NCBI GenBank assembly: GCA_021525805.1 | Contig: GCA_021525805.1_3940.1 | DNA: 64,000 nt | Direction: 5' to 3' (one strand) | Source of the DNA: a phage | Shown: piece after piece, positions 1-64,000 of the stretch | Numbering within the stretch: the stretch's first letter is position 1 | How the letters are laid out: each line of letters starts with the position of its first letter | The notes under the pieces: generated by a model | The model's input: only the letters and a program-made list of their open reading frames with translations | Told to the model about the DNA's origin: nothing | The model's database searches: none | Position numbers and translations under genes: made by a program

Positions 1-41
1 TGGCTATTAATAATCGTGAATTATTAATCTTAAAAGCACGT

Positions 42-404
42 TTGACCATTAATCGAATTAATGTGATGACATCAGCAGCACCAGATGAAACCTTATATAA
101 TATTATTGGGAAGATTCAAAGTGTTATCTTAGACGTTGAAAACGTAAAAAACTCATTGACTGACGTTGCAGCAGGTATCACGCTAGACGGTGCACAATAC
201 GAAATGGCTGACATGTTGGGCAAATCTAAGGTAATGAATAAAGAGCTTGATTTAAAAATGTTTAGATTCGCCGTGAAAGTATGGCTGTCCGTCGAGTATG
301 ATGCTAATTATGCAATCGCTGACTTTTTCGCCACTTGGTTGCAGCGTAATTTGACAAATCACGATTTTCGTGATATCTGCGATGCAATTTATGCAGAACT
401 TTAA
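42..404 (+). CDS. hypothetical early protein (may be 5'-partial)
   Basis: 120-aa ORF; frame is open back to position 1 so start may lie upstream of window; alternative ATG at 66. Confidence 0.5.
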   Translation: MTINRINVMTSAAPDETLYNIIGKIQSVILDVENVKNSLTDVAAGITLDGAQYEMADMLGKSKVMNKELDLKMFRFAVKVWLSVEYDANYAIADFFATWLQRNLTNHDFRDICDAIYAEL

Positions 405-413
405 AAATTTTCT

Positions 414-442
414 TGACACTGGTTTTTATGTAGGTTAAATTA
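414..442 (+). promoter_or_regulatory. putative sigma70-type promoter
   Basis: TTGACA at 414-419 with A/T-rich -10-like hexamer about 16-17 nt downstream. Confidence 0.4.
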
Positions 443-505
443 CACATCAACGGGGGGCGATAACCTCCCCACTAAATAAAACCCTTAAACTAGGAGATTC
501 AAAAA
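441..505 (+). repeat. conserved early intergenic cassette copy 1 (GC hairpin + CACTAAATAAA + CCTAAACTGGAGATTCAAAAATG RBS/start)
   Basis: near-identical cassette recurs upstream of ORFs at 506, 1727, 2288, 2881. Confidence 0.7.
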
Positions 506-709
506 ATGGCTATTATTAACGGTTTAAACATTGAAACTACTCACATCAAAGATATCAAAGTCGGTGATATAGTCCTTTTTCACGGCGTAGAAAAAACTGT
601 CACTGCAAAGGATATCAAAGAGGATTCTTTCATGGGTCGGTCGCTCTTTGGTGACTCCTATTGCTTGGGTTACCGTGCGGTTTTAAAAGTTGTCAAAAAT
701 AACCGATAA
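506..709 (+). CDS. hypothetical early protein
   Basis: 67-aa ORF with GGAG RBS and ATG inside conserved cassette. Confidence 0.6.
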   Translation: MAIINGLNIETTHIKDIKVGDIVLFHGVEKTVTAKDIKEDSFMGRSLFGDSYCLGYRAVLKVVKNNR

Positions 710-794
710 AGTACTTTACAGGGGGCTTAAAAGCTGATATCTTAAGCCCCAGATAAAGAGCTTTACCACTAAATCCTAAACTGGAGATTCTAAA

Positions 795-1337
795 ATGAAA
801 TGCTTTCACGGTACTACTCAAGAAAACTTCATCAACTTAATTAATAACGGTGATAAACCATCAGGCGCATGGAATTGTTCGGACATGGACGGCAATTTTT
901 ACGTATATCCAGAAAATAAAATCTATGGCGACGATGCGGAAGAGATAGCATCTGAAGGTATCCAGCAGGCTCTAGGTAATGCCGCTATCACCGCAGCTTT
1001 CCAGATGAAAACCCAAAATATTGTTATCTTAGAACTTGATATCCCAGAGGATGACCTAAATGATGATTATTCTTGTGATAATATGTCTGGCGTGGCAAGT
1101 TTTACAGAATACTTTGATTTAAGCTGGGTTAAAAAGGTTTACATCACTGAATTTAATGCTATGTTTTCACCTTTTTGTCTTCCTTCACTGGATAACCCGA
1201 ATTTAAACTATATTGACGAGTCTCTGGAACTTCTCGCTAAAAGCGTTCAACAGTCCGACAGTATTCAAGTTTTTTGTGACATCATGGACACGCTGACGGG
1301 AAACATCGCAGAAAGAGATTTAAAGAGCTTTTTCTAA
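795..1337 (+). CDS. hypothetical early protein
   Basis: 180-aa ORF; upstream hairpin 721-760 then CACTAAATCCTAAACTGGAGATTCTAAAATG. Confidence 0.65.
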   Translation: MKCFHGTTQENFINLINNGDKPSGAWNCSDMDGNFYVYPENKIYGDDAEEIASEGIQQALGNAAITAAFQMKTQNIVILELDIPEDDLNDDYSCDNMSGVASFTEYFDLSWVKKVYITEFNAMFSPFCLPSLDNPNLNYIDESLELLAKSVQQSDSIQVFCDIMDTLTGNIAERDLKSFF

Positions 1338-1370
1338 AAACCTATGCAATCACCTTATAAACACTAATCA

Positions 1371-1390
1371 GCCCCTTACAGGGGTTTTTA
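1371..1390 (+). terminator. putative rho-independent terminator
   Basis: CCCCTTACAGGGG hairpin followed by T-run. Confidence 0.45.
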
Positions 1391-1403
1391 GAGGGCTTAA
1401 ATC

Positions 1404-1637
1404 ATGCTTACAACCGTTTATCTCATCCTTTCTATTTGTAACGGTCATTCATGCGATTTTAAAGGGCTTGAGGAGTTTACAGGGAGTAAAGAAAATGCTG
1501 TTCAAGTGTGCCAGATAGCAAGGCAAGACTATCCCGCCAGTGATGATATACAATGTTACTTTAAGACAGAAGATGAAGATGGTGTCTATTTTGACAGCGT
1601 AGATGGTCAGTATGAAATTATCATTGAAAAAGACTAG
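1404..1637 (+). CDS. hypothetical early protein
   Basis: 77-aa ORF, GAGGG RBS. Confidence 0.55.
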   Translation: MLTTVYLILSICNGHSCDFKGLEEFTGSKENAVQVCQIARQDYPASDDIQCYFKTEDEDGVYFDSVDGQYEIIIEKD

Positions 1638-1660
1638 ACAAGCCTGATAAAAGTCTGTAA

Positions 1661-1726
1661 ATTGTCAATCAACGGGGAGGGAATGACCTTCCCCACTAAA
1701 TAAAGTCCTAAACTGGAGATTCAAAA
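1661..1726 (+). repeat. conserved early intergenic cassette copy 2
   Basis: ATTGTCAATCAACGGGGAGGGAATGACCTTCCCCACTAAATAAAGTCCTAAACTGGAGATTCAAAAATG. Confidence 0.7.
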
Positions 1727-2068
1727 ATGGCTTATGTAACCGTAATTACCGATAAAGCTGGCTCATCTTGGTCAACTCAAGTAAGCGATAAGATATCGCC
1801 TATGCAGTGCCTAAAATACTTTGAGCAATGGAACAAGGGCGAGGATATCAGCCCCTTTCAAGTGATGCAGATTATCCATGTAAGTAATGAAGGGACTAAA
1901 ACGGTTTTAAATAGTGAGCACTATGCAACCAGATTTGAAACGAGATGTAAAACGATGAAGCTATTACGTGAATCCGGCTATTCTCATATTGCCGCGCTAA
2001 TCTGGGATGACTTGCTAAAAAATCAGCGTATCAGCTATGTAAAACCTGAAAAAATATTCATCAGTTAA
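1727..2068 (+). CDS. hypothetical early protein
   Basis: 113-aa ORF after cassette. Confidence 0.65.
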   Translation: MAYVTVITDKAGSSWSTQVSDKISPMQCLKYFEQWNKGEDISPFQVMQIIHVSNEGTKTVLNSEHYATRFETRCKTMKLLRESGYSHIAALIWDDLLKNQRISYVKPEKIFIS

Positions 2069-2100
2069 TCAATAACTTACAAAAAACTTTTAAAAAAGTG

Positions 2101-2129
2101 TTGACAATACCCCTTGACATTGGTAATGT
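2101..2129 (+). promoter_or_regulatory. putative sigma70-type promoter
   Basis: TTGACA 2101-2106, 17-nt spacer, TAATGT 2124-2129. Confidence 0.45.
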
Positions 2130-2220
2130 TGTTCGAGGGGGTTTATCTAAAAGGGATTCACTTAAAAGATTCTTTATAGATAAGCTGAAAAAATTGCTTG
2201 CAAAGGCAAATCAAAACAAG

Positions 2221-2287
2221 TAAATTACTAATCAACGGGAGGGATGACCTCCCACTAAATAAAATCCTTAAACTAGGAGATTCAAAA
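2221..2287 (+). repeat. conserved early intergenic cassette copy 3
   Basis: TAAATTACTAATCAACGGGAGGGATGACCTCCCACTAAATAAAATCCTTAAACTAGGAGATTCAAAAATG. Confidence 0.7.
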
Positions 2288-2818
2288 ATGAACAAGTTCA
2301 AAGCTATCAACTTCATTCGTTCAAATGCTGTAATGTCTAAGCCTGTTAAAGATACCTATGAATTTCGCTGCAATGGTGTACACTTTGCAACCATCACTAA
2401 ATCAGAAAAAGGGGCTTATTACGTTCATCGTCGTAATGTTGCAACCGTTGTGGTCTCTCATTTTATGCAAGCTGTCGCGGAACTTCTCCCGATGTTTTTA
2501 GGTCTTTACTTGGATGAGTGTAAAAACGTTCACAATCACGTTAAAAACCTTTTAAATAGCTATAAAATGGCTTACGAGCGTTCAATCAAGTCATTAAACA
2601 AGTTCTATAAAGCCCCTGTAAATACTGTTTCAATGGCTTACAATGTAAGCGGTGAGTTAGTTAGTCTCTTTGAAGTGGAAGAAATCGAACTGCATGACTT
2701 GCGCCCTAGTGGTTACAGCAAAACATTGGGAGAGGGCTTATCTTTCAATATCAAGAACTTAGAAAAAACTTTAAAAGATATTGAAAAAGACATTGACGAG
2801 ACAATCAAAAATCTGTAA
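2288..2818 (+). CDS. hypothetical early protein (start refined from track ORF 2198..2818)
   Basis: track ORF begins at TTG 2198 and reads through the cassette; internal ATG at 2288 sits at the conserved RBS spacing. Confidence 0.6.
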   Translation: MNKFKAINFIRSNAVMSKPVKDTYEFRCNGVHFATITKSEKGAYYVHRRNVATVVVSHFMQAVAELLPMFLGLYLDECKNVHNHVKNLLNSYKMAYERSIKSLNKFYKAPVNTVSMAYNVSGELVSLFEVEEIELHDLRPSGYSKTLGEGLSFNIKNLEKTLKDIEKDIDETIKNL

Positions 2819-2880
2819 ATTACTCATTAACGGGGAATGACCTTCCCCACTAAATAAAGTCCTAAACTGGAGTTATCAAG
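2816..2880 (+). repeat. conserved early intergenic cassette copy 4
   Basis: TAAATTACTCATTAACGGGGAATGACCTTCCCCACTAAATAAAGTCCTAAACTGGAGTTATCAAGATG; stop codon of upstream gene lies inside the conserved TAAATTAC. Confidence 0.7.
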
Positions 2881-3144
2881 ATGGAAAACGTAGAATTAAC
2901 CACACTTTTACAAATTGCAACCGACAAAGAAAACGTAGCTTTATTTCACCGCATCGAAAGTGATTTGTTCAATGGTGAAATCATCAAAGAGTCTTACGAG
3001 GTTGTTGGATTCAAAGATGGTAAAACATTTGGATTCTTTGACCTCGAAAAAGGCAACGCGATTACAAAATATGATGTTTTATCTTGTGAGATTCTGACAA
3101 AATACAACGAAAAAAGGCTTGCAACATACGCCAACATGCAGTAA
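2881..3144 (+). CDS. hypothetical early protein
   Basis: 87-aa ORF after cassette; ends in TAAATTACTAATCAACG motif followed by GGGGCTAAATAGCCCC hairpin. Confidence 0.6.
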   Translation: MENVELTTLLQIATDKENVALFHRIESDLFNGEIIKESYEVVGFKDGKTFGFFDLEKGNAITKYDVLSCEILTKYNEKRLATYANMQ

Positions 3145-3149
3145 ATTAC

Positions 3150-4800
3150 TAATCAACGCAGCGGGGCTAAATAGCCCCAGATACCTTTACAGCCCCTTTC
3201 CCATATAGATTCGATAGAGTCTATCTCATAGGGGCTTTTTTACATCCTATCAAATCCCTTATACAACCCTTTCCCTTTCCTTTCCAGAATCTTATCAGAC
3301 CTTAAAAAGCAATAACTCTATAGTCTACTCTATAGCCTTTTATCAAATCAACTTAAATATAAGCCCATAACCCGAAAGGGAAGGGCAACCCCTTAAACGC
3401 TCTATAACGCTCTATAACAGCCTTATCAACCTAACTTAAAGGATTGCATTACCTCACCCTTAAAAGCCCTTTATAAAGCTTCCCAGAGCCTTAAAAGAAT
3501 CTTATAAGGGTATAAGCTTATAGGCTGACTAGTATCTTGTGAATGGTTAAACAAACCCCTTGATAGTCATTAAAAAGCATGTTATAGGGGCTATGAAGTT
3601 ACTTTGAAGTAGCTTAAAAGTTACGTAAATGCTAGCCCCCTTAACATTTTCTTAACAATTTCTTAACAAACCCTACATAGTTATGCTTTTAAGGCACTTG
3701 TTAGCAACTTGTTAGCCCCTTGTTAAATCTCTGTTAAGACCACGTAAAAGCCTTGTAAGAGTCTTTGACATAGCCTTTAAAGCCCCTGTAAAGCCCTATA
3801 AAGAGCTATCTGTACAGTTGGGCTGTAGTTACTAGGGAGAGACTTAAAAGGGGCTATACAGAGCTATACAGAGCTTTTAAGAGGTATGTTTAAAGAATCA
3901 CTAAGAAAGGAAAGGGAACGATAAGAAAAGAGTAGTGACCATGTTAATAGCTTGTTAAAAAGATTAAACACTTGTTAGGAACTTGTTAATTATCTTAACA
4001 AAATAACTCTTAAAAATTAACTTGTTAGCTCTTGTTAGTCATCTGTTAAGACTCTGTAAAGGCTATGTATCAACTGTTAAGAAATTGTTACAGCCTTGTT
4101 AGTTCTGTTAAGAAACTGTTAAGACCTCTGAAGAGTTGTTAAGAAGATGTGAGAACTGTTAAGAGATTGTTAAGGATATTTTAAAATTTTGCAAAGGGGG
4201 TGTTAAGGAGCTGTTAAGGGCTACCAAGCAGATATACATCCTAGACAGATATTTTTCAGTGCCTTCAAAGACCCTAAAAAATGACTTGATAGCCCTATTT
4301 TATAAAAATTTTAAGATTCTGAATAATTACCTATACAGTCTTTTAAAAATACAGGTAATAACAGGTTTATAAGATACCTTGTTAGTACCGTGTTAGACCT
4401 TGTGAGATAAGGTCTGTGAAGACATTCCTGTTAAGTTTGTTAAAACAGTCTATATAGAGGCTTAGTAATACCTAGTGAACACCTATAGAGAGTCATCTAT
4501 GTAACATAGAGATTAAGAGGTGTATAGGAGCTTCTAAGAGTGTGTAGAGAGATGGTTAAGGTGATTGTATAGGCTGTTAAGAAGGCTTGTTAGAAGAGTG
4601 TTTAGAAGGATTGTTAGAGGGCTAGTTAGAAGGGTTATACAGAGGGCTATTAAGACCACTAGATAGTTACTAAGATACTATATAGCACTATATAACTATA
4701 TAGAGAGTAAGATTAAGAAGGTTGTTAAGAAGGATAGATATTTTGTTCACATATGATGGTGACCCAGAGGTTGGGACAACCGATAAAATTTTATAAAAAT
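3150..4800. repeat. ORF-free repeat-rich region (phased TGTTAAG/TTGTTAG-type short repeats plus other short direct repeats and hairpins)
   Basis: no ORF of 60 aa or more on either strand; dozens of copies of CTGTTAAGA / CTTGTTAG / GGTTAAGG often about 10-11 bp apart, densest 3690-4740; also CTATAACGCTCTATAAC, CTATACAGAGCTATACAGAGC. Confidence 0.8.
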
Positions 4801-4836
4801 TAAAAAGCCCCCAATTAAGGAGGCTCTTAAGATATT

Positions 4837-5388
4837 TTAAATCAGTGTTTCCAGAACTGTCTTCAGTGATGACTTGGTTGTCTGATAAAAATGAGTGAAT
4901 CCATTGTTGTTATCGAACACCTGCATCATGATATCATCTCCCTTAATTGGGTACACTCGGATATCATAGTGAAAACCATTAAAGACAGCAGAACCATTAC
5001 AGAATGCACTAAAATCATCCACTGAGATGTACTCTTCATGACCTGTGATTTTTATACAAACGCCTTTACTCGGTCTCTTAGGGTTGATATCTTCCATCAC
5101 AGACATACTCTGTCCACCAAGAGATACCATAGTGACCACTTTACGGTTCTTCTGTCTAAAGTACATCTTAACTTTCTGCAAAGTATCTTCATAGAACGGA
5201 TAAGACTTCTCTACAAAGATTCCTTCTAATGGCTCTTTACCATTTACAGTCTCCCTGTTATGACGTACTGAGAAGATAAGTTGTCTTAGTACGTCAAGAT
5301 TTTCTTCGGAAAGTGCTTCTCGAACATCACTCCAGTCAAGTACTAGGTAGTTACCTTCAACTTCTTTTACATCTTTAAAAACTTGCAT
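4837..5388 (-). CDS. hypothetical protein
   Basis: 183-aa ORF, first gene of minus-strand block. Confidence 0.6.
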   Translation of the reverse strand: MQVFKDVKEVEGNYLVLDWSDVREALSEENLDVLRQLIFSVRHNRETVNGKEPLEGIFVEKSYPFYEDTLQKVKMYFRQKNRKVVTMVSLGGQSMSVMEDINPKRPSKGVCIKITGHEEYISVDDFSAFCNGSAVFNGFHYDIRVYPIKGDDIMMQVFDNNNGFTHFYQTTKSSLKTVLETLI

Positions 5389-5440
5389 ATTCGCTACCTT
5401 CTAAGTTCTACAAAGGGGCTATCAAGTAACCCCTAAGCTA

Positions 5441-5665
5441 TTACTCAGACTTTTCAGTCTTCTTATCGGATTTCTTACTAGTCTTCTTCTCAGCTTTCTG
5501 CTCAGGTTCCTTCTCAGGAGTTGCCTTGATAACCATATCAAGAAGCTCTGATAAGTCACTCTTCAGCAAAGTAACAGGCTGCTCATTGTAGAAGTTTTTG
5601 TCAAGATAGACTTTGAACTCTTCAATAGATGGAAATCCAAAAATTGGTACAGGTGTTTTAATCAT
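5441..5665 (-). CDS. hypothetical small protein with Lys/Glu-rich C-terminus
   Basis: 74-aa ORF. Confidence 0.45.
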   Translation of the reverse strand: MIKTPVPIFGFPSIEEFKVYLDKNFYNEQPVTLLKSDLSELLDMVIKATPEKEPEQKAEKKTSKKSDKKTEKSE

Positions 5666-5740
5666 TACTTAGCTCTCCATAGGCATCTTTTAAGATTGCC
5701 TTGTTAATCATTTCAGCGATTGCAAAACGAACACATACAG

Positions 5741-6274
5741 CTATAATTGTAGGTTGCATTCTTTACTTACCTCTTCAAGTTTAACCTCAGAGTCCTTAAG
5801 TAGTTTCTTATGAACCCTGAACCTTATTAGTGAGATGATGATACCAGCTAAAGGAACAGCATACAAGTACCAAACATCATGTACCTTTGCAGTAATCTGT
5901 GTAATGGTCAAGTCTTGAGCTATACAACTGATTGCTGATACTGCCAGTAACATTGCTAAGAAGAACGCCAGTACCATAACAATACTTAGGCAGCCTCTGG
6001 CATGGTGTTCATGCTTAATACACTTATTCTTTTCATCAACAACTCTGTTGTAGTCATTTGTAAAGTCTCTGTAGAAAGCTTTCAAGTATTCTTGACTGTA
6101 TCCTTCAAAGCAACCTGTGCCATACCAATAATCACCACCAAAATGTGCTATGATGCCGGTATCTCCATTCGGTTTGGTTACTTTTAAAGAAGTATGATGG
6201 CGAGTATCCTGATAATCTATCTTGTATCTTTCTTCGTAAATCATTTTCCAACCCCTCTCAATCGTTTGTTCCAT
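5741..6274 (-). CDS. hypothetical membrane protein
   Basis: 177-aa ORF with long hydrophobic segment (CLSIVMVLAFFLAMLLAVSAISCIA) and second TM-like stretch. Confidence 0.6.
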   Translation of the reverse strand: MEQTIERGWKMIYEERYKIDYQDTRHHTSLKVTKPNGDTGIIAHFGGDYWYGTGCFEGYSQEYLKAFYRDFTNDYNRVVDEKNKCIKHEHHARGCLSIVMVLAFFLAMLLAVSAISCIAQDLTITQITAKVHDVWYLYAVPLAGIIISLIRFRVHKKLLKDSEVKLEEVSKECNLQL

Positions 6275-6459
6275 TCAAGGTCAACAAGTCTTTGCAGGAC
6301 TTTCCCTCTAGGTGTTACACCTTTTAAATCTGCATCATAGCAACGGTAAAAGTCACCTTCAGCGTGCTTACCATAGCATTTTCTGATATTCTGGCTTCTA
6401 CGATACTGTTCTAACAGGGAAAGTTTGTAGTAATCTTCAACTGTAGTTAACTTTTTCAT
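6241..6459 (-). CDS. hypothetical small protein
   Basis: 72-aa ORF overlapping neighbours at both ends. Confidence 0.45.
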   Translation of the reverse strand: MKKLTTVEDYYKLSLLEQYRRSQNIRKCYGKHAEGDFYRCYDADLKGVTPRGKVLQRLVDLEWNKRLRGVGK

Positions 6460-7001
6460 TCTTTCACCATAGCATTTCTGAACTGGCGTTGTGTTTCTCT
6501 TGTAATTTCGTTTGGAGTAAACCCTGCTTTTAGCATATCTCTGAAAAGAGCTTCTAAGTGGTTCCTCTCAATGATGTAAATGGCATTCTGAATAGCTGTT
6601 TTACGCTCCTTCAAGTCACTGCTAATCTCTTCACACTTACTGGTAAGCTCTGTATCAACTCTCTTAAAGGGTGGTATAATATGTGTATGACCACCTTTAG
6701 CAGCATCCATGAAAAATTTAAAAGATTCTTCAGAGTCCTTTAAAGCAATTCCTATAAAGTTTTTGTAAGCACCTGTGAAAGATAAGGAATCAATCTCAGC
6801 AGTTGAGTATACAGTCCCTGCACACAGTCTTGCAGAAGTACTAAATGTGTGGTTTGGTGTTGTGTCAAAGTCTAAGTTCTTCAGTGGTCGGAAATAAACT
6901 GTACCATTTTGTGAGATGTGTGTTACAACAGCCTCAACACTCTTTGAAGGATTCTGTTTAACATACAAAATAATTTTATCGTGTTCTTTCACTTTAGCCA
7001 T
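6456..7001 (-). CDS. hypothetical protein
   Basis: 181-aa ORF. Confidence 0.6.
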   Translation of the reverse strand: MAKVKEHDKIILYVKQNPSKSVEAVVTHISQNGTVYFRPLKNLDFDTTPNHTFSTSARLCAGTVYSTAEIDSLSFTGAYKNFIGIALKDSEESFKFFMDAAKGGHTHIIPPFKRVDTELTSKCEEISSDLKERKTAIQNAIYIIERNHLEALFRDMLKAGFTPNEITRETQRQFRNAMVKE

Positions 7002-7073
7002 ATCTACTCTCCAGAAACTAAAAAGGGAACTACCTCTCGATAGTTCCCATCATAATCAGTTTTGTATAATTGG

Positions 7074-7655
7074 TCAAGAGTATTTTTTAGGCAGTAATGC
7101 ACTGCGCTTGTTACTCTCTTCACTCAATAGTGCAATGAAATCATCACTTTTACCTTTCCACGGGCTGAATGAAGGGATATGTTCACGGATAGCCTCAATC
7201 ACTGTTTTAAGTGCTGTGTTCTTCATCCACCAATCAGAATCTGCTGATGCTACCACGTAGTATCCACCGTCATCAGTTAAAATTGGCTCTGAAATACATG
7301 GCGAAATCAAAGTGGTGATGATTGAACCATTGTTCATGTAGTATGTGCGCTTCATAACCTTTTCAAGAAGCTTGTGAAGGTCACCAAACAGTGTTACAAG
7401 TTCTTTGTGGTCAATGTCTTTTTCTAGGTTTGCTCGATACTTCAATAGTGCAGCATCAACCTCTCTGTCATTAAACTTGAAATATTGAACTTCATCAACA
7501 AGGCAAACACTTATGTTGTTAACATTCATAGTCAACTTACAAACTTTTGCAGGAGAGTTGATACTTGGTTGAAAAAGTGCAACACACCCTTCAATGTTTC
7601 CAAAGTGTTGGACTAGTGTTACTTGTGGAGTAATATTCTGTTGCTCTTCGGACAT
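7074..7655 (-). CDS. hypothetical protein
   Basis: 193-aa ORF. Confidence 0.6.
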   Translation of the reverse strand: MSEEQQNITPQVTLVQHFGNIEGCVALFQPSINSPAKVCKLTMNVNNISVCLVDEVQYFKFNDREVDAALLKYRANLEKDIDHKELVTLFGDLHKLLEKVMKRTYYMNNGSIITTLISPCISEPILTDDGGYYVVASADSDWWMKNTALKTVIEAIREHIPSFSPWKGKSDDFIALLSEESNKRSALLPKKYS

Positions 7656-7999
7656 TACAGTTTCCTCATTAAATACTTTTTAAGTTGTGTGTTAGGTTTC
7701 TCAAAAACTTCTATAGAAGATATCTTGACAGATTCACCACGCATACCAGTATGTTTGAATATGTAATACTCTAACATCCCTATGTACTTTGCTGGTAAGT
7801 CATGTTTGACATACACCGTTACAGAGTCTTCAAACTCAACAACCTTTGTACCGTCTTTGTAGTTAAACTCTTTAGGATGGTTGTAGTTGTCTAAGTCATA
7901 CATTAAAAAGAGTCTTTTACGTTGTAAGTCAAGCTTATTGGTTAAAGACTCTTTGATATCTGAGAAGTTTTTGTACACTGTGACATGGAGCTTACTCAT
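7655..7999 (-). CDS. hypothetical protein
   Basis: 114-aa ORF, start/stop overlap with neighbours. Confidence 0.55.
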   Translation of the reverse strand: MSKLHVTVYKNFSDIKESLTNKLDLQRKRLFLMYDLDNYNHPKEFNYKDGTKVVEFEDSVTVYVKHDLPAKYIGMLEYYIFKHTGMRGESVKISSIEVFEKPNTQLKKYLMRKL

Positions 8000-8285
8000 C
8001 GTTAAACTCTCTGACGAAGAAATAGTTGACTTTATTATTACCTACCATAAGGTCAAAGCAGGTATTCTCAAAAGGCTTGTTGTAGGCATCGTATGAAACA
8101 TATGGGTCAGCCACTTGCTTAGTGCTTAACTTCTTACTTGATGGATTTAAGAGGCCACCATACAGCTTCTTGATAGCCTCTTCTACAACAGACCAGATGA
8201 TTTCGTCAGTAATTTCTTCGTACAGGTCAAGTTCACGCTCTAGTGAGAAGTCACAAATAGGGAAAATAACCTGTACTTTACTCAT
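7992..8285 (-). CDS. hypothetical protein
   Basis: 97-aa ORF; its ATG overlaps the stop of the restored upstream frame (TAATG). Confidence 0.55.
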   Translation of the reverse strand: MSKVQVIFPICDFSLERELDLYEEITDEIIWSVVEEAIKKLYGGLLNPSSKKLSTKQVADPYVSYDAYNKPFENTCFDLMVGNNKVNYFFVREFNDE

Positions 8286-8691
8286 TAACGAATAACCTGT
8301 GTGACTTGAATTGCTTCAGTTACGGACAAGTCACCCACTTTCTCTTCTTTGACGAAGGTGAAGGTAAGCTCAACAGGCTCTTGCTCTTCTTGCTCAACCG
8401 GAATACCATTAAGCTCATCAAAGATTGATTGAGTTGTCCAGTCTTCTCCACCATCTGGGTAGTGGATTGCATAAAGAGGAAACTCTAAATTGTACCAAGC
8501 AAAAACAGGACAACCATCGGCATCATCTCGGCATCATCTCGGCATCTGTGGAGATATGTGTTTGTACCTTCGAAATGCAAATGGAGATTACCATTCTTCT
8601 CAAAGAGAATAGCATCTTGCAAGTCTAGTTCCTCATTTTCGCTGTAACGGCTGACATCAACTTTAACGTGAATATGACTGTTATTATTCAT
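8285..8691 (-). pseudogene. gene disrupted by frameshift from an 11-bp tandem duplication (intact form would encode about 132 aa)
   Basis: track ORF 8485..8691 (68 aa) stops just after tandem repeat GGCATCATCTC x2 plus partial third copy (8519-8548); removing one 11-bp unit gives an uninterrupted frame to TAA at 8285-8287. Confidence 0.65.
8519..8548. repeat. 11-bp tandem direct repeat GGCATCATCTC (2 full copies + partial)
   Basis: read directly: GGCATCATCTCGGCATCATCTCGGCATCTG. Confidence 0.85.
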
Positions 8692-9082
8692 AAAAACCTC
8701 TCTCTGCTAGTTTTATCTTTTCTTTGAGTGTTTCACAACGCTCTATGTGATATTTTGCTTCACACTCGTGGGTTGTTAACTCTCTTTCAAGTAGAGTTTT
8801 ATAATAACCTGACAATTGCTCTGCTGTCAATGGGTGTTCAGAAATAATATCTAATCCGCTTTCTCCAAGAGGGTTGAACCGACCGTACTCATCTACTTTG
8901 TAAATCTCGAACCTGAAAAACCCATTCTTAGCACGGGTAATAGGTGATAGTTCAGCTAACTCTACAGTGAACTTTGTAGAAACCTCATCACCGCTTACTA
9001 CAATCTGGCTGCCAATAATCCTCACCATCGAACCATCACGAGTGTACTTAAAAGTTCCAAAGTCACTAGCCCAAAGTTTCAT
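8684..9082 (-). CDS. hypothetical protein
   Basis: 132-aa ORF downstream of endolysin. Confidence 0.55.
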   Translation of the reverse strand: MKLWASDFGTFKYTRDGSMVRIIGSQIVVSGDEVSTKFTVELAELSPITRAKNGFFRFEIYKVDEYGRFNPLGESGLDIISEHPLTAEQLSGYYKTLLERELTTHECEAKYHIERCETLKEKIKLAERGFYE

Positions 9083-9099
9083 AGTTTTCTCCTTAGAAA

Positions 9100-9124
9100 A
9101 TAAAAAAGGCTCCCGAAGGAGCCT
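9100..9124 (-). terminator. putative rho-independent terminator (minus strand) after endolysin gene
   Basis: GGCTCC-CGAA-GGAGCC hairpin flanked by A-run on + strand (T-run on minus). Confidence 0.5.
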
Positions 9125-9133
9125 ATGAAGATA

Positions 9134-15873: not shown

Positions 15874-16030
15874 CCTAATAAGATTTTAAAGCCAAGCTTC
15901 ATTCGGATGTTGCTTTGGTATCCCTCGTGTATTGTCGTACACACTGATAAAGCACCTAGTAGGTGTCACGGAGAAGAGATAATATCAAGCTCTCCAAAGG
16001 TTCTAGTCACCGGATTAAACAAGACTATGC

Positions 16031-16053
16031 AAAGACCTTTTTAGGTCTTTTTA
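16031..16053 (+). terminator. putative rho-independent terminator
   Basis: AAGACC-TTTTT-AGGTCTT followed by TTTT. Confidence 0.55.
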
Positions 16054-16131
16054 GAGGGCTTCTAAGGTTATTACAGCTTGTTGTGGAACCTTGTTGCTTA
16101 GGTTCTTAGAAGTTCTCTAAAAAGATTTAAT

Positions 16132-16209
16132 GGGAGATTGACGGTAATTGGTAAACCTATCTCGCTTAGAACGAGATGTTTGAGGGTTCGAATCCCTTGT
16201 CTCCTACCA
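16132..16209 (+). tRNA. tRNA with anticodon TAG (Leu-type anticodon, short variable arm)
   Basis: acceptor GGGAGAT/GTCTCCT, anticodon arm TCTCG-CTTAGAA-CGAGA perfect, T-arm GAGGGTTCGAATCCCTT, A73, CCA encoded. Confidence 0.6.
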
Positions 16210-16216
16210 AATTAAT

Positions 16217-16292
16217 GCAGGTGTAGCAAAATGGTTATGCGGCTGACTCTTAATCAGTAAGACGATGGGTTCAATTCCCTCCACCTGTACCA
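16217..16292 (+). tRNA. tRNA-Lys (anticodon CTT)
   Basis: acceptor GCAGGTG/CACCTGT; anticodon arm GCTGA-CTCTTAA-TCAGT; CCA encoded; paralogue of the TTT copy. Confidence 0.7.
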
Positions 16293-16298
16293 GATATT

Positions 16299-16373
16299 GG
16301 GGATGTAGTTTACATGGTTAAAACATAAGTTTTGCAAACTTAAGTACAGGGTTCAATTCCCTGCTTCTCCACC
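16299..16373 (+). tRNA. tRNA-Cys (anticodon GCA)
   Basis: anticodon arm AAGTT-TTGCAAA-AACTT; T-arm CAGGGTTCAATTCCCTG; CCA encoded. Confidence 0.65.
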
Positions 16374-16380
16374 AATTAGT

Positions 16381-16455
16381 GCATCCATAGTTTAAACGGG
16401 AAAATTACAGTCTTCCAAACTGAGGTTGAGGGTTCGATTCCCTCTGGATGCTCCA
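16381..16455 (+). tRNA. tRNA-Gly (anticodon TCC)
   Basis: acceptor GCATCCA/TGGATGC perfect; loop CTTCCAA; T-arm GAGGGTTCGATTCCCTC; CCA encoded. Confidence 0.75.
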
Positions 16456-16461
16456 AACAAT

Positions 16462-16538
16462 GCTGCTTTCGTATAATTGGCTATTACACATCCCTTGTAA
16501 GGATGGAAATGCAGGTTCGAGTCCTGTGAGCAGCACCA
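16462..16538 (+). tRNA. tRNA-Thr (anticodon TGT)
   Basis: anticodon arm CATCC-CTTGTAA-GGATG perfect; T-arm CAGGTTCGAGTCCTG; CCA encoded. Confidence 0.75.
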
Positions 16539-16540
16539 AT

Positions 16541-16632
16541 TCAGAGGTCAAGTGAAAGACCGCTGGTGTCAACTGAAGACCGTAACAAATTCCACGGAGT
16601 TGAGTTAGCGGCACAACTTCAGACCTCTTTCA
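16541..16632 (+). ncRNA. candidate structured RNA S6 (outer helix AGAGGTC/GACCTCT enclosing about 75 nt with box-like GAAGACCGT)
   Basis: nested complementary segments CTGAAG/CTTCAG, GTTG/CAAC; no tRNA T-loop; no ORF. Confidence 0.35.
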
Positions 16633-16633
16633 T

Positions 16634-16708
16634 ACTCGCTTAGTTTATATGGTAAAACATCACCCTTACAAGATGAAGAAAAAGGTTCAAGTCCTTTAGT
16701 GAGTACCA
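16634..16708 (+). tRNA. tRNA-Val (anticodon TAC)
   Basis: acceptor ACTCGCT/AGTGAGT, loop CTTACAA, T-arm AAAGGTTCAAGTCCTTT perfect, CCA encoded. Confidence 0.65.
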
Positions 16709-16709
16709 T

Positions 16710-16787
16710 GTTCCAGTATCCCAATTGGCAGAGGATGCAAGCTCAAACCTTGTATTAGTGACGGTTCGAATCCGTCTTGGAACACCA
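16710..16787 (+). tRNA. tRNA with anticodon CAA (Leu-type anticodon, short variable arm)
   Basis: acceptor GTTCCAG/TTGGAAC; D-loop AATTGGCAGA; anticodon arm GCAAG-CTCAAAC-CTTGT; CCA encoded. Confidence 0.6.
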
Positions 16788-16805
16788 ATTTAAAGAGGCT
16801 ATTTA

Positions 16806-17363
16806 ATGAGATATTTGAAGTATGCTTCATGGATTTTCTTAGCTTTACTAGACCCAATTGCAGCAACCCTAGCAGTTATCTTAGCACCTTTCGTAGTTCC
16901 ATTCTACAGTGAGAAGAAAGGGCATCTACCTTTTGGATTCAGATGGATGGAGACCTATGACAACCCGATTGATGGTGATAAAGGCCACGTTGAGAGATGG
17001 GCTAAGATTAGAAAGATTGGTAAGCTCGGTGTTTATATGCAGAGAGTTGGATGGCTCTGGAGAAACAAAGCTTATAACTTCTCTTACCATGTATTAGGAA
17101 GAGATGTAAAAGATGTTACTAAGTGGAAAGGCAATATCAACGTAAGTTCTGACCCTGAAGATAATCAGACTGGTTATCTCCTAATGTGGAACAGCAATGC
17201 TTGGGGATTATTCGCTTTTATCCCATCAATTAAAGTCTTTGGTAAACAATTTTACTGGAGAATTTATGTTGGGTGGAAACTAAAAAGTGTTGTCCCAGAA
17301 GAAAGAGCATTCTCAAGGGAAAGAGTTATGTTGGCATTCTTTATTCATCCACTGAGAAAGTAA
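16806..17363 (+). CDS. hypothetical membrane protein embedded in tRNA array
   Basis: 185-aa ORF with AAGAGG RBS; N-terminal TM segment WIFLALLDPIAATLAVILAPFVV. Confidence 0.6.
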   Translation: MRYLKYASWIFLALLDPIAATLAVILAPFVVPFYSEKKGHLPFGFRWMETYDNPIDGDKGHVERWAKIRKIGKLGVYMQRVGWLWRNKAYNFSYHVLGRDVKDVTKWKGNINVSSDPEDNQTGYLLMWNSNAWGLFAFIPSIKVFGKQFYWRIYVGWKLKSVVPEERAFSRERVMLAFFIHPLRK

Positions 17364-17371
17364 AGATTTAA

Positions 17372-17447
17372 AGGGGATTAGTTTACAAGGTTAAAACCTC
17401 GGTCTTTGAAATCGAAGAAGTTGGTTCAATTCCAACATCCCCCGCCA
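17372..17447 (+). tRNA. tRNA-Gln (anticodon TTG)
   Basis: anticodon arm TCGGT-CTTTGAA-ATCGA; T-arm GTTGGTTCAATTCCAAC perfect; CCA encoded. Confidence 0.65.
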
Positions 17448-17449
17448 AT

Positions 17450-17528
17450 GCTCCATTACTCCAATTGGCAGAGAGGCCAGACTTAAAATCTGTGTTATGT
17501 ATCGGTTCGAATCCGATATGGAGTACCA
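17450..17528 (+). tRNA. tRNA with anticodon TAA (Leu-type anticodon)
   Basis: acceptor GCTCCAT/ATGGAGT; D-loop AATTGGCAGA; loop CTTAAAA; T-arm ATCGGTTCGAATCCGAT perfect; CCA encoded. Confidence 0.6.
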
Positions 17529-17533
17529 AATTT

Positions 17534-17609
17534 AGCGGTATAGCATAACTGGCAATGCAACAGTCTCTGAAGCTGTCCTATTAAGGTTCAAATCCTTATG
17601 CCGCTGCCA
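17534..17609 (+). tRNA. tRNA-Gln (anticodon CTG)
   Basis: anticodon arm ACAGT-CTCTGAA-GCTGT; T-arm TAAGGTTCAAATCCTTA perfect; CCA encoded. Confidence 0.65.
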
Positions 17610-17640
17610 CTTCTAAGGGTTCTTACGAGAGTCCTTAAAT

Positions 17641-17716
17641 GTGGCCTTATCATAAATGGTAATGACCCATGCTGTGAACATGGTCTATACGGGTTCAAAT
17701 CCCGTAGGTCACCCCA
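17641..17716 (+). tRNA. tRNA-His (anticodon GTG)
   Basis: anticodon arm CCATG-CTGTGAA-CATGG perfect; acceptor GTGGCCT/AGGTCAC; CCA encoded. Confidence 0.75.
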
Positions 17717-17722
17717 ATTTAT

Positions 17723-17798
17723 AGTCCAAGTAGCTTATATGGTTAAAGCGCGTGTCTGAAAAACATGAGAAGAGGGTTCAAATCCCACTGGACTACCA
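17723..17798 (+). tRNA. tRNA-Phe (anticodon GAA)
   Basis: anticodon arm CGTGT-CTGAAAA-ACATG; T-loop TTCAAAT; CCA encoded. Confidence 0.7.
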
Positions 17799-17814
17799 AT
17801 TTCAAAGGTGCTTA

Positions 17815-18549
17815 ATGAAAGAGATGACAGAACAAGGTAAGGAGATTTTTAATCTCTTAAAAACCGGTAAAGGGTTTTCTAACCCACTTATTACTGGTGC
17901 AGCAGTTCTCGGTGGAACCGTAGCTGCCTCAACATCACTTATAAGCTCTATTAGCTCTGTAACAGACCCTACAATGAAGGAGAAGCTTGTTGCTGCTGGA
18001 CTTACAACAGTCCTTCTAAACAGCTTTACAACAAGCCTGACAAGCACTACAGCAACTACTAAGACCCTAACAGACTATGGTCAAAAGTCTATTGATGAGT
18101 TTTCATCACGTATGCAGGTAGCAAAGGGATACTCCAATGTTATGGGTGCAGCAGGAGAACAAGTTGGTTGTACACCATTCAGTGGTATTATGGGTGTTGC
18201 TACAGAATATGGTCAAAAAGCTATTGACATGATGAACAGTACACTAGATAGTGTTAATGGTGTGTTAAGTGACTTACAAGATGCTATTGATAAGGGTCTT
18301 GATACTGTTTCTGATTTGGCTAACCAAGCTGTTAGCAAGATTAATGAAGGTATCTCAAAGATTACAGCTTATGCAGATGAAGTTGTGCAGATGATTGAAG
18401 AAGAAGCTGCCCTTATTGCAGAGTACCTTAAAACGAATATCAATGGGTTCTTAGCAGGTATCTTACCAGACTGGTTTGATGATGCTTGTAAAACTGGTGT
18501 AATCGACACTATTGCAACACCAGAAATGAAGAACGCATTGCAGAAATAA
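17815..18549 (+). CDS. hypothetical Ser/Thr/Ala-rich protein (start refined from track ORF 17752..18549)
   Basis: track ORF starts at GTG inside tRNA-Phe; ATG at 17815 lies just past the tRNA; stop abuts tRNA-Ser. Confidence 0.55.
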   Translation: MKEMTEQGKEIFNLLKTGKGFSNPLITGAAVLGGTVAASTSLISSISSVTDPTMKEKLVAAGLTTVLLNSFTTSLTSTTATTKTLTDYGQKSIDEFSSRMQVAKGYSNVMGAAGEQVGCTPFSGIMGVATEYGQKAIDMMNSTLDSVNGVLSDLQDAIDKGLDTVSDLANQAVSKINEGISKITAYADEVVQMIEEEAALIAEYLKTNINGFLAGILPDWFDDACKTGVIDTIATPEMKNALQK

Positions 18550-18550
18550 T

Positions 18551-18643
18551 GGAAGATTAACCCTAAAAGGTAAGGGAGCAGTTTGCTAAACTGCCAGTAG
18601 CTGAGAAATCGGTGTACCAGTTCAAGTCTGGTATCTTCCTCCA
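18551..18643 (+). tRNA. tRNA-Ser (anticodon GCT), long variable arm
   Basis: 93 nt; acceptor GGAAGAT/ATCTTCC perfect; anticodon arm GCAGT-TTGCTAA-ACTGC perfect; T-arm ACCAGTTCAAGTCTGGT; CCA encoded. Confidence 0.75.
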
Positions 18644-18647
18644 ATTT

Positions 18648-18723
18648 GAATCCGTGACAGAAATGGCTATGTGCCTGTCTGCAAAACAGGTTTATAAGTG
18701 TTCAAGTCCCTTCGGATTCTCCA
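18648..18723 (+). tRNA. tRNA with anticodon GCA (second Cys-type copy)
   Basis: acceptor GAATCCG/CGGATTC perfect; anticodon arm CCTGT-CTGCAAA-ACAGG perfect; CCA encoded. Confidence 0.6.
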
Positions 18724-18759
18724 AGTTATTTTACTCTCTCTCAATTAAAATAATAATAA

Positions 18760-18820
18760 TGCCCTGCTATAAGTATTCTTCCTTTCGCTACCGAAGAGTA
18801 TTTTTAGACAGGGCTTTTTT
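18760..18820 (+). terminator. compound hairpin terminator closing the tRNA array
   Basis: GCCCTG...CAGGGC outer stem with nested AAGAGTATT palindrome, followed by TTTTTT. Confidence 0.55.
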
Positions 18821-18883
18821 ACAGAGTTATACTTTATAGGAAGACTTATACAGTATGTCTCTGACGTACATTGTGGTTTCTCC

Positions 18884-18910
18884 TTGACGGTCTCTGTGCC
18901 GTCTTTTTTA
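18884..18910 (+). terminator. putative rho-independent terminator
   Basis: GACGG-TCTCTGTG-CCGTC followed by TTTTTT. Confidence 0.5.
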
Positions 18911-18945
18911 AGGGGAAACATGGTTAATTATTTGGAGAAAACATA

Positions 18946-19146
18946 ATGAGTGAGACCGTTTATAAAGAACTTTATGAAGCTAATAAAAAGCTAGAATTTA
19001 TGCAGAACACTATCATGGCAATTGCAGATAGATTATCTGTAGCAACAGGTATTGATATTAAAGAAGCATCTATGGATGCACTTCTGGATGCTGTTGATGC
19101 AAAGTTCGAAGTTAAGAAAGAAGAGACTGCTACAGACTCTGAATAA
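18946..19146 (+). CDS. hypothetical small protein preceding terminase (possible small terminase subunit or accessory)
   Basis: 66-aa ORF with GGAG RBS; position only. Confidence 0.35.
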   Translation: MSETVYKELYEANKKLEFMQNTIMAIADRLSVATGIDIKEASMDALLDAVDAKFEVKKEETATDSE

Positions 19147-19152
19147 TTCTAT

Positions 19153-20769
19153 TTGCGGAGGCGCTTAATGGACTTAAATGCTGTTAAGCAGAAGCGAGTG
19201 GAAGATGTTAGGAAAGTCCTAGCTGGAGAGTTGGGGCTTTCTGATGAAGTAAAAGAAATTATTAAATCATTCGGTAAAGACCCCTCTAAATTCCTTCCAA
19301 CTCAAATTCTGACTTTATTAAGATACACACCAGACCAAGTTCGCCTTATCTTTAAATTGATGACTGATAAGAACTATGTAGCCCCTCAGCCGGGTTCTCA
19401 AGAGGTCTTTTTAAATACTAATGCTGACTTGGTTCTCTATGGTGGTGCTGCTGGTGCTGGTAAGACTGCTGCATTGTTAATGGACTCTTTAAGATTTATT
19501 GAAGACCCTAACTATAACGCTGTATATTTCCGTCGAAATACAACACAGTTACAAGGTGGTTTATGGCCTGCTGCAAAGAAACTATTTGGTAAGTTTGGTG
19601 GGATTCCTCACGAGCAGAAAATGACTATCACATTCCCTTCTGGGGCGACTATCAAGTTTACCTATCTAGAACTTGAAAAGCACGCTGAAGGTCATCAGGG
19701 TATTGAATACTCAGCTATTTACTTTGACGAAGGTACACACTTCTCTGCTTCACAGATTTCATACCTACAAACACGTCTTCGTTCTGGTGCTGAAGGTGAT
19801 TCATACATGAAAATTTCCATGAACCCAGACAGAGACCACTTTATTTATGATTGGGTAGAACCATTCTTAGATGAAGAAGGTTATCCAGACCCTGAAAAGT
19901 GTGGTCGTATTCGTTGGTATGTAATGAATGATGGTGTGATGGTTTCTGATTGGGAGAGAGACAAGATTCTTGAAATGTTCCCTCTTGAGATTCCTCAAAC
20001 ATACACCTTCATCTCTGGTACGATTGATGATAACCCAATTCTTGACTTCTTAGAACCTAAGTATCGTGGTAAGTTGGAAAACAACACCCCTGTAAACGTT
20101 GCAAGACTTCGTTTCGGTAACTGGAAGGCTCGTGCAGAAGGTTCAAACTATTGGCAAAGACAATGGTGTGAAATTGTTGATTCGCTCCCAGAGGATGTAT
20201 TTGATGTTAGAGCATGGGACTTAGCAGCGACTTTACCATCTGAAATTAACCCTAATCCAGACTGGACAGCAGGTGTTAAGATGGGTAAATCTAAAAAAGA
20301 CGGTTGCTATTATATCATTGATGTAGTAAGATTTAGAGATAGACCCTCTGGAGTCGAAACACAAATTAATTTGACTGCTGAAAGTGACGGTAAGCGAACT
20401 GGTATTTTTATCCCTCAAGACCCAGGCGCTGCTGGTAAATCCTACGCAACATCCCTCATCAGGAAACTTGCCGAGAAAGGTTATCGAGCAAGAGCCAAAC
20501 CAACAAATAAAGATAAAGTTACCCGCTTTGCGGGATTTTCTGCTGCTTCTGAAGCTGGACTTGTAAAAGTCTTGAGAGGTAGTTGGAACGAAGCTTATTT
20601 TCAAGAGCTTGAAGGCTTTTGTGGTGATGGCAAAACTAAAGATGACCAAGTGGATGCTACCAGTGATGCTTTCAACAGTCTTAACGAAGTTAAATTATTC
20701 AAGCCACCATCAATGGGTGCTCACACAGACTTAGTGAGAGGAAACCCATATGAGGGGCTTAGACGTTGA
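19153..20769 (+). CDS. terL: terminase large subunit
   Basis: 538 aa; Walker A LYGGAAGAGKTAA; Walker B-like IYFDEGTHF; gene order with portal. Confidence 0.85.
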   Translation: MRRRLMDLNAVKQKRVEDVRKVLAGELGLSDEVKEIIKSFGKDPSKFLPTQILTLLRYTPDQVRLIFKLMTDKNYVAPQPGSQEVFLNTNADLVLYGGAAGAGKTAALLMDSLRFIEDPNYNAVYFRRNTTQLQGGLWPAAKKLFGKFGGIPHEQKMTITFPSGATIKFTYLELEKHAEGHQGIEYSAIYFDEGTHFSASQISYLQTRLRSGAEGDSYMKISMNPDRDHFIYDWVEPFLDEEGYPDPEKCGRIRWYVMNDGVMVSDWERDKILEMFPLEIPQTYTFISGTIDDNPILDFLEPKYRGKLENNTPVNVARLRFGNWKARAEGSNYWQRQWCEIVDSLPEDVFDVRAWDLAATLPSEINPNPDWTAGVKMGKSKKDGCYYIIDVVRFRDRPSGVETQINLTAESDGKRTGIFIPQDPGAAGKSYATSLIRKLAEKGYRARAKPTNKDKVTRFAGFSAASEAGLVKVLRGSWNEAYFQELEGFCGDGKTKDDQVDATSDAFNSLNEVKLFKPPSMGAHTDLVRGNPYEGLRR

Positions 20770-20776
20770 TAGCTAG

Positions 20777-22252
20777 GTGAGAAGAATGGCAGATATTACA
20801 GAAACACAAGAAAGCTTACCACCATTTAGAATGGGTGAAGTAGGTTCTTTGGGTCTGAAGGTTAAGAATGGAAGAATCTATGAAGAACCTCGTCAGGCAC
20901 TAAGGTTCCCTGAAAGTATTAAAACTTTCCAATTAATGATGCGTGACCCTGCTGTAGCAGCATCTGTAAATATTATTAAGATGTTTGTCAGAAAAGTCAA
21001 CTGGAGATTCGTACCTCCAAAGGGAAAAGAGCAAGACCCTAAAATGCTTGAAAGAGCAGACTTCTTTAATTCTTTAATGGATGACATGGAGCATGATTGG
21101 GCAGATTTTATTAACTCTGTAATGTCATTCTGCACTTATGGGTTCTGTGTTAATGAAAAGGTTTATAAGAAACGTCAGGGTAAGAAAGGAAAGTACCAGT
21201 CAAAATTTGATGATGGTCTAATTGGATGGGCTAAATTGCCAATCAGAAACCAGTCAACGCTTGATAAGTGGTACTTTGACGAAGACTTTAGAAAAGTTAC
21301 TGGTGTTAGACAGAATCTGAGAAATGTTTCACATATTGCTGGAGCAATTAATCTCGGAGAAAGACCACTGACAAGAAAACTTCCACGAGCTAAATTCATG
21401 CTGTTTAAGTATGACGATGAATATGGAAACCCAGAAGGTCGTTCACCATTACTTAATGCTTATGTACCGTGGAAGTATAAAGTACAGATTGAAGAGTATG
21501 AAGCTGTTGGTGTTTCAAGAGACTTGGTAGGTATGCCAAAGATTGGTTTACCACCAGATTATCTGGATGAAAATGCAGAACCTGAAAAGAAAGCTTTCGT
21601 ACAATACTGCAAAACTGTTGTTAATGATATGATTGCAAATGACAGAGCAGGTTTAATCTGGCCTAGATATATCGACCCAGATACTAAAGAGGATATTTTT
21701 GAGTTCTCATTAGTTTCTAGGCAGGGTGCTAAAGCATATGATACAGGTTCTATTATTGACAGATATTCTAAGCAGATTATGATGGCATTTATGTCAGATG
21801 TTCTTGCTATGGGTCAGTCAAAATACGGTTCATTCTCTCTTGCAGATTCTAAGACAAGCTTACTAGCAATGTCAGTAGATATTCTGCTGAAGCAAATTAA
21901 GAACGTAATTAACCGTGATTTAGTTGCACAGACTTATACTCTTAATATGTGGGATGATGAAGAACATGTACAAATCACATATGATGATATCGAAACTCCA
22001 GACCTTGAAGCAATTGGTTCTTATATTCAGAAGACTGTTGCAGTAGGTGCTTTGGAAGTTGACAAAGAGCTATCTAACAAGCTTAGAGAGCATATTGGTC
22101 TTCCTCCTGCTGATGAGTCTCAGCCAGTATCTGAAAAGCTTTCTCCAAATAGCCAAAGCCGTTCAGGAGATGGTTACAAGACCGCTGGAGAAGGTACTGC
22201 AAAGACACCTTCAGCGAAAGACCCAAGCACAGCAAATAAGGCAAATAAATAA
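20777..22252 (+). CDS. portal protein
   Basis: 491 aa immediately after terminase, acidic/Ser-rich C-terminus; call from position and size. Confidence 0.65.
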   Translation: MRRMADITETQESLPPFRMGEVGSLGLKVKNGRIYEEPRQALRFPESIKTFQLMMRDPAVAASVNIIKMFVRKVNWRFVPPKGKEQDPKMLERADFFNSLMDDMEHDWADFINSVMSFCTYGFCVNEKVYKKRQGKKGKYQSKFDDGLIGWAKLPIRNQSTLDKWYFDEDFRKVTGVRQNLRNVSHIAGAINLGERPLTRKLPRAKFMLFKYDDEYGNPEGRSPLLNAYVPWKYKVQIEEYEAVGVSRDLVGMPKIGLPPDYLDENAEPEKKAFVQYCKTVVNDMIANDRAGLIWPRYIDPDTKEDIFEFSLVSRQGAKAYDTGSIIDRYSKQIMMAFMSDVLAMGQSKYGSFSLADSKTSLLAMSVDILLKQIKNVINRDLVAQTYTLNMWDDEEHVQITYDDIETPDLEAIGSYIQKTVAVGALEVDKELSNKLREHIGLPPADESQPVSEKLSPNSQSRSGDGYKTAGEGTAKTPSAKDPSTANKANK

Positions 22253-22752
22253 TGGCTGAAGTTATCTCTATTTCAAATGCTACACGAGTGCATTCGTATA
22301 GGGGTGTTCTTACTATCACTGACAAATTATCTGTAGAGGCTGGCTCAAGGGTCAGCCTTTCAGGTTATGTAAGTGATGGTGGAACCTCTGACGTTTTCAC
22401 TATTTGCAGGTTACTTGATGCTCCAATGAGTGGAAAACCGTTTATTTCAGGAAATTGTAGTGAAATTGTTAAAATTCCATTTGACAGTTCATGCCTTTTG
22501 GGTGTAAAGTTATATAACTGCGAGAATAAACGTATCAATGTTAATAGCATTGAAGCCGCTTTCATTACCCTCGACACTGCATTTCAATCTCCAATGACAG
22601 TTAATAAAGAAACAAACAGACTTGAATACATTTTTTCACAAAATGATTACAAAGTACTTGTCAAAGGCAAAGTATATGATATGATTGTAAATGTGGTAGA
22701 TGAATCTGGTAACCATTCAACAGTCCTTAAACACAATGTAAGGTTTAATTAA
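22252..22752 (+). CDS. hypothetical head-associated protein
   Basis: 166-aa ORF between portal and protease. Confidence 0.4.
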   Translation: MAEVISISNATRVHSYRGVLTITDKLSVEAGSRVSLSGYVSDGGTSDVFTICRLLDAPMSGKPFISGNCSEIVKIPFDSSCLLGVKLYNCENKRINVNSIEAAFITLDTAFQSPMTVNKETNRLEYIFSQNDYKVLVKGKVYDMIVNVVDESGNHSTVLKHNVRFN

Positions 22753-23084
22753 TGGGAACATTAACTATTGATGGTAAGAATAAAATCCTCGCCACGCTAA
22801 CCCCAACGACTATTATTTTACACAATGTAGACCCAACGGCAGACCCTACAGCAAATAAGGTTACTCAGCCAGTGGCTATTTATTTTTCTGAACCGGATAA
22901 TGGCTTAATTGCCTCAGTAGACACAGTTAACATTACTGTTCCAGCTTCTGCAACGGTCTCACACTATAGCTTGTGGGATGCTAACGATAAATGCGTGGCA
23001 ACTGGTGCTCTTAGCAAACCTCAATTCTTCGCTGAAGAAGGTATCTATGTTATCTCTTCAGTCTCTGTAGATTTAAACAAATAG
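22752..23084 (+). CDS. hypothetical head-associated protein
   Basis: 110-aa ORF, start overlaps upstream stop. Confidence 0.4.
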   Translation: MGTLTIDGKNKILATLTPTTIILHNVDPTADPTANKVTQPVAIYFSEPDNGLIASVDTVNITVPASATVSHYSLWDANDKCVATGALSKPQFFAEEGIYVISSVSVDLNK

Positions 23085-23095
23085 GGTGAGTAAAA

Positions 23096-24442
23096 ATGAG
23101 TTCGAATATCTTCAGACTTGCTGATAGATTATTCAACCAACCTTTACTAGCCACTGAATCATTAGCTCACTCAGCAGCAACTTATGTGAATAACAGATTG
23201 CTGGGTGATGTCCAAGCAGCAGTAAACTTTGATAAACCCAAAGGTGAAGCAAGAAGTCTTTTAAAAGTGAAAGATGACATTGCTATTATCCCTATTATGG
23301 GTGGTTTAACCCATCGTATGACATTCATTGATGCAATGTGTACAGGTGGATTAAGCTCTTATGAAGGTTTGCGTAGAGGCTTTGACGAAGCTTTAGCAGA
23401 TGAGTCAATCAAGACTATCGTTCTGCATATTGATTCCGGTGGTGGTGAAGCTTCAGGTTGCTTTGAATTAGCACGTCACATTATGGCTTCAAGAGGCCAA
23501 AAGAAAATTATTGCTTATGTAGATGAGTTCGCTTGTTCCGCTGCATATGCTCTTGCATCTTCTGCTGAAGAAATTATTGCATCACCAGATGCAGATGTTG
23601 GTTCTATTGGTGTAATTATGGTTCATCAGGAATTAACTAAGGCATTTGAAAAGAATGGCGTAACAATTAACGTCATCAAAGCTGGTGAGTTTAAAGGTAT
23701 GGGTTCACCATTCCAAGCACTCTCAGAAGAAAGCAAAGAAAGACTTCAAAAGAGAATTAATGATACCTACGCAACCTTTACAGGTTTTGTAGCCGAATCT
23801 CGTAATCTCTCTGAAGAAGCTGTAAAGAATACTGAGGCGAATGTTTATTCTGCTCAGGAAGCTCTTGAACTTGGTTTAATTAACTCAATCATGTCTCAAG
23901 ATGATTTCTTAAATTACTTACAAGGTTCTGAAGAGGCTCCTGTAAGTTTAAACGTTAACAATTCAGGTGAAGAAATGACTGAACAAGAAAAGCAAGAACT
24001 AGAAGCTTTGCGTCTTCAGGTTGCTCAAATGAAAGCTAAAGAACAGGAAGCTGCTTTGTCAGATTTGACTAATAAGATTTCTGCTTCTGCTGAAGCTTTT
24101 GGATTTGATGCAAAAGAAGCTGCAACGACTATTTTAGGTGATGGTCTTGATAACCCTCTGAGTGTTCTGTTTATGAATGCTATGGAAGGTGCTAACCAGA
24201 AACTTAATGAAACTATCGCGTCCCATGCTTCTGCAATGGAAGAAAAAGAATCAGAAATTACCAAGTTGAAAGAGACTGCTGGTGCTGTTCTTGAACATTC
24301 CAACGCTATGGAAGAAATGGGTAATGACGGCGAAGCTGATTTGGTTGAAGAAGAAAAAGAACCAGCTAAGAATGCTTCCGAAGACACCGCTGAACAACGC
24401 AAACTGGCTCTCCAGAATGCTCTAAAATCTCTTATCAAATAA
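23096..24442 (+). CDS. prohead protease (ClpP/S49-like) fused to coiled-coil scaffold-like C-terminal domain
   Basis: 448 aa; TIVLHIDSGGGEASG and CSAAYALASSAEEI resemble ClpP/SppA serine-protease motifs; C-terminal 170 aa is Glu/Ala/Lys-rich helical. Confidence 0.7.
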   Translation: MSSNIFRLADRLFNQPLLATESLAHSAATYVNNRLLGDVQAAVNFDKPKGEARSLLKVKDDIAIIPIMGGLTHRMTFIDAMCTGGLSSYEGLRRGFDEALADESIKTIVLHIDSGGGEASGCFELARHIMASRGQKKIIAYVDEFACSAAYALASSAEEIIASPDADVGSIGVIMVHQELTKAFEKNGVTINVIKAGEFKGMGSPFQALSEESKERLQKRINDTYATFTGFVAESRNLSEEAVKNTEANVYSAQEALELGLINSIMSQDDFLNYLQGSEEAPVSLNVNNSGEEMTEQEKQELEALRLQVAQMKAKEQEAALSDLTNKISASAEAFGFDAKEAATTILGDGLDNPLSVLFMNAMEGANQKLNETIASHASAMEEKESEITKLKETAGAVLEHSNAMEEMGNDGEADLVEEEKEPAKNASEDTAEQRKLALQNALKSLIK

Positions 24443-24453
24443 GGAACACAATA

Positions 24454-24831
24454 ATGGCATATCAAGGTTTTACTAAGTTAGGTAACAGAGAACCTCTGAA
24501 TGATATCATTCTTTGGGAACAGATTACCCCAACAGGCCACTCTCGCAAAGAGTACACTCCACAAGCTTCAACAGAATACCGTGTGGGTGAAGTCCTGAAA
24601 GCAGATGGTACTAAAGTTGCAGCAGGAGAAGAGACTCAGGCTGACTCTGTATGTATCGTTAACTTCTATGCAGACCTGCAACTGTCTTATCATGGTCAGT
24701 TGAAAGTGGTTGGTATCCACCGTGATGCAGAACTGAAAGACATGCTTAAACTTGAATCCGGTGTTAATGCTGAGAACGTCAAGAAAGCTCTGGCTGCTAA
24801 AGGTATTGATTTCGTACCAACTGGCCTGTAA
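24454..24831 (+). CDS. putative head decoration protein
   Basis: 125-aa ORF directly upstream of major capsid gene (lambda D/E-like arrangement). Confidence 0.45.
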   Translation: MAYQGFTKLGNREPLNDIILWEQITPTGHSRKEYTPQASTEYRVGEVLKADGTKVAAGEETQADSVCIVNFYADLQLSYHGQLKVVGIHRDAELKDMLKLESGVNAENVKKALAAKGIDFVPTGL

Positions 24832-24864
24832 TAACAATAATAAGACATTCTGGAGAATTTTACA

Positions 24865-25971
24865 ATGTTGACTAATTCTGAAAAAAGCAGATTTTTCCTT
24901 GCTGACCTGACTGGTGAAGTCCAGTCTATCCCAAATACTTATGGGTATATTTCCAACTTAGGTCTGTTCCGTTCAGCGCCAATCACCCAAACCACTTTCC
25001 TTATGGACTTGACTGATTGGGATGTTAGCTTGCTTGATGCGGTAGACCGTGATAGCCGTAAAGCAGAGACTAGCGCACCTGAGCGTGTTCGTCAAATCAG
25101 CTTCCCAATGATGTACTTCAAAGAAGTTGAAAGCATTACTCCTGATGAGATTCAGGGTGTACGTCAGCCAGGCACTGCAAACGAACTGACTACTGAAGCT
25201 GTAGTACGTGCTAAGAAGCTGATGAAGATTCGTACCAAGTTCGATATTACTCGTGAGTTCCTGTTTATGCAAGCTCTGAAGGGTAAAGTTGTTGATGCTC
25301 GTGGTACTCTGTACGCTGACCTGTACAAGCAGTTCGACGTTGAGAAGAAGACTGTTTACTTCGACCTTGCCAACCCTAATGCTGACATCGACGCTTCTAT
25401 CGAAGAACTGCGTATGCACATGGAAGACGAAGCTAAGACTGGCACTGTAATCAACGGCGAAGAAATTCACGTAGTTGTTGACCGTGTATTCTTCAGCAAA
25501 CTGGTTAAGCATCCTAAGATTCGTGACGCTTATCTTGCACAGCAGACTCCGCTGGCTTGGCAACAGATTACTGGTTCTCTGAGAACTGGTGGTACTGACG
25601 GCGTTCAGGCTCATATGAACACCTTCTACTACGGTGGTGTTAAGTTTGTCCAGTACAACGGTAAGTTCAAAGACAAGCGTGGTAAGGTTCACACTCTGGT
25701 GGGCATTGATGATGTAGCAGCAACTGTTGGTGTTGGTCATGCCTTCCCTAACGTATCTATGCTGGGTGAAGCTAACAACATCTTCGAAGTGGCATATGGC
25801 CCATGTCCTAAGATGGGTTATGCAAATACACTTGGTCAGGAACTGTACGTATTTGAATACGAAAAAGACCGTGACGAAGGTATTGACTTCGAAGCTCACT
25901 CTTACATGCTGCCATACTGTACTCGTCCTCAGTTGCTGGTAGATGTTCGCGCTGACGCTCAAGGTGGCTAA
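24865..25971 (+). CDS. major capsid protein
   Basis: 368 aa; position after protease and decoration gene. Confidence 0.7.
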   Translation: MLTNSEKSRFFLADLTGEVQSIPNTYGYISNLGLFRSAPITQTTFLMDLTDWDVSLLDAVDRDSRKAETSAPERVRQISFPMMYFKEVESITPDEIQGVRQPGTANELTTEAVVRAKKLMKIRTKFDITREFLFMQALKGKVVDARGTLYADLYKQFDVEKKTVYFDLANPNADIDASIEELRMHMEDEAKTGTVINGEEIHVVVDRVFFSKLVKHPKIRDAYLAQQTPLAWQQITGSLRTGGTDGVQAHMNTFYYGGVKFVQYNGKFKDKRGKVHTLVGIDDVAATVGVGHAFPNVSMLGEANNIFEVAYGPCPKMGYANTLGQELYVFEYEKDRDEGIDFEAHSYMLPYCTRPQLLVDVRADAQGG

Positions 25972-25991
25972 TAAACTTAGGAGGGTTATAA

Positions 25992-26441
25992 ATGTGTTAT
26001 ACAGGCGACCCAGCCAATAACCCTCTTGATAGAGTAAGAATCCTCTGCACAGACACTAATAATGATGAAATTCTTATTGAGCAGTCTGTGCTAGAGTGGT
26101 TCTATCTAGAATCTGGAAAGGATGAAAAGAAAGCAGCCATCAAAGCTCTTAAATATTTACTCTTTCAAGTAGCCAAGATGGGAGATGAGAAGGTTGGTGG
26201 TGTTTATTTACGTAACTCTTCCAGATTCAAATCTCTGAAAGCTGTTTATGACGACCTTGTTAAAAGCTCTGTTTCAGGACTACCCTATGCAGGTGGTATT
26301 AATCAGTGCGACATTGATATGCGTCGTCAAAATCCTTGCTCTGTCAAGAAATACACAGAATATGGTGATGCTGCCAGATACGAAGGCAGAGATTACTGCA
26401 ACCGTGTTAATGGCGTATTTATTATCAAGCGAGATGAATAA
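25992..26441 (+). CDS. putative head-tail connector/head completion protein
   Basis: 149 aa; position. Confidence 0.4.
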   Translation: MCYTGDPANNPLDRVRILCTDTNNDEILIEQSVLEWFYLESGKDEKKAAIKALKYLLFQVAKMGDEKVGGVYLRNSSRFKSLKAVYDDLVKSSVSGLPYAGGINQCDIDMRRQNPCSVKKYTEYGDAARYEGRDYCNRVNGVFIIKRDE

Positions 26442-26923
26442 TGGTTAAAAGGGTTATTCACCCCGCGAGAGCAAAATTAGTCGGGGCTATGAAGAACTTG
26501 CAAACGGCTAATGCTCAAGTTGGGTATTTTCAAGAACAAGGTCAACATAGCTCTGGTTTTTCTTATCCTGCTTTAATGTATTTACAAGAAGTTATTGGGG
26601 TTCCTTCAGCTTCTGGTAAAGTATATCGTAGGTTGTTTGAAATCACTATGATGCTAAACAAACAGGCCTTGTTAGAGCAGACTAAGAAGAATCTATATAA
26701 GCAACTTAGCAGTCTCAACACAGACCCTTCAAATACCTTAGAAGCATTTGCAAAGAATGCTCAAAAGGCAATTAAAAGGGGTTTTGGTAACTCTGCTATC
26801 CTCCCTCCTAACGCACCTTCCACAGTCAAGAAAAAAGGCTTTAACGCACCTCTTGTTGAGACAGGTGACTTAAGAGATAACCTTGCTTATAAAATTTCTA
26901 CTAAGAAGGGTATTAAGAAATGA
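26441..26923 (+). CDS. putative head-tail joining protein
   Basis: 160 aa; position. Confidence 0.4.
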   Translation: MVKRVIHPARAKLVGAMKNLQTANAQVGYFQEQGQHSSGFSYPALMYLQEVIGVPSASGKVYRRLFEITMMLNKQALLEQTKKNLYKQLSSLNTDPSNTLEAFAKNAQKAIKRGFGNSAILPPNAPSTVKKKGFNAPLVETGDLRDNLAYKISTKKGIKK

Positions 26924-27321
26924 GACTCTTAAACAGACACAGCTTTGTAGTAAAGCGTAAAGTCTCTGAAGACGGTTATTATAATGATGATGGTGATTGG
27001 GTAGCTTCACAAGATATTGTAGAGGTTAACTGTAAAGGTAATATCCAGCCATATATCAAAGGTTCTGTAAAGAATGGTACACAGATTGCTTTACCGGAAG
27101 GTATCAGGCTTACCGATACAAGAATCCTGTATACTACATATAAACTTAGGACTTCAGATGATGTAGAGTGGAATGAGTCTGATATTGTTATGATTGATGG
27201 TCATGAGTATGAAGTATTTATGACTATGGATTGGTCACAGCAATTAGCCCATACGTCCCATTATGAATATATCATTATTAGAAGGGATAAAATGAATGCA
27301 GTTAGAAACAGCAGAACTTGA
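26920..27321 (+). CDS. putative tail completion/neck protein
   Basis: 133 aa; 4-nt overlap with upstream gene. Confidence 0.4.
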   Translation: MRLLNRHSFVVKRKVSEDGYYNDDGDWVASQDIVEVNCKGNIQPYIKGSVKNGTQIALPEGIRLTDTRILYTTYKLRTSDDVEWNESDIVMIDGHEYEVFMTMDWSQQLAHTSHYEYIIIRRDKMNAVRNSRT

Positions 27322-27895
27322 AAAAGGTCTAGTTAGAACCTTAGTGGGTGTTATTGGTCACAGACTAGCTCGTGATAAAAATAATAGACCAAATGTAATT
27401 AGAGCTTACCCTTCTGATAACTCAAATGACAAAGGTTTAAAACCTGACCAACCATTTATTACCGTATATTGTCAAGATGCTGCAACCCCTTATGGTTGGG
27501 TTCTTGATAAGTTTGTTGAGGATGATGTAGTTTGCTACAGAATTGCTTTTCAGATTCCTGTACTAATTACGGTGAATGGTAAAGGTGCTCACAGCATCAT
27601 GCTTGAGCTTAAACAACGATTAGAGATGAGTTCAGTCAGAGATTTAATTCTTGAAGAGACAGGAGCTACAGTTCTAGATACTGGAGCTATCCCAAATGAC
27701 TATACTTATCTTAATACAGATTTCGAAAATTCTGCACCTCTTGTTGTAACTCTTGTAAAAAATTCAGTCCTGAAAGATGAACGTGGAAGTATTATTGAGC
27801 GTGTCATTGTTGATGGTGAATTGGTTTACGAAGAAGGACAAGAGCCACCAGAATATACTATCCATCTAGATGTAGACTCCAAAGGGGTAAAATAA
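27296..27895 (+). CDS. putative tail terminator/neck protein
   Basis: 199 aa; position. Confidence 0.4.
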   Translation: MQLETAELEKGLVRTLVGVIGHRLARDKNNRPNVIRAYPSDNSNDKGLKPDQPFITVYCQDAATPYGWVLDKFVEDDVVCYRIAFQIPVLITVNGKGAHSIMLELKQRLEMSSVRDLILEETGATVLDTGAIPNDYTYLNTDFENSAPLVVTLVKNSVLKDERGSIIERVIVDGELVYEEGQEPPEYTIHLDVDSKGVK

Positions 27896-29248
27896 ATGTG
27901 GAATCCAATTGTTAATGTAGATATTACATTGAACACCGCAGGAACTACAAGAGAAGGTTTTGGGCTGCCACTATTTTTAGCTTCAACAGATAATTTTGAA
28001 GAAAGGGTGCGTGGCTACACTTCCTTAACTGAAGTTGCTGAAGATTTCGATGAAAGGTCTGCTGCATATAAGGCTGCTAAACAACTTTGGAGTCAGACTC
28101 CTAAAGTAACTCAGCTTTATATTGGGAGACGCGCTATGCAGTACACTGTATCAATTCCTGATGAGGTTACTGAGAGCACAGATTATTCTTTAACTGTAGC
28201 TGTGAGCGGTGGAGTTTCTCAACCATTCCAGTATACAGCACAGACATCAGATACCGCTGAGAAAGTGCTACAGCAGTTCAAAACACAGATTGAAGCTGAC
28301 CCAACAATTAAAGATAAGGTCACTGTGAATGTAACTGGTAGTGCTGGTTCTGCCACAATGATTATTACCAAAGCTGGTGATAATGACTTTGTGAAAGTAA
28401 CAACCACAGCACAGACTGTATATATTGCAAGTACAACTGCCGATACAGCATCAACTGCTCTGGCAGCCATTGAAGCTTATTCTACTGACTGGTATTTCAT
28501 TGCAGCAGAAGATAGGACTCAACAGTTTGTCTTAGCAATGGCTTCTGAGATTCAGGCTCGCAAGAAAATCTTCTTTACAGCTAACTCCGATGTAACAGCC
28601 CTGCAAGGTACAGAATTAGCCAGTGCAAATGATGTTCCAGCACAGCTTGCTAAGAATATGTACACTCGTACAATTTGCTTGTGGCATCACACAGCAGCAG
28701 AAGATTACCCAGAGATGGCATACATTGCTTATGGTGCTCCATATGATGCAGGTTCAATTGCTTGGGGTAATGCTCAGCTAACTGGTGTAGCAGCTTCTCT
28801 ACAACCATCTAATAAGAGACCTCTGACAAGTATCCAGAAGTCAGCTTTAGATGCACGTCACTGTAACTTTATTGACCTTGATGGTGGTGTTCCAGTGGTT
28901 CGTAGAGGGATTACTTCTGGTGGGGAATGGATTGATATCGTCCGTGGTGTTGACTGGTTAGAATCAGACCTGAAAACTTCTCTGAGAGACTTGCTAATTA
29001 ACCAGAAGGGTGGTAAGATTACTTATGATGATACTGGTATTACCCGTATTCGTCAAGTCATTGAAACCTCTCTGCAAAGAGCAGTCAACAGAAACTTCCT
29101 GTCATCTTACACAGTTAATGTTCCTAAAGCCTCTCAAGTTGCTTTAGCAGACAAGAAAGCTCGTATCCTGAAAGACGTTACCTTCGCAGGTATCTTAGCA
29201 GGTGCTATCTTGGATGTTGACTTGAAAGGTACAGTGGCTTACGAATAA
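27896..29248 (+). CDS. putative tail sheath protein
   Basis: 450 aa, followed by 148-aa tube-like gene, two chaperone-like ORFs and tape measure (myovirus-type order). Confidence 0.5.
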   Translation: MWNPIVNVDITLNTAGTTREGFGLPLFLASTDNFEERVRGYTSLTEVAEDFDERSAAYKAAKQLWSQTPKVTQLYIGRRAMQYTVSIPDEVTESTDYSLTVAVSGGVSQPFQYTAQTSDTAEKVLQQFKTQIEADPTIKDKVTVNVTGSAGSATMIITKAGDNDFVKVTTTAQTVYIASTTADTASTALAAIEAYSTDWYFIAAEDRTQQFVLAMASEIQARKKIFFTANSDVTALQGTELASANDVPAQLAKNMYTRTICLWHHTAAEDYPEMAYIAYGAPYDAGSIAWGNAQLTGVAASLQPSNKRPLTSIQKSALDARHCNFIDLDGGVPVVRRGITSGGEWIDIVRGVDWLESDLKTSLRDLLINQKGGKITYDDTGITRIRQVIETSLQRAVNRNFLSSYTVNVPKASQVALADKKARILKDVTFAGILAGAILDVDLKGTVAYE

Positions 29249-29263
29249 TAGAGGTAAATTGGA

Positions 29264-29710
29264 ATGGCTATGTATCAGCAATATTCCCCTAAAGACGTTG
29301 TATGTAGCTGGAACGGCATTGCTATTGAAGGCTTTGCCCCAGACTCATTCTTGCGTCTACAGAGAACATCACCACTTATTACACCAGTTGTTGGTGCAGG
29401 TGGTCAAGTTGCTCTGACAAGAAATGCAGACAAGACAGGTACTATTGAGATTGAGCTAATGCAGACTTCTCTCTCTAACCAGATGCTTTCTGCAATTCAA
29501 GCTAAACAAGACAATATGGAACTTGAAGAAGATATCTCTTCTAACTTCGTAATCTACGACCCATCAGGCTCTGTTCTGGCAACTGGTATTAACGCTTGGT
29601 TGCAGGAGTTACCACAGATTGAACTTGGTCGTGACCAGAACTCTAAAACTTGGATTTTTGGTTGTGAGAAGTTAGACTACACTTCTACAATTCCAGCGTC
29701 AAGTGTTTAA
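29264..29710 (+). CDS. putative tail tube protein
   Basis: 148 aa; position between sheath-like gene and chaperones. Confidence 0.5.
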   Translation: MAMYQQYSPKDVVCSWNGIAIEGFAPDSFLRLQRTSPLITPVVGAGGQVALTRNADKTGTIEIELMQTSLSNQMLSAIQAKQDNMELEEDISSNFVIYDPSGSVLATGINAWLQELPQIELGRDQNSKTWIFGCEKLDYTSTIPASSV

Positions 29711-29721
29711 TAAATCCTATA

Positions 29722-29756
29722 AGGGGGAGACTTTAAAAGGTCTTCCCCTTTTTTGT
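29722..29756 (+). terminator. putative rho-independent terminator
   Basis: GGGGGAGAC-TTTAAAAG-GTCTTCCCC followed by TTTTTT. Confidence 0.6.
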
Positions 29757-29783
29757 TTCTTTTAAAAGTATTAAGGAATCACA

Positions 29784-30182
29784 ATGAAAACAGAATCTAG
29801 AGTAATTAATGGTAAGAAAGTAAATATCATTCTGCTTGGGGCAAGAGACGGTATTAAGATGTCTATGAAGTTGGGTAAAATTGTTGTCCCAACTTTTGCA
29901 CAGATGCTGTCAAGTCTGACTGATAAAGATAAGAAAGAGGCTCCAATGGTTCCATTTAAAGAGCTTGTTGAAGCTTGTTTTGACAGAATTGAAGAAATTA
30001 ACCTTGAAGAGATGGCTACCTTATTATTTCAAGGGGCAACTGTTGACGACTTCCCACTTAATATTGATACGTACTTCCAAGCAAACTACGGTGAGTTTGT
30101 TGATTACTTAGTATTTGCGCTGGAGGCAAACTTCGGAAGTTTTTTCGAAGCAAGCATTTTCAAAAGCCTAACTTCTCAGTAA
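29784..30182 (+). CDS. putative tail assembly chaperone
   Basis: 132 aa immediately upstream of tape measure. Confidence 0.45.
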   Translation: MKTESRVINGKKVNIILLGARDGIKMSMKLGKIVVPTFAQMLSSLTDKDKKEAPMVPFKELVEACFDRIEEINLEEMATLLFQGATVDDFPLNIDTYFQANYGEFVDYLVFALEANFGSFFEASIFKSLTSQ

Positions 30183-30184
30183 AC

Positions 30185-30423
30185 ATGGGTAACACTCTAC
30201 AGACACCACTAACTGATGCTGCTGTAGAGGCAACCTATGAAGAAGCAGACGAGATGAAATTTGTGCTTGCTATTTATGGTATGGAAGGGTGTAAAGAAAC
30301 ACTTGACCAACTCTTTGCTATGACATTCTCTGATTTATTATCATTGAGACAATTTCTTGAAATTCAGAGGTCGTATAAAGAGGAAATTGCTTACAACGAA
30401 CTTAGAAGAGCAGGAAAAATGTA

Positions 30424-30424
<1 letters not shown>
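30185..30424 (+). CDS. putative tail assembly chaperone (second)
   Basis: 79 aa; position. Confidence 0.4.
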
Positions 30425-38422
<7,998 letters not shown>

Positions 38423-38424
38423 TA

Positions 38425-39591
38425 ATGGCAGTAGGTGAAATTCAAATTAGTGCCTTGCCTCAAGCAGCCTTACCAATTGACCTTAGTGATATCTTCCATC
38501 TTAAGCAGGGTATTGAGGATAAGAGATGTACTCTTGAGCAACTACTTGCTCCACACTCAAGCCTAAGAAATAACCCTCATGGTGTTACTAAGACACAAAT
38601 TGGTTTAGATAACGTTATTAATGCTCTCCAGTTAGTTGCTGAAAATAACTTATCAGATATTGTTAATGTAGCTGAGGCAAGAGCAAATCTACAGATTATG
38701 TCTTCAGAAGAGGTTAATAATCTTATCCAACAACATATTAATGATAAGAGTAACCCACACAATACAACTAAGGCGCAGGTTGGTTTAAGTAATGTCCAGA
38801 ACTGGACAACATCTAACCTTTATAATGAAGATGCAGATAAGTATGCTACAGCAAGAGCAGTAAATAACTTGTACAAGGCTGTTCAGGCTTCTTATCCAGT
38901 AGGTACTATCCATCTCTCTATGAATCCTGCAAACCCCTCTACATATTTAATTTGTGGAGGTACTTGGGAGTTAGTTTCAAAAGGAAGAGCACTTGTAGGT
39001 TATGATAGTGCTTCTAGGCCAGTTGGTTCAACGTTTGGTTCGCAGACTACTGCACTGACAGTTAACAACATTCCTGCACATACTCACTCAGTATACGTCA
39101 CTGGTGGTGGTCACACACATGGTGCAACAATGTCTATTAGTTCCTTTGATTATGGTACTAAGACAACATCTAGCTTTGACTATGGAACTAAAACCACTAA
39201 CACGACTGGTGCTCACACCCACTCAGTGAGTGGCTCAACGAACACAACGGGTGCACATACACATGGTTATATTACTGGTTATCAATCAACAGGTGCATCT
39301 GGAGATTGGGACAGGGATGGTCACAGAAATACCGTACAAACGGATAGTGCTGGGAATCACTCACACTCAGTAAGTGGTACTGCTGCATCAAATGGTGACC
39401 ATGCTCACACTTTAAATATTGGTTCACACACCCATGTAATTAATATTGGTTCACACACTCACAGTGGCAGTGTGAGTATTTCAACAACAGAGCACTCACA
39501 CTCTGGTACAACTGGTTCTACAGGTTCTGGACAAGCATTCAGTATTGAACAACCGTCCTTTGTCCTGTATGTATGGCAGAGAACAGCTTAA
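38425..39591 (+). CDS. tail fibre protein with His-rich (HxH) C-terminal tip domain
   Basis: 388 aa; C-terminal motifs HTHSVYVTGGGHTHG, AHTHSVSG, NHSHSVSG, IGSHTHVINIGSHTHSG; shares two identical DNA blocks with the next fibre gene. Confidence 0.7.
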   Translation: MAVGEIQISALPQAALPIDLSDIFHLKQGIEDKRCTLEQLLAPHSSLRNNPHGVTKTQIGLDNVINALQLVAENNLSDIVNVAEARANLQIMSSEEVNNLIQQHINDKSNPHNTTKAQVGLSNVQNWTTSNLYNEDADKYATARAVNNLYKAVQASYPVGTIHLSMNPANPSTYLICGGTWELVSKGRALVGYDSASRPVGSTFGSQTTALTVNNIPAHTHSVYVTGGGHTHGATMSISSFDYGTKTTSSFDYGTKTTNTTGAHTHSVSGSTNTTGAHTHGYITGYQSTGASGDWDRDGHRNTVQTDSAGNHSHSVSGTAASNGDHAHTLNIGSHTHVINIGSHTHSGSVSISTTEHSHSGTTGSTGSGQAFSIEQPSFVLYVWQRTA

Positions 39592-39599
39592 TTTCTTTA

Positions 39600-39622
39600 C
39601 AGGGGCTTTATAGCCCCTTTTA
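39600..39622 (+). terminator. putative rho-independent terminator
   Basis: GGGGCT-TTAT-AGCCCC followed by TTTT. Confidence 0.6.
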
Positions 39623-39637
39623 AGAGGAAAATTTATA

Positions 39638-42166
39638 ATGGCAGATTACAAGTTGAGTGAATTAAACTCAATCGATACAGTTCGTTCAGACGACCTTCTT
39701 CATATCAGGGTTAAAAAGAGACCTGAAATGCTTGGTGATGAAGACCGCCGAATGACCTATCAAGATTTCTTAGCATCTTTTAAACTAGAAAGGTTTGTTC
39801 AGATTGCTGGTAGCACTATGACGGGTGACTTAGGAATTGTTAAGTTACTTTATGGTGGCAAGGTAGTCTTTGACCCTACAGGCTCTTCTGAGATTACTAT
39901 GGGGGATGTTTTAAAGACTTTTAAAATTAATGCAAATGGTCTTAAACTAACTATTGCAGATGCTTCAAGGTCTGCAACTGTTTATCATACTCTTAATAAG
40001 CCAAGTCCTAATGAGCTTGGAATGAGAACCAATGAAGAGAACGATGCAAGATATGCAAGGCTTGCTGTAACAAACACATTCTCTAGAAATCAGCACATTC
40101 AAAGTGATGGTAACGCACTTCGCCTTAGAAACCAGATTGCAAATAATGCACAATACATTGAGGGTGTAAACCTAGATGGCTCAGCTAGATGGTGGGTTGG
40201 TATTGGTAGCAATGGCGATGATGCAGTAAGCTTGTATAACAACAAATACAACTCAGCAGTGACTGTTGCAAGCAATATCTCTGTTAATAAGTCTTTAGCA
40301 ATTACTGGTCAAGTTCAGCCTTCTGACTTCTCTAACTTAGATGCTAGATACTTTACTCAGACAGCAGCTAATCAGAGATTTGCGCAGCTAGTTGGTAATA
40401 ACACCTTCAGTGGTTTAAACACATTCAGTAATAATGTCAATGTGAACTCTGATGGTGCTGCTATCATTCTAAAAAATAAAACGGTCAATGAGACTCTGTT
40501 CATCCTAGCAAAGGACAGTGAAAACAATAATTTGTGGTATATTGGTAAAGGTGATGTAACCTCTAATATCACAATTTATGATTACAAGGGGGACACTTCC
40601 ATTAAATTAAACGCGTCTGGTGTAACATTTAGTAAGACTGTCAAAATCACTGGTCAAGTACAACCTTCTGACTGGACTAACATTGATTCTAGATACATTC
40701 CAGCAGCTACTTTGAATAATCTTCCTAAACTTAATGTGTCTAATACTTTCACAAATACACAGACTATTGTTGCTAACAATGAAGGGTTGATTGTTAAGAA
40801 TTTGACACAAAATCAACCTTTGTATATCCGTGGCGTGGATACTGCGAATGTGTCTAGGTGGTGGTTAGGTGTAGGTGGCCCAGATTCTACTGATGTATCC
40901 TTAAACAACAGTTTCTCTGGGACTCAAATTACTCTTTCAAGGTCATTAATTACGGCTAACAAGAACTTTGCTATTACTGGTCAAGTTCAACCTTCTGATT
41001 GGTCTAACATCGATGAGAGATACTATAACAAATCATCCGCTGATAACCGGTATCTGAGAGTAAGGAGCACTGGATTCAATACTGGTGGTGCTGGTAAATG
41101 GGCTAAGATTGCTACTGTCAGTATGCCGCAAGCCACATCAACAGCGGTGATTGAACTTTTTGGGGGGGCTGGATTTAACTTTGGCTCAGTTGACCAAGCC
41201 TGTAAAACAGAAATTGTTCTTAGGACAGGGAATGGTGACCCAAAAGGCTTAAATGTTGTTGCATGGAAAAACTCACCGAATACTGTTGTAAGTCAAATTG
41301 GGTATGTTAATACCTCTGGTGATAACTATGACATCTATTGCGCAGTTGGCAACTATCAAAACGCTACGACAGCTAGGGTTCAGTCATCATCTAATGCAAC
41401 AGTACAACTGTTTGAGTTTCCAGAGACATCTGACAACGCCCCATCTGATTATGTTGCTGGCACAATTGCTTACTATTACACTAGTCTCTTGAAGCCAAGC
41501 CCTTCAGATATTGGTGCATACACTAAAGCAGAAACTGACCAGAAGATTGCACAGGCAGTAAGTGACTCTACAGACCTTAATAAAATCTACCCAGTAGGTA
41601 TTGTAACGTGGTTTAACAGTAATGTTAACCCTAATACAGCACTGCCTGGTCTAACTTGGACGTATCTGAACAACGGTGTTGGTAGAACTATCAGAATTGC
41701 AGCAGCAAATGGTTCAGATGTTGCTACAACTGGTGGTTCAGATTCTGTGACGTTAGCTGTTGGGAACTTGCCTTCACACACTCACAGTTTTTCTGCTACC
41801 ACTTCATCTTTTGACTACGGAACAAAAAACACTAACACGACTGGTGCTCACACCCACTCAGTGAGTGGCTCAACGAACACAACGGGTGCACATACACATG
41901 GTTATACTACTGGTGCGCAACCAAGTGGTACAAGGGGTGATTGGGACAGGGATGGTCACAGAAATACCGTACAAACGGATAGTGCTGGGAATCACTCACA
42001 CTCAGTAAGTGGTACTGCTGCATCAAATGGTGACCATGCTCACAGTGTTGGTATTGGTGCTCACAGCCATACAGTGAGTGGTAACACTGGAAGTACAGGT
42101 TCTGGTTCAGCATTTAGTGTAACTAACCAGTTCTATAAGTTAATGGCTTGGGTGAGAACTGCTTAA
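39638..42166 (+). CDS. long tail fibre protein with internal tandem repeats and His-rich C-terminal tip domain
   Basis: 842 aa; three copies of ITGQVQPSD(F/W)(S/T)N(L/I)D.RY motif about 110 aa apart; C-terminal HxH-rich block identical to that of fibre 38425..39591. Confidence 0.75.
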   Translation: MADYKLSELNSIDTVRSDDLLHIRVKKRPEMLGDEDRRMTYQDFLASFKLERFVQIAGSTMTGDLGIVKLLYGGKVVFDPTGSSEITMGDVLKTFKINANGLKLTIADASRSATVYHTLNKPSPNELGMRTNEENDARYARLAVTNTFSRNQHIQSDGNALRLRNQIANNAQYIEGVNLDGSARWWVGIGSNGDDAVSLYNNKYNSAVTVASNISVNKSLAITGQVQPSDFSNLDARYFTQTAANQRFAQLVGNNTFSGLNTFSNNVNVNSDGAAIILKNKTVNETLFILAKDSENNNLWYIGKGDVTSNITIYDYKGDTSIKLNASGVTFSKTVKITGQVQPSDWTNIDSRYIPAATLNNLPKLNVSNTFTNTQTIVANNEGLIVKNLTQNQPLYIRGVDTANVSRWWLGVGGPDSTDVSLNNSFSGTQITLSRSLITANKNFAITGQVQPSDWSNIDERYYNKSSADNRYLRVRSTGFNTGGAGKWAKIATVSMPQATSTAVIELFGGAGFNFGSVDQACKTEIVLRTGNGDPKGLNVVAWKNSPNTVVSQIGYVNTSGDNYDIYCAVGNYQNATTARVQSSSNATVQLFEFPETSDNAPSDYVAGTIAYYYTSLLKPSPSDIGAYTKAETDQKIAQAVSDSTDLNKIYPVGIVTWFNSNVNPNTALPGLTWTYLNNGVGRTIRIAAANGSDVATTGGSDSVTLAVGNLPSHTHSFSATTSSFDYGTKNTNTTGAHTHSVSGSTNTTGAHTHGYTTGAQPSGTRGDWDRDGHRNTVQTDSAGNHSHSVSGTAASNGDHAHSVGIGAHSHTVSGNTGSTGSGSAFSVTNQFYKLMAWVRTA

Positions 42167-42245
42167 TCCCTTATTGACTGATTGTTAAGATGGTGTTAAT
42201 ATTCTTTATGGGTATTCTCACCATCTTGGCTGATGAGGTGATTAA

Positions 42246-42440
42246 ATGCCTACAATCCTAGCAATTCTTCTAAAAAATCTAGGTAGCTTCTTCTGGAAAC
42301 TCATTTTATCCCTTCTAAGTGAATACATGATTGAGAAAGTGTTCTTTAGGCTTGCAAGATACCTTGCGAGTAAAACAGACACACCTATTGATGATGAGTT
42401 CGTAGATAACTTAGAAAAAGCTTTTAAGGGGGAGAAATAA
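42246..42440 (+). CDS. hypothetical small membrane protein
   Basis: 64 aa, hydrophobic N-terminus. Confidence 0.4.
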   Translation: MPTILAILLKNLGSFFWKLILSLLSEYMIEKVFFRLARYLASKTDTPIDDEFVDNLEKAFKGEK

Positions 42441-42812
42441 ATGAAGTGGCTAGAGGAAGCTTTTAAAAATAATATTGGTGCAATTGTAGTTGGTATTTTT
42501 AGTGTTATTGGGATGTATACCACGATGCAAGTTTCAAGTGGTAAACAAGAAGTGTCTGTCACAACAAAGTTACAGCAGCTAGATAATTATTCCAAAAGTA
42601 ACTATTCAGCTATTCGTGATTTACAGTCTGACATGAGGCTGCTTCAGCTAGGGATGGAGAACCAGAAAGTCCAGTTAGAGAATGTTAAGGGTGAAAACGC
42701 AAAACTTACCAAAACTCTTGATAAATTCTCTGACAGTGTGAATAATCTGGCTCAATCAGTATCAGCCCTCCAAGCTATTACTGAGAAGAACACAAAGAAT
42801 ACTGAAAAATAA
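42441..42812 (+). CDS. hypothetical membrane-anchored coiled-coil protein
   Basis: 123 aa; N-terminal TM segment IGAIVVGIFSVIGMYTTM then helical region. Confidence 0.45.
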   Translation: MKWLEEAFKNNIGAIVVGIFSVIGMYTTMQVSSGKQEVSVTTKLQQLDNYSKSNYSAIRDLQSDMRLLQLGMENQKVQLENVKGENAKLTKTLDKFSDSVNNLAQSVSALQAITEKNTKNTEK

Positions 42813-42820
42813 AATTTTAA

Positions 42821-42846
42821 GGCTCCCGTCAAAAGGAGCCTTTTTT
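42821..42846. terminator. bidirectional hairpin terminator between convergent genes
   Basis: GGCTCC-CGTCAAAA-GGAGCC followed by TTTTTT, preceded by A/T run. Confidence 0.6.
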
Positions 42847-42849
42847 GTT

Positions 42850-43749
42850 TTATTTACCTACTGACAAAGGTGCTTCAATCTTTCCTGCATGTTGGTAGTT
42901 GTTAATGCCACCAATAAAATCACTTGCAGTAAGATGTTTAAGGTCACTTAGAGTGTTAAGCTGTACACCAATCTCAAAAGTAGGTGCATGGAACTCTTCA
43001 TTATTCATCAGTTCATAAACCTGCTTCATATGGTTCTGATAAATCTGAGTATCTCCAAAGACACCTATCAAGTATCGTGGAGTGTATCCAGTCATCTTGC
43101 AAAGAACTTCCAGAATAAAACCATAAGATGCAATATTAAACGGAAGTCCTAAAAAGGTGTCTACTGAACGCTGATACCATTGCAAGTCAACTTCACCCTC
43201 ATTGGTGATATAAATCTGAAACATAACATGGCAAGGCGCTAAAGCCATTGAGTTAGCTGCAATATCTGCTGCGTTCCAAGCATTAACAAGCATGTATCGG
43301 TCTGTGATATCACCCTTCATTTTTGTTACTAGAGTCTCTAACTGGTCTACAACACAACCATTATGACCTTCAAAGTTTCTCCACTGAACTCCGTAGATTC
43401 TCCCACCTGCATCCTCTAACCAATCTTGTTCAGAAGAATAATTAGAGCTTAACCAGCGTTTAAAATCATCTGACCAGATTGTCCAACGTTCTCCGTCATT
43501 TTCACCCCAAGTACGATAACGGAGTTCACCAAGCTTATTCTCACCGTTCAGGAACCATAAAGCTTCCCCAATAACTTGCCGTGTAAACACCTGTTTAGAT
43601 GTTAAGAGAGGGAAACCAGTTCGCATATCAAAACGAAACTGAGGTGGAGCAAATGCAGAGATAACATCTCCAGTTCGTGTAGTACGCAGTTCACCAACGG
43701 ATAAAACATGGTTCAGGATATTTTTGTAACTTGAATCTGCTTGTGACAT
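42850..43749 (-). CDS. thyA: thymidylate synthase
   Basis: 299 aa; conserved ThyA motifs RTGDV, FPLLTSK, PCHVMFQ, LPFNIASY, GDTQIYQNH. Confidence 0.9.
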   Translation of the reverse strand: MSQADSSYKNILNHVLSVGELRTTRTGDVISAFAPPQFRFDMRTGFPLLTSKQVFTRQVIGEALWFLNGENKLGELRYRTWGENDGERWTIWSDDFKRWLSSNYSSEQDWLEDAGGRIYGVQWRNFEGHNGCVVDQLETLVTKMKGDITDRYMLVNAWNAADIAANSMALAPCHVMFQIYITNEGEVDLQWYQRSVDTFLGLPFNIASYGFILEVLCKMTGYTPRYLIGVFGDTQIYQNHMKQVYELMNNEEFHAPTFEIGVQLNTLSDLKHLTASDFIGGINNYQHAGKIEAPLSVGK

Positions 43750-43750
43750 A

Positions 43751-44296
43751 TCAAAAGTGTCCTTTTACTTGTGGAACATAAATTTCAAAAGTTGCTTTAC
43801 CATCCTCTGATGGTTTTGACTGTACCTTTGTAAACACACGGTTATCATACAGCTTCTCAAAGAAGTTTTCAAAAGGTAAATGCACAGTGGCCTCTTCAGT
43901 AACTTTATGGAAAACAGTATGGAACACCACACTAGCATACGGTAAAGCATTGACAAGGATACCTGCACCACCAATTACAAAGACATCTTCATCAATAGAG
44001 CTATCAAGATACTTCAAAAATGCTCCAAATGACTCTTTACTGGCTTTAGCATACATTACATCATCTTTGCCAAAGTCTATGCCTAAGTATGGTACAGAAT
44101 TTGTTAAGACGAGGTTTGCACGTTCTGGTAAAGGCTTACACCCCAGAGTCTTGAAAGTCTCATTACCCATCACTACTAAGTTATTTTTAGTGAGTCTCTT
44201 AAACTCTTGCATGTCCTGTTTATGTCGAGGCCACGGCATACCAGTTGGAGTACCAAACTCCCCATTTTCACCACTTGCAAAGATTAATTTAATCAT
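43751..44296 (-). CDS. frd: dihydrofolate reductase
   Basis: 181 aa; N-terminus MIKLIFASGENGEFGTPTGMPW and NLVVMGNETFKTLG match DHFR fold motifs. Confidence 0.85.
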   Translation of the reverse strand: MIKLIFASGENGEFGTPTGMPWPRHKQDMQEFKRLTKNNLVVMGNETFKTLGCKPLPERANLVLTNSVPYLGIDFGKDDVMYAKASKESFGAFLKYLDSSIDEDVFVIGGAGILVNALPYASVVFHTVFHKVTEEATVHLPFENFFEKLYDNRVFTKVQSKPSEDGKATFEIYVPQVKGHF

Positions 44297-44553
44297 TTTG
44301 TAAATCCTTTCTTAATGAACCAGTTGACGACACTCTTCACAACTTTACTACGATGGTAGATAAAATGTGGAGATGGTTGGTATGAACCATAAGCCCAGAA
44401 AGCGATAATTTCATTACACCCTGTGCATCGGGTACTTTCTTCAGCAATATGACCGTTGGCTATTTCACTTACCTCGCCTTGTAAGTCTGTACACCCACAA
44501 TGTGGACATCGGATAGGTGTTCCATCAGACTCATAGCAGTGTTCAATTTTCAT
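44293..44553 (-). CDS. hypothetical zinc-ribbon protein
   Basis: 86 aa; CPHCGC ... CTGC pairs. Confidence 0.45.
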   Translation of the reverse strand: MKIEHCYESDGTPIRCPHCGCTDLQGEVSEIANGHIAEESTRCTGCNEIIAFWAYGSYQPSPHFIYHRSKVVKSVVNWFIKKGFTK

Positions 44554-45069
44554 TTATTTAACCTCAAAAACTGGCTCAAGAACCAATATAAAATCTACAC
44601 AGTCATCTTCTTCATCCAGAATACCATCAAAGTTCTTAGGAACGAAGTCGAAGAGGCTCATCACAAAACAGTCAGAAGTAACCCTGATAGTTCCTCCAAT
44701 GTTCTCTACAGTCAACACTGTACGACTTTCTTTCACCTCCCGAAGAAGATTACTCACAAAGTCATCTAAGAAGTACTTCATCAGCGACTTGAAACCTTTA
44801 GGGTAATCTGTACCAGAGTATGTTTCAATCTGAGGGACAAGCTTAACATTTATGCTAGTCTTTGTTAAGAATGCACTAGAGAACATACTATCAGGTAACT
44901 TACAAACAGTCTTTCCAGTACCTTCATGTTCAATCTCAACAAAACCAGCTTCATCGCCACATGTAACTATTTTAAAAGATGCTTCATTCTCATACTGTGA
45001 AGCCATAAACTTTTTGAGCATCTCTTTAAGGAAATCTGCATGAGCATCTTGTAAGAAGATATCAATCAT
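44554..45069 (-). CDS. hypothetical protein
   Basis: 171-aa ORF. Confidence 0.55.
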   Translation of the reverse strand: MIDIFLQDAHADFLKEMLKKFMASQYENEASFKIVTCGDEAGFVEIEHEGTGKTVCKLPDSMFSSAFLTKTSINVKLVPQIETYSGTDYPKGFKSLMKYFLDDFVSNLLREVKESRTVLTVENIGGTIRVTSDCFVMSLFDFVPKNFDGILDEEDDCVDFILVLEPVFEVK

Positions 45070-45082
45070 AGTTAATCACCTA

Positions 45083-45442
45083 TTATGGAAACAGACACTT
45101 GATGTCATCGTTTTTGAAAACGAAACTCGTGTAGTTGTGACCATCAACATCCAGCCAAACAGCCTGAACATCTACACCATCAAGGTTGTGGTAAAGCTCT
45201 TTGATGAAGTGGTCTTTCACAACCTGACTGCTAGTTGTTTCCAGCTTAATGTTCGAGATTGCTGAACCTACAGCCATATAGCCCATGACACGTTTCTTCT
45301 CAGTATGCTTAATCTTACCATCTTTGTAAGCCATAATGAGATTGGAGAGAATCTTCACACCATAATACTTTTCAAGGTGAGTAGGTACACCATAAAAACC
45401 TAATGCGAAGTTTTCAGAGTGGATAATGTTTTCACGTTTCAT
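45083..45442 (-). CDS. hypothetical protein
   Basis: 119-aa ORF. Confidence 0.5.
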   Translation of the reverse strand: MKRENIIHSENFALGFYGVPTHLEKYYGVKILSNLIMAYKDGKIKHTEKKRVMGYMAVGSAISNIKLETTSSQVVKDHFIKELYHNLDGVDVQAVWLDVDGHNYTSFVFKNDDIKCLFP

Positions 45443-45443
45443 A

Positions 45444-45773
45444 TTAATCTGCCAACCTTAAATTGAAATTAACACCAAATTTTTCACATACTTCCAACAT
45501 ATACTCAAGGGAGACATTCCCAGTGAGGTGGATTATGTTGGATATACGAGCTTGAGAGATACCACAAATTTTAGCAACTTGCTCTTGAGAAAGACCTCTG
45601 GATTTAATCTCTCTCTTAAAACGATGTGCAACGAAATCTCTCATTTCGTCTACATCCATTGGACAAATATAACTCTCCATTTCAGCCTCTCTATCAGCCT
45701 CCCAATCATCTTGTGGAGCATAAGGGTCAAAAACCTCATTCATCTTTCTTCTTCCGTTTACGTGAAGTATCAA
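45444..45773 (-). CDS. putative HTH (XRE-like) transcriptional regulator
   Basis: 109 aa; helix-turn-helix-like LSQEQVAKICGISQARISNI. Confidence 0.6.
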   Translation of the reverse strand: MILHVNGRRKMNEVFDPYAPQDDWEADREAEMESYICPMDVDEMRDFVAHRFKREIKSRGLSQEQVAKICGISQARISNIIHLTGNVSLEYMLEVCEKFGVNFNLRLAD

Positions 45774-45948
45774 TTAATGAGTCTATGTTTGTAGCTCTGA
45801 CCTTTTCACGTTCATCATTAAGATAATCGTCAAGAGCCTTTTCAATCTGTGAATCATCTTGACAGATGACTGTAAAGACTGTAAAGCCGTCTGTATCGTC
45901 AATTATCTTACCATAACCGCTTCTGGGATGTAACTTTTTAAGAGCCAT
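45736..45948 (-). CDS. hypothetical small protein
   Basis: 70-aa ORF. Confidence 0.4.
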   Translation of the reverse strand: MALKKLHPRSGYGKIIDDTDGFTVFTVICQDDSQIEKALDDYLNDEREKVRATNIDSLIDTSRKRKKKDE

Positions 45949-45949
45949 A

Positions 45950-46333
45950 TCAAATACCTGTGCAGCTTCTGTTTTCTAAGAAATACTCAACACCATACAT
46001 AGCTTTTTGCATCAAATCTTCTTTAAACTGGATACGGTGGTTGAGCATCGCCTGTACATCAATATCGTCATGGTGTTTCTCTTTAATGTTTGCAGATTGC
46101 AGGAAATACTCTGCAAGAACACGATACTGGTAGTCAGTCACCTTATCAGTCATCTCTGTCAAAGACTCTTCAGAGATTGGTTTCAGTAGCTCACCATTAG
46201 CTAGAGCAACACCTTTTACAATCTGGCAAGTGTCTTCTGGAACACCTGATAAGTCCACATTTGGAAGTTCTGTTGCATTGACTGGTAAATTCATTGCCAT
46301 AACCATTGCAGCAGCTAATAAAATCTTTTTCAT
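45950..46333 (-). CDS. hypothetical secreted/periplasmic protein
   Basis: 127 aa; N-terminal signal-peptide-like MKKILLAAAMVMAMNLPVNA. Confidence 0.55.
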   Translation of the reverse strand: MKKILLAAAMVMAMNLPVNATELPNVDLSGVPEDTCQIVKGVALANGELLKPISEESLTEMTDKVTDYQYRVLAEYFLQSANIKEKHHDDIDVQAMLNHRIQFKEDLMQKAMYGVEYFLENRSCTGI

Positions 46334-46439
46334 AATGACCCCAAAGTTATATTAAATTTTGTATTACATTGAGTATAAAAATAAGCTATAACACCTGACT
46401 TGTCAACAGATTTTATAGCTTATTTGGCAGATTTTTTAT

Positions 46440-46708
46440 AAGGCTACTGCCATCCTTCCATACCTCACCACGCAAGACCAAACCATGCCGTACTCCACTT
46501 CACAGGACCAAGCATCACTTAAAAATCCTCTTAGAAAGACTCTTAAGTGATGTAATCGAATTTTTATGTAGCTCCGATTAACTACCCATACCTCACCTTA
46601 CCACGCCGAACAGCACCGGACTATACCAGGCCATGCCGAACATTGCCGAGCCTCATTAAAAGACCCTCTTAAAGACCTTTTAAAAAGGAGCCTCCGAGGA
46701 GGCTACCT
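46440..46708. repeat. composite intergenic repeat block A (C/A-rich units + hairpin H1 at 46513-46552 + hairpin H2 at 46651-46688) with minus-strand terminator
   Basis: shares GGCTACT(G/A)CCATCC, CCATACCTCACC, hairpins TCACTTAAAAA.CCTCTTAGAA.ACTCTTAAGTGATG and CCTCATTAAAA.ACCCTCTTAAAGACCTTTTAAAAAGG with block 47820-48130. Confidence 0.7.
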
Positions 46709-46715
46709 AGCCAAC

Positions 46716-47764
<1,049 letters not shown>

Positions 47765-47819
47765 TTAGTTGATTGTTAAGTTGTTTGTAAAGAACCCTCA
47801 ACAGAAGACTCTTTAGAAA

Positions 47820-48130
47820 CTTGGTAGATTTTTAACGTGGCTACTACCATCCACCCATACCATACCGAACCTTACCTTACCAAACCAGACCGCGCCTTAC
47901 CAAACCAGACCAAACATTACTTTACCCTACCTCATTAAAAAACCCTCTTAAAGACCTTTTAAAAAGGTAAGTCTCATTTTAATGTAGATGAGACTAACTA
48001 CCCATACTGTACCGCACCTGACCCGACCTGACCAGACCTAGCATTACCGTGCCACACCGTACCGAACAGAACACTACCATACCTCACATCACTTAAAAAC
48101 CCTCTTAGAAGACTCTTAAGTGATGCTGGT
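47820..48130. repeat. composite intergenic repeat block B (tandem CCTTACCAAACCAGACC x2, hairpin H2 at 47930-47967, hairpin H1 at 48087-48125)
   Basis: same sub-elements as block A but H2 precedes H1. Confidence 0.7.
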
Positions 48131-48340
48131 GAGTACCCGTTGGTTTATGCTGCTCAGTATACTCACCAAATTTTCTATGTCAACAACTTTTTATAAAAAA
48201 GTTCTGATAGCTATATGTGTCACGAAACAAAAGATTGTAAACAAGACACCCATTGCAAAAGATGTGTCCAAAAGCTTACTTGCAACGTATGACAATACAA
48301 AGACAACCAGTATAAACAGAATGACTGTACTGAACATAGT

Positions 48341-49480
48341 TTATTCATAATCCCTAATAACTAACCCAACAGGGAACTGTAAAGAACCTTTACGAGTCAT
48401 CTTCTGGAACTGAACCGTCAAAGGTTTCCCGATAAACTCTTCAGGATGTTCAGCAAGATACTGTTTCTTCTCATGAGTAGTCTTCCATGAGACATCTACA
48501 AAGACGTTAGGAAGAGTCTCTACAACGAACTTGCCATGACCACGTTTATCAGTCTTTACACCAGTCACTTTAAACTCTTCAGTGTGCATCTTCTTGTGCT
48601 TAATCAAGAAGTATGAACGGTGACAACACTCATAGAAGGAGTCTTCAGAGATTGAACGGTACATTGCACCTTCAAACTTAGCTTCAACCCACTTATCATG
48701 AGCTTCATCAAACTCTTCCCAAGAATTTACACGACGAGACTTAACAGGGACAACTTTACAGCCGTCTCTAAAGTCATTCAATGGTGAAGTCTCAATAATA
48801 TCTCTACGCTCAGGCCACGTTTTAGTACTGTCACAGATATCATACCAGTAGAACTTAAGTAAGTGTCTGTCAGGATTGTCTTCATTTTTAATCATGGAGA
48901 CAATATCTTCTAAGTCCCACCCATGAGCATAAATCTCTCCATCAAATTCATCAACATCTTTGTGGAGCCTTAACATTGCCATAATGTCAGGTATTAGTTC
49001 AGTAGGGATTTTGTAAACAGTATTCTCACGAGAATATGCTGTAAATACACTGCCAATACTTAAGTGTCTTGAAATTCTACAACGTACACCATCAAGTTTT
49101 GGTTGAGCATCAGCAGGGAACTTCAGATACTTTGCATGACTAACCTTTGCAGCATCATGAGCAAGCTGTACACCTACCTTTTCAGTATTCTGTGCAGACT
49201 CTTTTGTGTAAGCATAACCTTTACGGTCAACTTGCTTTTTATACTTAGCAGCAACTTCAAAGAGAGCTTGCTGTTCAGCGTTACGCTCATTCTTTTTACC
49301 GATGTTTTTAGGTTCTGCTGTGTACTCTTCAAACATCATCTTGCCATTTTCTTTACCGTAGGTTGTAATAACTTTGTCACCTACAGCAACGCATGACCAA
49401 ACGTTAAAAGAGCCGTCTTTATTTTGTTTGTACAGAATTGTCATTTTTAACCTCTGAGTGATACCAAGTATTGCAAGCAT
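48341..49480 (-). CDS. ATP-dependent DNA ligase
   Basis: 379 aa; nucleotidyltransferase motif I KLDGVR. Confidence 0.75.
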   Translation of the reverse strand: MLAILGITQRLKMTILYKQNKDGSFNVWSCVAVGDKVITTYGKENGKMMFEEYTAEPKNIGKKNERNAEQQALFEVAAKYKKQVDRKGYAYTKESAQNTEKVGVQLAHDAAKVSHAKYLKFPADAQPKLDGVRCRISRHLSIGSVFTAYSRENTVYKIPTELIPDIMAMLRLHKDVDEFDGEIYAHGWDLEDIVSMIKNEDNPDRHLLKFYWYDICDSTKTWPERRDIIETSPLNDFRDGCKVVPVKSRRVNSWEEFDEAHDKWVEAKFEGAMYRSISEDSFYECCHRSYFLIKHKKMHTEEFKVTGVKTDKRGHGKFVVETLPNVFVDVSWKTTHEKKQYLAEHPEEFIGKPLTVQFQKMTRKGSLQFPVGLVIRDYE

Positions 49481-49637
49481 TACATGCGTAAAGCTCTAAG
49501 TCATTTTTATCTGGTTTATGGAAACAGTTTGACCCACAACGACACCGGAATAGTTTACCATCAACACGAAGAATGAATGTTTCAAGCTCACCATCTTCTG
49601 TAAGAACTGCGTTATTAAATTTATCTTCTACAGTCAT
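49419..49637 (-). CDS. hypothetical zinc-ribbon protein
   Basis: 72 aa; CRCGSNC ... CNACNTWYH. Confidence 0.45.
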   Translation of the reverse strand: MTVEDKFNNAVLTEDGELETFILRVDGKLFRCRCGSNCFHKPDKNDLELYACNACNTWYHSEVKNDNSVQTK

Positions 49638-49939
49638 TTTCTCTTACCGCCAATCTCTACGTCAATAACTTGAACATCACCAGCAACATCAAACTTATGA
49701 ATGATGCTTTCCACAGTGTAAGTCCAACCATCAATGCGAACCAGCTCACCTTCTCGTGGAACTATTGGATTACGTTGAGCTACGGTTGTAGTGGAGTGAA
49801 CAACATCATAACAGTAGATATAGTTTACTAGGACTTCCATCGTGAAAACCTCACTCAATAACCGTAGTATGTGATTCCCCATTTTTGCCATAGCTGTAAG
49901 ATGTTGTTGTTTGAGAGTTTGGGCATCTGACAACAACAA
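49634..49939 (-). CDS. hypothetical protein (true start may be internal ATG at 49840)
   Basis: 101-aa track ORF overlaps lipoprotein gene; Met34 with GAGG RBS would remove overlap. Confidence 0.45.
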   Translation of the reverse strand: MLLSDAQTLKQQHLTAMAKMGNHILRLLSEVFTMEVLVNYIYCYDVVHSTTTVAQRNPIVPREGELVRIDGWTYTVESIIHKFDVAGDVQVIDVEIGGKRK

Positions 49940-50108
49940 TATCTCTGCTTATAGCATCACCATGTAACTTGTATACTCTGCAATCTTGCATCTCTGGTGG
50001 GAGGCTGTAAGAAGCATTTTTATCTTCATAAGAAGGGTTGCAGCCAGATAGAAAAATTACTCCAAGTGCAACCATTGCTTTCACACAACTCTTAACCTTA
50101 TTGTTCAC
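49851..50108 (-). CDS. putative lipoprotein
   Basis: 85 aa; signal peptide with lipobox LSGC. Confidence 0.6.
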   Translation of the reverse strand: MNNKVKSCVKAMVALGVIFLSGCNPSYEDKNASYSLPPEMQDCRVYKLHGDAISRDIVVVRCPNSQTTTSYSYGKNGESHTTVIE

Positions 50109-50240
50109 GATAGTCTACCTCTCTGTATGTTTTTAAATAGTGAGTGATGAGTTCTGGTAATTCACTACGTTTAACGTTTGAACGAAGAAGTGTCCAGTCA
50201 AAACCTTTACCAACCCTTCCCCAGAGACTGTACATTTTCT

Positions 50241-50474
50241 TCATAGCAACTCCAGAATATCAATACGTTCACCATTAAGAACACCTGTACGGTCTCTTGC
50301 AATCTTACCATCAACGATAAGGATATGCGCGACCTTTAAAGCCTCACGATTAAAACCTTTTAAGAACTTGCTAGGCATCACTACAATGGACATCTCCTGA
50401 ATCAACTCTGGAGTATAGCAATTGTCGTGAAGTTGCTGAATAACGTCTGCAAGTGTCATTTTTGATGTCTCCAA
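50241..50474 (-). CDS. hypothetical small protein
   Basis: 77-aa ORF. Confidence 0.45.
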   Translation of the reverse strand: METSKMTLADVIQQLHDNCYTPELIQEMSIVVMPSKFLKGFNREALKVAHILIVDGKIARDRTGVLNGERIDILELL

Positions 50475-50665
50475 TACTCAATATCAATAAGTTCTTGTGC
50501 AATGCTTTTCAGATTACCTTTCAAGAAAACCTTCTCAGAACCTGAAAGAGATGAATTGTCAATTAACCTGTTCATTCTCTCAAACAACTTCTGCTTACGA
50601 TTCTTGATAGTTTCCTTTGAAGCACCTTTCATCATCGCTGCATGGGTTCTTCCACGGTGACTCAT
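50456..50665 (-). CDS. hypothetical small basic protein
   Basis: 69-aa ORF. Confidence 0.45.
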   Translation of the reverse strand: MSHRGRTHAAMMKGASKETIKNRKQKLFERMNRLIDNSSLSGSEKVFLKGNLKSIAQELIDIEYWRHQK

Positions 50666-50716
50666 AAGTCCTCCTATACAAGATATAGTATAAGGTACTC
50701 TTCCCTGAGCACCTTG

Positions 50717-51250
50717 TCAACTTAGTTTTGCAAACTCTCCGTGGAGTTTGATAGCAGCTTCACAGTAAGCTTTATGGGCTTCTTCAGGGGTGTCATGGTG
50801 ACCTAAAAACATCTTCTTACCTTTATAACTTATCTGTGCGACCCACTTACCAGACTCCTTCTTAAGACTTACACCCTTGTACCCAGATTTATTGGTGACT
50901 GGTTTACCTTTATTCCAAGCACTTTGAAAGTCATCTGCTTCCCTTAAGTTTACAATCCTGTTGTCAAGTGAGTCTCCGTTGATATGGTCAATGATACCTT
51001 TTGGCATCTTGCCATACACGTAAAGCCATGCGAGTCTGTGTGCTTTATGTGCTTTCTTGCCAAAATAGATACTAATCTGTTTATGACCACTTGAATCAGT
51101 CTGGATATTACCTGCCACCTTTCCTGCATAATTACTGTTAAAAACACTAACAGCTCTTGATTTACCTTCTCTACGAAGCCAAGTAAAGACCCCTGTTTCG
51201 GGGTCATAGTGCAGCAGCTCCTTTAAACGTTTTTGTAAAATTAAATCCAT
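50717..51250 (-). CDS. HNH homing endonuclease with AP2-like DNA-binding domain
   Basis: 177 aa; HRLAWLYVYG ... DHINGDSLDNRIVNLR (HNH) then SGYKGVSLKKESGKWVAQISYKGKKMFLGHHDTPEEAHKAY (AP2-like). Confidence 0.8.
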   Translation of the reverse strand: MDLILQKRLKELLHYDPETGVFTWLRREGKSRAVSVFNSNYAGKVAGNIQTDSSGHKQISIYFGKKAHKAHRLAWLYVYGKMPKGIIDHINGDSLDNRIVNLREADDFQSAWNKGKPVTNKSGYKGVSLKKESGKWVAQISYKGKKMFLGHHDTPEEAHKAYCEAAIKLHGEFAKLS

Positions 51251-51253
51251 TAA

Positions 51254-53983
51254 TCAATGTACCTCCAACCAGCTCTTGCCAACCTTTGCTGTACCAGTTA
51301 CAAGTGTTTCTTTCCTCAAACCTAAGTTTTTTGAAGCTTGTCCATACATCCAGTCAGCAATTGCTTTCATATCCTGTGTCATACCCTCTGGACATTCCCA
51401 ACTATTTTCATCGTGATATGCCAGAAGTAACCTTGCTCCGATAGCTGGTTTTCGAGCATTCAGTTTTGTCAGGCCATCTTCACAGGCTTTTCTTGCTGCT
51501 AGGTTGATGGCCTCATTCTGAATCTGTGCTTCCGAACTCATCAGGAGGTAGTTCAGTAGTTTATGTGGAGATTTGCACCATATCCATGCTCCAGCGACCC
51601 TGATATAACCACCTTTAGCAATTGAAGAATTCTTCCCAAAAACCTCTTCCAGAGCCTTTTTAGACGCCTTAAAATCGGCTTCTAAGCTATCAAGTAACTT
51701 CTTAATCTTTGGCAGACGCATATAGTAAGTTTGTTTAGTCAATGCACCCTCTTCCGTAGATGATGCCTTGATAGTTTTTGCAAACTTCTCGTCTCCGGCT
51801 CCAAATAACAGGGCGTAGATGCCATTTTTGCTCTTCTTACGACCTTTTGTAATCTCGTGAAGAAGTTCCTCATCCTGTGTCTCCCTGCAACGAACAATAT
51901 CCTCTTCTTTGTTAAGACCAAAGTAAATACTGTTCAGTGTATGCGCATCAGTCCCTGTGTAGACTTCATAGAGGTCATTTTCAGCATCATAACGCAGATA
52001 CTTGTCAGTTTCTGGGTTAAGATACTTGTCAAGATGTTTACAGTAGTATCTACCATCATCTTGCTTAGTGAACTCCACTGACTCTTTACCCTCAGTTACC
52101 GCTTTAGTGAAGTCTTCATCACCCATAAAGTTACAAAGGAGAACTAGCTGGGCTGAGTTTTGGTCAACAGAAACAATGTTAGTCCCCTCTTCACAAATCC
52201 ACACTGCCCTCATAGGTGCTCCGTAGACAGCAGCACCAGACGGTACGTTTACAATACCATACTGTGTCATACGTCCAGTTGAAGTACCAAACACCATTGC
52301 ACCAGCACTAAGGCGACCATCAGGACGAATCTGGTTCAACCAACCTTTTTCATCATCCTTTGAGTTCTCAATAGTTCTGCGTCGGTGCATCAAAGTATAG
52401 TATTTAGCAATCTTCTGTCCAAGCTCACCTTCAATTGTATCATAAGATGATTCAGTAAGCTTTGGTGAAGTACGGATTAAGCAAGGCTCAAGCAAATCTG
52501 TGTATTTCTTCACAGACCAGTTATGCTCAATGTACTGTACACCTTCATGCTCAACATAGCTCAAACCACACCGCTCAACCATTTCCTGCCACTTAGGATG
52601 CTTTGTAATCATCTTTTTATTGTCTTTGAAACGACAAACCTTAACAGGACGACCATCTGAGTCTTTCTTGTAGTTCCAGTCATCTGGAATCCAACCAACT
52701 GATTTCAAGTAGTCTTTAACAACTGCTACCTGAGTCATACGAGAAACTTCGAACTCAATTGGTGTATATGGTGCATCAATCAAACCTGTGTAGCGACTTG
52801 ACTCAAGTTCAAAGTGATTGACAACGTGACTGTTATAGTACTTCACAGTCTTGACTGTTTTTACTGGTTTCCAGTCTTTGCATTTTTTGCCAATCTTTGC
52901 ATTCAACTCGTTGCAGATTGCACGAGCATCCTTCATTGCTACAAAGCCTTCCTTGTATTCTTCACCAGTTACAGTGTTGGTTGGCGTATAGCAATTCCTT
53001 TTTTCAATGTTAAAAATCTTTGTAGTTGGCTTACCAAATGGCTTGATTTCATATGTCTGCATCTCACCGTTACGTACCTGCTGACGATACTTTGTCTTAG
53101 GGTACTTGGTAATTCTTTTCAGTCCATCTGCATGACCGAATGTTTCAACATACTCATTCCAAGCTTTTGCAAACTCTTCTCCAGTGACTTTACCTTTGGT
53201 CTTAATAGTTGGAGGTAGATGTGGTTCAACCTCTGAAGCAAGCTCATTAGTCAACTTGTCAAGTTCCTTTACATGGAACTCCATAAGCTCTTTATCAGCT
53301 TTCCAGCCATTGATAGCTTGTTGACTCATCCAGAAAGATGTTTCTTTAGCTCGCATGTAGGTTTCATAAGTGTCTATGCCACACTTCTTAAGCTTGAGAT
53401 ATTCATTATCAAGTGCCCGTTTAGTTTTGGCGTTAATACGGATATCTTCTACAACACGAGTGAAGATTTCTGCATTCCACACACCCCAATGTTCAATCTC
53501 TGGTTTACGAACACCAACACGAGCACCCCATGCAGCCAAACCATGAGCACCTTTATAACCCTTTGGAGTTGGTCTATCCATCCACTGAACACGAGACTGG
53601 ATAAGAGAATCCTGAAAGAAATTACTCCACGGTTTACACTTTGGATTATCAAAGTTCCATAAATCAGGTGCAATGTGATTGAAAACCCACCAGTCATAAC
53701 CGAGGCCGTTATGGATGCAAAGTCGTTTTGCCTTTAACGCAAACTCAACACCTTCACGTAAACCACCCTTGATGTACTTAGTGTACTTGTGACCGAGGAT
53801 AGGCTCATCTGTAAAGACCCATACAGGTGGCTCTTCATCGTCAGATTTATAATCTGCGAAAGCCATTACGTGCACTTTAGTGAACTCAAGGAGTAAACCA
53901 TCAGTTTCTGTATCACCAACTAAATGTAAGTTTTTAAAATCTACGTTTTCCATTTTTACTCCCTCTAAAATCATTAACCTCAT
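51254..53983 (-). CDS. DNA polymerase, family A, with 3'-5' exonuclease domain
   Basis: 909 aa; N-terminal exo motif VGDTETDG; motif-B-like KKSKNGIYALLFGAG; motif-C-like LLLAYHDENSWECPEG. Confidence 0.8.
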   Translation of the reverse strand: MRLMILEGVKMENVDFKNLHLVGDTETDGLLLEFTKVHVMAFADYKSDDEEPPVWVFTDEPILGHKYTKYIKGGLREGVEFALKAKRLCIHNGLGYDWWVFNHIAPDLWNFDNPKCKPWSNFFQDSLIQSRVQWMDRPTPKGYKGAHGLAAWGARVGVRKPEIEHWGVWNAEIFTRVVEDIRINAKTKRALDNEYLKLKKCGIDTYETYMRAKETSFWMSQQAINGWKADKELMEFHVKELDKLTNELASEVEPHLPPTIKTKGKVTGEEFAKAWNEYVETFGHADGLKRITKYPKTKYRQQVRNGEMQTYEIKPFGKPTTKIFNIEKRNCYTPTNTVTGEEYKEGFVAMKDARAICNELNAKIGKKCKDWKPVKTVKTVKYYNSHVVNHFELESSRYTGLIDAPYTPIEFEVSRMTQVAVVKDYLKSVGWIPDDWNYKKDSDGRPVKVCRFKDNKKMITKHPKWQEMVERCGLSYVEHEGVQYIEHNWSVKKYTDLLEPCLIRTSPKLTESSYDTIEGELGQKIAKYYTLMHRRRTIENSKDDEKGWLNQIRPDGRLSAGAMVFGTSTGRMTQYGIVNVPSGAAVYGAPMRAVWICEEGTNIVSVDQNSAQLVLLCNFMGDEDFTKAVTEGKESVEFTKQDDGRYYCKHLDKYLNPETDKYLRYDAENDLYEVYTGTDAHTLNSIYFGLNKEEDIVRCRETQDEELLHEITKGRKKSKNGIYALLFGAGDEKFAKTIKASSTEEGALTKQTYYMRLPKIKKLLDSLEADFKASKKALEEVFGKNSSIAKGGYIRVAGAWIWCKSPHKLLNYLLMSSEAQIQNEAINLAARKACEDGLTKLNARKPAIGARLLLAYHDENSWECPEGMTQDMKAIADWMYGQASKNLGLRKETLVTGTAKVGKSWLEVH

Positions 53984-54013
53984 ACATTACTGCAAAAAAT
54001 TATAAAAAGCAAG

Positions 54014-54042
54014 TTGACAATGCACTTGACAAGGTGTTAATC
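54014..54042 (+). promoter_or_regulatory. putative sigma70-type promoter (tandem TTGACA)
   Basis: AAGTTGACAATGCACTTGACAAGGTGTTAATCT in divergent intergenic region. Confidence 0.45.
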
Positions 54043-54210
54043 TTTGCGAAGTGGGTTTTTACTTAAAAGGTTACTTAACAGTTTAACTATACAGATACTT
54101 TAAAACTCTTAAAAGATTATTTAATAGCTTTTAAAAAGCTTTAAAGTATAACGTATAGAATACGTTAAGATAAAAGATTAAAACTTAATAGTTACTTAAA
54201 AGAGGCTTAC

Positions 54211-54633
54211 ATGCAGAAAATGTTTGTTCACCCAGACATAGCTGACTTTGTTAGAGCTTTGCAGAAGTTGGAAGAACTTGACATTGCTGCTCAACGGGAA
54301 TATGCTCACCATCACAGGAGAATGGTTGATATACAACATGAAATAGAGTTGTCTGAAAACTATGAAGATGACTTAAAATGCTCTGTATTTGAGCATATGA
54401 AAGATGTTGCTACAGCGAGACGTAAAGCTAAAGACACAGTTGCTTTACTAGATTCTCTTAAAAAGAGGTTGCAAAGTGGTACAGACCTGTGTAATCTAGC
54501 GTCACTGATTAACGATGTTGAAACTTCTTGTGATAGGCACTATTATCCACGTTCTGAAAAGACACTTGACTTTTCTTCATCCGAAAACTTAAAATGTTCT
54601 AGAAAGAAACTCAACCAACTGAGAGAGAAATAA
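54211..54633 (+). CDS. hypothetical protein
   Basis: 140-aa ORF. Confidence 0.55.
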   Translation: MQKMFVHPDIADFVRALQKLEELDIAAQREYAHHHRRMVDIQHEIELSENYEDDLKCSVFEHMKDVATARRKAKDTVALLDSLKKRLQSGTDLCNLASLINDVETSCDRHYYPRSEKTLDFSSSENLKCSRKKLNQLREK

Positions 54634-54634
54634 T

Positions 54635-55435
54635 ATGAATATCAATGTAGAAAAGATGCTTGAAGAAAAAGGTATTGACGAAGCGTTCTTAATCAATGCC
54701 GTAGAAAGCATGGCTATGATTCTTCGTGGCAACAACTACACAGAACAGTTTATGCCTGCAAGCTATAACTTGCCTGAAGACAAGTCTGATAACGGTGCTT
54801 TTGCAGAACAGGTCAACATGATGCTTTGCGACAAAACACTTGCTTTAGCATCTATCGTTGTAGGTGTTGATGCTCTTGCAGAGTTCATTTTTTATGAGAT
54901 GCAGAAAAATGACTATATTGCCATGACCACTGAAGAAAAAGACTTGCTACTACTCGCAGGTAATGATGAACTAATTGACCTGTTAATTTCATCAACTAGT
55001 GCTGTTATGGCTGCTCTTGAGAAGCGCATGGAAGAGAAACTTTCACGATATGAAAAACTTGATTGGGGTGTAGAAGAATTAAACCCACGAATCAAAGAGA
55101 TTATCCAGCAAACTAAAGAGTCTTTGGAAGAAGCTGTTGAGAATGACTCTGTAGCTGACATCGAACCACTTCAGGTGAAAGTTGCACTGATGATTCCAGC
55201 TATCTCTACGATGATGAATATCGTTGCGCTAGTCCAACTGTCACAGATGATGAGTGTGAGTATTGAGTTCATTGAGGAGATGACTGGTGGTGTCAGTATG
55301 CAAGCAATCAACGATGTTTTGGTGAACATTGGTGCTTCCATCATTGAAGAGAAACTACGCATTAACTTCGGTGATGATTTTGTGAAGCAACTTTCAGCTA
55401 TGGCTGAAAAAGAGTCTGCTGAGCAACTGCACTAA
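54635..55435 (+). CDS. hypothetical protein
   Basis: 266-aa ORF. Confidence 0.55.
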   Translation: MNINVEKMLEEKGIDEAFLINAVESMAMILRGNNYTEQFMPASYNLPEDKSDNGAFAEQVNMMLCDKTLALASIVVGVDALAEFIFYEMQKNDYIAMTTEEKDLLLLAGNDELIDLLISSTSAVMAALEKRMEEKLSRYEKLDWGVEELNPRIKEIIQQTKESLEEAVENDSVADIEPLQVKVALMIPAISTMMNIVALVQLSQMMSVSIEFIEEMTGGVSMQAINDVLVNIGASIIEEKLRINFGDDFVKQLSAMAEKESAEQLH

Positions 55436-55496
55436 GTCTTTATAAATTTTACAAGCCTCCTTAGTTGGGGGCTTTTTAGTAATTAAGGGAGTTAAA

Positions 55497-56240
55497 ATGA
55501 GTAATATTATTGCATTTACTGGAAAGGCACGTTCTGGAAAAGACACCTCGTGTTCTATTGTGAAGAATATCTTAGAGGATGAGTACGGCTACAATGTTGC
55601 AGTAATGGCCTTTGCAGACAACCTTAAACTATCTGCATCAAAGATATTTGACCTGACTTGGAATGACCTGTATGGTGAAACTAAAGAGACTCCACAGGTA
55701 TTTGACTTATCATATCCTGAACTGATGTTTAAAGTTACGGAAGCTATGGAGTTCACCTTCAGAGATGAACGTTACCATATGGACTTCAAGCTTATGTCAG
55801 AGTTAACCGGACGATTAATCATGGAGCTTAAGAAGGTTGCTAAACCGACTCTATTGACACGTCTGGGTTTTAGCAAAAAGTATAAATTCTCATCAAGACA
55901 AATTCAACAGATTTGGGGCACTGAAGTTATCCGTAAAGTTATGGGTGACAAGTTCTGGTCTAAAGACCTTGAAAAAAGAATGGTTAGATTCCATGAAAGT
56001 TGTTCACTTAGAAATCAATATGGTTTTGTCTTAATCAGTGATTTAAGATTTGACTCTGAAGTTGAGTGGCTGAGTAGATTTGCACACCAAACCATTGAAG
56101 TAAAAAGAGACAATGTTGGCAAAGTTTCATCACATGTTTCAGAAAATGGGATTTCTACCAAATATGCGCGTGACATTATCCATAATAATGGTACTCTTAT
56201 AGACCTTGAGAACAAGCTAAGAGCCATCATTAAAGTTTAA
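55497..56240 (+). CDS. deoxynucleoside monophosphate kinase
   Basis: 247 aa; N-terminal P-loop IIAFTGKARSGKDT as in phage dNMP kinases. Confidence 0.75.
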   Translation: MSNIIAFTGKARSGKDTSCSIVKNILEDEYGYNVAVMAFADNLKLSASKIFDLTWNDLYGETKETPQVFDLSYPELMFKVTEAMEFTFRDERYHMDFKLMSELTGRLIMELKKVAKPTLLTRLGFSKKYKFSSRQIQQIWGTEVIRKVMGDKFWSKDLEKRMVRFHESCSLRNQYGFVLISDLRFDSEVEWLSRFAHQTIEVKRDNVGKVSSHVSENGISTKYARDIIHNNGTLIDLENKLRAIIKV

Positions 56241-56248
56241 AAGAGAGA

Positions 56249-56449
56249 ATGAAGATGAGAGTAAAAGACAATTTTAAAGTTATTGACTACCGTTTAGTGG
56301 AACTCTCATCTCTTTCCGATGAGGTGATGATTGAACGCCTTAAGAGAGTTGAATCACGAAGGAAAGAGATTGCAGATGAAATTCATGAACTGGACAAGAT
56401 TGAAAATGGATTGAAGGCAGAACTACAACGAAGAGGTGCTAATGTCTAA
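56249..56449 (+). CDS. hypothetical small coiled-coil protein
   Basis: 66-aa ORF overlapping primase-helicase start. Confidence 0.4.
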   Translation: MKMRVKDNFKVIDYRLVELSSLSDEVMIERLKRVESRRKEIADEIHELDKIENGLKAELQRRGANV

Positions 56450-58427
56450 AGGTCGTAAATTGAAAGAGGCTGGTCAGTTTATTGGTCATTGTGCATGTCC
56501 ACGTTGTGGTTCATCAGATGCTGGTTCAATCTATCATCATGACGATGATTCTTATTCTATGACTTGCTTTAGCTGTAACAAAGGTTTCCCAGAGTGGGAT
56601 TTTGATAAAGGACAAATCGTGAGCACTTATTCTACTGGTTCAGATAACAAAAACCGTACTTTCCGTGGAATGGATTTAGACGATGTAAAAGAAAACCTAG
56701 AAGCAATGGACTTGAAAGATAGGAAGATTCCTGCAAAAGTCCTTGAACGCTTAGGTATCAAGGTTGACATTGACAGTGACGGTGAAATTGATGCACATTT
56801 CTACCCAACTTACAAACGCAATGAAGATGGTAAGCTAGAGCATGTTGGCTACCGTGTTCGTCACCGTTATCCCGAAGACCATCCAAAAGAACACCTACGT
56901 GGTAAGCTAAAAGACTTCTCAGGTGGTGTTGGAGACATTAAAGGTGAACTGGCAATGTTCGGTTCATGGATTGCTCCAGAAGGTGGTAACCGTCTATTCA
57001 TCTGGGAAGGTGAGATGGAATGTGCGACAGCAATCTATATGACTTCTCTTGCGATTAAGGACAAGTCTCGTCGTAAGAATTACTGTCACGTATCTGTCCC
57101 ATCAGGTGCAAACATTAAGTCTATCAAAGACAACTATCAGTACATCACATCATTTGATGAGATTTACTTGTGCTTTGATAATGATGAAGCAGGTGCTAAA
57201 GCCACTAAAGAGGCTGCTGGCATTCTCCCTATCGAGAAGGTTCGTTTATTCCAGTATCCAGAGGGTGTGAAAGACCTTAACGAGTGGTGGACAAAGTTCT
57301 ATAAAGAGAAAGATACAGTTCTGGAAGGATTTAAGCAGCGTATCTACAACGCACCTCGTTACTGCCCTGCTGGTATCAAGAACTTTGCAGACGGTTTTGA
57401 GGCAATGAAGAATCGTGGTCAGATTCCATTGATTCCTTTCCCAGAATCTTTCGGGGATTTGAACAGACTGACTTATGGTGGTTACGGTTTAGGTGAGATT
57501 ACAACTCTGGCAGCACCATCCTCAGTAGGTAAATCAGCTTACACCCGTGAAATGATTTACACTGCTTGGAAAGAAACTGATTATAATATTGGTGTAATTC
57601 CTGTAGAAGATACCTATGAAGAGTTGATGGAGATGCTCTGTGCAATCCACCTTAGCAAGCAGATTTCTGAGATTCCTTATGATGAACGTGATTGGGATGA
57701 ATTGAAGGAGGCACACGCAGAACTGTCTAAAGGTCGTCGTATCCACATCGTTGACCATCAAGGGGCAATTGACCAAGATAACTTGCTGGAATTTGTTGAC
57801 TATCTTGTTAATAGTTTAGACTGTAAGATTATTATTCTTGACCCTATTACGTTGGCTCTGTCACGTTCAGATACGGATGAAGAGGAAGTTTTGTCTGAGC
57901 TATTGCGTCGTTGTAAACGCTACCAGTATGCACAGGTTAACGTCTGTCACGTTCGTAAGAGTGCAGGTGGTCAGAAGGCTAACTCTGAAGGTGGGGATAT
58001 CTCTGAAGAGGATATTAAAGGTTCTGGTGCGTATTTCCAGATTTCTATGAACAACATCCTGTTAATGCGTAACAAGGTTGACCCAGACCCTGTTAAGAAA
58101 AACTTGACAAAAATCAAGCTAACTAAATGTCGTCGTCACGGTAAGTCAACGGGTATTGCTGGCCATACTTGGTACAATCCAGACACAGGACGTCTTATCA
58201 AAGCATCGGGTTGTGGAGTTGACATTGATGGTGCAGCAGAAAATATTCGTCAACAGTTTGGTATTGGTGAAGCTGAAGACCATTATGATGACTCTTTGCC
58301 TCATTATGAGGATGAAGTGTTTGACCGTGAAACTGGTGAAGTCTATACTGATGAGCAGCGTCAAAGCTCAACGATTCCACCTGTATTAAGTGAGGATGCA
58401 GATGACTGCCCGTTCGAAACTGAGTGA
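56436..58427 (+). CDS. DNA primase-helicase (T7 gp4-like)
   Basis: 663 aa; N-terminal zinc ribbon CPRCGSSD ... CFSCNKGF; helicase Walker A LAAPSSVGKSAYT; DnaB-like C-terminal domain. Confidence 0.85.
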   Translation: MLMSKGRKLKEAGQFIGHCACPRCGSSDAGSIYHHDDDSYSMTCFSCNKGFPEWDFDKGQIVSTYSTGSDNKNRTFRGMDLDDVKENLEAMDLKDRKIPAKVLERLGIKVDIDSDGEIDAHFYPTYKRNEDGKLEHVGYRVRHRYPEDHPKEHLRGKLKDFSGGVGDIKGELAMFGSWIAPEGGNRLFIWEGEMECATAIYMTSLAIKDKSRRKNYCHVSVPSGANIKSIKDNYQYITSFDEIYLCFDNDEAGAKATKEAAGILPIEKVRLFQYPEGVKDLNEWWTKFYKEKDTVLEGFKQRIYNAPRYCPAGIKNFADGFEAMKNRGQIPLIPFPESFGDLNRLTYGGYGLGEITTLAAPSSVGKSAYTREMIYTAWKETDYNIGVIPVEDTYEELMEMLCAIHLSKQISEIPYDERDWDELKEAHAELSKGRRIHIVDHQGAIDQDNLLEFVDYLVNSLDCKIIILDPITLALSRSDTDEEEVLSELLRRCKRYQYAQVNVCHVRKSAGGQKANSEGGDISEEDIKGSGAYFQISMNNILLMRNKVDPDPVKKNLTKIKLTKCRRHGKSTGIAGHTWYNPDTGRLIKASGCGVDIDGAAENIRQQFGIGEAEDHYDDSLPHYEDEVFDRETGEVYTDEQRQSSTIPPVLSEDADDCPFETE

Positions 58428-58836
58428 TAGCTATAAAAGAGAGGGGTTCATACCCTTCTTTGAAGAAAAAAGTTTAAATAAATTTCAGGAAGAGTGTTTG
58501 ACAAAGGTTGATAGGTTCTATAGAATGCTCTACATGAAATGTGATGGGGGTGTCGAAGTAGAGAAAAAGTACTATCACAATACTGTCACAGTCATCATCA
58601 CTATACCTGAACATAATATTGGTTGGCTGTTTGTAATAAAAGAAAATGTGTTTGAATATCAAGTATATCGGAGAATATCATGAAACACTCTAAAGCATTT
58701 GAAAAAGTTTTTGGGGATTCCTTAAAAGCCACTGCTGGAAAACCAGCAAAATACTATGAAGAGAAGCGTGTAAGAACTGGAAAAACTGCACGTAAAGCAG
58801 CTTCTAAAGATAAGCACAACTTCCAGTAATTAATGT

Positions 58837-58865
58837 TTGACAATAGAGTATCAACAAATTAGAAT
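58837..58865 (+). promoter_or_regulatory. putative sigma70-type promoter
   Basis: TTGACA 58837-58842, 17-nt spacer, TAGAAT. Confidence 0.5.
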
Positions 58866-58901
58866 TGGTACTCTTCATAAATTGAGATAGAGGTTTAAAT
58901 A

Positions 58902-59759
58902 ATGTCTAAAGTTGTTAAAATGAAAGCTCCGGTAGAGAAGTACAACGGTACTGAACGTCAAACTCTGCGTTACCTTCTGAAAGATGTCTGGTTTTATTAC
59001 CTGAACACTTCACCACGTCCGGGAAAAGGTAAGTCTATTGATAAGAAATTTCCAGGCAAAGATTGTAACTACAGCGTATCAATTCTGGCAGAAGACGGTA
59101 ACAAACTGTTTAAAGAGTTTACTAAGTCTAAGAAAAATCCAGAAGGCTGGGATAAAGTCACTACTGAAGCAGTTGATGCAGACGACTTTGAAGAGAAGTT
59201 TGGTTGTAAACCACCTTTTGAAGCAGACACTTACTACATCTTGAAAGTAAGTCGTGCAGCAGCTTATAAAGATGGTGCTGTATGGACAGCTAAACAGTCA
59301 TTCCCTGTAATGCTGATTGAAGAAGTAAATGGTAAGCGTGTAGCTGTTAAGCAGCCGATGAAGAAAATCAAAGCTCAAGCATCTGACAAACACGAAGATG
59401 ACAAGAACTATGATGTAATTCATCCAGATATTGCAGTTGGTAACGGTTCTTTTGGTAGTGTGATTCTTTCTACTCACTTCTACACTTTTGAGAACAATGT
59501 TCTGACAAAACCTATTCAGGAACAGTTTATCATTGATACTCTTGTACCTTACACTGGTGGTAACGGTGCTAATGGTGAACCTGAACTGGATGAAGATGAA
59601 CTAGCTATGCTTGGTCTTGATGGTGTTGAAGATAACGGTGAAATCACTGAAGAAGACGCAACAGACCATAAATCTTCGAATGATTCTGATGATGGTGATG
59701 ATGAAGACTTGCCAGACCCAGATGACGAAGAAGATGAAGACTTCGATACAGAAGATTAA
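58902..59759 (+). CDS. putative single-stranded DNA-binding protein
   Basis: 285 aa with strongly acidic C-terminal tail DDEEDEDFDTED; position in replication block. Confidence 0.45.
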   Translation: MSKVVKMKAPVEKYNGTERQTLRYLLKDVWFYYLNTSPRPGKGKSIDKKFPGKDCNYSVSILAEDGNKLFKEFTKSKKNPEGWDKVTTEAVDADDFEEKFGCKPPFEADTYYILKVSRAAAYKDGAVWTAKQSFPVMLIEEVNGKRVAVKQPMKKIKAQASDKHEDDKNYDVIHPDIAVGNGSFGSVILSTHFYTFENNVLTKPIQEQFIIDTLVPYTGGNGANGEPELDEDELAMLGLDGVEDNGEITEEDATDHKSSNDSDDGDDEDLPDPDDEEDEDFDTED

Positions 59760-59820
59760 TCTCTAAAGTTACTTTAAAGCCCTGTACTCCGTATGGGGCT
59801 TTTTCATATGGAGAGCCATA

Positions 59821-60867
59821 ATGGAGAAGTACACATTAACAAAACTTCCCGATTCAGTTACACATGTTTTTATTGACTCTGACAGTATTGCCTATAAAGG
59901 TGCTTGTGTAGTTGAGAAAGCAAAGTATAAATATGTCAATAAACTCACAGCAGAAGAGTCTGAACCATTTGATAATGCGAAAGATGCTGCAAGATGGTTA
60001 GCAGACCAGAGAATCCTTGTGGAAGAGCTTGGCCTGACATTTGATGAAGATGAATGGGAAAGACAGACTTGGAAAGAAGCTAAGAGTGAAAAAGAAGCTA
60101 TCATGGCTACTCAACAGGTGCTTCAGGAATGGCTTAAGGTTGTTGGTAAAGAAAGAACTTGGGTAGGTTATTTAACAGAGAAGGGTGTGCATAAACATAA
60201 AGACATTAAAGGTCTTGAGCACCAATATCAAGGTAATCGTAAAGATGCTGTCACACCAACACACTTAGTTGCTTGTCGTGAGTATCTTCTGTCAAGACCA
60301 GAGTTCAAATTGATTCTTGATGGATTTGAAGCTGACTCTATCGTAATTGCTAAAGCTGAAAAGATGGGTAAAAAGGCTGCCTTAATGAGTATTGATAAAG
60401 ACCTTCGACAAGCTGAAGGGACTTACTGTATTGATATGACTTATGAAAAGTCGCCTTTGATTTTCATTGCTGATAACAACGTTGGTGAAATTTGGGATTG
60501 TCCAATAAAATCGACACCAAAAGCTAAGAAGACAGTTGGGGTAGGTTTTAAATTTCTTTGTTACCAAGCTGTGGCTGGTGATAATGCGGATAACTATTTT
60601 GGTTTAAAGGGCGTTGGTAAGGCTGCTGTAATGAAAGCCCTTGAAGGTAAAACTACTTACAAAGAGTGTCTTGATGCTATCTATGAACTTTATGCTAAGA
60701 AAGAGTCATACACTTATGTCTCGTGGGATGGTCAAACAATTACCAGAACACCTTTAGAGTTAATGCAGCAACACTTTTTCTTAGCTTATCAGGAAAGAAA
60801 CAAGAAAGACGATTTTACTTTTGATAAGTATGGGTGGACACCAAATGTTAACTCAACAAACTCTTAA
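59821..60867 (+). CDS. 5'-3' exonuclease / flap endonuclease (FEN, RNase H-like)
   Basis: 348 aa; Asp-rich N-terminus VFIDSDSIAY; helix-hairpin-helix-like AGDNADNYFGLKGVGKAAVMKAL. Confidence 0.6.
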   Translation: MEKYTLTKLPDSVTHVFIDSDSIAYKGACVVEKAKYKYVNKLTAEESEPFDNAKDAARWLADQRILVEELGLTFDEDEWERQTWKEAKSEKEAIMATQQVLQEWLKVVGKERTWVGYLTEKGVHKHKDIKGLEHQYQGNRKDAVTPTHLVACREYLLSRPEFKLILDGFEADSIVIAKAEKMGKKAALMSIDKDLRQAEGTYCIDMTYEKSPLIFIADNNVGEIWDCPIKSTPKAKKTVGVGFKFLCYQAVAGDNADNYFGLKGVGKAAVMKALEGKTTYKECLDAIYELYAKKESYTYVSWDGQTITRTPLELMQQHFFLAYQERNKKDDFTFDKYGWTPNVNSTNS

Positions 60868-61336
60868 AGAGTACCTACATTATGACCCCGAAACAGGGGT
60901 CTTTACTTGGATTAAGAAGTCTGCTAGACACACAAAAATTGGCTCTGTTGCAGGTACAAATTTAAAAGGTTACACCAGAATTTATTTGTTTGGTAAGGGC
61001 TATTATGCACATACACTAGCTGTTCTGTATATGGATGGTTACCTCCCTGAGTGTGTTGACCATAAAAATCATGTAACACTAGATAACCGCTGGGTAAATC
61101 TTAGAGCATGTACGTTATCAGAGAACCAATGTAATAGATTGCTCAATAAGAACAATAAATCAGGTGTTAAAGGTGTGTACTACAAAAAACAGTATGGTAA
61201 GTGGTCTACACAGATAACTTTTAAGAAGAGGGTCTACTTCTTCGGCAACTATGACACTATTGATGAAGCAGCAGAGGTTGTAAATAGGGAACGTCAACGT
61301 TTACACAAAGAGTTTGCTAATAAAGGTGATGAATGA
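60845..61336 (+). CDS. HNH homing endonuclease with AP2-like domain (start refined from track ORF 60821..61336)
   Basis: paralogous to 50717..51250 (LHYDPETGVFTW ... DHKNHVTLDNRWVNLR ... SGVKGVYYKKQYGKWSTQITFKKRVYFFGNYDTIDEAAE); ATG at 60845 has GGTGGA RBS. Confidence 0.75.
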   Translation: MLTQQTLKEYLHYDPETGVFTWIKKSARHTKIGSVAGTNLKGYTRIYLFGKGYYAHTLAVLYMDGYLPECVDHKNHVTLDNRWVNLRACTLSENQCNRLLNKNNKSGVKGVYYKKQYGKWSTQITFKKRVYFFGNYDTIDEAAEVVNRERQRLHKEFANKGDE

Positions 61337-61833
61337 GAAAAATAAAAGGTTTTGGCAATTGCCCTGAATATGGACATTGGGTTTCACTATGTGGTGAAGT
61401 TGACCCAGCAAAGCACTTTGGTTTTGTCTACCTAGTGTACTGCAAAAAGACTGGACAGTACTATTTGGGTAAGAAACAGTTTAATAGCGTGACCAAAAGA
61501 AAAGTTGCTGGTAAGACTCGGAAGAAGGTAGTCACTAAGGAGAGTGATTGGATGACTTATGAGACTTCTTCTGAGTATATTAAAAAAGATATTGAGAGCT
61601 TTGGAAAAGAATTTTTTGACTTTTACATTATCCAGACCTACTACACAAAAGGTGGCCTAGTCTATGGTGAAGCAAACCTTCAACATAAATTCGATGTAAT
61701 GACAAAAAGGATTGACTCGAAGCTCAGACTCTTCTACAATGCCAATATTGCAGCAATTAAGTTTATTACTAAAGAAACTTATGAAGATGCTGAAAAAAGA
61801 ATCCATAAGGTAATGAAAGCAAATCGTGCTTGA
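61333..61833 (+). CDS. putative GIY-YIG-like homing endonuclease
   Basis: 166 aa; GFVYLVYCKKTGQYYLGKK resembles GIY...YIG motif. Confidence 0.45.
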   Translation: MRKIKGFGNCPEYGHWVSLCGEVDPAKHFGFVYLVYCKKTGQYYLGKKQFNSVTKRKVAGKTRKKVVTKESDWMTYETSSEYIKKDIESFGKEFFDFYIIQTYYTKGGLVYGEANLQHKFDVMTKRIDSKLRLFYNANIAAIKFITKETYEDAEKRIHKVMKANRA

Positions 61834-61854
61834 TAACTATTGAGAGAGAATAAA

Positions 61855-62103
61855 ATGTTTAACAAAAGTAAAGCTGTGAGCCATGTAGCAAAAGTTGACA
61901 GCAAGATTGAAGAACTTGAGCGCATTCTTGCAAATGCTAAAGAGTCAATAATTAAAGAAGTTGAAGCTGTTGAATCTCAAATGCAGCACCTAATGCTTAA
62001 ACGTCAAGAGCTACGTGAGCATCTAGAATATATTGAAACACGAGAGCTAAAGGTTAACAAATATTTTAAGGAGTCCGAATGTTTAACTCAAGAGAATCAG
62101 TAA
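61855..62103 (+). CDS. hypothetical coiled-coil protein (start refined from track ORF 61840..62103)
   Basis: ATG at 61855 follows AGAGAG RBS-like run. Confidence 0.45.
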   Translation: MFNKSKAVSHVAKVDSKIEELERILANAKESIIKEVEAVESQMQHLMLKRQELREHLEYIETRELKVNKYFKESECLTQENQ

Positions 62104-62834
62104 AAAACTGGAACCTTCGTTGTGGAAACACTCAAAAGCAACCTTACAGTGATGAGTATTGGGAATCTTTAAAATCTCAATCTCTGTGTATGCTTGAAGA
62201 AGCAAAAGAGCTTGTAAAAGCAATTGAAGAGAAAGACCCCATTGAGACACTGGATGCTCAGGCGGATTTGCAATATGTTCTTGACGGTTTGATTTATCTG
62301 TCACAACATGACCATAACGGCGCTATGAAAGCTGTTTGCCATAATAATGACCTGAAGTACACAGATGACTATGAAGAAGCTTTAAAACGTCTTGCAGACA
62401 TTGAAAAGCGTACTGGTCAAGAGTGTATTATCAGAATGTCAGCAGTTGATGGTAAAGAGTGGTATGCGATTGTTCGTGCAGCCGATGGGAAGATTATGAA
62501 GCAATCAAATCTCCCTAAAGTACAGCTTGGTGAATACATTGTAGAGCTTGAAAGCCAAGAACTTTTTGTGGTAGTATCTGAGACATGCGTTATCTGCAAA
62601 GGTATTGTAGGTAGCTTAAAGGATTTGGGTGTAGATGGTTTTGTAGAAGTTAATCCAATTACCTCTAAAGCAGATAAAGACTTCTGTAAAGAGAACGGAC
62701 TATGGATTGCAGATATTGTCTACTATGATGGTGAGCAGTTCCATGTAACCTCATACCCGAAACTGAATTATGATGCTAATAACCTGAAGTGCTGGTTAAA
62801 AGGGGTTGGTTATAATGGATTCACAGAACATTAA
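62079..62834 (+). CDS. hypothetical protein
   Basis: 251-aa ORF. Confidence 0.55.
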   Translation: MFNSRESVKNWNLRCGNTQKQPYSDEYWESLKSQSLCMLEEAKELVKAIEEKDPIETLDAQADLQYVLDGLIYLSQHDHNGAMKAVCHNNDLKYTDDYEEALKRLADIEKRTGQECIIRMSAVDGKEWYAIVRAADGKIMKQSNLPKVQLGEYIVELESQELFVVVSETCVICKGIVGSLKDLGVDGFVEVNPITSKADKDFCKENGLWIADIVYYDGEQFHVTSYPKLNYDANNLKCWLKGVGYNGFTEH

Positions 62835-63138
62835 TAAAGAGGGTGTGGCTCAGAAGAGCCACTTCTCAAACTACAATATTTCTATGACGGTGTTTATGAA
62901 TGACCCGTTACTAGAAAAATATGGTGAGACTCCAGATACACTTCTGGACAATGAACAAGTTTTAAAAGCAGTCCTGTACAAATACGGGATTGATATTGAG
63001 AAAGAGTATTCCTTTGAAATCTGCCAACACAGGAATACTTTCGGTAAAGTTGTGATGGCTCCACTCTTTATGGGTGTAGAAAGGACTGACTATGGTTGGT
63101 TGTATCTAAAAAGAAACTTGGAGAAATACCGTGTCTAA
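62806..63138 (+). CDS. hypothetical protein
   Basis: 110-aa ORF. Confidence 0.5.
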   Translation: MVIMDSQNINKEGVAQKSHFSNYNISMTVFMNDPLLEKYGETPDTLLDNEQVLKAVLYKYGIDIEKEYSFEICQHRNTFGKVVMAPLFMGVERTDYGWLYLKRNLEKYRV

Positions 63139-63469
63139 AGCAAAAAAGCTATCTTATGATGACATTATCTCAGGTGTTAAGCTAGGTGTTGACAGCATCG
63201 GACAAGACGTTAAGCACGGAGACACAGTTATGTACTGTGATGACCGAAGAGGTAGAAGTGCAATCTTGTTTGGAAGAGTTGTCTGCAAGATGCGAGGTAA
63301 TTACGTTGTTGCAGACATGGATGTGAACGTTACACAAAAACTTGAAACAATTATGGATGATAATACATCATCATGGTTCTCCCTGAATTGTATGCACACT
63401 TCTTCAGTCACAAAGGTAAGTGATAAGTTTTACGATATGTGGCAGAATGAGCAAATTTTCAAGATTTAA
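63131..63469 (+). CDS. hypothetical protein
   Basis: 112-aa ORF. Confidence 0.5.
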   Translation: MSKAKKLSYDDIISGVKLGVDSIGQDVKHGDTVMYCDDRRGRSAILFGRVVCKMRGNYVVADMDVNVTQKLETIMDDNTSSWFSLNCMHTSSVTKVSDKFYDMWQNEQIFKI

Positions 63470-63474
63470 ACTAG

Positions 63475-63500
63475 GGAGCCTCTTCGGAGGCTCTTTTCAT
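63475..63500 (+). terminator. putative rho-independent terminator
   Basis: GGGAGCCTC-TTCG-GAGGCTC followed by TTTT. Confidence 0.55.
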
Positions 63501-63516
63501 CTGTAGGATTCAAAAA

Positions 63517-64000
63517 TGATTAAGACAATTAAAAAATCAAATGGTACAGTAGTAAGCTTTGACCCAGAAAGACTGAATAAATGGGCATCATGGGCAGATA
63601 AGCGTGGAATTATCTGGTCAGAAGTCACTATGGAAGCCATGAAACGTGTCTATGAGGGTTGCACTACAAAAGAGATGCACCAAGCCATGATTGATGTTTG
63701 TGTTGATAAACAAACTCAAGAGTACTCAGATATGGCTGGACGACTGCTTTTGGGTATTATCTACAAAGAAGCCTTTGGGGGCTTTACTAAGGTTCCTACG
63801 CTGGTTACCTTCGTTAAAAACATGGAGAGGGCGGGACTTTGGGAGAAGATGGACTATTCACAGGAAGAGCTTGAATACCTGCAAGGTTACATCGTACACT
63901 CAAAAGATATCTCTTACGGTTATGCAGTCTTGAAACAGTTCAGAGACAAGTATGGTATCCGTGATATTAAAACGGGAAGACTTTTTGAGTCGCCGCAATT
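63517..64000 (+). CDS. nrdA: ribonucleoside-diphosphate reductase alpha subunit, 5' part (3'-partial at window end)
   Basis: not in ORF track because no stop within window; ATG 63517 after AGGATTCAAAAATG; ATP-cone-like start IKTIKKSNGTVVSFDPERL and NrdA-like downstream pattern (YSDMAGRLLLGIIYKEAFGG ... ISYGYAVLKQFRDKYGIRD). Confidence 0.65.

What the first reader, a model, noticed from the sequence alone, without database searches (positions are those of the whole stretch)
16806..17363. Membrane-protein gene embedded inside the tRNA array
A 185-aa ORF with an AAGAGG RBS and an N-terminal transmembrane segment interrupts the tRNA array, between tRNA(CAA) and tRNA-Gln. Protein genes inside phage tRNA clusters are often accessory, for example superinfection exclusion or host-modulation functions.
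Basis: partly seen in the sequence, partly recalled or inferred. Interest (0 to 1): 0.4.

Follow-up and report, generated by a model that had tools for sequence, protein, structure and literature searches.

The report
Conserved phage membrane protein among tRNAs
The ORF is a real, strongly conserved gene for a single-pass membrane protein (Felix O1 gp48, Pfam DUF7338) sitting inside the phage's tRNA array; its function is untested, but in other phages its relatives sit in or beside the cell-lysis gene cassette, so it most likely helps control host lysis.

Summary
Window 16806-17363(+) encodes a 185-aa protein with an AAGAGG ribosome-binding site and one N-terminal membrane helix. It lies 18 nt after tRNA-Leu(CAA) and 8 nt before tRNA-Gln(UUG) in a 22-tRNA array of a Felix O1-like phage. 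It is the ortholog of Felix O1 gp48 and belongs to Pfam DUF7338 / phrog_2143 (E 5e-62), under strong purifying selection (dN/dS 0.03-0.12). The family has 832 clusters at 50% identity. A confident AlphaFold model (pLDDT 94.6) has no fold match in the PDB. The "holin" label on some relatives traces to a topology-only call ("class III holin") in the phage Mushroom genome note. DUF7338 is unrelated to T4 holin T and co-occurs with T or other holins in several phages. In at least eight distant lineages it lies within three genes of an endolysin. In Aeh1/phiAS5-type Aeromonas phages, where no T homolog was found, it heads a three-gene lysis cassette in the slot where T4-like phages carry t. The tRNA linkage recurs in several lineages. 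Best reading: a lysis-module inner-membrane protein (holin-type or holin partner), with moderate confidence. The gene is already catalogued; its function is unproven.

The parts
16806..17363 (+). CDS, 185 aa, DUF7338 / phrog_2143 protein; ortholog of Felix O1 gp48 (NP_944875.1), Bas63 bas63_0153 and Mushroom CPT_Mushroom87
   Evidence: dN/dS 0.03-0.12
16793..16798 (+). Shine-Dalgarno AAGAGG, 7-nt spacer to the ATG, inside the 18-nt gap after tRNA-Leu
   Evidence: sequence read; an RBS is annotated at the same place in Mushroom
16824..16904 (+). codons for the N-terminal transmembrane helix (about residues 7-33; W9 and P28 conserved)
   Evidence: hydropathy; AlphaFold helix 2-33; conserved across the family
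16953..16979 (+). codons for the conserved juxtamembrane motif T50-Y-D52-N-P-I-D-G57-D (T50 invariant; D52 and G57 at 90% or more family-wide)
   Evidence: alignments A1 and A2
17052..17081 (+). codons for the conserved motif W83-L-W-R86-N87-K-A-Y-N-F (W83, R86, N87 invariant family-wide)
   Evidence: weak motif match to flavivirus M
16710..16787 (+). tRNA-Leu(CAA), ends 18 nt before the start codon
17372..17447 (+). tRNA-Gln(UUG), begins 8 nt after the stop codon
15143..15171 (+). sigma-70-type promoter-like site TTGACA-17-TATAGT (11 of 12), equal to Felix O1 'P45'; nearest upstream promoter candidate for the tRNA/ORF unit
   Evidence: PMC3185647 section 2.5
18886..18909 (+). intrinsic-terminator-like hairpin plus T run after tRNA-Cys; probable end of the tRNA/ORF transcription unit
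17815..18549 (+). second protein gene in the same array (DUF7217 / phrog_2114; Felix O1 ORF49)
9134..9598 (-). endolysin (Phage_lysozyme), 7.2 kb away on the opposite strand; candidate functional partner if the protein acts in lysis
   Evidence: Bas63 bas63_0123 'endolysin'
42441..42812 (+). 123-aa protein with one TM plus a coiled coil (Felix O1 gp79-like, phrog_4038); the competing 'holin' annotation in this genus; analog of the small TM+coiled-coil ORFs that accompany DUF7338 elsewhere

Best explanation
The gene encodes a single-pass inner-membrane protein of the uncharacterised DUF7338 family. It has a very short N-terminus, one conserved TM helix, and a basic alpha/beta C-terminal domain of about 150 aa with a fold not seen in the PDB. 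That domain is probably periplasmic (N-in, C-out). SHOWN: the gene is real, conserved, under purifying selection, and transcribed in Felix O1. It has no promoter or terminator of its own and abuts tRNAs on both sides. INFERRED: it is made as part of a tRNA precursor started at a sigma-70-type promoter inside the array (15143-15171) and ended at the terminator after tRNA-Cys (18886-18909). RNase P cleavage at tRNA-Gln and 3' processing of tRNA-Leu would then release a short mRNA with an 18-nt leader that carries the Shine-Dalgarno site. INFERRED from context in other phages: the family belongs to the lysis module. It acts at the cytoplasmic membrane either as a T-unrelated 'class III-type' holin (one TM plus a large periplasmic domain) or as a partner or regulator of a separate holin, controlling when endolysin reaches the wall. 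I put roughly equal weight on those two sub-readings. In Felixounavirus the lysis genes are scattered, and this one has landed in the tRNA array, a region where the family recurs in several lineages.
For: Family identity and reality of the gene:
-.

Topology:
- Single TM in 164 of 169 members.
- Net charge is +2 on the N-terminal flank and 0 on the C-terminal flank.
- The C-terminal domain is basic in 154 of 169 members.
- AlphaFold model pLDDT 94.6, pTM 0.84.

Lysis-module context in independent lineages:
- Aeh1/phiAS5-type Aeromonas phages have tail fibre -> DUF7338 -> e lysozyme -> a TM+coiled-coil ORF resembling an Rz-like spanin -> asiA(-). This is exactly the slot where JS98 and L9-6 carry t.
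- All 13 listed DUF7338-positive Aeromonas records (219-233 kb) are absent from the 43 listed T-positive ones (160-190 kb).
- L078, L080 and L084: 2-TM ORF -> DUF7338 -> endolysin, with overlapping or abutting stop and start codons.
- L063: tail protein -> DUF7338 -> 1-TM ORF -> SAR-type endolysin.
- L081 and L066: DUF7338 -> holin phrog_3427 -> endolysin.
- L103: tail fibre -> assembly protein -> DUF7338 -> 96-aa TM ORF -> GH108 endolysin -> Rz.
- L098: Q -> holin -> lysozyme -> DUF2570 -> LysC -> DUF7338.

Felixounavirus itself:
- No T homolog and no homology-supported holin.
- The Center for Phage Technology annotated this gene as a class III holin.

Transcription unit:
-.
Against: There is no experiment on any family member. 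In this window the gene is not near the endolysin: it is 7.2 kb away on the other strand. In Felix O1 the transcript peaks at 5 min, as do ORFs 45, 46 and 49 downstream of the same promoter. That is early for a holin, although the same table also puts the capsid gene at 5 min, so the timing data are weak. DUF7338 co-occurs with bona fide holins: T in JS98, RCIP0006 and Pet-CM3-4, Phage_holin_2 in L098, and phrog_3427 in L081. So it is not generally the sole holin. The strictly conserved polar residues in the extramembrane domain (T50, D52, R86, N87, K158) look more like a binding or catalytic site than a typical holin. The Felix O1 authors and the manually curated BASEL annotation did not call it a holin. 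Junctions between tail-fibre and lysis modules, and tRNA arrays, are both general hot spots for accessory genes, so position alone is not proof of function.
Confidence: 0.5

Rival explanations
1. Superinfection exclusion or envelope-modifying accessory protein. On this reading an early-made inner-membrane protein uses its periplasmic domain to block DNA entry or tail lysozyme of incoming phages, or to alter a receptor or envelope component so that progeny are not lost on debris.
For: Expression in Felix O1 is early, 5 min. The distribution is patchy and accessory, with about 60% identity between unrelated phage families, which points to horizontal transfer. The gene is often adjacent to tail-fibre or receptor-binding genes, which from general knowledge is where receptor-blocking genes such as T5 llp or cor tend to lie. 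The polar motifs and basic periplasmic domain suit ligand or partner binding. It co-exists with complete canonical lysis sets, so it is dispensable for the basic lysis pathway.
Against: There is no similarity to any known exclusion protein or to any other Pfam, NCBIfam or PHROG family. PADLOC was not searched. In small phages the gene is translationally coupled inside late lysis or tail operons rather than being a separate moron with its own signals. In Aeh1-type phages it heads the lysis cassette in the t slot.
Confidence: 0.25
2. A function tied to the tRNA genes themselves, with the membrane anchor incidental. Examples would be countering a membrane-associated or imported tRNA-targeting nuclease, or another anti-defence role. 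On this reading the gene travels with tRNAs as a cassette.
For: The tRNA linkage recurs in separate lineages. These are Felixounavirus; Avunavirus Av-05; Dhaka-, Karam-, Slopek- and Gelderlandvirus-like phages and Cronobacter T4-likes; and homologs at about 33% identity in L067, L069 and L073 that lie 17-267 nt after a tRNA. The array is preceded by the Ro60-like gene that PhageMaP reported as a counter-defence gene in Bas63. In the Av-05-like contig L105, an RNA ligase and a P-loop AAA_33 protein (possibly a kinase) lie nearby.
Against: Most distant family members have no tRNA within 6 kb and sit next to lysis or tail genes instead. tRNA clusters neighbour the lysozyme region in T4-like phages anyway, so the linkage may be inherited synteny or a shared insertion hot spot. 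Nothing in the protein suggests RNA or nuclease binding.
Confidence: 0.1
3. It is specifically the sole holin of Felixounavirus, a class III holin, as annotated in Mushroom, SLAM_phiST56 and the GEC_vB phages. This is a sharper version of the best explanation.
For: The topology matches class III. There is no T homolog and no Pfam or PHROG holin in the genus. The Aeh1-type displacement of t supports it. See also the CPT statement.
Against: The same genus has a competing 'holin' annotation on the gp79-like TM+coiled-coil protein. The Felix O1 paper lists five other candidates and not gp48. The early RT-PCR peak argues against it. So does co-occurrence with other holins elsewhere. PhageMaP reports the lysis/membrane class as mostly non-essential in Bas63, but gives no per-gene value.
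Confidence: 0.25

Closest known systems
Pfam DUF7338 (PF24027) / PHROG phrog_2143; Felix O1 gp48 (NP_944875.1)
   Same: Full-length, high-scoring member (E 5e-62 and 3e-81). About 96-99% identical to orthologs in more than 170 Felixounavirus records, in the same position in the tRNA array.
   Different: Nothing differs except a presence/absence polymorphism of tRNA-Arg(ACG) just upstream. The family has no assigned function.
T4 holin T (class III holin, gene t)
   Same: Architecture: one TM near the N-terminus and a globular C-terminal domain of about 150 aa, probably periplasmic. In Aeh1/phiAS5-type phages the DUF7338 gene sits in the genomic slot of t, next to the lysozyme gene.
   Different: No sequence relationship (hhalign probability 0.1%; no Pfam hit). 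No solved structure reached significance in the fold searches, and no holin T chain appears among the rows shown. The N-terminal cytoplasmic segment is about 6-8 residues, against a TM that begins near residue 29-35 in JS98 and L9-6 T. Both genes co-occur in JS98, RCIP0006 and Pet-CM3-4. Hole formation is untested.
Antiholins and lysis regulators encoded beside holins (T4 RI; P1 LydB; P2 LysA), named from general knowledge
   Same: A membrane-anchored protein with an extracytoplasmic domain, encoded next to another small membrane protein and the endolysin in many phages. Early transcription in Felix O1 is compatible, from general knowledge, with T4 rI being expressed early as well as late.
   Different: No sequence or fold similarity to any of them was found. 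No partner interaction has been shown.
Rz-type i-spanins
   Same: N-terminal TM, periplasmic remainder, location in the lysis cassette.
   Different: The AlphaFold model is a compact alpha/beta domain, not a coiled coil. There is no associated o-spanin. Canonical spanins are present in addition in L098 and L103.
Flavivirus M protein
   Same: A short motif, W-[LI]-[WI]-R-N-P-[AG]-Y-[GA]-F ... V-L-G (E 1e-3 against PDB sequences). This is the probable origin of the 'envelope protein' labels on some homologs.
   Different: Only 49 residues match at borderline significance, with different architecture and biology. I treat it as chance or convergence at a membrane-interface helix, not homology.

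Membership tests
Pfam DUF7338 / phrog_2143 | Profile match above the curated threshold over the full length | tested here: met
   209.1 bits against a cut-off of 27, residues 1-184 of 185; phrog_2143 E 3.2e-81, residues 1-185
Pfam DUF7338 / phrog_2143 | Family-wide invariant residues present (T50, W83, R86, N87, G109, G156) | tested here: met
   All are present in the window protein, which is the reference row of alignments A1 and A2
T4 holin T family (class III holin) | Sequence or profile homology to gpT | tested here: not met
   hhalign of the 52-sequence profile against JS98 T gives probability 0.1%; Pfam scan at E<=10 gives only DUF7338; tblastn with T finds nothing in Felixounavirus DNA
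T4 holin T family (class III holin) | Single TM, N-in/C-out, large periplasmic C-terminal domain | tested here: inconclusive
   The single TM is clear. Orientation rests only on a weak flank-charge difference (+2 against 0). No signal-peptide or topology predictor and no experiment were available.
T4 holin T family (class III holin) | Fold of the periplasmic domain like the solved T structure | tested here: not met
Holins (functional class) | Encoded next to the endolysin/spanin genes | tested here: inconclusive
   Not met in this window: the endolysin is at 9134-9598(-), 7.2 kb away. Met in at least eight distant lineages.
Holins (functional class) | Late expression and timed, energy-poison-triggerable membrane hole formation | not testable with these tools
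   The only data are Felix O1 RT-PCR, with a maximum at 5 min, and that table is of low discriminating power. No functional assay exists.
Holins (functional class) | Being the only holin-like gene of the phage | tested here: not met
   It co-occurs with T, Phage_holin_2 and phrog_3427. It may be the only candidate in Aeh1-type phages.
Rz-type i-spanin | Periplasmic coiled-coil domain and a cognate o-spanin lipoprotein gene | tested here: not met
   The model shows short helices plus a five-stranded sheet. The protein has no Cys and hence no lipobox. Separate spanins are present in L098 and L103.
Superinfection-exclusion proteins (T4 Imm/Sp, HK97 gp15, Sie types) | Homology to a known exclusion protein | tested here: not met
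   No Pfam, PHROG or NCBIfam hit other than DUF7338/phrog_2143
Superinfection-exclusion proteins (T4 Imm/Sp, HK97 gp15, Sie types) | Expression protects cells from incoming phage | not testable with these tools
   This needs plating or injection assays

The most novel reading that the evidence does not exclude
DUF7338 is a widespread, previously unrecognised holin family of class III architecture, or an obligate holin partner, with a new periplasmic fold. On this reading it replaced gene t in Aeh1/phiAS5-type T4-like phages and is the long-missing holin of Felix O1-like phages. In those phages it would be produced not from a lysis cassette but from an mRNA cut out of a tRNA precursor by tRNA-processing enzymes.
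Probability: 0.3. Interest if true: 0.55.

Novelty: already known. Interest (0 to 1): 0.33.

Why it matters
Felix O1-like phages are widely used for Salmonella and E. coli typing and biocontrol, yet their holin has never been identified. GenBank carries two conflicting 'holin' labels, on gp48-like and gp79-like genes, both assigned without experiments. The comparative evidence here gives a concrete, cheap test for a family of more than 800 sequence clusters with an unmatched fold. That evidence is the lysis-cassette linkage in many lineages and the occupation of the t slot in Aeh1-type phages. If the lysis role is confirmed, it would add a new holin or lysis-regulator family. It would also give an example of a protein-coding mRNA whose ends are set by tRNA processing in a phage. 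If it is refuted, the 'holin' annotations now spreading through databases should be removed.

Tried and rejected
- Sequence libraries. NCBIfam gave no hit. No paper mentions DUF7338, PF24027, phrog_2143 or NP_944875.
- Homology to T4 holin T was rejected.
- An i-spanin or u-spanin/lipoprotein reading was rejected: the fold is globular and the protein has no cysteine.
- The flavivirus M match was judged a short-motif coincidence.
- P0033 (a DUF7338 N-terminal half fused to a Gp53-like tail-fibre C-terminus on a 1.1-kb contig) was treated as a probable assembly or neighbour-fusion artefact. It reflects the tail-fibre adjacency rather than a real architecture.
- The diverse alignment A2 was too divergent for the search for related loci, so A1 was used instead.
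- The PhageMaP paper on Bas63 could have given a knockout fitness value for this gene (g153). Its supplements are not held and the text does not mention the gene.
- I looked for an o-spanin embedded in phiAS5 ORF0118 and found none.
- A phylogenetic-profile test of the gp79-like protein as a partner was uninformative, because tblastn finds it almost only in Felix O1-like (about 82-93 kb) records.
- My first guess at the Bas63 accession was wrong; it was Bas51.

Full report
**1. What is there.**

The window is a Felix O1-like myovirus (Felixounavirus). The protein of the flagged ORF is 94-99% identical to proteins in more than 200 Escherichia and Salmonella Felixounavirus records. The surrounding 5 kb matches them at 96-97% DNA identity.

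The ORF is exactly as described: 16806-17363(+), ATG start, 185 aa. AAGAGG lies at 16793-16798, seven bases before the ATG. ARAGORN finds 22 tRNAs between 13890 and 18723. tRNA-Leu(CAA) ends at 16787 and tRNA-Gln(UUG) begins at 17372 (Rfam agrees). So the coding sequence fills the gap between two tRNAs, leaving 18 and 8 spare bases.

It is the ortholog of Felix O1 ORF48 (NP_944875.1, 'phage conserved protein'), Bas63 bas63_0153 ('hypothetical protein') and Mushroom CPT_Mushroom87 ('holin').

**2. It is a real gene.**

- It matches Pfam DUF7338 over its full length (209 bits, cut-off 27) and phrog_2143 (E 3e-81), both of unknown function.
- Pairwise dN/dS against twelve Felixounavirus orthologs is 0.03-0.12, with dS up to 0.37 among the eleven close ones and about 2.1 for the 86%-identical L035.
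- In Felix O1 the ORF gave an RT-PCR product that peaked 5 min after infection. The protein is not in the virion proteome list (PMC3185647, Tables 3 and 4).

**3. The protein.**

Hydropathy shows one strong hydrophobic segment (residues 7-33, peak 2.2) and nothing else. The protein has pI 9.9 and no cysteine.

Across 169 full-length family members:
- 164 keep the single N-terminal TM;
- 154 have a net-positive C-terminal domain (median pI 9.4);
- flank charges are +2 on the N side and 0 on the C side, a weak vote for N-in/C-out.

A 52-sequence alignment at 28% mean identity keeps T50, W83, R86, N87, G109 and G156 invariant. P28, P42, D52, G57, G123, W157, K158 and P182 are conserved at 90% or more. 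These form two motifs, TxDNx[LI]DGD just after the membrane and WLWRN[KP]AY.

AlphaFold2 with a 30-sequence alignment gives a very confident model (pLDDT 94.6, pTM 0.84). It has a helix at 2-33, several short helices at 43-96, then a five-stranded sheet at 106-184.

- The viral structure library returns only unannotated relatives.
- A profile search of PDB sequences finds only a 49-residue motif match to flavivirus M (E 1e-3). I regard that as coincidence or convergence, and as the likely source of the stray 'envelope protein' labels.
- NCBIfam has nothing.

**4. Size and spread of the family.**

An exhaustive profile search of 1.84 billion representatives finds 832 clusters at E<=1e-3 and 368 at E<=1e-10. 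Nearly all are about 180 aa and single-domain.

In sequenced phages the family occurs at these identities:
- Felixounavirus, 94-99%;
- Avunavirus Av-05, 81%;
- about 60% in four T4-like groups: Dhakavirus JS98, Slopekvirus Miro, Karamvirus-like Enterobacter, Citrobacter and Cronobacter phages, and Gelderlandvirus Melville;
- about 35% in Aeh1/phiAS5-type Aeromonas phages, in Vibrio phages of about 290 kb, and in Serratia and Klebsiella jumbo phages of about 275-305 kb.

Sixty percent identity between Felix O1-like and T4-like phages points to horizontal transfer.

**5. Where the 'holin' label comes from.**

[quoted passage not shown] The record labels this gene as holin. No experiment is cited, and later records appear to copy the label.

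- The Felix O1 paper proposed gp79, gp116, gp118, gp119 or gp131 as holin candidates, not gp48.
- The BASEL annotation, which searched for holins by hand, left both bas63_0153 and the gp79-like bas63_0029 as hypothetical.
- Other records put 'holin' on the gp79-like gene.

The holin of this genus is therefore unresolved.

**6. Test against holin T.**

hhalign of the family profile against JS98 T gives probability 0.1%. JS98 carries both t and DUF7338, as do Klebsiella phage RCIP0006 and Cronobacter phage Pet-CM3-4. Felixounavirus DNA has no T homolog. So membership of the T family fails, although the architecture is alike.

**7. Context in distant relatives.**

For 29 distant viral or prophage loci I called ORFs, clustered the neighbours and scanned them against PHROGs. 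Upstream neighbours are enriched in tail-fibre and tail-fibre-assembly families. Downstream neighbours are enriched in endolysins.

Per locus:
- L078, L084 and L080: a 109-112-aa 2-TM ORF -> DUF7338 -> endolysin, with overlapping or abutting codons.
- L063: tail protein -> DUF7338 -> 89-aa 1-TM ORF -> endolysin with a SAR-like N-terminus.
- L081 and L066: DUF7338 -> holin phrog_3427 -> endolysin.

Precomputed Pfam context adds two more:
- L103/L104, a Mu/P2-like phage: baseplate -> Gp53-like tail fibre -> assembly protein -> DUF7338 -> 96-aa TM ORF -> GH108 endolysin -> ... -> Rz.
- L098/L099, a lambdoid late operon: Q -> Phage_holin_2 -> Phage_lysozyme -> DUF2570 -> LysC -> DUF7338 -> terminase. 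I read DUF2570 and LysC as the i- and o-spanin. That is my interpretation of those Pfam families.

So the gene lies within three genes of an endolysin in about eight of roughly 27 lineages examined. By rough estimate about 9% would be expected for a random gene in a 65-gene phage. It usually accompanies another holin-like protein rather than replacing it.

**8. The Aeromonas case.**

In JS98 and Aeromonas phage L9-6 the order is tail fibre (gp37/38) -> t -> asiA(-).

In Aeh1 and phiAS5 the order is tail fibre -> DUF7338 (phrog_2143, E 4e-61) -> e lysozyme -> a 101-112-aa ORF -> asiA(-) ... gp52. That last ORF has one TM plus a coiled coil. It matches the Rz-like spanin family phrog_1152 at E 1e-12, and also phrog_4038, the family of the window's gp79-like protein.

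All 13 listed DUF7338-positive Aeromonas records are 219-233 kb Aeh1-type phages. None is among the 43 of 44 T-positive Aeromonas records listed, which are all 160-190 kb. No T-like sequence is in the phiAS5 locus.

This looks like displacement of t by a compact cassette headed by DUF7338. It is the strongest single argument for a holin-type role. It is not proof: ORF0118/Aeh1p340 has no embedded o-spanin and could itself be the holin.

**9. The tRNA linkage.**

The linkage is not peculiar to this window:
- The gene lies inside tRNA arrays in Felixounavirus, in L035 (86% identity, with a different tRNA order) and in Av-05 (14 tRNAs around it).
- It lies 70-234 nt after a tRNA in several T4-like lineages and within about 1 kb in others.
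- It lies 17-267 nt after tRNA-Met or tRNA-Arg in homologs of only about 33% identity (L067, L069, L073).

Most other distant members have no tRNA within 6 kb. In T4-like phages the tRNA cluster neighbours the lysozyme (e) region. In lambdoid phages, from general knowledge, tRNAs lie just upstream of the lysis genes. So the two linkages may reflect one ancestral neighbourhood or a shared insertion hot spot. I found nothing that ties the protein functionally to tRNAs.

**10. Expression model for this window.**

No promoter-like or terminator-like site flanks the ORF.
- The nearest upstream sigma-70-type site is TTGACA-17-TATAGT at 15143-15171. It is identical to Felix O1 'P45'.
- A terminator-like hairpin follows tRNA-Cys at 18886-18909.
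- In Felix O1 the four ORFs downstream of P45 that were assayed (45, 46, 48, 49) all peak at 5 min, whereas ORFs 41, 42 and 44 upstream peak at 25 min. That fits one early unit.

I infer that the mRNA is released from the tRNA precursor by RNase P at tRNA-Gln and by 3' maturation of tRNA-Leu. This leaves an 18-nt leader with the Shine-Dalgarno site and an 8-nt tail. That step is inference from established tRNA-processing biology, not shown here. The same RT-PCR table lists the capsid gene as 5 min too, so the timing argument is weak.

**11. Verdict.**

The gene is ordinary in the sense of being a long-catalogued, highly conserved phage gene, and its presence in the array is the norm for the genus.

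Its function is unknown. The evidence favours a lysis-module inner-membrane protein, either holin-type or a holin partner (about 0.5).

The existing 'holin' annotations rest on topology alone and conflict with each other. The family is large, has an unmatched predicted fold, and is experimentally tractable. That gives it moderate interest beyond this window.

Noticed in passing
window 17815-18549 (+): A second protein gene sits inside the tRNA array (244 aa from the ATG; DUF7217 / phrog_2114; Felix O1 ORF49). It lies between tRNA-Phe and tRNA-Ser, and its listed GTG-start ORF overlaps tRNA-Phe. The Felix O1 abstract lists Gp49 among virion proteins, yet its RT-PCR peak is at 5 min.
   Followed up: partly
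window 12309-13724 (+): The 471-aa gene directly upstream of the tRNA array (phrog_850 'RNA-binding protein'; DUF2828/DUF7788/vWA) is the ortholog of Bas63 gp130. PhageMaP reported gp130 as Ro60-like and as a counter to the 'ppl' defence system. Its authors speculated that some of the 'tRNAs' may be Y-RNA-like partners.
   Followed up: partly
window 15128-15785 (+), especially 15274-15546: This 660-nt stretch of the array has no ARAGORN tRNA, whereas relatives carry tRNA-Met, Ile, Arg or Trp there. Rfam gives two sub-threshold tmRNA-like hits (22 and 16 bits; gathering score 47). The Mushroom note says Felix O1 encodes an ssrA tmRNA that Mushroom lacks, so this could be a tmRNA remnant.
   Followed up: no
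window 16788-16805, compared with Felix O1 28054-28261 (L094): There is a presence/absence polymorphism just upstream of the ORF. Felix O1 has tRNA-Arg(ACG) ending 18 nt before the ORF, and SLAM_phiST56 and L014 have a tRNA-Arg ending 257 nt before it. The window, Mushroom and Bas63 have tRNA-Leu(CAA) 18-19 nt before the start with no tRNA-Arg. The 8-9-nt gap to tRNA-Gln is the same in all five records read.
   Followed up: partly
window 42441-42812 (+) and L005 4941-5279: The 123-aa gp79-like protein (one TM plus a coiled coil; phrog_4038) carries the competing 'holin' label in many Felixounavirus records. phiAS5 ORF0118, which follows DUF7338 and lysozyme, matches both phrog_4038 and an Rz-like spanin family. 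Similar small TM+coiled-coil ORFs sit right after DUF7338 in L063, L093 and L103.
   Followed up: partly
Aeromonas phage records: Among Aeromonas T4-like phages, holin T (160-190 kb phages) and DUF7338 (219-233 kb Aeh1/phiAS5-type phages) appear mutually exclusive. DUF7338 occupies the t slot.
   Followed up: yes
profile positions 54-102 of DUF7338 (window residues about 55-103): There is a motif-level match to flavivirus M proteins: WLWRNpaYgF...VLG against JEV M WIIRNPGYAF...VLG, E 1e-3. This probably explains the 'envelope protein' annotations on some homologs.
   Followed up: yes
L008 (Flagellimonas marina NZ_JBHSCL010000010.1); GU169904.1; MG065668.1: These public records look mislabelled or contaminated. 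A 178-kb 'Flagellimonas' contig carries a DUF7338 gene at 59% identity; its size and identity level are like those of Slopek-/Karamvirus genomes. 'Staphylococcus phage SA1' and 'Campylobacter phage A126' contain near-identical Felixounavirus genes.
   Followed up: no
L105 (E. coli assembly contig ABPOLI010000013.1, 124 kb): In this Av-05-like element, a T4-type RNA ligase and an AAA_33 P-loop protein (possibly a kinase) lie about 4 kb upstream of the DUF7338 gene. In Av-05 itself the gene sits among 14 tRNAs. This hints at a tRNA-repair module.
   Followed up: no
window 5741-6274 (-): A 177-aa ORF with two predicted TM segments in its C-terminal half has no Pfam family. It is another uncharacterised membrane protein, in the leftward unit that also holds the endolysin.
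   Followed up: no

What the first reader, a model, noticed from the sequence alone, without database searches (positions are those of the whole stretch)
39133..42044. Two tail-fibre genes share identical DNA blocks encoding an HxH-rich tip domain
The blocks 39196-39270 and 39304-39409 in fibre 1 are identical to 41831-41905 and 41939-42044 in fibre 2. They encode TNTTGAHTHSVSGSTNTTGAHTHGY and GDWDRDGHRNTVQTDSAGNHSHSVSGTAASNGDHAH. Both proteins carry many HxH motifs. Repeated HxH motifs coordinate metal ions in the T4 long-fibre tip, so both fibres probably end in a similar metal-binding needle. DNA-level identity implies recent gene conversion. Fibre 1 also has a local duplication, SSFDYGTKTT twice.
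Basis: partly seen in the sequence, partly recalled or inferred. Interest (0 to 1): 0.6.

Follow-up and report, generated by a model that had tools for sequence, protein, structure and literature searches.

The report
Gene conversion between two phage fibre tips
The short and long tail-fibre genes of this Felix O1-like phage both end in a T4-type histidine-rich receptor-binding needle, and two stretches of that tip were recently copied from one gene to the other, an ordinary but unusually clean example of how phages reshuffle their host-recognition parts.

Summary
39195-39271 equals 41830-41906 (77 nt) and 39304-39409 equals 41939-42044 (106 nt), inside a 261-nt repeat that is 91% identical.

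The genes are the short fibre (388 aa) and long fibre (842 aa) of a Felixounavirus. Both C-termini are homologous to the T4 gp37 receptor-binding tip (PDB 2XGF; E 4e-26 and 1e-18), which has a collar, an HxH needle and a head. A 2025 cryo-EM paper on the relative Bas63 already describes this architecture for both fibres, so the structural reading is correct but known.

The gene-conversion reading is also supported:
- Synonymous codons are homogenised (71/76, against 57-63% in unconverted relatives).
- A runs test gives 0/20000.
- A 95%-identical sibling contig has its own identity tracts with different ends.
- At six sites both copies agree within each genome but differ between the two genomes.
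- Block 2 was copied from the short fibre into the long one, changing three head residues.
- A 32-nt island at the head apex stays specific to each gene.

The SSFDYGTKTT repeat is an old duplication (21/30 nt identical), also present in T4 gp37. Metal binding is inferred, not shown. This is a new example of a known kind, of modest interest.

The parts
38120..38422 (+). 100-aa ORF just upstream of the fibres. By gene order it corresponds to the long-fibre platform (Bas63 gp25).
   Evidence: ORF; phrog_4141, E 3e-62, function unknown. It follows ORFs of 489 and 285 aa, which are the lengths the Bas63 paper gives for wedge 2 and wedge 1. The assignment rests on synteny and is an inference.
38425..39591 (+). 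Fibre 1: short tail fibre (STF), 388 aa, the equivalent of Felix O1 gp76 and Bas63 gp26.
   Evidence: phrog_2097 tail fibre, E 5e-139; Pfam Gp10_C, E 5e-17, plus Phage_fiber; 2XGF, E 4e-26, residues 146-355.
38884..39078 (+). STF collar domain (gp10/gp12/gp37 collar type), running up to the first HxH motif.
   Evidence: Pfam PF21939 hit on residues 154-274. Alignments to the gp10 C-terminal domain (2FKK) and to gp37 (2XGF) start at residues 143-146. This is the best-predicted part of the AF2 model, with pLDDT 77-88.
39139..39198 (+). Tandem decapeptide SSFDYGTKTT x2 in the outgoing needle strand; an old duplication.
   Evidence: The two DNA copies are 21/30 identical. The same pair of motifs is present in every STF examined and in T4 gp37.
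39195..39271 (+). Identity block 1, STF copy (77 nt). It encodes ..TNTTGAHTHSVSGSTNTTGAHTHGY, i.e. the two HxH motifs nearest the head on the outgoing strand.
39272..39303 (+). Gene-specific island, STF version (ITGYQSTGAS-G). It aligns with the first half of the T4 gp37 head domain.
   Evidence: It differs at 12/32 nt from the LTF island and at 0 nt from the STF island of phages mio and A132.
39304..39409 (+). Identity block 2, STF copy (106 nt), the probable donor. It encodes DWDRDGHRNTVQTDSAGNHSHSVSGTAASNGDHAH, i.e. the second half of the head plus the first two HxH motifs of the returning strand.
   Evidence: It is 2-4 nt from orthologous STF copies and 8-13 nt from orthologous LTF copies.
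39410..39591 (+). STF returning needle strand (three more HxH motifs) and C-terminus ...LYVWQRTA; diverged from the LTF.
   Evidence: S and L are 21/40 aa identical over the aligned columns of this stretch.
39638..42166 (+). Fibre 2: long tail fibre (LTF), 842 aa, the equivalent of Felix O1 gp77 and Bas63 gp27.
   Evidence: phrog_4277, E 0; 3x gp37_trimer, E 6e-70, plus Phage_fiber; 2XGF, E 1e-18.
40285..41044 (+). Three shaft repeats of the LTF (88-nt cores at 40285, 40630 and 40957; motif ITGQVQPSD[FW]xNxDxRY).
   Evidence: family D2, 68-74% identity; three PF20744 gp37_trimer stretches.
41830..41906 (+). Identity block 1, LTF copy.
41907..41938 (+). Gene-specific island, LTF version (TTGAQPSGTR-G).
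   Evidence: 0 nt differences from the LTF island of mio and HK3.
41939..42044 (+). Identity block 2, LTF copy, the probable recipient. It carries STF-type codons R, H and D where orthologous LTFs have S, N and G.
42167..42245 (+). Near-invariant intergenic spacer downstream of the hypervariable tip, with a strong hairpin and a promoter-like site. It is a possible conserved 3' anchor for tip exchange.
   Evidence: dG -31.3 kcal/mol, z -5.5; TTGACT-17-TAATAT at 42174-42202; almost unchanged across 38 loci.

Best explanation
The region holds the two fibre genes of a Felixounavirus (Felix O1-like myovirus). The closest sequenced genomes are about 94% identical. One gene encodes a short fibre (388 aa) and the other a long fibre (842 aa). 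Each ends in a T4 gp37-type receptor-binding tip. The tip has a gp10/gp12-type collar, then a needle built from GxHxH repeats, then a small head where the chain turns back. In T4 each HxH motif contributes to one metal site in the trimer; here there are 9 motifs in the short fibre and 6 in the long one. The two genes are old paralogues: the collars are only 27/70 aa identical. Their distal needle plus head, however, is 73/80 aa identical, because this cassette is repeatedly exchanged between them by homologous recombination. In this phage's recent ancestry two patches were homogenised by non-reciprocal exchange (gene conversion) between the two loci, which lie 2.6 kb apart. The exchange most likely happened among replicating genome copies. 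Block 2 (106 nt) was copied from the short fibre into the long fibre, giving the long-fibre head three short-fibre residues (S->R, N->H, G->D). The direction for block 1 (77 nt) is unresolved. The tracts stop at a 32-nt island with 12 differences, and at divergent flanks. Either such heterology blocks heteroduplex extension, or selection keeps the apex loop different in the two fibres. Shown here: homology to gp37, the exact tracts, homogenised synonymous sites, genome-specific variants shared by both copies, and independent tracts in relatives. Inferred: trimeric needle geometry, metal binding, the recombination machinery, and any change in receptor specificity.
For: Identity of the genes: megablast places the window in Felixounavirus, and synteny is identical to Felix O1, mio, HK3 and others. 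Tip homology: 2XGF at E 4e-26 and 1e-18; Pfam Gp10_C, Phage_fiber and gp37_trimer. PMC12609058 reports a collar, HxH needle and head in both fibres of Bas63, and PMC3185647 noted gp37 homology of Felix O1 gp76 and gp77 in 2010. Conversion: (a) Exact tracts of 77 and 106 nt. (b) 71/76 same-amino-acid codons are nucleotide-identical, against 46/73 (HK3), 43/76 (JH2) and 39-45 of 68-74 in unconverted Felix-type genomes. (c) The longest run of concordant polymorphic sites is 31 of 95, reached in 0/20000 permutations; HK3 and JH2 are not significant. (d) Block 2 of the window differs by 2-4 nt from orthologous STFs but by 8-13 nt from orthologous LTFs, and the LTF carries the STF-type codons. (e) Sibling contig L047, 95% identical over the locus, has its own tracts of 102 and 88 nt with different ends. 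(f) At six sites (39186, 39204, 39234, 39249, 39255, 39397) both copies agree within each genome but differ between genomes, while all 21 gene-specific sites fall in the island or the 3' flank. (g) No phage record carries the window's LTF tip; the best is mio at 96.1%. (h) Independent tracts occur in BPS17L1 (189 nt) and L028 (113 nt), spanning the whole head. A head swap between the window LTF and the A132 LTF is bounded by the flanking HxH motifs. This matches exchange at conserved motifs in T-even adhesins (Tetart 1996/1998, as cited in PMC3157838).
Against: Across the genus, within-genome S/L similarity is not significantly higher than between-genome similarity (permutation p = 0.12 and 0.055). 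Conversion is therefore sporadic rather than pervasive. The direction of block 1 cannot be resolved: it is 4-5 nt from both kinds of orthologue. Part of the STF-like state of block 2 (H and D) is already present in the L047 LTF, so the history involves more than one event. Some exchange is clearly between genomes: the segment upstream of block 1 in the JH2 LTF resembles an STF of another clade. Read-level support for the assembly could not be checked. The AF2 monomer model was poor (pLDDT 68.7, pTM 0.33) and Foldseek gave no significant match, so the fold assignment rests on sequence homology and the literature. No metal data exist for this protein.
Confidence: 0.85

Rival explanations
1. The two blocks were not exchanged between the phage's own two genes. 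Instead, each gene acquired them separately by recombination with other co-infecting phages or prophages that carried the same cassette.
For: Fibre genes here are mosaics. The window LTF shaft is closest to A132 (87%) and only 58% identical to mio, whereas its tip is closest to mio at 96%. The segment upstream of block 1 in the JH2 LTF looks like an STF of a different clade. Some Felixounavirus LTFs carry a T4-like head.
Against: Window-specific synonymous variants are present in both copies and in no other record among 50,697 phage records or IMG/VR loci. The sibling L047 shows the same pattern with its own variants. Two separate imports of identical DNA are less parsimonious than one internal copy. 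No match was found in 5,426 E. coli genomes.
Confidence: 0.07
2. Assembly artefact: short reads from two similar repeats were collapsed or cross-polished, which made the copies falsely identical.
For: The blocks are shorter than typical read lengths, and repeats of about 90% identity are known to be cross-corrected by some polishers. Reads for the window are not available.
Against: The 32-nt island and both flanks keep clean gene-specific sequence identical to the orthologues, which a collapse would not preserve. Comparable tracts with different ends occur in independently assembled genomes: L047, mio, BPS17L1 and L028.
Confidence: 0.04
3. The identity is kept by selection on the nucleotide sequence itself (codon choice, or an RNA or DNA element inside the blocks), without any exchange.
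For: The peptide in block 1 is almost invariant across the genus, so constraint at the protein level is strong.
Against: In relatives that encode the same peptides, only 57-63% of same-amino-acid codons are identical between the two genes. Orthologous copies of the blocks differ at 2-20 sites. Rfam finds nothing there.
Confidence: 0.02

Closest known systems
T4 gp37 long-tail-fibre receptor-binding tip (PDB 2XGF; Bartual et al. 2010, as cited in PMC12609058)
   Same: Collar followed by GxHxH needle repeats, a head where the chain reverses, returning HxH repeats, and a ...V/I-R-x-A C-terminus. Sequence homology is significant over all of these parts, including the paired xxFDYGTKxT motifs.
   Different: The window has nine (STF) and six (LTF) HxH motifs, against seven in T4. 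The head sequence is of a different type (GDWDRDG...). No gp38-type chaperone gene is recognisable next to the fibres. The tip sits on single-protein fibres attached to a simple Mu-like baseplate (PMC11821841) rather than on a four-protein jointed fibre. Iron binding is untested here.
Felixounavirus short and long fibres: Bas63 gp26/gp27 (cryo-EM, PMC12609058), Felix O1 gp76/gp77 (PMC3185647), Sf14 gp52/gp53 (PMC11821841)
   Same: Same gene order and sizes, with 80-96% DNA identity to genus members. Both fibres carry a gp37-like tip, and the LTF has gp34/gp37-like shaft repeats.
   Different: The papers describe architecture. In the passages I read, none mentions DNA-level homogenisation between the two fibre genes. 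The window STF has nine HxH motifs, against the seven reported for the Bas63 STF.
Recombination at conserved motifs in T-even adhesin genes (Tetart et al. 1996, 1998; reviewed in PMC3157838)
   Same: Short conserved motifs flank hypervariable receptor-binding segments, and exchanges occur in or next to them. Here the head cassette swapped between the window LTF and the A132 LTF is bounded by the two flanking HxH motifs. The conversion tracts consist of the HxH-repeat DNA.
   Different: The T-even cases are exchanges between phages, or duplications within one gene. Here the partners are two different fibre genes of the same genome, which gives concerted evolution of the two fibre tiers.
Mosaic side-tail-fibre genes of lambdoid, P2-like and other coliphages
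   Same: The same tip module family (Collar plus Phage_fiber repeats) is found in lambdoid side tail fibres, phage 9g and T-even gp37.
   Different: Those matches are only 44-62% identical at protein level. No DNA-level match to the window's block was found in E. coli genomes.

Membership tests
T4 gp37-type receptor-binding tip (collar-needle-head) | Significant sequence homology spanning collar, outgoing needle, head and returning needle of gp37(785-1026) | tested here: met
   phmmer vs PDB. STF residues 146-355 match 2XGF chain positions 18-223 with E 4e-26. LTF residues 712-822 match positions 105-219 with E 1e-18.
T4 gp37-type receptor-binding tip (collar-needle-head) | gp10/gp12-type collar domain immediately before the needle | tested here: met
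   STF: Pfam PF21939 Gp10_C at 63.5 bits (cut-off 27), plus 2FKK at E 2e-5. LTF: the same family at only 20.9 bits, below the cut-off, although the YPVG...LPSHTH collar pattern is present. The feature is therefore firmly met for the STF and weaker for the LTF.
T4 gp37-type receptor-binding tip (collar-needle-head) | Repeated GxHxH motifs on both sides of a non-repetitive head segment | tested here: met
   STF has 4 before and 5 after the head; LTF has 3 and 3. Pfam Phage_fiber (PF03335) hits both.
T4 gp37-type receptor-binding tip (collar-needle-head) | Trimeric six-stranded needle with chain reversal at the head | tested here: inconclusive
   Only a monomer could be modelled: pLDDT 68.7, pTM 0.33, head pLDDT 46-54. 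Foldseek against PDB gave no hit with E<=0.001; the best weak hits were gp10 collars. The geometry is reported for Bas63 fibres from cryo-EM density plus AlphaFold.
T4 gp37-type receptor-binding tip (collar-needle-head) | Metal ions (Fe in T4) coordinated by the HxH histidines | not testable with these tools
   Inferred from conservation of the motifs only.
T4 gp37-type receptor-binding tip (collar-needle-head) | No cleaved C-terminal intramolecular chaperone; the C-terminus is part of the tip | tested here: met
   Neither fibre has a Peptidase_S74 or other chaperone-domain hit. The C-terminal ...RTA is conserved in all 38 genomes.
T4 gp37-type receptor-binding tip (collar-needle-head) | Dedicated assembly chaperone gene (gp38-like) adjacent to the fibre gene | tested here: not met
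   The two downstream ORFs (64 and 123 aa) match only PHROGs of unknown function, and relatives annotate the second as a holin. The Sf14 paper also reports no chaperone homologue. This bears on how the tip is assembled, not on its fold.
Felixounavirus STF/LTF gene pair | Synteny wedge 2 (489 aa) - wedge 1 (285 aa) - 100-aa ORF - STF (~390 aa) - LTF (~780-850 aa) - 64-aa ORF - holin-like ORF - td/frd on the opposite strand | tested here: met
   One search compared with the annotated loci.
Ectopic gene conversion between paralogues | Discrete identity tracts, including synonymous sites, bounded by diverged sequence | tested here: met
Ectopic gene conversion between paralogues | Paralogues share genome-specific variants that the orthologues lack (concerted evolution) | tested here: met
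   Six such sites between the window and L047, all but one inside the window's exact-identity blocks (39186 lies just 5' of block 1, inside L047's longer tract). All 21 gene-specific sites lie outside the blocks.
Ectopic gene conversion between paralogues | Non-reciprocal transfer with an identifiable donor | tested here: inconclusive
   Block 2: the STF is the donor (2-4 vs 8-13 differences). Block 1: ambiguous.

The most novel reading that the evidence does not exclude
In Felixounaviruses the distal needle-plus-head cassette is homogenised between the short and long fibres again and again. The HxH-repeat DNA would serve as built-in homology arms, so the two fibre tiers tend to carry the same receptor-binding head. 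The head is fully identical in BPS17L1 and L028. In the window's clade, selection would protect an 11-residue apex loop that keeps the two fibres functionally distinct. If so, that island marks the residues that set the difference in receptor use between the two tiers. This is a concrete, testable handle on the still unresolved receptor recognition of Felix O1-like phages.
Probability: 0.3. Interest if true: 0.45.

Novelty: new member of a known kind. Interest (0 to 1): 0.3.

Why it matters
Felix O1-like phages are used for Salmonella diagnostics and biocontrol, yet how their two fibre sets recognise LPS is still unclear (PMC8594841, PMC11821841). The tips of the two fibres exchange sequence, and in some phages the heads are identical. 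This argues that both tiers often address the same or closely related receptor. It also means that host-range changes in one fibre can spread to the other in a single recombination event. The exact tract ends and the protected 32-nt island give natural design rules for engineering chimeric tips: swap at the HxH motifs and vary the apex loop. Beyond that, this is a tidy textbook case of concerted evolution in a virus, not a new mechanism.

Tried and rejected
1. AlphaFold2 monomer of the STF tip with a 58-sequence alignment: pLDDT 68.7, pTM 0.33. A Foldseek search of PDB gave no significant match. An intertwined trimer cannot be judged from a monomer, so the model was not used for mapping.
2. 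Genus-wide test that S and L of the same genome are more alike than S and L of different genomes: p = 0.12 (GDWD-type heads) and 0.055 (Felix-type heads). I therefore dropped the idea of pervasive concerted evolution in favour of sporadic, lineage-specific events.
3. Recent tandem duplication of SSFDYGTKTT: rejected, because the DNA copies are 21/30 identical and TRF finds nothing.
4. Intramolecular chaperone at the C-terminus: no such domain.
5. Prophage origin of the block: no match in 5,426 complete E. coli genomes.
6. Looking up the window's own STF protein in the contig index: not on record.
7. Papers by Bartual 2010 and Hyman & van Raaij 2018 are not held. gp37 domain numbering is therefore derived from the 242-residue chain length, and partly from memory.
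8. RNA-family scan: only tRNAs.
9. Covariation analysis of the downstream hairpin: the region is too conserved to test.


Full report
**1. Observation**

A direct comparison confirms the two exact matches. 39196-39270 equals 41831-41905 and 39304-39409 equals 41939-42044. Block 1 extends one base on each side, to 77 nt (39195-39271 / 41830-41906).

The repeat finder reports the whole feature as a 261-nt direct repeat, 39175-39435 / 41810-42070. It is 91% identical at a spacing of 2635 nt.

Both copies are in frame in two adjacent plus-strand ORFs: 38425-39591 (388 aa) and 39638-42166 (842 aa).

The 32 nt between the blocks differ at 12 positions and encode ITGYQSTGAS in one gene and TTGAQPSGTR in the other. 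Outside the 261 nt the two genes show no DNA similarity.

**2. What the genes are**

The window is a Felixounavirus (Felix O1-like myovirus).
- The fibre region is 80-90% identical to many members of the genus.
- The first 20 kb is about 94% identical to Escherichia phages finno, pinkbiff and others.
- The window carries the typical block of 22 tRNA genes.

Gene order is the same as in Felix O1, mio, HK3, JH2, Mushroom and other relatives. It runs: 489-aa Baseplate_J wedge, 285-aa wedge, 100-aa ORF, short fibre, long fibre, 64-aa ORF, holin-like ORF, then thymidylate synthase and dihydrofolate reductase on the other strand.

The ORFs match PHROG tail-fibre families with E 5e-139 and E 0. Pfam finds Gp10_C and Phage_fiber in the short fibre. 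In the long fibre it finds three gp37_trimer units plus Phage_fiber.

**3. The tip**

Searching all PDB sequences, the short fibre hits the T4 gp37 receptor-binding tip (2XGF) with E 4e-26 over residues 146-355. That span covers collar, outgoing needle, head and returning needle. The only other hit is the gp10 collar domain. The long fibre hits only 2XGF, with E 1e-18.

Both fibres have HxH motifs on both sides of a 31-residue non-repetitive segment. The short fibre has 4 before and 5 after; the long fibre has 3 and 3.

This architecture is already published.
- The Bas63 cryo-EM study states that the Felixounavirus short fibre (gp26, 430 A) and long fibre (gp27, 630 A) both end in a gp37-like tip.
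- That tip has a collar, a six-stranded HxH needle and a head where the chain doubles back. In T4 the di-histidines coordinate Fe (PMC12609058).
- The gp37 homology of Felix O1 gp76 and gp77 was noted in 2010 (PMC3185647).

Its stated refutation does not apply. There is no intramolecular-chaperone domain, and the C-terminal ...RTA is conserved in all relatives.

Metal binding remains an inference from homology.

My own AF2 monomer model was too weak to add anything (pLDDT 68.7, pTM 0.33). Foldseek gave no significant hit.

**4. Where the blocks lie in the tip**

These positions come from the alignment to 2XGF. Numbering is inferred from the 242-residue chain being residues 785-1026.
- Block 1 encodes the two outgoing HxH motifs nearest the head.
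- The island aligns with the first half of the head, roughly gp37 residues 933-943. This includes the position of Trp936, which is Tyr in the short fibre and Ala in the long one.
- Block 2 encodes the second half of the head and the first two returning HxH motifs.

The homogenised DNA thus corresponds to the distal needle and half of the head. Consistent with that, S and L are 73/80 aa identical there, against 27/70 in the collar and proximal needle and 21/40 in the C-terminal part.

**5. Is it gene conversion?**

I fetched 14 annotated Felixounavirus loci, 29 IMG/VR loci and one ENA metagenome contig (L047). Seven lines of evidence bear on the question.

(a) Within-genome S/L DNA similarity in the tip varies widely. 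It ranges from undetectable (JN01, ZX4221, D1-2) through about 75% (HK3, JH2, Sl26) to 91% in the window. Long exact runs occur only in some genomes: 106 nt in the window, 189 in BPS17L1, 66 in A132 and 65 in mio.

(b) Codons encoding the same amino acid in both genes are nucleotide-identical in 71/76 cases in the window. The figure is 46/73 and 43/76 in HK3 and JH2, and 57-63% in unconverted Felix-type genomes. Protein-level constraint therefore cannot explain the identity.

(c) A Sawyer-type test was run on 95 polymorphic sites from ten sequences. It gives a run of 31 concordant sites for the window pair (0/20000 permutations). The p-value is 0.0006 for mio, and HK3 and JH2 are not significant.

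(d) Segment by segment:
- The island and the 3' flank of each window gene are identical to the same gene in mio (0 differences).
- They are 12-13 differences from the other gene.
- The window's block 2 is 2-4 differences from orthologous short-fibre copies and 8-13 from orthologous long-fibre copies.
- The window's long fibre carries the short-fibre codons for R, H and D where mio, HK3 and JH2 long fibres have S, N and G.

So the short fibre was the donor for block 2. Block 1 is equidistant from both (4-5 differences), and its direction is unresolved.

(e) L047 is 95% identical to the window across the locus. It has its own exact S/L tracts of 102 and 88 nt at short-fibre gene positions 745-846 and 892-979. 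The window's tracts are at 771-847 and 880-985.
- At six sites (39186, 39204, 39234, 39249, 39255, 39397) both copies agree within each genome but differ between the two genomes.
- All 21 sites that instead separate the two genes lie in the island (39280-39303) or the 3' flank (39412-39443).

This is the classical signature of concerted evolution confined to the tracts. It dates at least one event per block to after the split of two lineages that are 95% identical.

(f) No record among 50,697 phage genomes has the window's long-fibre tip; the best is mio at 96.1%.

(g) The Felix O1 annotation includes a T7-type exonuclease (gene 6), a primase/helicase and a ligase. These are plausible parts of a phage recombination system. 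This is inference from annotation only.

**6. Limits**

Across the genus, within-genome similarity is not significantly above between-genome similarity (p = 0.12 and 0.055). Conversion is episodic.

Some exchange is between genomes.
- The window long fibre has an A132-like shaft (87%) but a mio-like tip (96%).
- The JH2 long fibre has a short-fibre-like segment from another clade.

Part of the short-fibre-like state of block 2 is shared with L047, so the history has several layers. Assembly error cannot be excluded without reads. It is unlikely, given the clean gene-specific island and the independent examples.

**7. Wider pattern**

Head types are highly mosaic. At least six types occur in short fibres and nine in long fibres.

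Only two types occur in both fibres. Whenever a long fibre carries one of them, the short fibre of the same genome carries the same type.
- The GDWDRDG type is found in both fibres of the window, mio, HK3 and JH2.
- The GGRYGGDSIGGK type is found in both fibres of Felix O1, Mushroom, BPS17L1, Sl26 and four more genomes.

In BPS17L1 and L028 the exact tract spans the whole head, so the two fibres there present identical heads.

The head swap between the window and A132 long fibres drops to 33-50% identity only in 41897-41986. That stretch lies exactly between the flanking HxH motifs. This echoes the exchange at conserved motifs described for T-even adhesins (Tetart 1996/1998, via PMC3157838).

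**8. The SSFDYGTKTT repeat**

It is present twice (39139-39198), but the two DNA copies are only 21/30 identical. The pair occurs in every short fibre examined and in T4 gp37 as STDLGTKTT-SSFDYGTKGT. It is an ancient feature of the needle, not a recent local duplication.

**9. Verdict**

The tip architecture is already known.

In the papers I could search, I did not find the recent, directional conversion between the short- and long-fibre tips described. It is nonetheless an instance of well-known tail-fibre mosaicism. Novelty: new member of a known kind. Interest: 0.3.

Noticed in passing
L016 and L019 (IMG/VR UViG_2706795709_000001 and UViG_2706796285_000001), long-fibre head: Two Felixounavirus long fibres carry a head segment ([40 protein letters not shown]) that matches the T4 gp37 head at 36 of 40 residues. 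This indicates cassette exchange between Tequatrovirus and Felixounavirus fibres, and it explains the Tequatrovirus hits.
   Followed up: partly
L002 = MG065664.1 'Campylobacter phage A132' (UNVERIFIED): The closest DNA match to the fibre region (90.5%) is a record labelled as a Campylobacter jejuni phage, yet it is an Ounavirinae genome syntenic with E. coli and Salmonella Felixounaviruses. The host label is probably wrong, or the record is a contaminant.
   Followed up: no
window 42167-42245: The 79-nt spacer after the long-fibre stop folds into a strong hairpin (dG -31.3 kcal/mol, z -5.5) and holds a promoter-like TTGACT-17-TAATAT. It is almost invariant in 38 loci even where the adjacent tip is hypervariable. 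It could be a promoter or stabiliser for the downstream 64-aa and holin-like genes, and a conserved anchor for tip exchange.
   Followed up: partly
L008 (Salmonella phage BPS17L1) and L028 (IMG/VR UViG_2706796270_000001, 87,603 bp): These genomes have independent exact identity tracts between short and long fibre, of 189 nt and 113 nt. The tracts cover the entire head, so both fibres present an identical receptor-binding head.
   Followed up: yes
L005 (Escherichia phage JH2), long-fibre codons just upstream of block 1: The JH2 long fibre carries a short-fibre-type segment (2 differences from the window STF, against 8 for JH2's own STF). This points to exchange with the short fibre of a different phage lineage.
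   Followed up: partly
window 13890-18723: A cluster of 22 tRNA genes, the same number as reported for Felix O1, including tRNA-His(GTG). Rfam adds one further weak tRNA-like hit at 15465-15543 (31.7 bits) that ARAGORN does not call.
   Followed up: no
window 40285-41044, and long-fibre lengths: The long-fibre shaft has three diverged ~110-aa gp37_trimer repeats. Long-fibre length is polymorphic in the genus (about 780-850 aa). The window's shaft is closest to A132 while its tip is closest to mio, so the gene is a mosaic of at least three sources.
   Followed up: partly
L029 (IMG/VR UViG_2974574300_000001, 84,419 bp): The long-fibre reading frame that ends in ...RTA is only 311 aa in this genome, which suggests a frameshift or a split gene.
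   Followed up: no
L032, L033, L035, L038 short fibres: A divergent short-fibre class (375-382 aa) has seven HxH motifs, three FDYG-type motifs and a much longer head segment. The count of seven matches that reported for the Bas63 short fibre.
   Followed up: no

Follow-up and report, generated by a model that had tools for sequence, protein, structure and literature searches.

An HNH-AP2 gene beside the Felixounavirus DNA polymerase gene is a predicted free-standing homing endonuclease in a variable insertion slot

Gene organization at the polymerase locus

The window, by which we mean the whole 64,000-nucleotide stretch of phage DNA analysed here, carries on its minus strand a family-A DNA polymerase gene, followed directly by an ORF for an HNH-AP2 endonuclease and by a short conserved element that marks the far end of this insertion. 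The features of the locus are the following.

51254-53983 (-): gene for the family-A DNA polymerase, one uninterrupted ORF of 909 aa; hits to DNA_pol_A and to phrog_17 'DNA polymerase'
51254-52094 (-): polymerase 3' block of ~840 nt, 'W' haplotype, which travels with HNH-A; defined by a drop in identity
51810-51811 (-): position at which relatives have an intron (polymerase nt 2173/2174, within motif B, KNGIYA^LLFGAG); empty in the window
51251-51253 (-): 3-nt spacer (TTA) from the polymerase TGA to the HNH ATG, read from the junction sequence
50717-51250 (-): HNH-AP2 endonuclease ORF ('HNH-A' allele), 177 aa, ATG start, TGA stop, stop codon included
51188-51205 (-): terminator-like hairpin GACCCC-GAAACA-GGGGTC followed by TTTACTT, codons 16-21; found in both HNH-AP2 genes of the window
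51071-51250 (-): N-terminal region, aa 1-60, with a YDPETGVFTW motif; invariant alignment columns
50912-51049 (-): HNH catalytic core, aa 68-113, with D88-H89, N97, N101 and N113; Pfam HNH_3, invariant columns and the I-HmuI profile
50738-50887 (-): AP2 DNA-binding domain, aa 122-171; Pfam AP2 and matches to solved plant AP2/ERF domains
50666-50720 (-): conserved ~50-nt element (TTGACAAGGTGCTCAGGGAAGAGTACCTTATACTAT...AGGAGG), the right-hand insertion boundary; present in 26 of 26 loci

Of the 263 GenBank phage records that match this region, nearly all are Felixounavirus, and the closest share 94-96% identity with it across 4.7 kb; on these identities we assign the window to Felixounavirus (Ounavirinae, Felix O1-like). 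The same endonuclease protein is present at 93-99% amino acid identity in about 40 GenBank phage records (98.9% in the best match), where it is annotated as an HNH or homing endonuclease, and 3,541 phage records contain more remote homologues. Two GenBank records named for Campylobacter phages (MG065664.1 and MG065668.1, 'Campylobacter phage A132/A126') carry the Felixounavirus polymerase/intron/HNH-A locus at 93-97% identity, and their labels likely reflect mislabelling or mixed assemblies. A second gene with HNH_3 and a weak AP2 match, ~44% identical to the first, lies directly after an exonuclease gene at window positions 60845-61318 (+); the corresponding CDS of PQ064465.1 is annotated as 'NAD synthetase', probably a mis-annotation. 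Elsewhere in the window 21 tRNA genes (Rfam tRNA) are clustered at 13890-18720 (+), as expected for Felix O1-like phages.

The original prediction placed the ORF three nucleotides beyond the family-A polymerase gene on the minus strand, and the junction indeed reads ...GTA CAT TGA tta ATG GAT..., with a GGAGG within the last polymerase codons 11 nt before the endonuclease ATG. The description of the gene as free-standing also holds, as it has its own start and stop codons, involves neither an intron nor an intein, and leaves the polymerase ORF uninterrupted. TGA-TTA-ATG happens to be in frame, and a polymerase-HNH fusion made by stop-codon read-through was considered and rejected as a coincidence; the frame of the endonuclease relative to the polymerase varies among lineages, some of which overlap the polymerase stop in other frames. 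A scan for sigma-70 promoters around the endonuclease gene gave nothing above shuffle expectation.

Domains, active site and selection

Both of the domains that had been claimed, an HNH motif and an AP2-like domain, score above their gathering thresholds in hmmscan searches of Pfam: HNH_3 (PF13392) at residues 69-104 (54.5 bits against a cut-off of 24.8, E 9e-15) and AP2 (PF00847) at residues 122-171 (46.3 bits against 33.3, E 5e-12). The 177-residue product also matches phrog_99, 'HNH endonuclease', in PHROGs (E 9e-72). Since both domains exceed curated thresholds and the ORF recurs in the ~40 GenBank phage records, the ORF call is far beyond chance.

A search of the PDB with the single sequence returned AP2 structures only, and a match to I-HmuI required a profile. 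The alignment used comprises seven alleles from related loci and the second window paralogue, at 44-86% identity to the query. With the allele profile, the AP2 part matches WRI1 (7WQ5) at E 4.8e-11 and the structures of TEM1, ERF096 and AtERF1 at E 1e-4 to 3e-6, and the allele/paralogue profile matches I-HmuI (PDB 1U3E) at E 4.5e-7. D88, H89, N97, N101, L102, R103 and N113 are invariant across the alignment, and D88/H89/N97/N101/N113 pair with D74/H75/N83/N87/N96 of I-HmuI. In I-HmuI, H75 is reportedly the general base, and D74 and N96 the metal ligands. The point on which the prediction could have failed was the HNH catalytic residues, and these are present, invariant and aligned to I-HmuI. 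An AlphaFold2 model built from a two-sequence alignment has low confidence (mean pLDDT 44, below 50 in the HNH region, where a beta-beta-alpha-metal fold is expected); in this same model the AP2 part has three strands (124-132, 135-142 and 145-152) and a helix (155-175) at pLDDT 58-66.

The N-terminal region shares the conservation of the domains, with Y15, D16, P17, G20 and V21 invariant in the allele and paralogue alignment and the YDPETGVFTW motif found in 71 of 80 homologous loci from other phages; it is probably an extra DNA-contact module. Its coding sequence also contains the hairpin listed above, with a matching one in the second HNH-AP2 gene of the window at 60884-60901 (+). The hairpin has a dG of -15 kcal/mol with its flanks (z -3.7). 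Its stem is invariant at the nucleotide level in every Felixounavirus allele and in the paralogue, despite protein identity as low as 44%, and its loop varies (GAAACA, GAAATA, GATACA or GACAAA). In homologues from other phages the DPxxGV peptide is kept but only three to five of the six stem pairs are. The hairpin may hold down endonuclease expression, as an attenuator or terminator, or it may mark a gene-conversion tract.

Within the A family of alleles (see below) dN/dS is 0.13-0.17 at dS of 0.5-1.4, and the endonuclease ORF is under purifying selection, with dN/dS about 0.15. The ORF is intact in all 17 related loci that carry an insertion at this position, with no frameshifted copy among them.

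An insertion slot between the polymerase stop and a conserved element

The comparison of the region downstream of the polymerase covered 26 loci, which are phylogenetically non-independent: that of the window, two from GenBank records and 23 from IMG/VR contigs. Six further loci and summary counts supplement this sample. The slot is empty in nine of the 26 and occupied in 17, where the insert measures 481, 508, 531 or 533-534 nt and belongs to one of at least four HNH-AP2 lineages: an A family made up of the window type and variants at 86, 83 and 73% identity, and three others whose proteins are 47-54% identical to that of the window. The last ~75 nt are near-identical in all slot lineages.

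The cassette has exact boundaries, with the polymerase stop on one side and a conserved TTGACA element on the other. This element begins TTGACAAGGTGCTCA... and is conserved whichever gene comes next; the distance from the polymerase stop to its start is 5-6 nt where the slot is empty and 481-534 nt where it is filled, and the HNH stop codon TGA overlaps its TTGACA. It occurs once in the window. An 8-bp hairpin (AAGGUGCUC...GAGUACCUU) is contained in it, together with a second small hairpin beside the AGGAGG ribosome-binding site. The element may act as a transcript end, as a processing site or in translational control. An adjoining 69-aa ORF 3' of the endonuclease (window 50456-50665, minus strand) has no Pfam match and is itself polymorphic for presence or absence, being missing in L004, L014, L016, L017, L019 and L022-L024.

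Comparison of the window with locus L022, which has the same polymerase haplotype and a 508-nt lineage (B508) instead of HNH-A, reveals a clean cassette swap, whose two breakpoints precede the polymerase stop by ~25 nt and the HNH stop by ~75 nt. The cleanness of this swap indicates that short conversion tracts are possible. Relatives lacking the insert had been proposed as a means of defining the homing site, and they fix the insertion point to the nucleotide; the insertion site of a free-standing endonuclease need not equal its cleavage site. Taken as a whole, the slot has the pattern expected, as judged from these alignments, of a site invaded repeatedly by free-standing homing endonucleases.

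A mosaic polymerase gene

Within the main clade the polymerase gene is 94-97% identical over its first ~1890 nt, with pN close to 0 and pS about 0.15. From nt ~1890 to the stop codon the gene resolves into deep haplotypes with pS of 0.6-1.0 and pN of 0.04-0.2. The W block of the window is 73-76% identical to every other Felixounavirus haplotype, those of a distant clade included, whereas the alternative 'C' block is 86-88% identical to the distant clade, which is about the genus-level distance. Because C retains this genus-level similarity, it is W that looks imported, from outside the sampled diversity, and the C-terminal third of the polymerase, with motifs B and C, appears to be chimeric. 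A search of the phage database for the donor of the W block found none, the other Ounavirinae being only 66-70% identical. The lineage with 481-nt inserts (B481) is accompanied by a different foreign block, at 66-69% identity.

Endonuclease and block are associated. In the 26-locus sample all six A-family alleles at 86% identity or above are on W, and all seven main-clade empty sites are on C. GenBank holds 54 records with the W block at 90% nucleotide identity or above and 56 with HNH-A at 80% amino acid identity or above. The sample has no HNH-A on a C polymerase background and thus no documented case of recent homing into the empty allele that is common. The endonuclease gene therefore lies right at the border of a segment exchanged laterally, a situation described in general terms for phage nuclease genes (Barth et al., PMC10448857).

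We conclude that the ORF is very probably a free-standing HNH(HNH_3)-AP2 homing endonuclease gene, a selfish cassette in a dedicated slot. The homing reading offered in the original prediction draws support from the domains, the catalytic residues, the precise presence and absence of the insert and the mosaic flank; cleavage and homing themselves are predictions. The gene would be transcribed with the polymerase gene or just after it. Through AP2 and its YDPETG-bearing N-terminus, the product would recognise a particular site in Felixounavirus genomes that co-infect the cell and are devoid of this allele, and the HNH active site (D88/H89 plus N113, with one divalent metal) would nick or cut the recipient DNA. 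Recombinational repair with the endonuclease-carrying genome as template would then give the recipient the cassette along with adjoining polymerase 3' sequence. The gene appears to be dispensable and selfish, and to stand outside the replication machinery.

For the target we lean slightly towards the polymerase 3' ~840 nt, which contain the motif-B intron site; the empty junction between the polymerase stop and TTGACA is a less probable candidate, and a site elsewhere an unlikely one. Divergence around the cassette is asymmetric, foreign upstream and conserved downstream, and it is this asymmetry that favours a cut in the polymerase 3' third, although it could equally be explained by where homology permits crossovers rather than by where the enzyme cuts.

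Group I introns in related polymerase genes

No group I intron is present anywhere in the window. In phage pSJ21 (L002, 3305-3572) a 268-nt intron (Rfam RF00028, 61.7 bits against a cut-off of 50) interrupts motif B, 559 nt upstream of the polymerase stop codon, and its removal in silico restores the 909-aa polymerase frame. The intron occurs at 90% identity or above in 96 GenBank Felixounavirus records and takes three forms: 268 nt and ORF-less, 311 nt (43 nt longer), and 805 nt with a 160-aa Endonuclease_7 ORF. Loci that carry it include pSJ21, L024 (EC6, 4489-5294 region) and L110. The 160-aa ORF is present within the intron in 41 records, the others having the ORF-less or the 311-nt form. 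Annotations of these relatives usually betray the intron only as two 'DNA polymerase' CDS. The genome note of phage Mushroom records a split polymerase without naming an intron (PMC4392139), one paper lists 'two introns' in phage SPJ41 without further comment (PMC9951933), and the Felix O1 paper describes six HNH genes and no introns (PMC3185647). A description of it as an intron of the polymerase gene was not found in the searchable literature on these phages.

Some endonuclease VII introns accompany an empty slot, and at least 12 GenBank records combine such an intron with a free-standing HNH gene. Mutual exclusion of the intronic endonuclease VII and the free-standing HNH, suggested by the first eight loci, was accordingly discarded. 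In VpaE1 (L109, 2627-3087) two overlapping CDS are annotated for the endonuclease VII ORF of the intron, which appears frameshifted, a sign that the intronic enzyme may be decaying in some lineages.

These introns raise the question of collaborative homing in trans, in which HNH-A would cut at or near the motif-B intron site and mobilise both itself and the ORF-less intron, the window representing an 'endonuclease only' stage. The concept is established for free-standing endonucleases beside intron-bearing genes (PMC3984707, PMC2790892, PMC10448857), and several features of the relatives fit it: a motif-B group I intron whose removal restores the frame, the co-occurrence of ORF-less intron and HNH-A in 33 GenBank records, and an occupied slot in every ORF-less-intron record inspected (L002, L023, L106-L108, L110 and rows H242-H260). 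Furthermore, in L002 and L023 the W background gives way around the intron to ~85 nt of C-like sequence, which we read as a co-conversion tract. We nevertheless consider this reading rather unlikely. The window has no intron, nor do ~23 of the HNH-A records (56 minus 33); the intron's own endonuclease VII-type ORF (41 records) is enough to explain intron mobility; the records that have both an endonuclease VII intron and a free-standing HNH show that the two are not complementary; and linkage over 559 nt yields co-occurrence under any model. At the intron site pS is 0.9, against 0.6-1.0 across the block, with no site-specific signal of target escape. The notion that the window intron site is a specific escape variant, with eight of nine codons synonymously different, was dropped for the same reason, the whole 840-nt block being equally saturated.

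Barth et al. (PMC10448857) described another route, by which the arrival of a free-standing endonuclease relaxes selection on an intronic one, leading to its decay. The split endonuclease VII ORF of VpaE1 is consistent with such decay, and on our analysis relaxed selection would fit the data equally well as a role in trans-homing.

It is improbable that the gene is a domesticated or exapted nuclease that excludes competitors, degrades host or rival DNA, or regulates neighbouring genes through AP2. Purifying selection at a dN/dS of ~0.15 denotes usefulness, not necessarily homing, AP2 domains are transcriptional silencers in some phage proteins (bioRxiv 10.64898/2026.02.23.707548), and active homing and domestication are inseparable by bioinformatics alone (PMC10448857). 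Yet the gene is dispensable, its slot being empty in nine of 26 close relatives, and is replaced at the same position by lineages of 47-54% identity; searches with its protein gave zero matches in NCBIfam and among the PADLOC defence models, and retained catalytic residues are ill-suited to a pure regulator. Finally, that HNH-A is a decaying remnant, inactive at the end of a cycle of invasion, fixation and degeneration, is very improbable, for although decay is seen nearby in relatives (the split endonuclease VII ORF of VpaE1, and the 311-nt and the fully ORF-less 268-nt forms of the intron), the ORF here is full-length with all catalytic and AP2 core residues invariant, its dN/dS is low, and no frameshifted copy exists among the occupied loci.

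The preferred reading thus remains that of a free-standing homing endonuclease cassette. A broader proposal, which we put forward as doubtful, is that the Felixounavirus polymerase locus forms a natural series of all stages in mobile-intron formation and turnover, in which HNH-A, by cutting close to or at the motif-B intron site in the last third of the polymerase gene, would mobilise the ORF-less intron in trans and drive the import of foreign polymerase C-terminal segments, and the Felixounavirus-specific hairpin of codons 16-21 would act as an attenuator of endonuclease expression. The stages seen are an empty slot, HNH-AP2 only (the window), an ORF-less intron with HNH-AP2, and an endonuclease VII intron with or without a free-standing HNH.

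Relationship to known homing systems

The combination of HNH and AP2 is known from other homing endonucleases, and genes that encode it tend to group next to those of DNA polymerases (PMC10448857, which cites Magnani et al. 2004 for HNH-AP2 enzymes from phages, cyanobacteria and protists). The IPA-HNH genes of ICP1 and other phages (Barth et al. 2023) resemble the window gene in being free-standing, in having an N-terminal HNH and a C-terminal AP2, and in their enrichment beside DNA polymerase genes at a boundary of genetic exchange. The ICP1 IPA-HNH domains are reported as too divergent for Pfam HNH_3, whereas the window protein matches HNH_3 directly (PMC10448857). Closer still are the HNH or homing endonucleases of the Felixounaviruses bumzen, L27, vB_EcoM_ULIM9, pSJ21 and HY02, which are the same gene in the same position at 93-98.9% amino acid identity; relative to these the window copy is one more allele, with nothing substantive different. 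Felix O1 has a different endonuclease lineage in the same slot.

I-HmuI of Bacillus phage SPO1 shares with the window protein an HNH_3 core and also targets a phage family-A DNA polymerase gene. It is, however, reportedly encoded by a group I intron, with other C-terminal DNA-binding modules and no AP2, and is said to be a strand-specific nickase. T3 gene 5.3, together with the intronic I-TslI of PhiI, is said to be a case of collaborative homing, as reportedly is cyanophage F-CphI. Both systems are like the window in having a free-standing HNH gene directly 3' of an intronless family-A polymerase gene and relatives with a group I intron in a conserved polymerase motif. They differ in that the intronic enzyme of Felixounavirus is of the endonuclease VII type and unrelated to HNH-AP2. 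T4 MobE is a free-standing HNH endonuclease beside an essential gene that mobilises itself and a neighbouring intron in trans; that intron has a defunct endonuclease, and MobE does not cut at the intron site (Wilson and Edgell 2009, PMC2790892). MobE is a good model for the relatives that combine HNH-A with an ORF-less intron, differing in its host gene (nrdB), in a zinc finger rather than AP2, and in having been demonstrated experimentally.

Significance

The gene is already known, being annotated in dozens of GenBank genomes, and its architecture, position and behaviour have all been described for phage homing endonucleases; for the window, our result mainly confirms the existing annotation. 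The locus-wide picture in Felixounavirus seems not to have been written up in the searchable literature, and it illustrates published concepts without changing them. Some 260 sequenced Felixounaviruses, many of them candidates for phage therapy or biocontrol, vary at the polymerase locus, in the endonuclease lineage, in the splitting of the polymerase by an intron and in the C-terminal third of the polymerase. This variation explains the recurrent annotation of 'DNA polymerase' twice over, including the split noted without explanation for Mushroom (PMC4392139). The polymerase locus is a tractable system, in phages of E. coli and Salmonella, for models of trans-homing and endonuclease turnover.

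Follow-up and report, generated by a model that had tools for sequence, protein, structure and literature searches.

We consider it likely that the two ORFs following the 5'-3' exonuclease gene in the window, the 64,000-nt stretch of phage DNA analysed here, represent a mobile HNH homing endonuclease gene and a fixed, non-mobile GIY-YIG nuclease gene. Both ORFs (60845..61336 and 61333..61833) exist as described in the initial annotation, which had counted them, together with an HNH gene at 50717, as three putative homing endonucleases within the replication block. Two members of this trio, the HNH genes, are polymorphic. The third, the GIY-YIG gene, is fixed and conserved, and its product is without a DNA-binding domain detectable by Pfam. 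Below, we show for this locus the domain content and fold, the pattern of polymorphism, the boundaries of the insertion, and the selection and synteny. Its features are as follows.

50717..51250, − strand: paralogous HNH_3 + AP2 gene, adjoining the 3' side of the DNA polymerase gene
51254-53983: DNA polymerase gene, upstream of the HNH paralogue 50717..51250
59821..60867, + strand: 5'-3' exonuclease (flap endonuclease-like) gene; PHROG 107 exonuclease, E 5.9e-66, with weak Pfam 5_3_exonuc matches
60833..60838, + strand: GGTGGA Shine-Dalgarno sequence of the HNH gene, 6 nt before ATG 60845, as read from the sequence
~60843..61326, + strand: segment (~484 bp) absent from empty-slot phages; junctions compared with Alf5 and humlepung
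60845..61336, + strand: free-standing HNH_3 + AP2 homing endonuclease gene, allele 'A', 163 aa
60881..60910, + strand: 30-nt block TATGACCCCGAAACAGGGGTCTTTACTTGG, coding for YDPETGVFTW, flagged by a scan for terminator-like sequences
~61001-61129, + strand: HNH motif (D72-H73 = 61058-61063)
~61160-61276, + strand: AP2-like domain of the HNH gene
61333..61833, + strand: SegE-type GIY-YIG nuclease gene, domain only, 166 aa (domain ~61396-61749)

Setting and earlier annotation of the locus

Between positions 59000 and 64000, the window shared 98% identity with Escherichia phage pinkbiff and 92-97% with upwards of 200 Felix O1-like phages, 259 records being matched. These identities place the window in Felixounavirus (Ounavirinae). 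Both genes were already known: each is annotated in GenBank, and the HNH gene has also been published. In pinkbiff, the two ORFs are labelled 'HNH homing endonuclease' and 'GIY-YIG homing endonuclease', and the Felix O1 RefSeq labels are 'HNH endonuclease' for ORF106 and 'NAD synthetase' for ORF107. The 2010 Felix O1 genome paper described six HNH homing-endonuclease-like genes (PMC3185647); ORF106, the ortholog of the HNH gene at 60845..61336, is among these six.

The data have consequences for annotation and comparison. Felix O1 ORF107 and PHROG 447 are wrongly labelled 'NAD synthetase', and the label 'GIY-YIG homing endonuclease' overstates mobility. The exonuclease/GIY-YIG junction and the site downstream of the polymerase gene are gene-conversion hot spots that should be excluded from phylogenies, a point that matters when the genomes of therapeutic Felix O1-like phages are compared. 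The region is otherwise ordinary, and the current understanding of homing endonucleases is unchanged.

The HNH gene and its slot

The HNH start codon, ATG 60845, sits within a longer ORF that opens at TTG 60821, and other records place the start at TTG 60821 or ATG 60830. The GGTGGA Shine-Dalgarno sequence located 6 nt upstream favours ATG 60845 over TTG 60821. The stop codon of the exonuclease gene occupies 60865-60867, giving a 23-nt overlap with the HNH gene, as the initial annotation had reported without a length. The Shine-Dalgarno sequence itself lies inside the exonuclease gene, in a stretch that differs from that of phages in which the site is empty.

According to Pfam, the HNH ORF contains an HNH_3 domain (E 1.5e-11, above the cut-off), and it matched PHROG 99, 'HNH endonuclease', over its full length (E 6e-69). 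A search of NCBIfam returned no match for either the HNH or the GIY-YIG protein. The AP2 match of the HNH ORF fell below the Pfam cut-off (E 4.7e-4; 20.8 bits against 33.3). In the paralogue 50717..51250, AP2 scored 46.3 bits and aligned over the same region as in the HNH ORF. An AP2 domain is probably present in the latter although it is under the curated threshold. D72, H73, D80-N81, N85-L86-R87 and N97 were invariant in three alleles of the slot and in the paralogue. The protein was 100% identical to pinkbiff gp109 and 90% identical to Sf14 gp82.

By these sequence features, the gene is a typical member of the phage HNH-AP2 family of free-standing homing endonucleases, reportedly described by Magnani et al. 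in 2004. It shares with this family an HNH_3 nuclease at the N-terminus, free-standing placement between conserved replication genes, and presence/absence and allele polymorphism in close relatives; the AP2-type DNA-binding domain that the family has at the C-terminus is probably shared as well. Nothing substantive differs; the AP2 match of the window allele is sub-threshold. A terminase-associated HNH nuclease was ruled out, the gene being optional and not close to the terminase gene.

The slot between the exonuclease and GIY-YIG genes is variably occupied. Using a 95-nt probe of which at least 80% of the length had to match, we found the empty junction in 166 records. The filled left junction occurred in 69 records at a coverage of at least 80%, plus a further group at 79% coverage; the filled total of ~90 is an estimate from the proportion in an evenly spaced sample. 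The sum of these empty and filled records agrees with the 259 matched by the 59000-64000 region. Filled pinkbiff and empty Alf5 are assigned to one species.

Where the slot is filled, at least three alleles occur, with protein identities of only 56-57% between flanks that are ~97% identical. Allele A is carried by the window, pinkbiff, VpaE1 and HY02, and also by Sf14 at 90% amino acid identity; allele B by Felix O1 (57% amino acid identity to the window); and allele C by wV8 (56%). Between the window and Felix O1, the dS of the HNH gene was 1.68, versus 0.07-0.20 for the exonuclease, GIY-YIG and MazG genes. This disparity indicates that the alleles were swapped in and did not diverge in place. 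Each of the three alleles is intact in its HNH residues and under purifying selection (dN/dS of 0.05 within allele A and 0.14-0.25 between alleles). In the Mooglevirus Sf14, allele A is about as diverged as the backbone (dS of 1.24 versus 1.3-1.8), and the distribution may therefore partly reflect old occupancy and losses, not recent homing. Overall, the HNH gene behaves as an optional, mobile-type gene; its classification as a homing endonuclease gene in the initial annotation is borne out by the presence/absence and allele polymorphism that the synteny comparison revealed at the slot.

We set the boundaries of the insertion by anchored, ungapped comparisons with the empty-site phage humlepung, scoring mismatches per 30 nt. 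The segment absent from empty-slot phages carries the HNH ORF and an AGGTGA ribosome-binding site for the downstream gene, and the GIY-YIG ATG overlaps the HNH stop codon (ATGA). At the empty junction of Alf5 and humlepung, the exonuclease stop overlaps the GIY-YIG start by 11 nt; the junction sequence in Alf5 or humlepung includes TTTAAGAAATATAATTGGGAGCCGTGTATGAATGAAGATTAAAGG. The exonuclease C-terminus of the window ends in DKYGWTPNVNSTNS, and that of the empty-slot phages Alf5 and humlepung in KKYNWEPCMNED, in each case directly before the stop. In the window, Felix O1, wV8 and Sf14, the protein ends in (D/E)KYGWTPN(V/A)(N/D)S(T/A)(N/D)(S/T), and these final ~14 codons (from ~60821) are the variant that accompanies the HNH insert. 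Within the exonuclease gene, the window and humlepung differed by 0-3 mismatches per 30 nt, rising to 14 of 30 in 60821-60850. Within the GIY-YIG gene, there were 5-6 mismatches per 30 nt over the initial 90 nt, then 0-2. Divergence concentrated at the junction in this way fits short co-conversion tracts or protective changes in a target site.

The HNH gene entered precisely at the boundary between the exonuclease gene and the one that follows it, the insert supplying its own ribosome-binding site and a replacement 3' tail for the exonuclease gene. Because the insert also supplies the downstream ribosome-binding site and the ATGA overlap, expression of the neighbouring genes would be kept. We propose that, in a mixed infection with an empty-slot relative, the HNH enzyme would cut near the junction of the exonuclease 3' end and the GIY-YIG 5' end, and repair from the HNH-carrying genome would copy the gene with its flanks, ~25 nt on the left and ~90-150 nt on the right. 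Carrier genomes would be protected because both the insert and the clustered substitutions would disrupt the target site. Cleavage by the HNH enzyme is presumed in this scheme, and the putative target site is placed from the divergence pattern.

The HNH gene has a relative elsewhere in the window. The initial annotation had identified 60845..61336 as a paralogue of the gene at 50717, and we found the two proteins to share 42% identity over 172 aa (E 2e-39); these were the only two HNH copies that tblastn detected in the window. At least 80% of the 50400-51600 region was present in only 56 of 299 records, some records being empty and some carrying different alleles, and the slot after the DNA polymerase gene is a second polymorphic HNH site. 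The two genes also have an identical 30-nt block, located at 60881..60910 in one and at 51179-51208 (− strand) in the other. Within the block, a GC-rich hairpin (60884-60901) precedes a T-run, and synonymous sites are conserved. We rejected the hairpin as a terminator, its RNA fold z-score being just −1.9. Among 18 copies of the block, from alleles A, B and C and from HNH1, 15 were identical and three had a one-base difference.

The GIY-YIG protein and the conservation of its gene

By domain family, ORF 61333..61833 is a GIY-YIG nuclease of the SegE branch. It matched Pfam PF19835 (SegE_GIY-YIG) with an E-value of 2.7e-27 and 95.9 bits against a cut-off of 25, the match covering positions 10-123 of the 123 in the profile. 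The GIY...YIG-like motif described in the initial annotation thus holds: GFVY and YYLGKK correspond to the family-invariant residues G30/Y33 and Y44/G46/K48. A profile search of 1.84 billion representative proteins found 2817 relatives, and the lengths in the family are bimodal, at ~130-190 aa and 230-360 aa. Across 145 aligned members, G30, Y33, Y44, G46, K48, W73, Y76, S79, E113 and N136 were invariant. The window protein keeps all ten, including the candidate catalytic residues E113 and N136. The initial annotation had tied the nuclease reading to a conserved catalytic Arg and Glu. The putative metal-binding Glu, E113, is invariant, as is the Asn, N136, the I-TevI residues in these roles being E75 and N90. 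A conserved Arg could not be placed: none was invariant across the 145 members, which instead share K48 and have K or R at position 47 without exception.

Searches against solved structures by sequence, using the ORF and the 145-sequence profile, returned nothing relevant. The fold search alone linked the ORF to GIY-YIG enzymes, and its predicted model has the GIY-YIG fold. An hhalign match to the I-TevI sequence, confirmed against PDB, was weak (probability 20%); it aligns the GIY, YIG and serine motifs and puts R27 of I-TevI inside a β-hairpin insert specific to the family. Compared with the catalytic domain of I-TevI (PDB 1LN0/1MK0), the reference for the GIY-YIG fold, the ORF has a sequence identity of only 13%, the β-hairpin insert (residues ~51-70) where I-TevI has R27, and three extra N-terminal strands, and it has neither the linker nor the DNA-binding domain. 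In architecture, it resembles T4 EndoII (DenA, PDB 2WSH), to which no sequence relationship was detectable.

PF19835 was the sole domain found in the protein by Pfam, and only ~27 residues, predicted as one helix, follow the nuclease domain. NUMOD3 is present in 52 of the 145 family members, others have NUMOD1, I-HmuI-NUMOD or HTH modules, and some SegE-family members end in a zinc-finger-like CxxC...HxxxC tail. The ORF thus has the nuclease-domain family of T4 SegE and other Seg-type homing endonucleases, with all family-invariant residues. Unlike these enzymes, it is without a C-terminal DNA-binding region, and its gene is fixed and syntenic across the whole subfamily, not optional. It therefore fails two defining features of the Seg type, the DNA-binding module and optional presence.

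We found the GIY-YIG gene in 298 phage records, essentially all those of Ounavirinae, the polymerase region being present in 299. Synteny of the gene and its overlap with the exonuclease gene extend to every genus sampled (Felixounavirus, Mooglevirus and Kolesnikvirus), and the gene has the same exonuclease-overlapping position in an 88-kb metagenomic relative. With respect to Kolesnikvirus, no other gene of the neighbourhood is as well conserved: its amino acid identity is 60-61% versus 55% for the exonuclease, 47% for p3877, 38-39% for MazG and 21% for p4442. Its dN/dS of 0.05-0.16 indicates purifying selection. A homing endonuclease gene that reaches fixation has no empty sites left and is expected to decay. 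Since the GIY-YIG gene is fixed yet not decayed, the most fitting reading is that of a subfamily core nuclease with a possible homing-endonuclease origin. In Ounavirinae, the gene is vertically inherited and selectively maintained and is not a mobile element; the proposal that it is a third homing endonuclease was not supported by the comparison. Farther afield, the homologous stretch of cyanophage Syn19 holds only a 78-nt annotated CDS and, by this annotation, the homolog may have decayed there. Given this CDS, we dropped the idea that the family is a core gene everywhere.

Alternative readings and the possible role of the GIY-YIG protein

The two ORFs could instead be active homing endonuclease genes, HNH and GIY-YIG, arranged as a tandem island, and together with 50717 would make three mobile elements. 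The GIY-YIG ORF belongs to a family named after the T4 homing endonuclease SegE and has every family-invariant residue intact, GenBank annotators use the term 'GIY-YIG homing endonuclease', and GIY-YIG relatives adjoin conserved replication genes, as homing endonuclease genes do. We nevertheless consider this reading unlikely: presence/absence polymorphism of the GIY-YIG gene was not seen in ~298 Ounavirinae records spanning different genera, its neighbours are less conserved than the gene itself, and the protein is without the long-target DNA-binding module of many longer members. Moreover, a fixed homing gene should decay, whereas this gene is under purifying selection. Very unlikely, in our view, is a catalytically inactive GIY-YIG-like protein with a non-nuclease role, such as binding DNA or partnering the exonuclease in a regulatory or structural capacity. 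The canonical position is indeed without a conserved Arg, and neither the protein nor the family profile detects a solved GIY-YIG enzyme by sequence. Yet E113, N136, both motif Tyr residues and K48 are kept in 145 of 145 members, including those bearing NUMOD3 and HTH, DNA-binding modules characteristic of homing endonucleases, and the family namesake, T4 SegE, was reported by Kadyrov et al. 1997 (cited in PMC10448857) to have endonuclease activity.

A further alternative concerns the HNH gene, which may no longer be mobile and may instead encode a beneficial accessory nuclease, acting in the exclusion of competing phages or in DNA metabolism, its distribution reflecting an ancient insertion and repeated loss. 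Homing endonuclease genes of other phages are known to have been domesticated (PMC10448857), purifying selection acts on all three alleles, and the Sf14 copy of allele A has diverged about as much as the backbone. We judge this reading quite unlikely, as the gene is both present and absent inside one species (pinkbiff versus Alf5), near-identical backbones hold three deeply diverged alleles, and the divergence of the flanks is sharply confined to the junction. Homing and marker exclusion can, moreover, coexist. A mobile HNH gene beside a fixed GIY-YIG nuclease gene remains the reading that we favour.

In Felix O1, the GIY-YIG gene follows and overlaps an exonuclease gene labelled '6'. No resolvase or host-DNA endonuclease is annotated in that phage, and the GIY-YIG protein is among its few candidate endonucleases. 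Close domain-only relatives in unrelated phages occupy four kinds of position. Some directly follow the gene of a Cas4-domain exonuclease, as confirmed using PHROG for L011 and for the viral-contig loci L049, L051, L055, L057, L058 and L075; five further loci were placed here from an upstream ORF of equal size. Others directly follow a flap endonuclease-like exonuclease gene: L081 is confirmed, DSS3_PM1 is placed by its GenBank annotation, and L083 and L093 are placed from an upstream ORF of equal size. The remaining positions are just before a family-A DNA polymerase gene and after a nucleoside deoxyribosyltransferase-like gene. That two non-homologous exonucleases recur next to the domain-only GIY-YIG proteins is suggestive of a partnership between endonuclease and exonuclease. 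Homing endonuclease genes likewise favour exonuclease and polymerase neighbourhoods, and an insertion preference of this kind would give the same adjacency, which accordingly counts as weak evidence for a partnership.

We suggest that the GIY-YIG protein is a DNA endonuclease that would show little if any specificity for long sites and would work with the co-translated 5'-3' exonuclease. Candidate roles would be the breakdown of host DNA for nucleotide salvage or the trimming of replication or recombination intermediates, similar to the roles of T7 gp3 and gp6 or of T4 EndoII. EndoII starts the breakdown of host DNA, and in T7 this task falls to an endonuclease paired with the gp6 exonuclease; the fold of T7 gp3 differs from GIY-YIG, and the likeness of both T4 EndoII and T7 gp3 + gp6 to the GIY-YIG/exonuclease pair is one of functional analogy only.

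Domestication of a homing-endonuclease domain may have given rise to the fixed, domain-only nuclease. A broader version of this idea, which we hold only tentatively and regard as less probable than its negation, is that the domain-only SegE-type proteins (PHROG 447) are domesticated homing-endonuclease domains with housekeeping functions and an obligate exonuclease partner in several phage lineages. The partner would be flap endonuclease-like in Ounavirinae and Naomviridae and of the Cas4 type in a group of ~43-kb phages, and together the two would degrade host DNA or act on replication or recombination intermediates.

A 30-nt block common to two HNH genes

The HNH_3 + AP2 gene between the exonuclease and GIY-YIG genes (slot 1; 60845-61336, +) and its paralogue in a second slot share a short block of sequence.

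60881-60910 (+) and 51179-51208 (−): 30-nt block, TATGACCCCGAAACAGGGGTCTTTACTTGG, encoding YDPETGVFTW
50400-51600: second HNH slot, with an HNH gene at 50717-51250 (−) directly after the DNA polymerase gene (51254-53983)

The block is the same in both paralogues, whose proteins share only 42% identity. All 18 copies seen among the three versions of the slot 1 gene, namely allele A of the window, allele B of Felix O1 and allele C of wV8, were identical or differed by a single base; outside the block, synonymous divergence between these alleles was saturated. An exact 26-mer of the block matched 14 stretches in IMG/VR, exclusively in Ounavirinae contigs. The block contains a hairpin, GACCCC-GAAACA-GGGGTC, followed by a T-run. 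This conservation points to a nucleotide-level constraint, such as an attenuator or RNA structure, or to gene conversion, although the RNA fold z-score was only −1.9.

Occupancy of the two HNH slots

The second slot is likewise polymorphic: at least 80% of 50400-51600 was covered in only 56 of 299 related records. The slot is empty in some records (for example LinBro, AYO145A and CL1), in which the match spanned ∼673 bp versus 1201 bp. In others, that of Felix O1 among them, this slot holds another HNH allele, without the conserved block. In slot 1, phage VpaE1 carries allele A, whereas the record VpaE1_ev78 has an empty junction, the exonuclease gene directly overlapping the GIY-YIG gene. One possible reading of these two sequences is recombination or loss at slot 1 between closely related stocks.

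GIY-YIG genes beside exonucleases in other phages

In unrelated phages, SegE-type GIY-YIG genes encoding only the nuclease domain (130-180 aa) occur immediately 3′ of an exonuclease gene, frequently overlapping it. The adjoining exonuclease is either a Cas4-domain protein (PHROG 1990) or a flap endonuclease-like one (PHROG 107), and these two families are unrelated. The loci with this pair are as follows.

L011, 5174-6402
L110 (DSS3_PM1), 88-1174
Viral contigs: L049, L051-L055, L057, L058, L060, L061 and L075
Further loci: L081, L083 and L093

The exonuclease was scanned directly at L011, L049, L051, L055, L057, L058, L075 and L081, was taken from the GenBank annotation at L110, and was assigned at the remaining loci from the equal size of the upstream ORF.

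A homologue of 30-37% identity is present in T4-like cyanophages (about 400 records), where its genome position is conserved. In Synechococcus phage Syn19 (L109, 3001-3342), only a 78-nt CDS is annotated at the corresponding place. Judged from this CDS annotation, the Syn19 copy may be decayed, and the status of the GIY-YIG gene may therefore differ between lineages.

Names in database records

The GIY-YIG gene (61333-61833, +; Felix O1 ORF107) bears the product name "NAD synthetase" in RefSeq, in many GenBank records and in PHROG 447. This identity is unsupported; SegE_GIY-YIG was the sole Pfam match. The misnaming seems to have propagated, also into records of T4-like cyanophages.

Felix O1-like sequence of 92-97% identity was also found in entries under the names Campylobacter phage A126/A132 and Staphylococcus phage SA1. 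The probable cause is mixing or contamination of these database entries rather than real host range.
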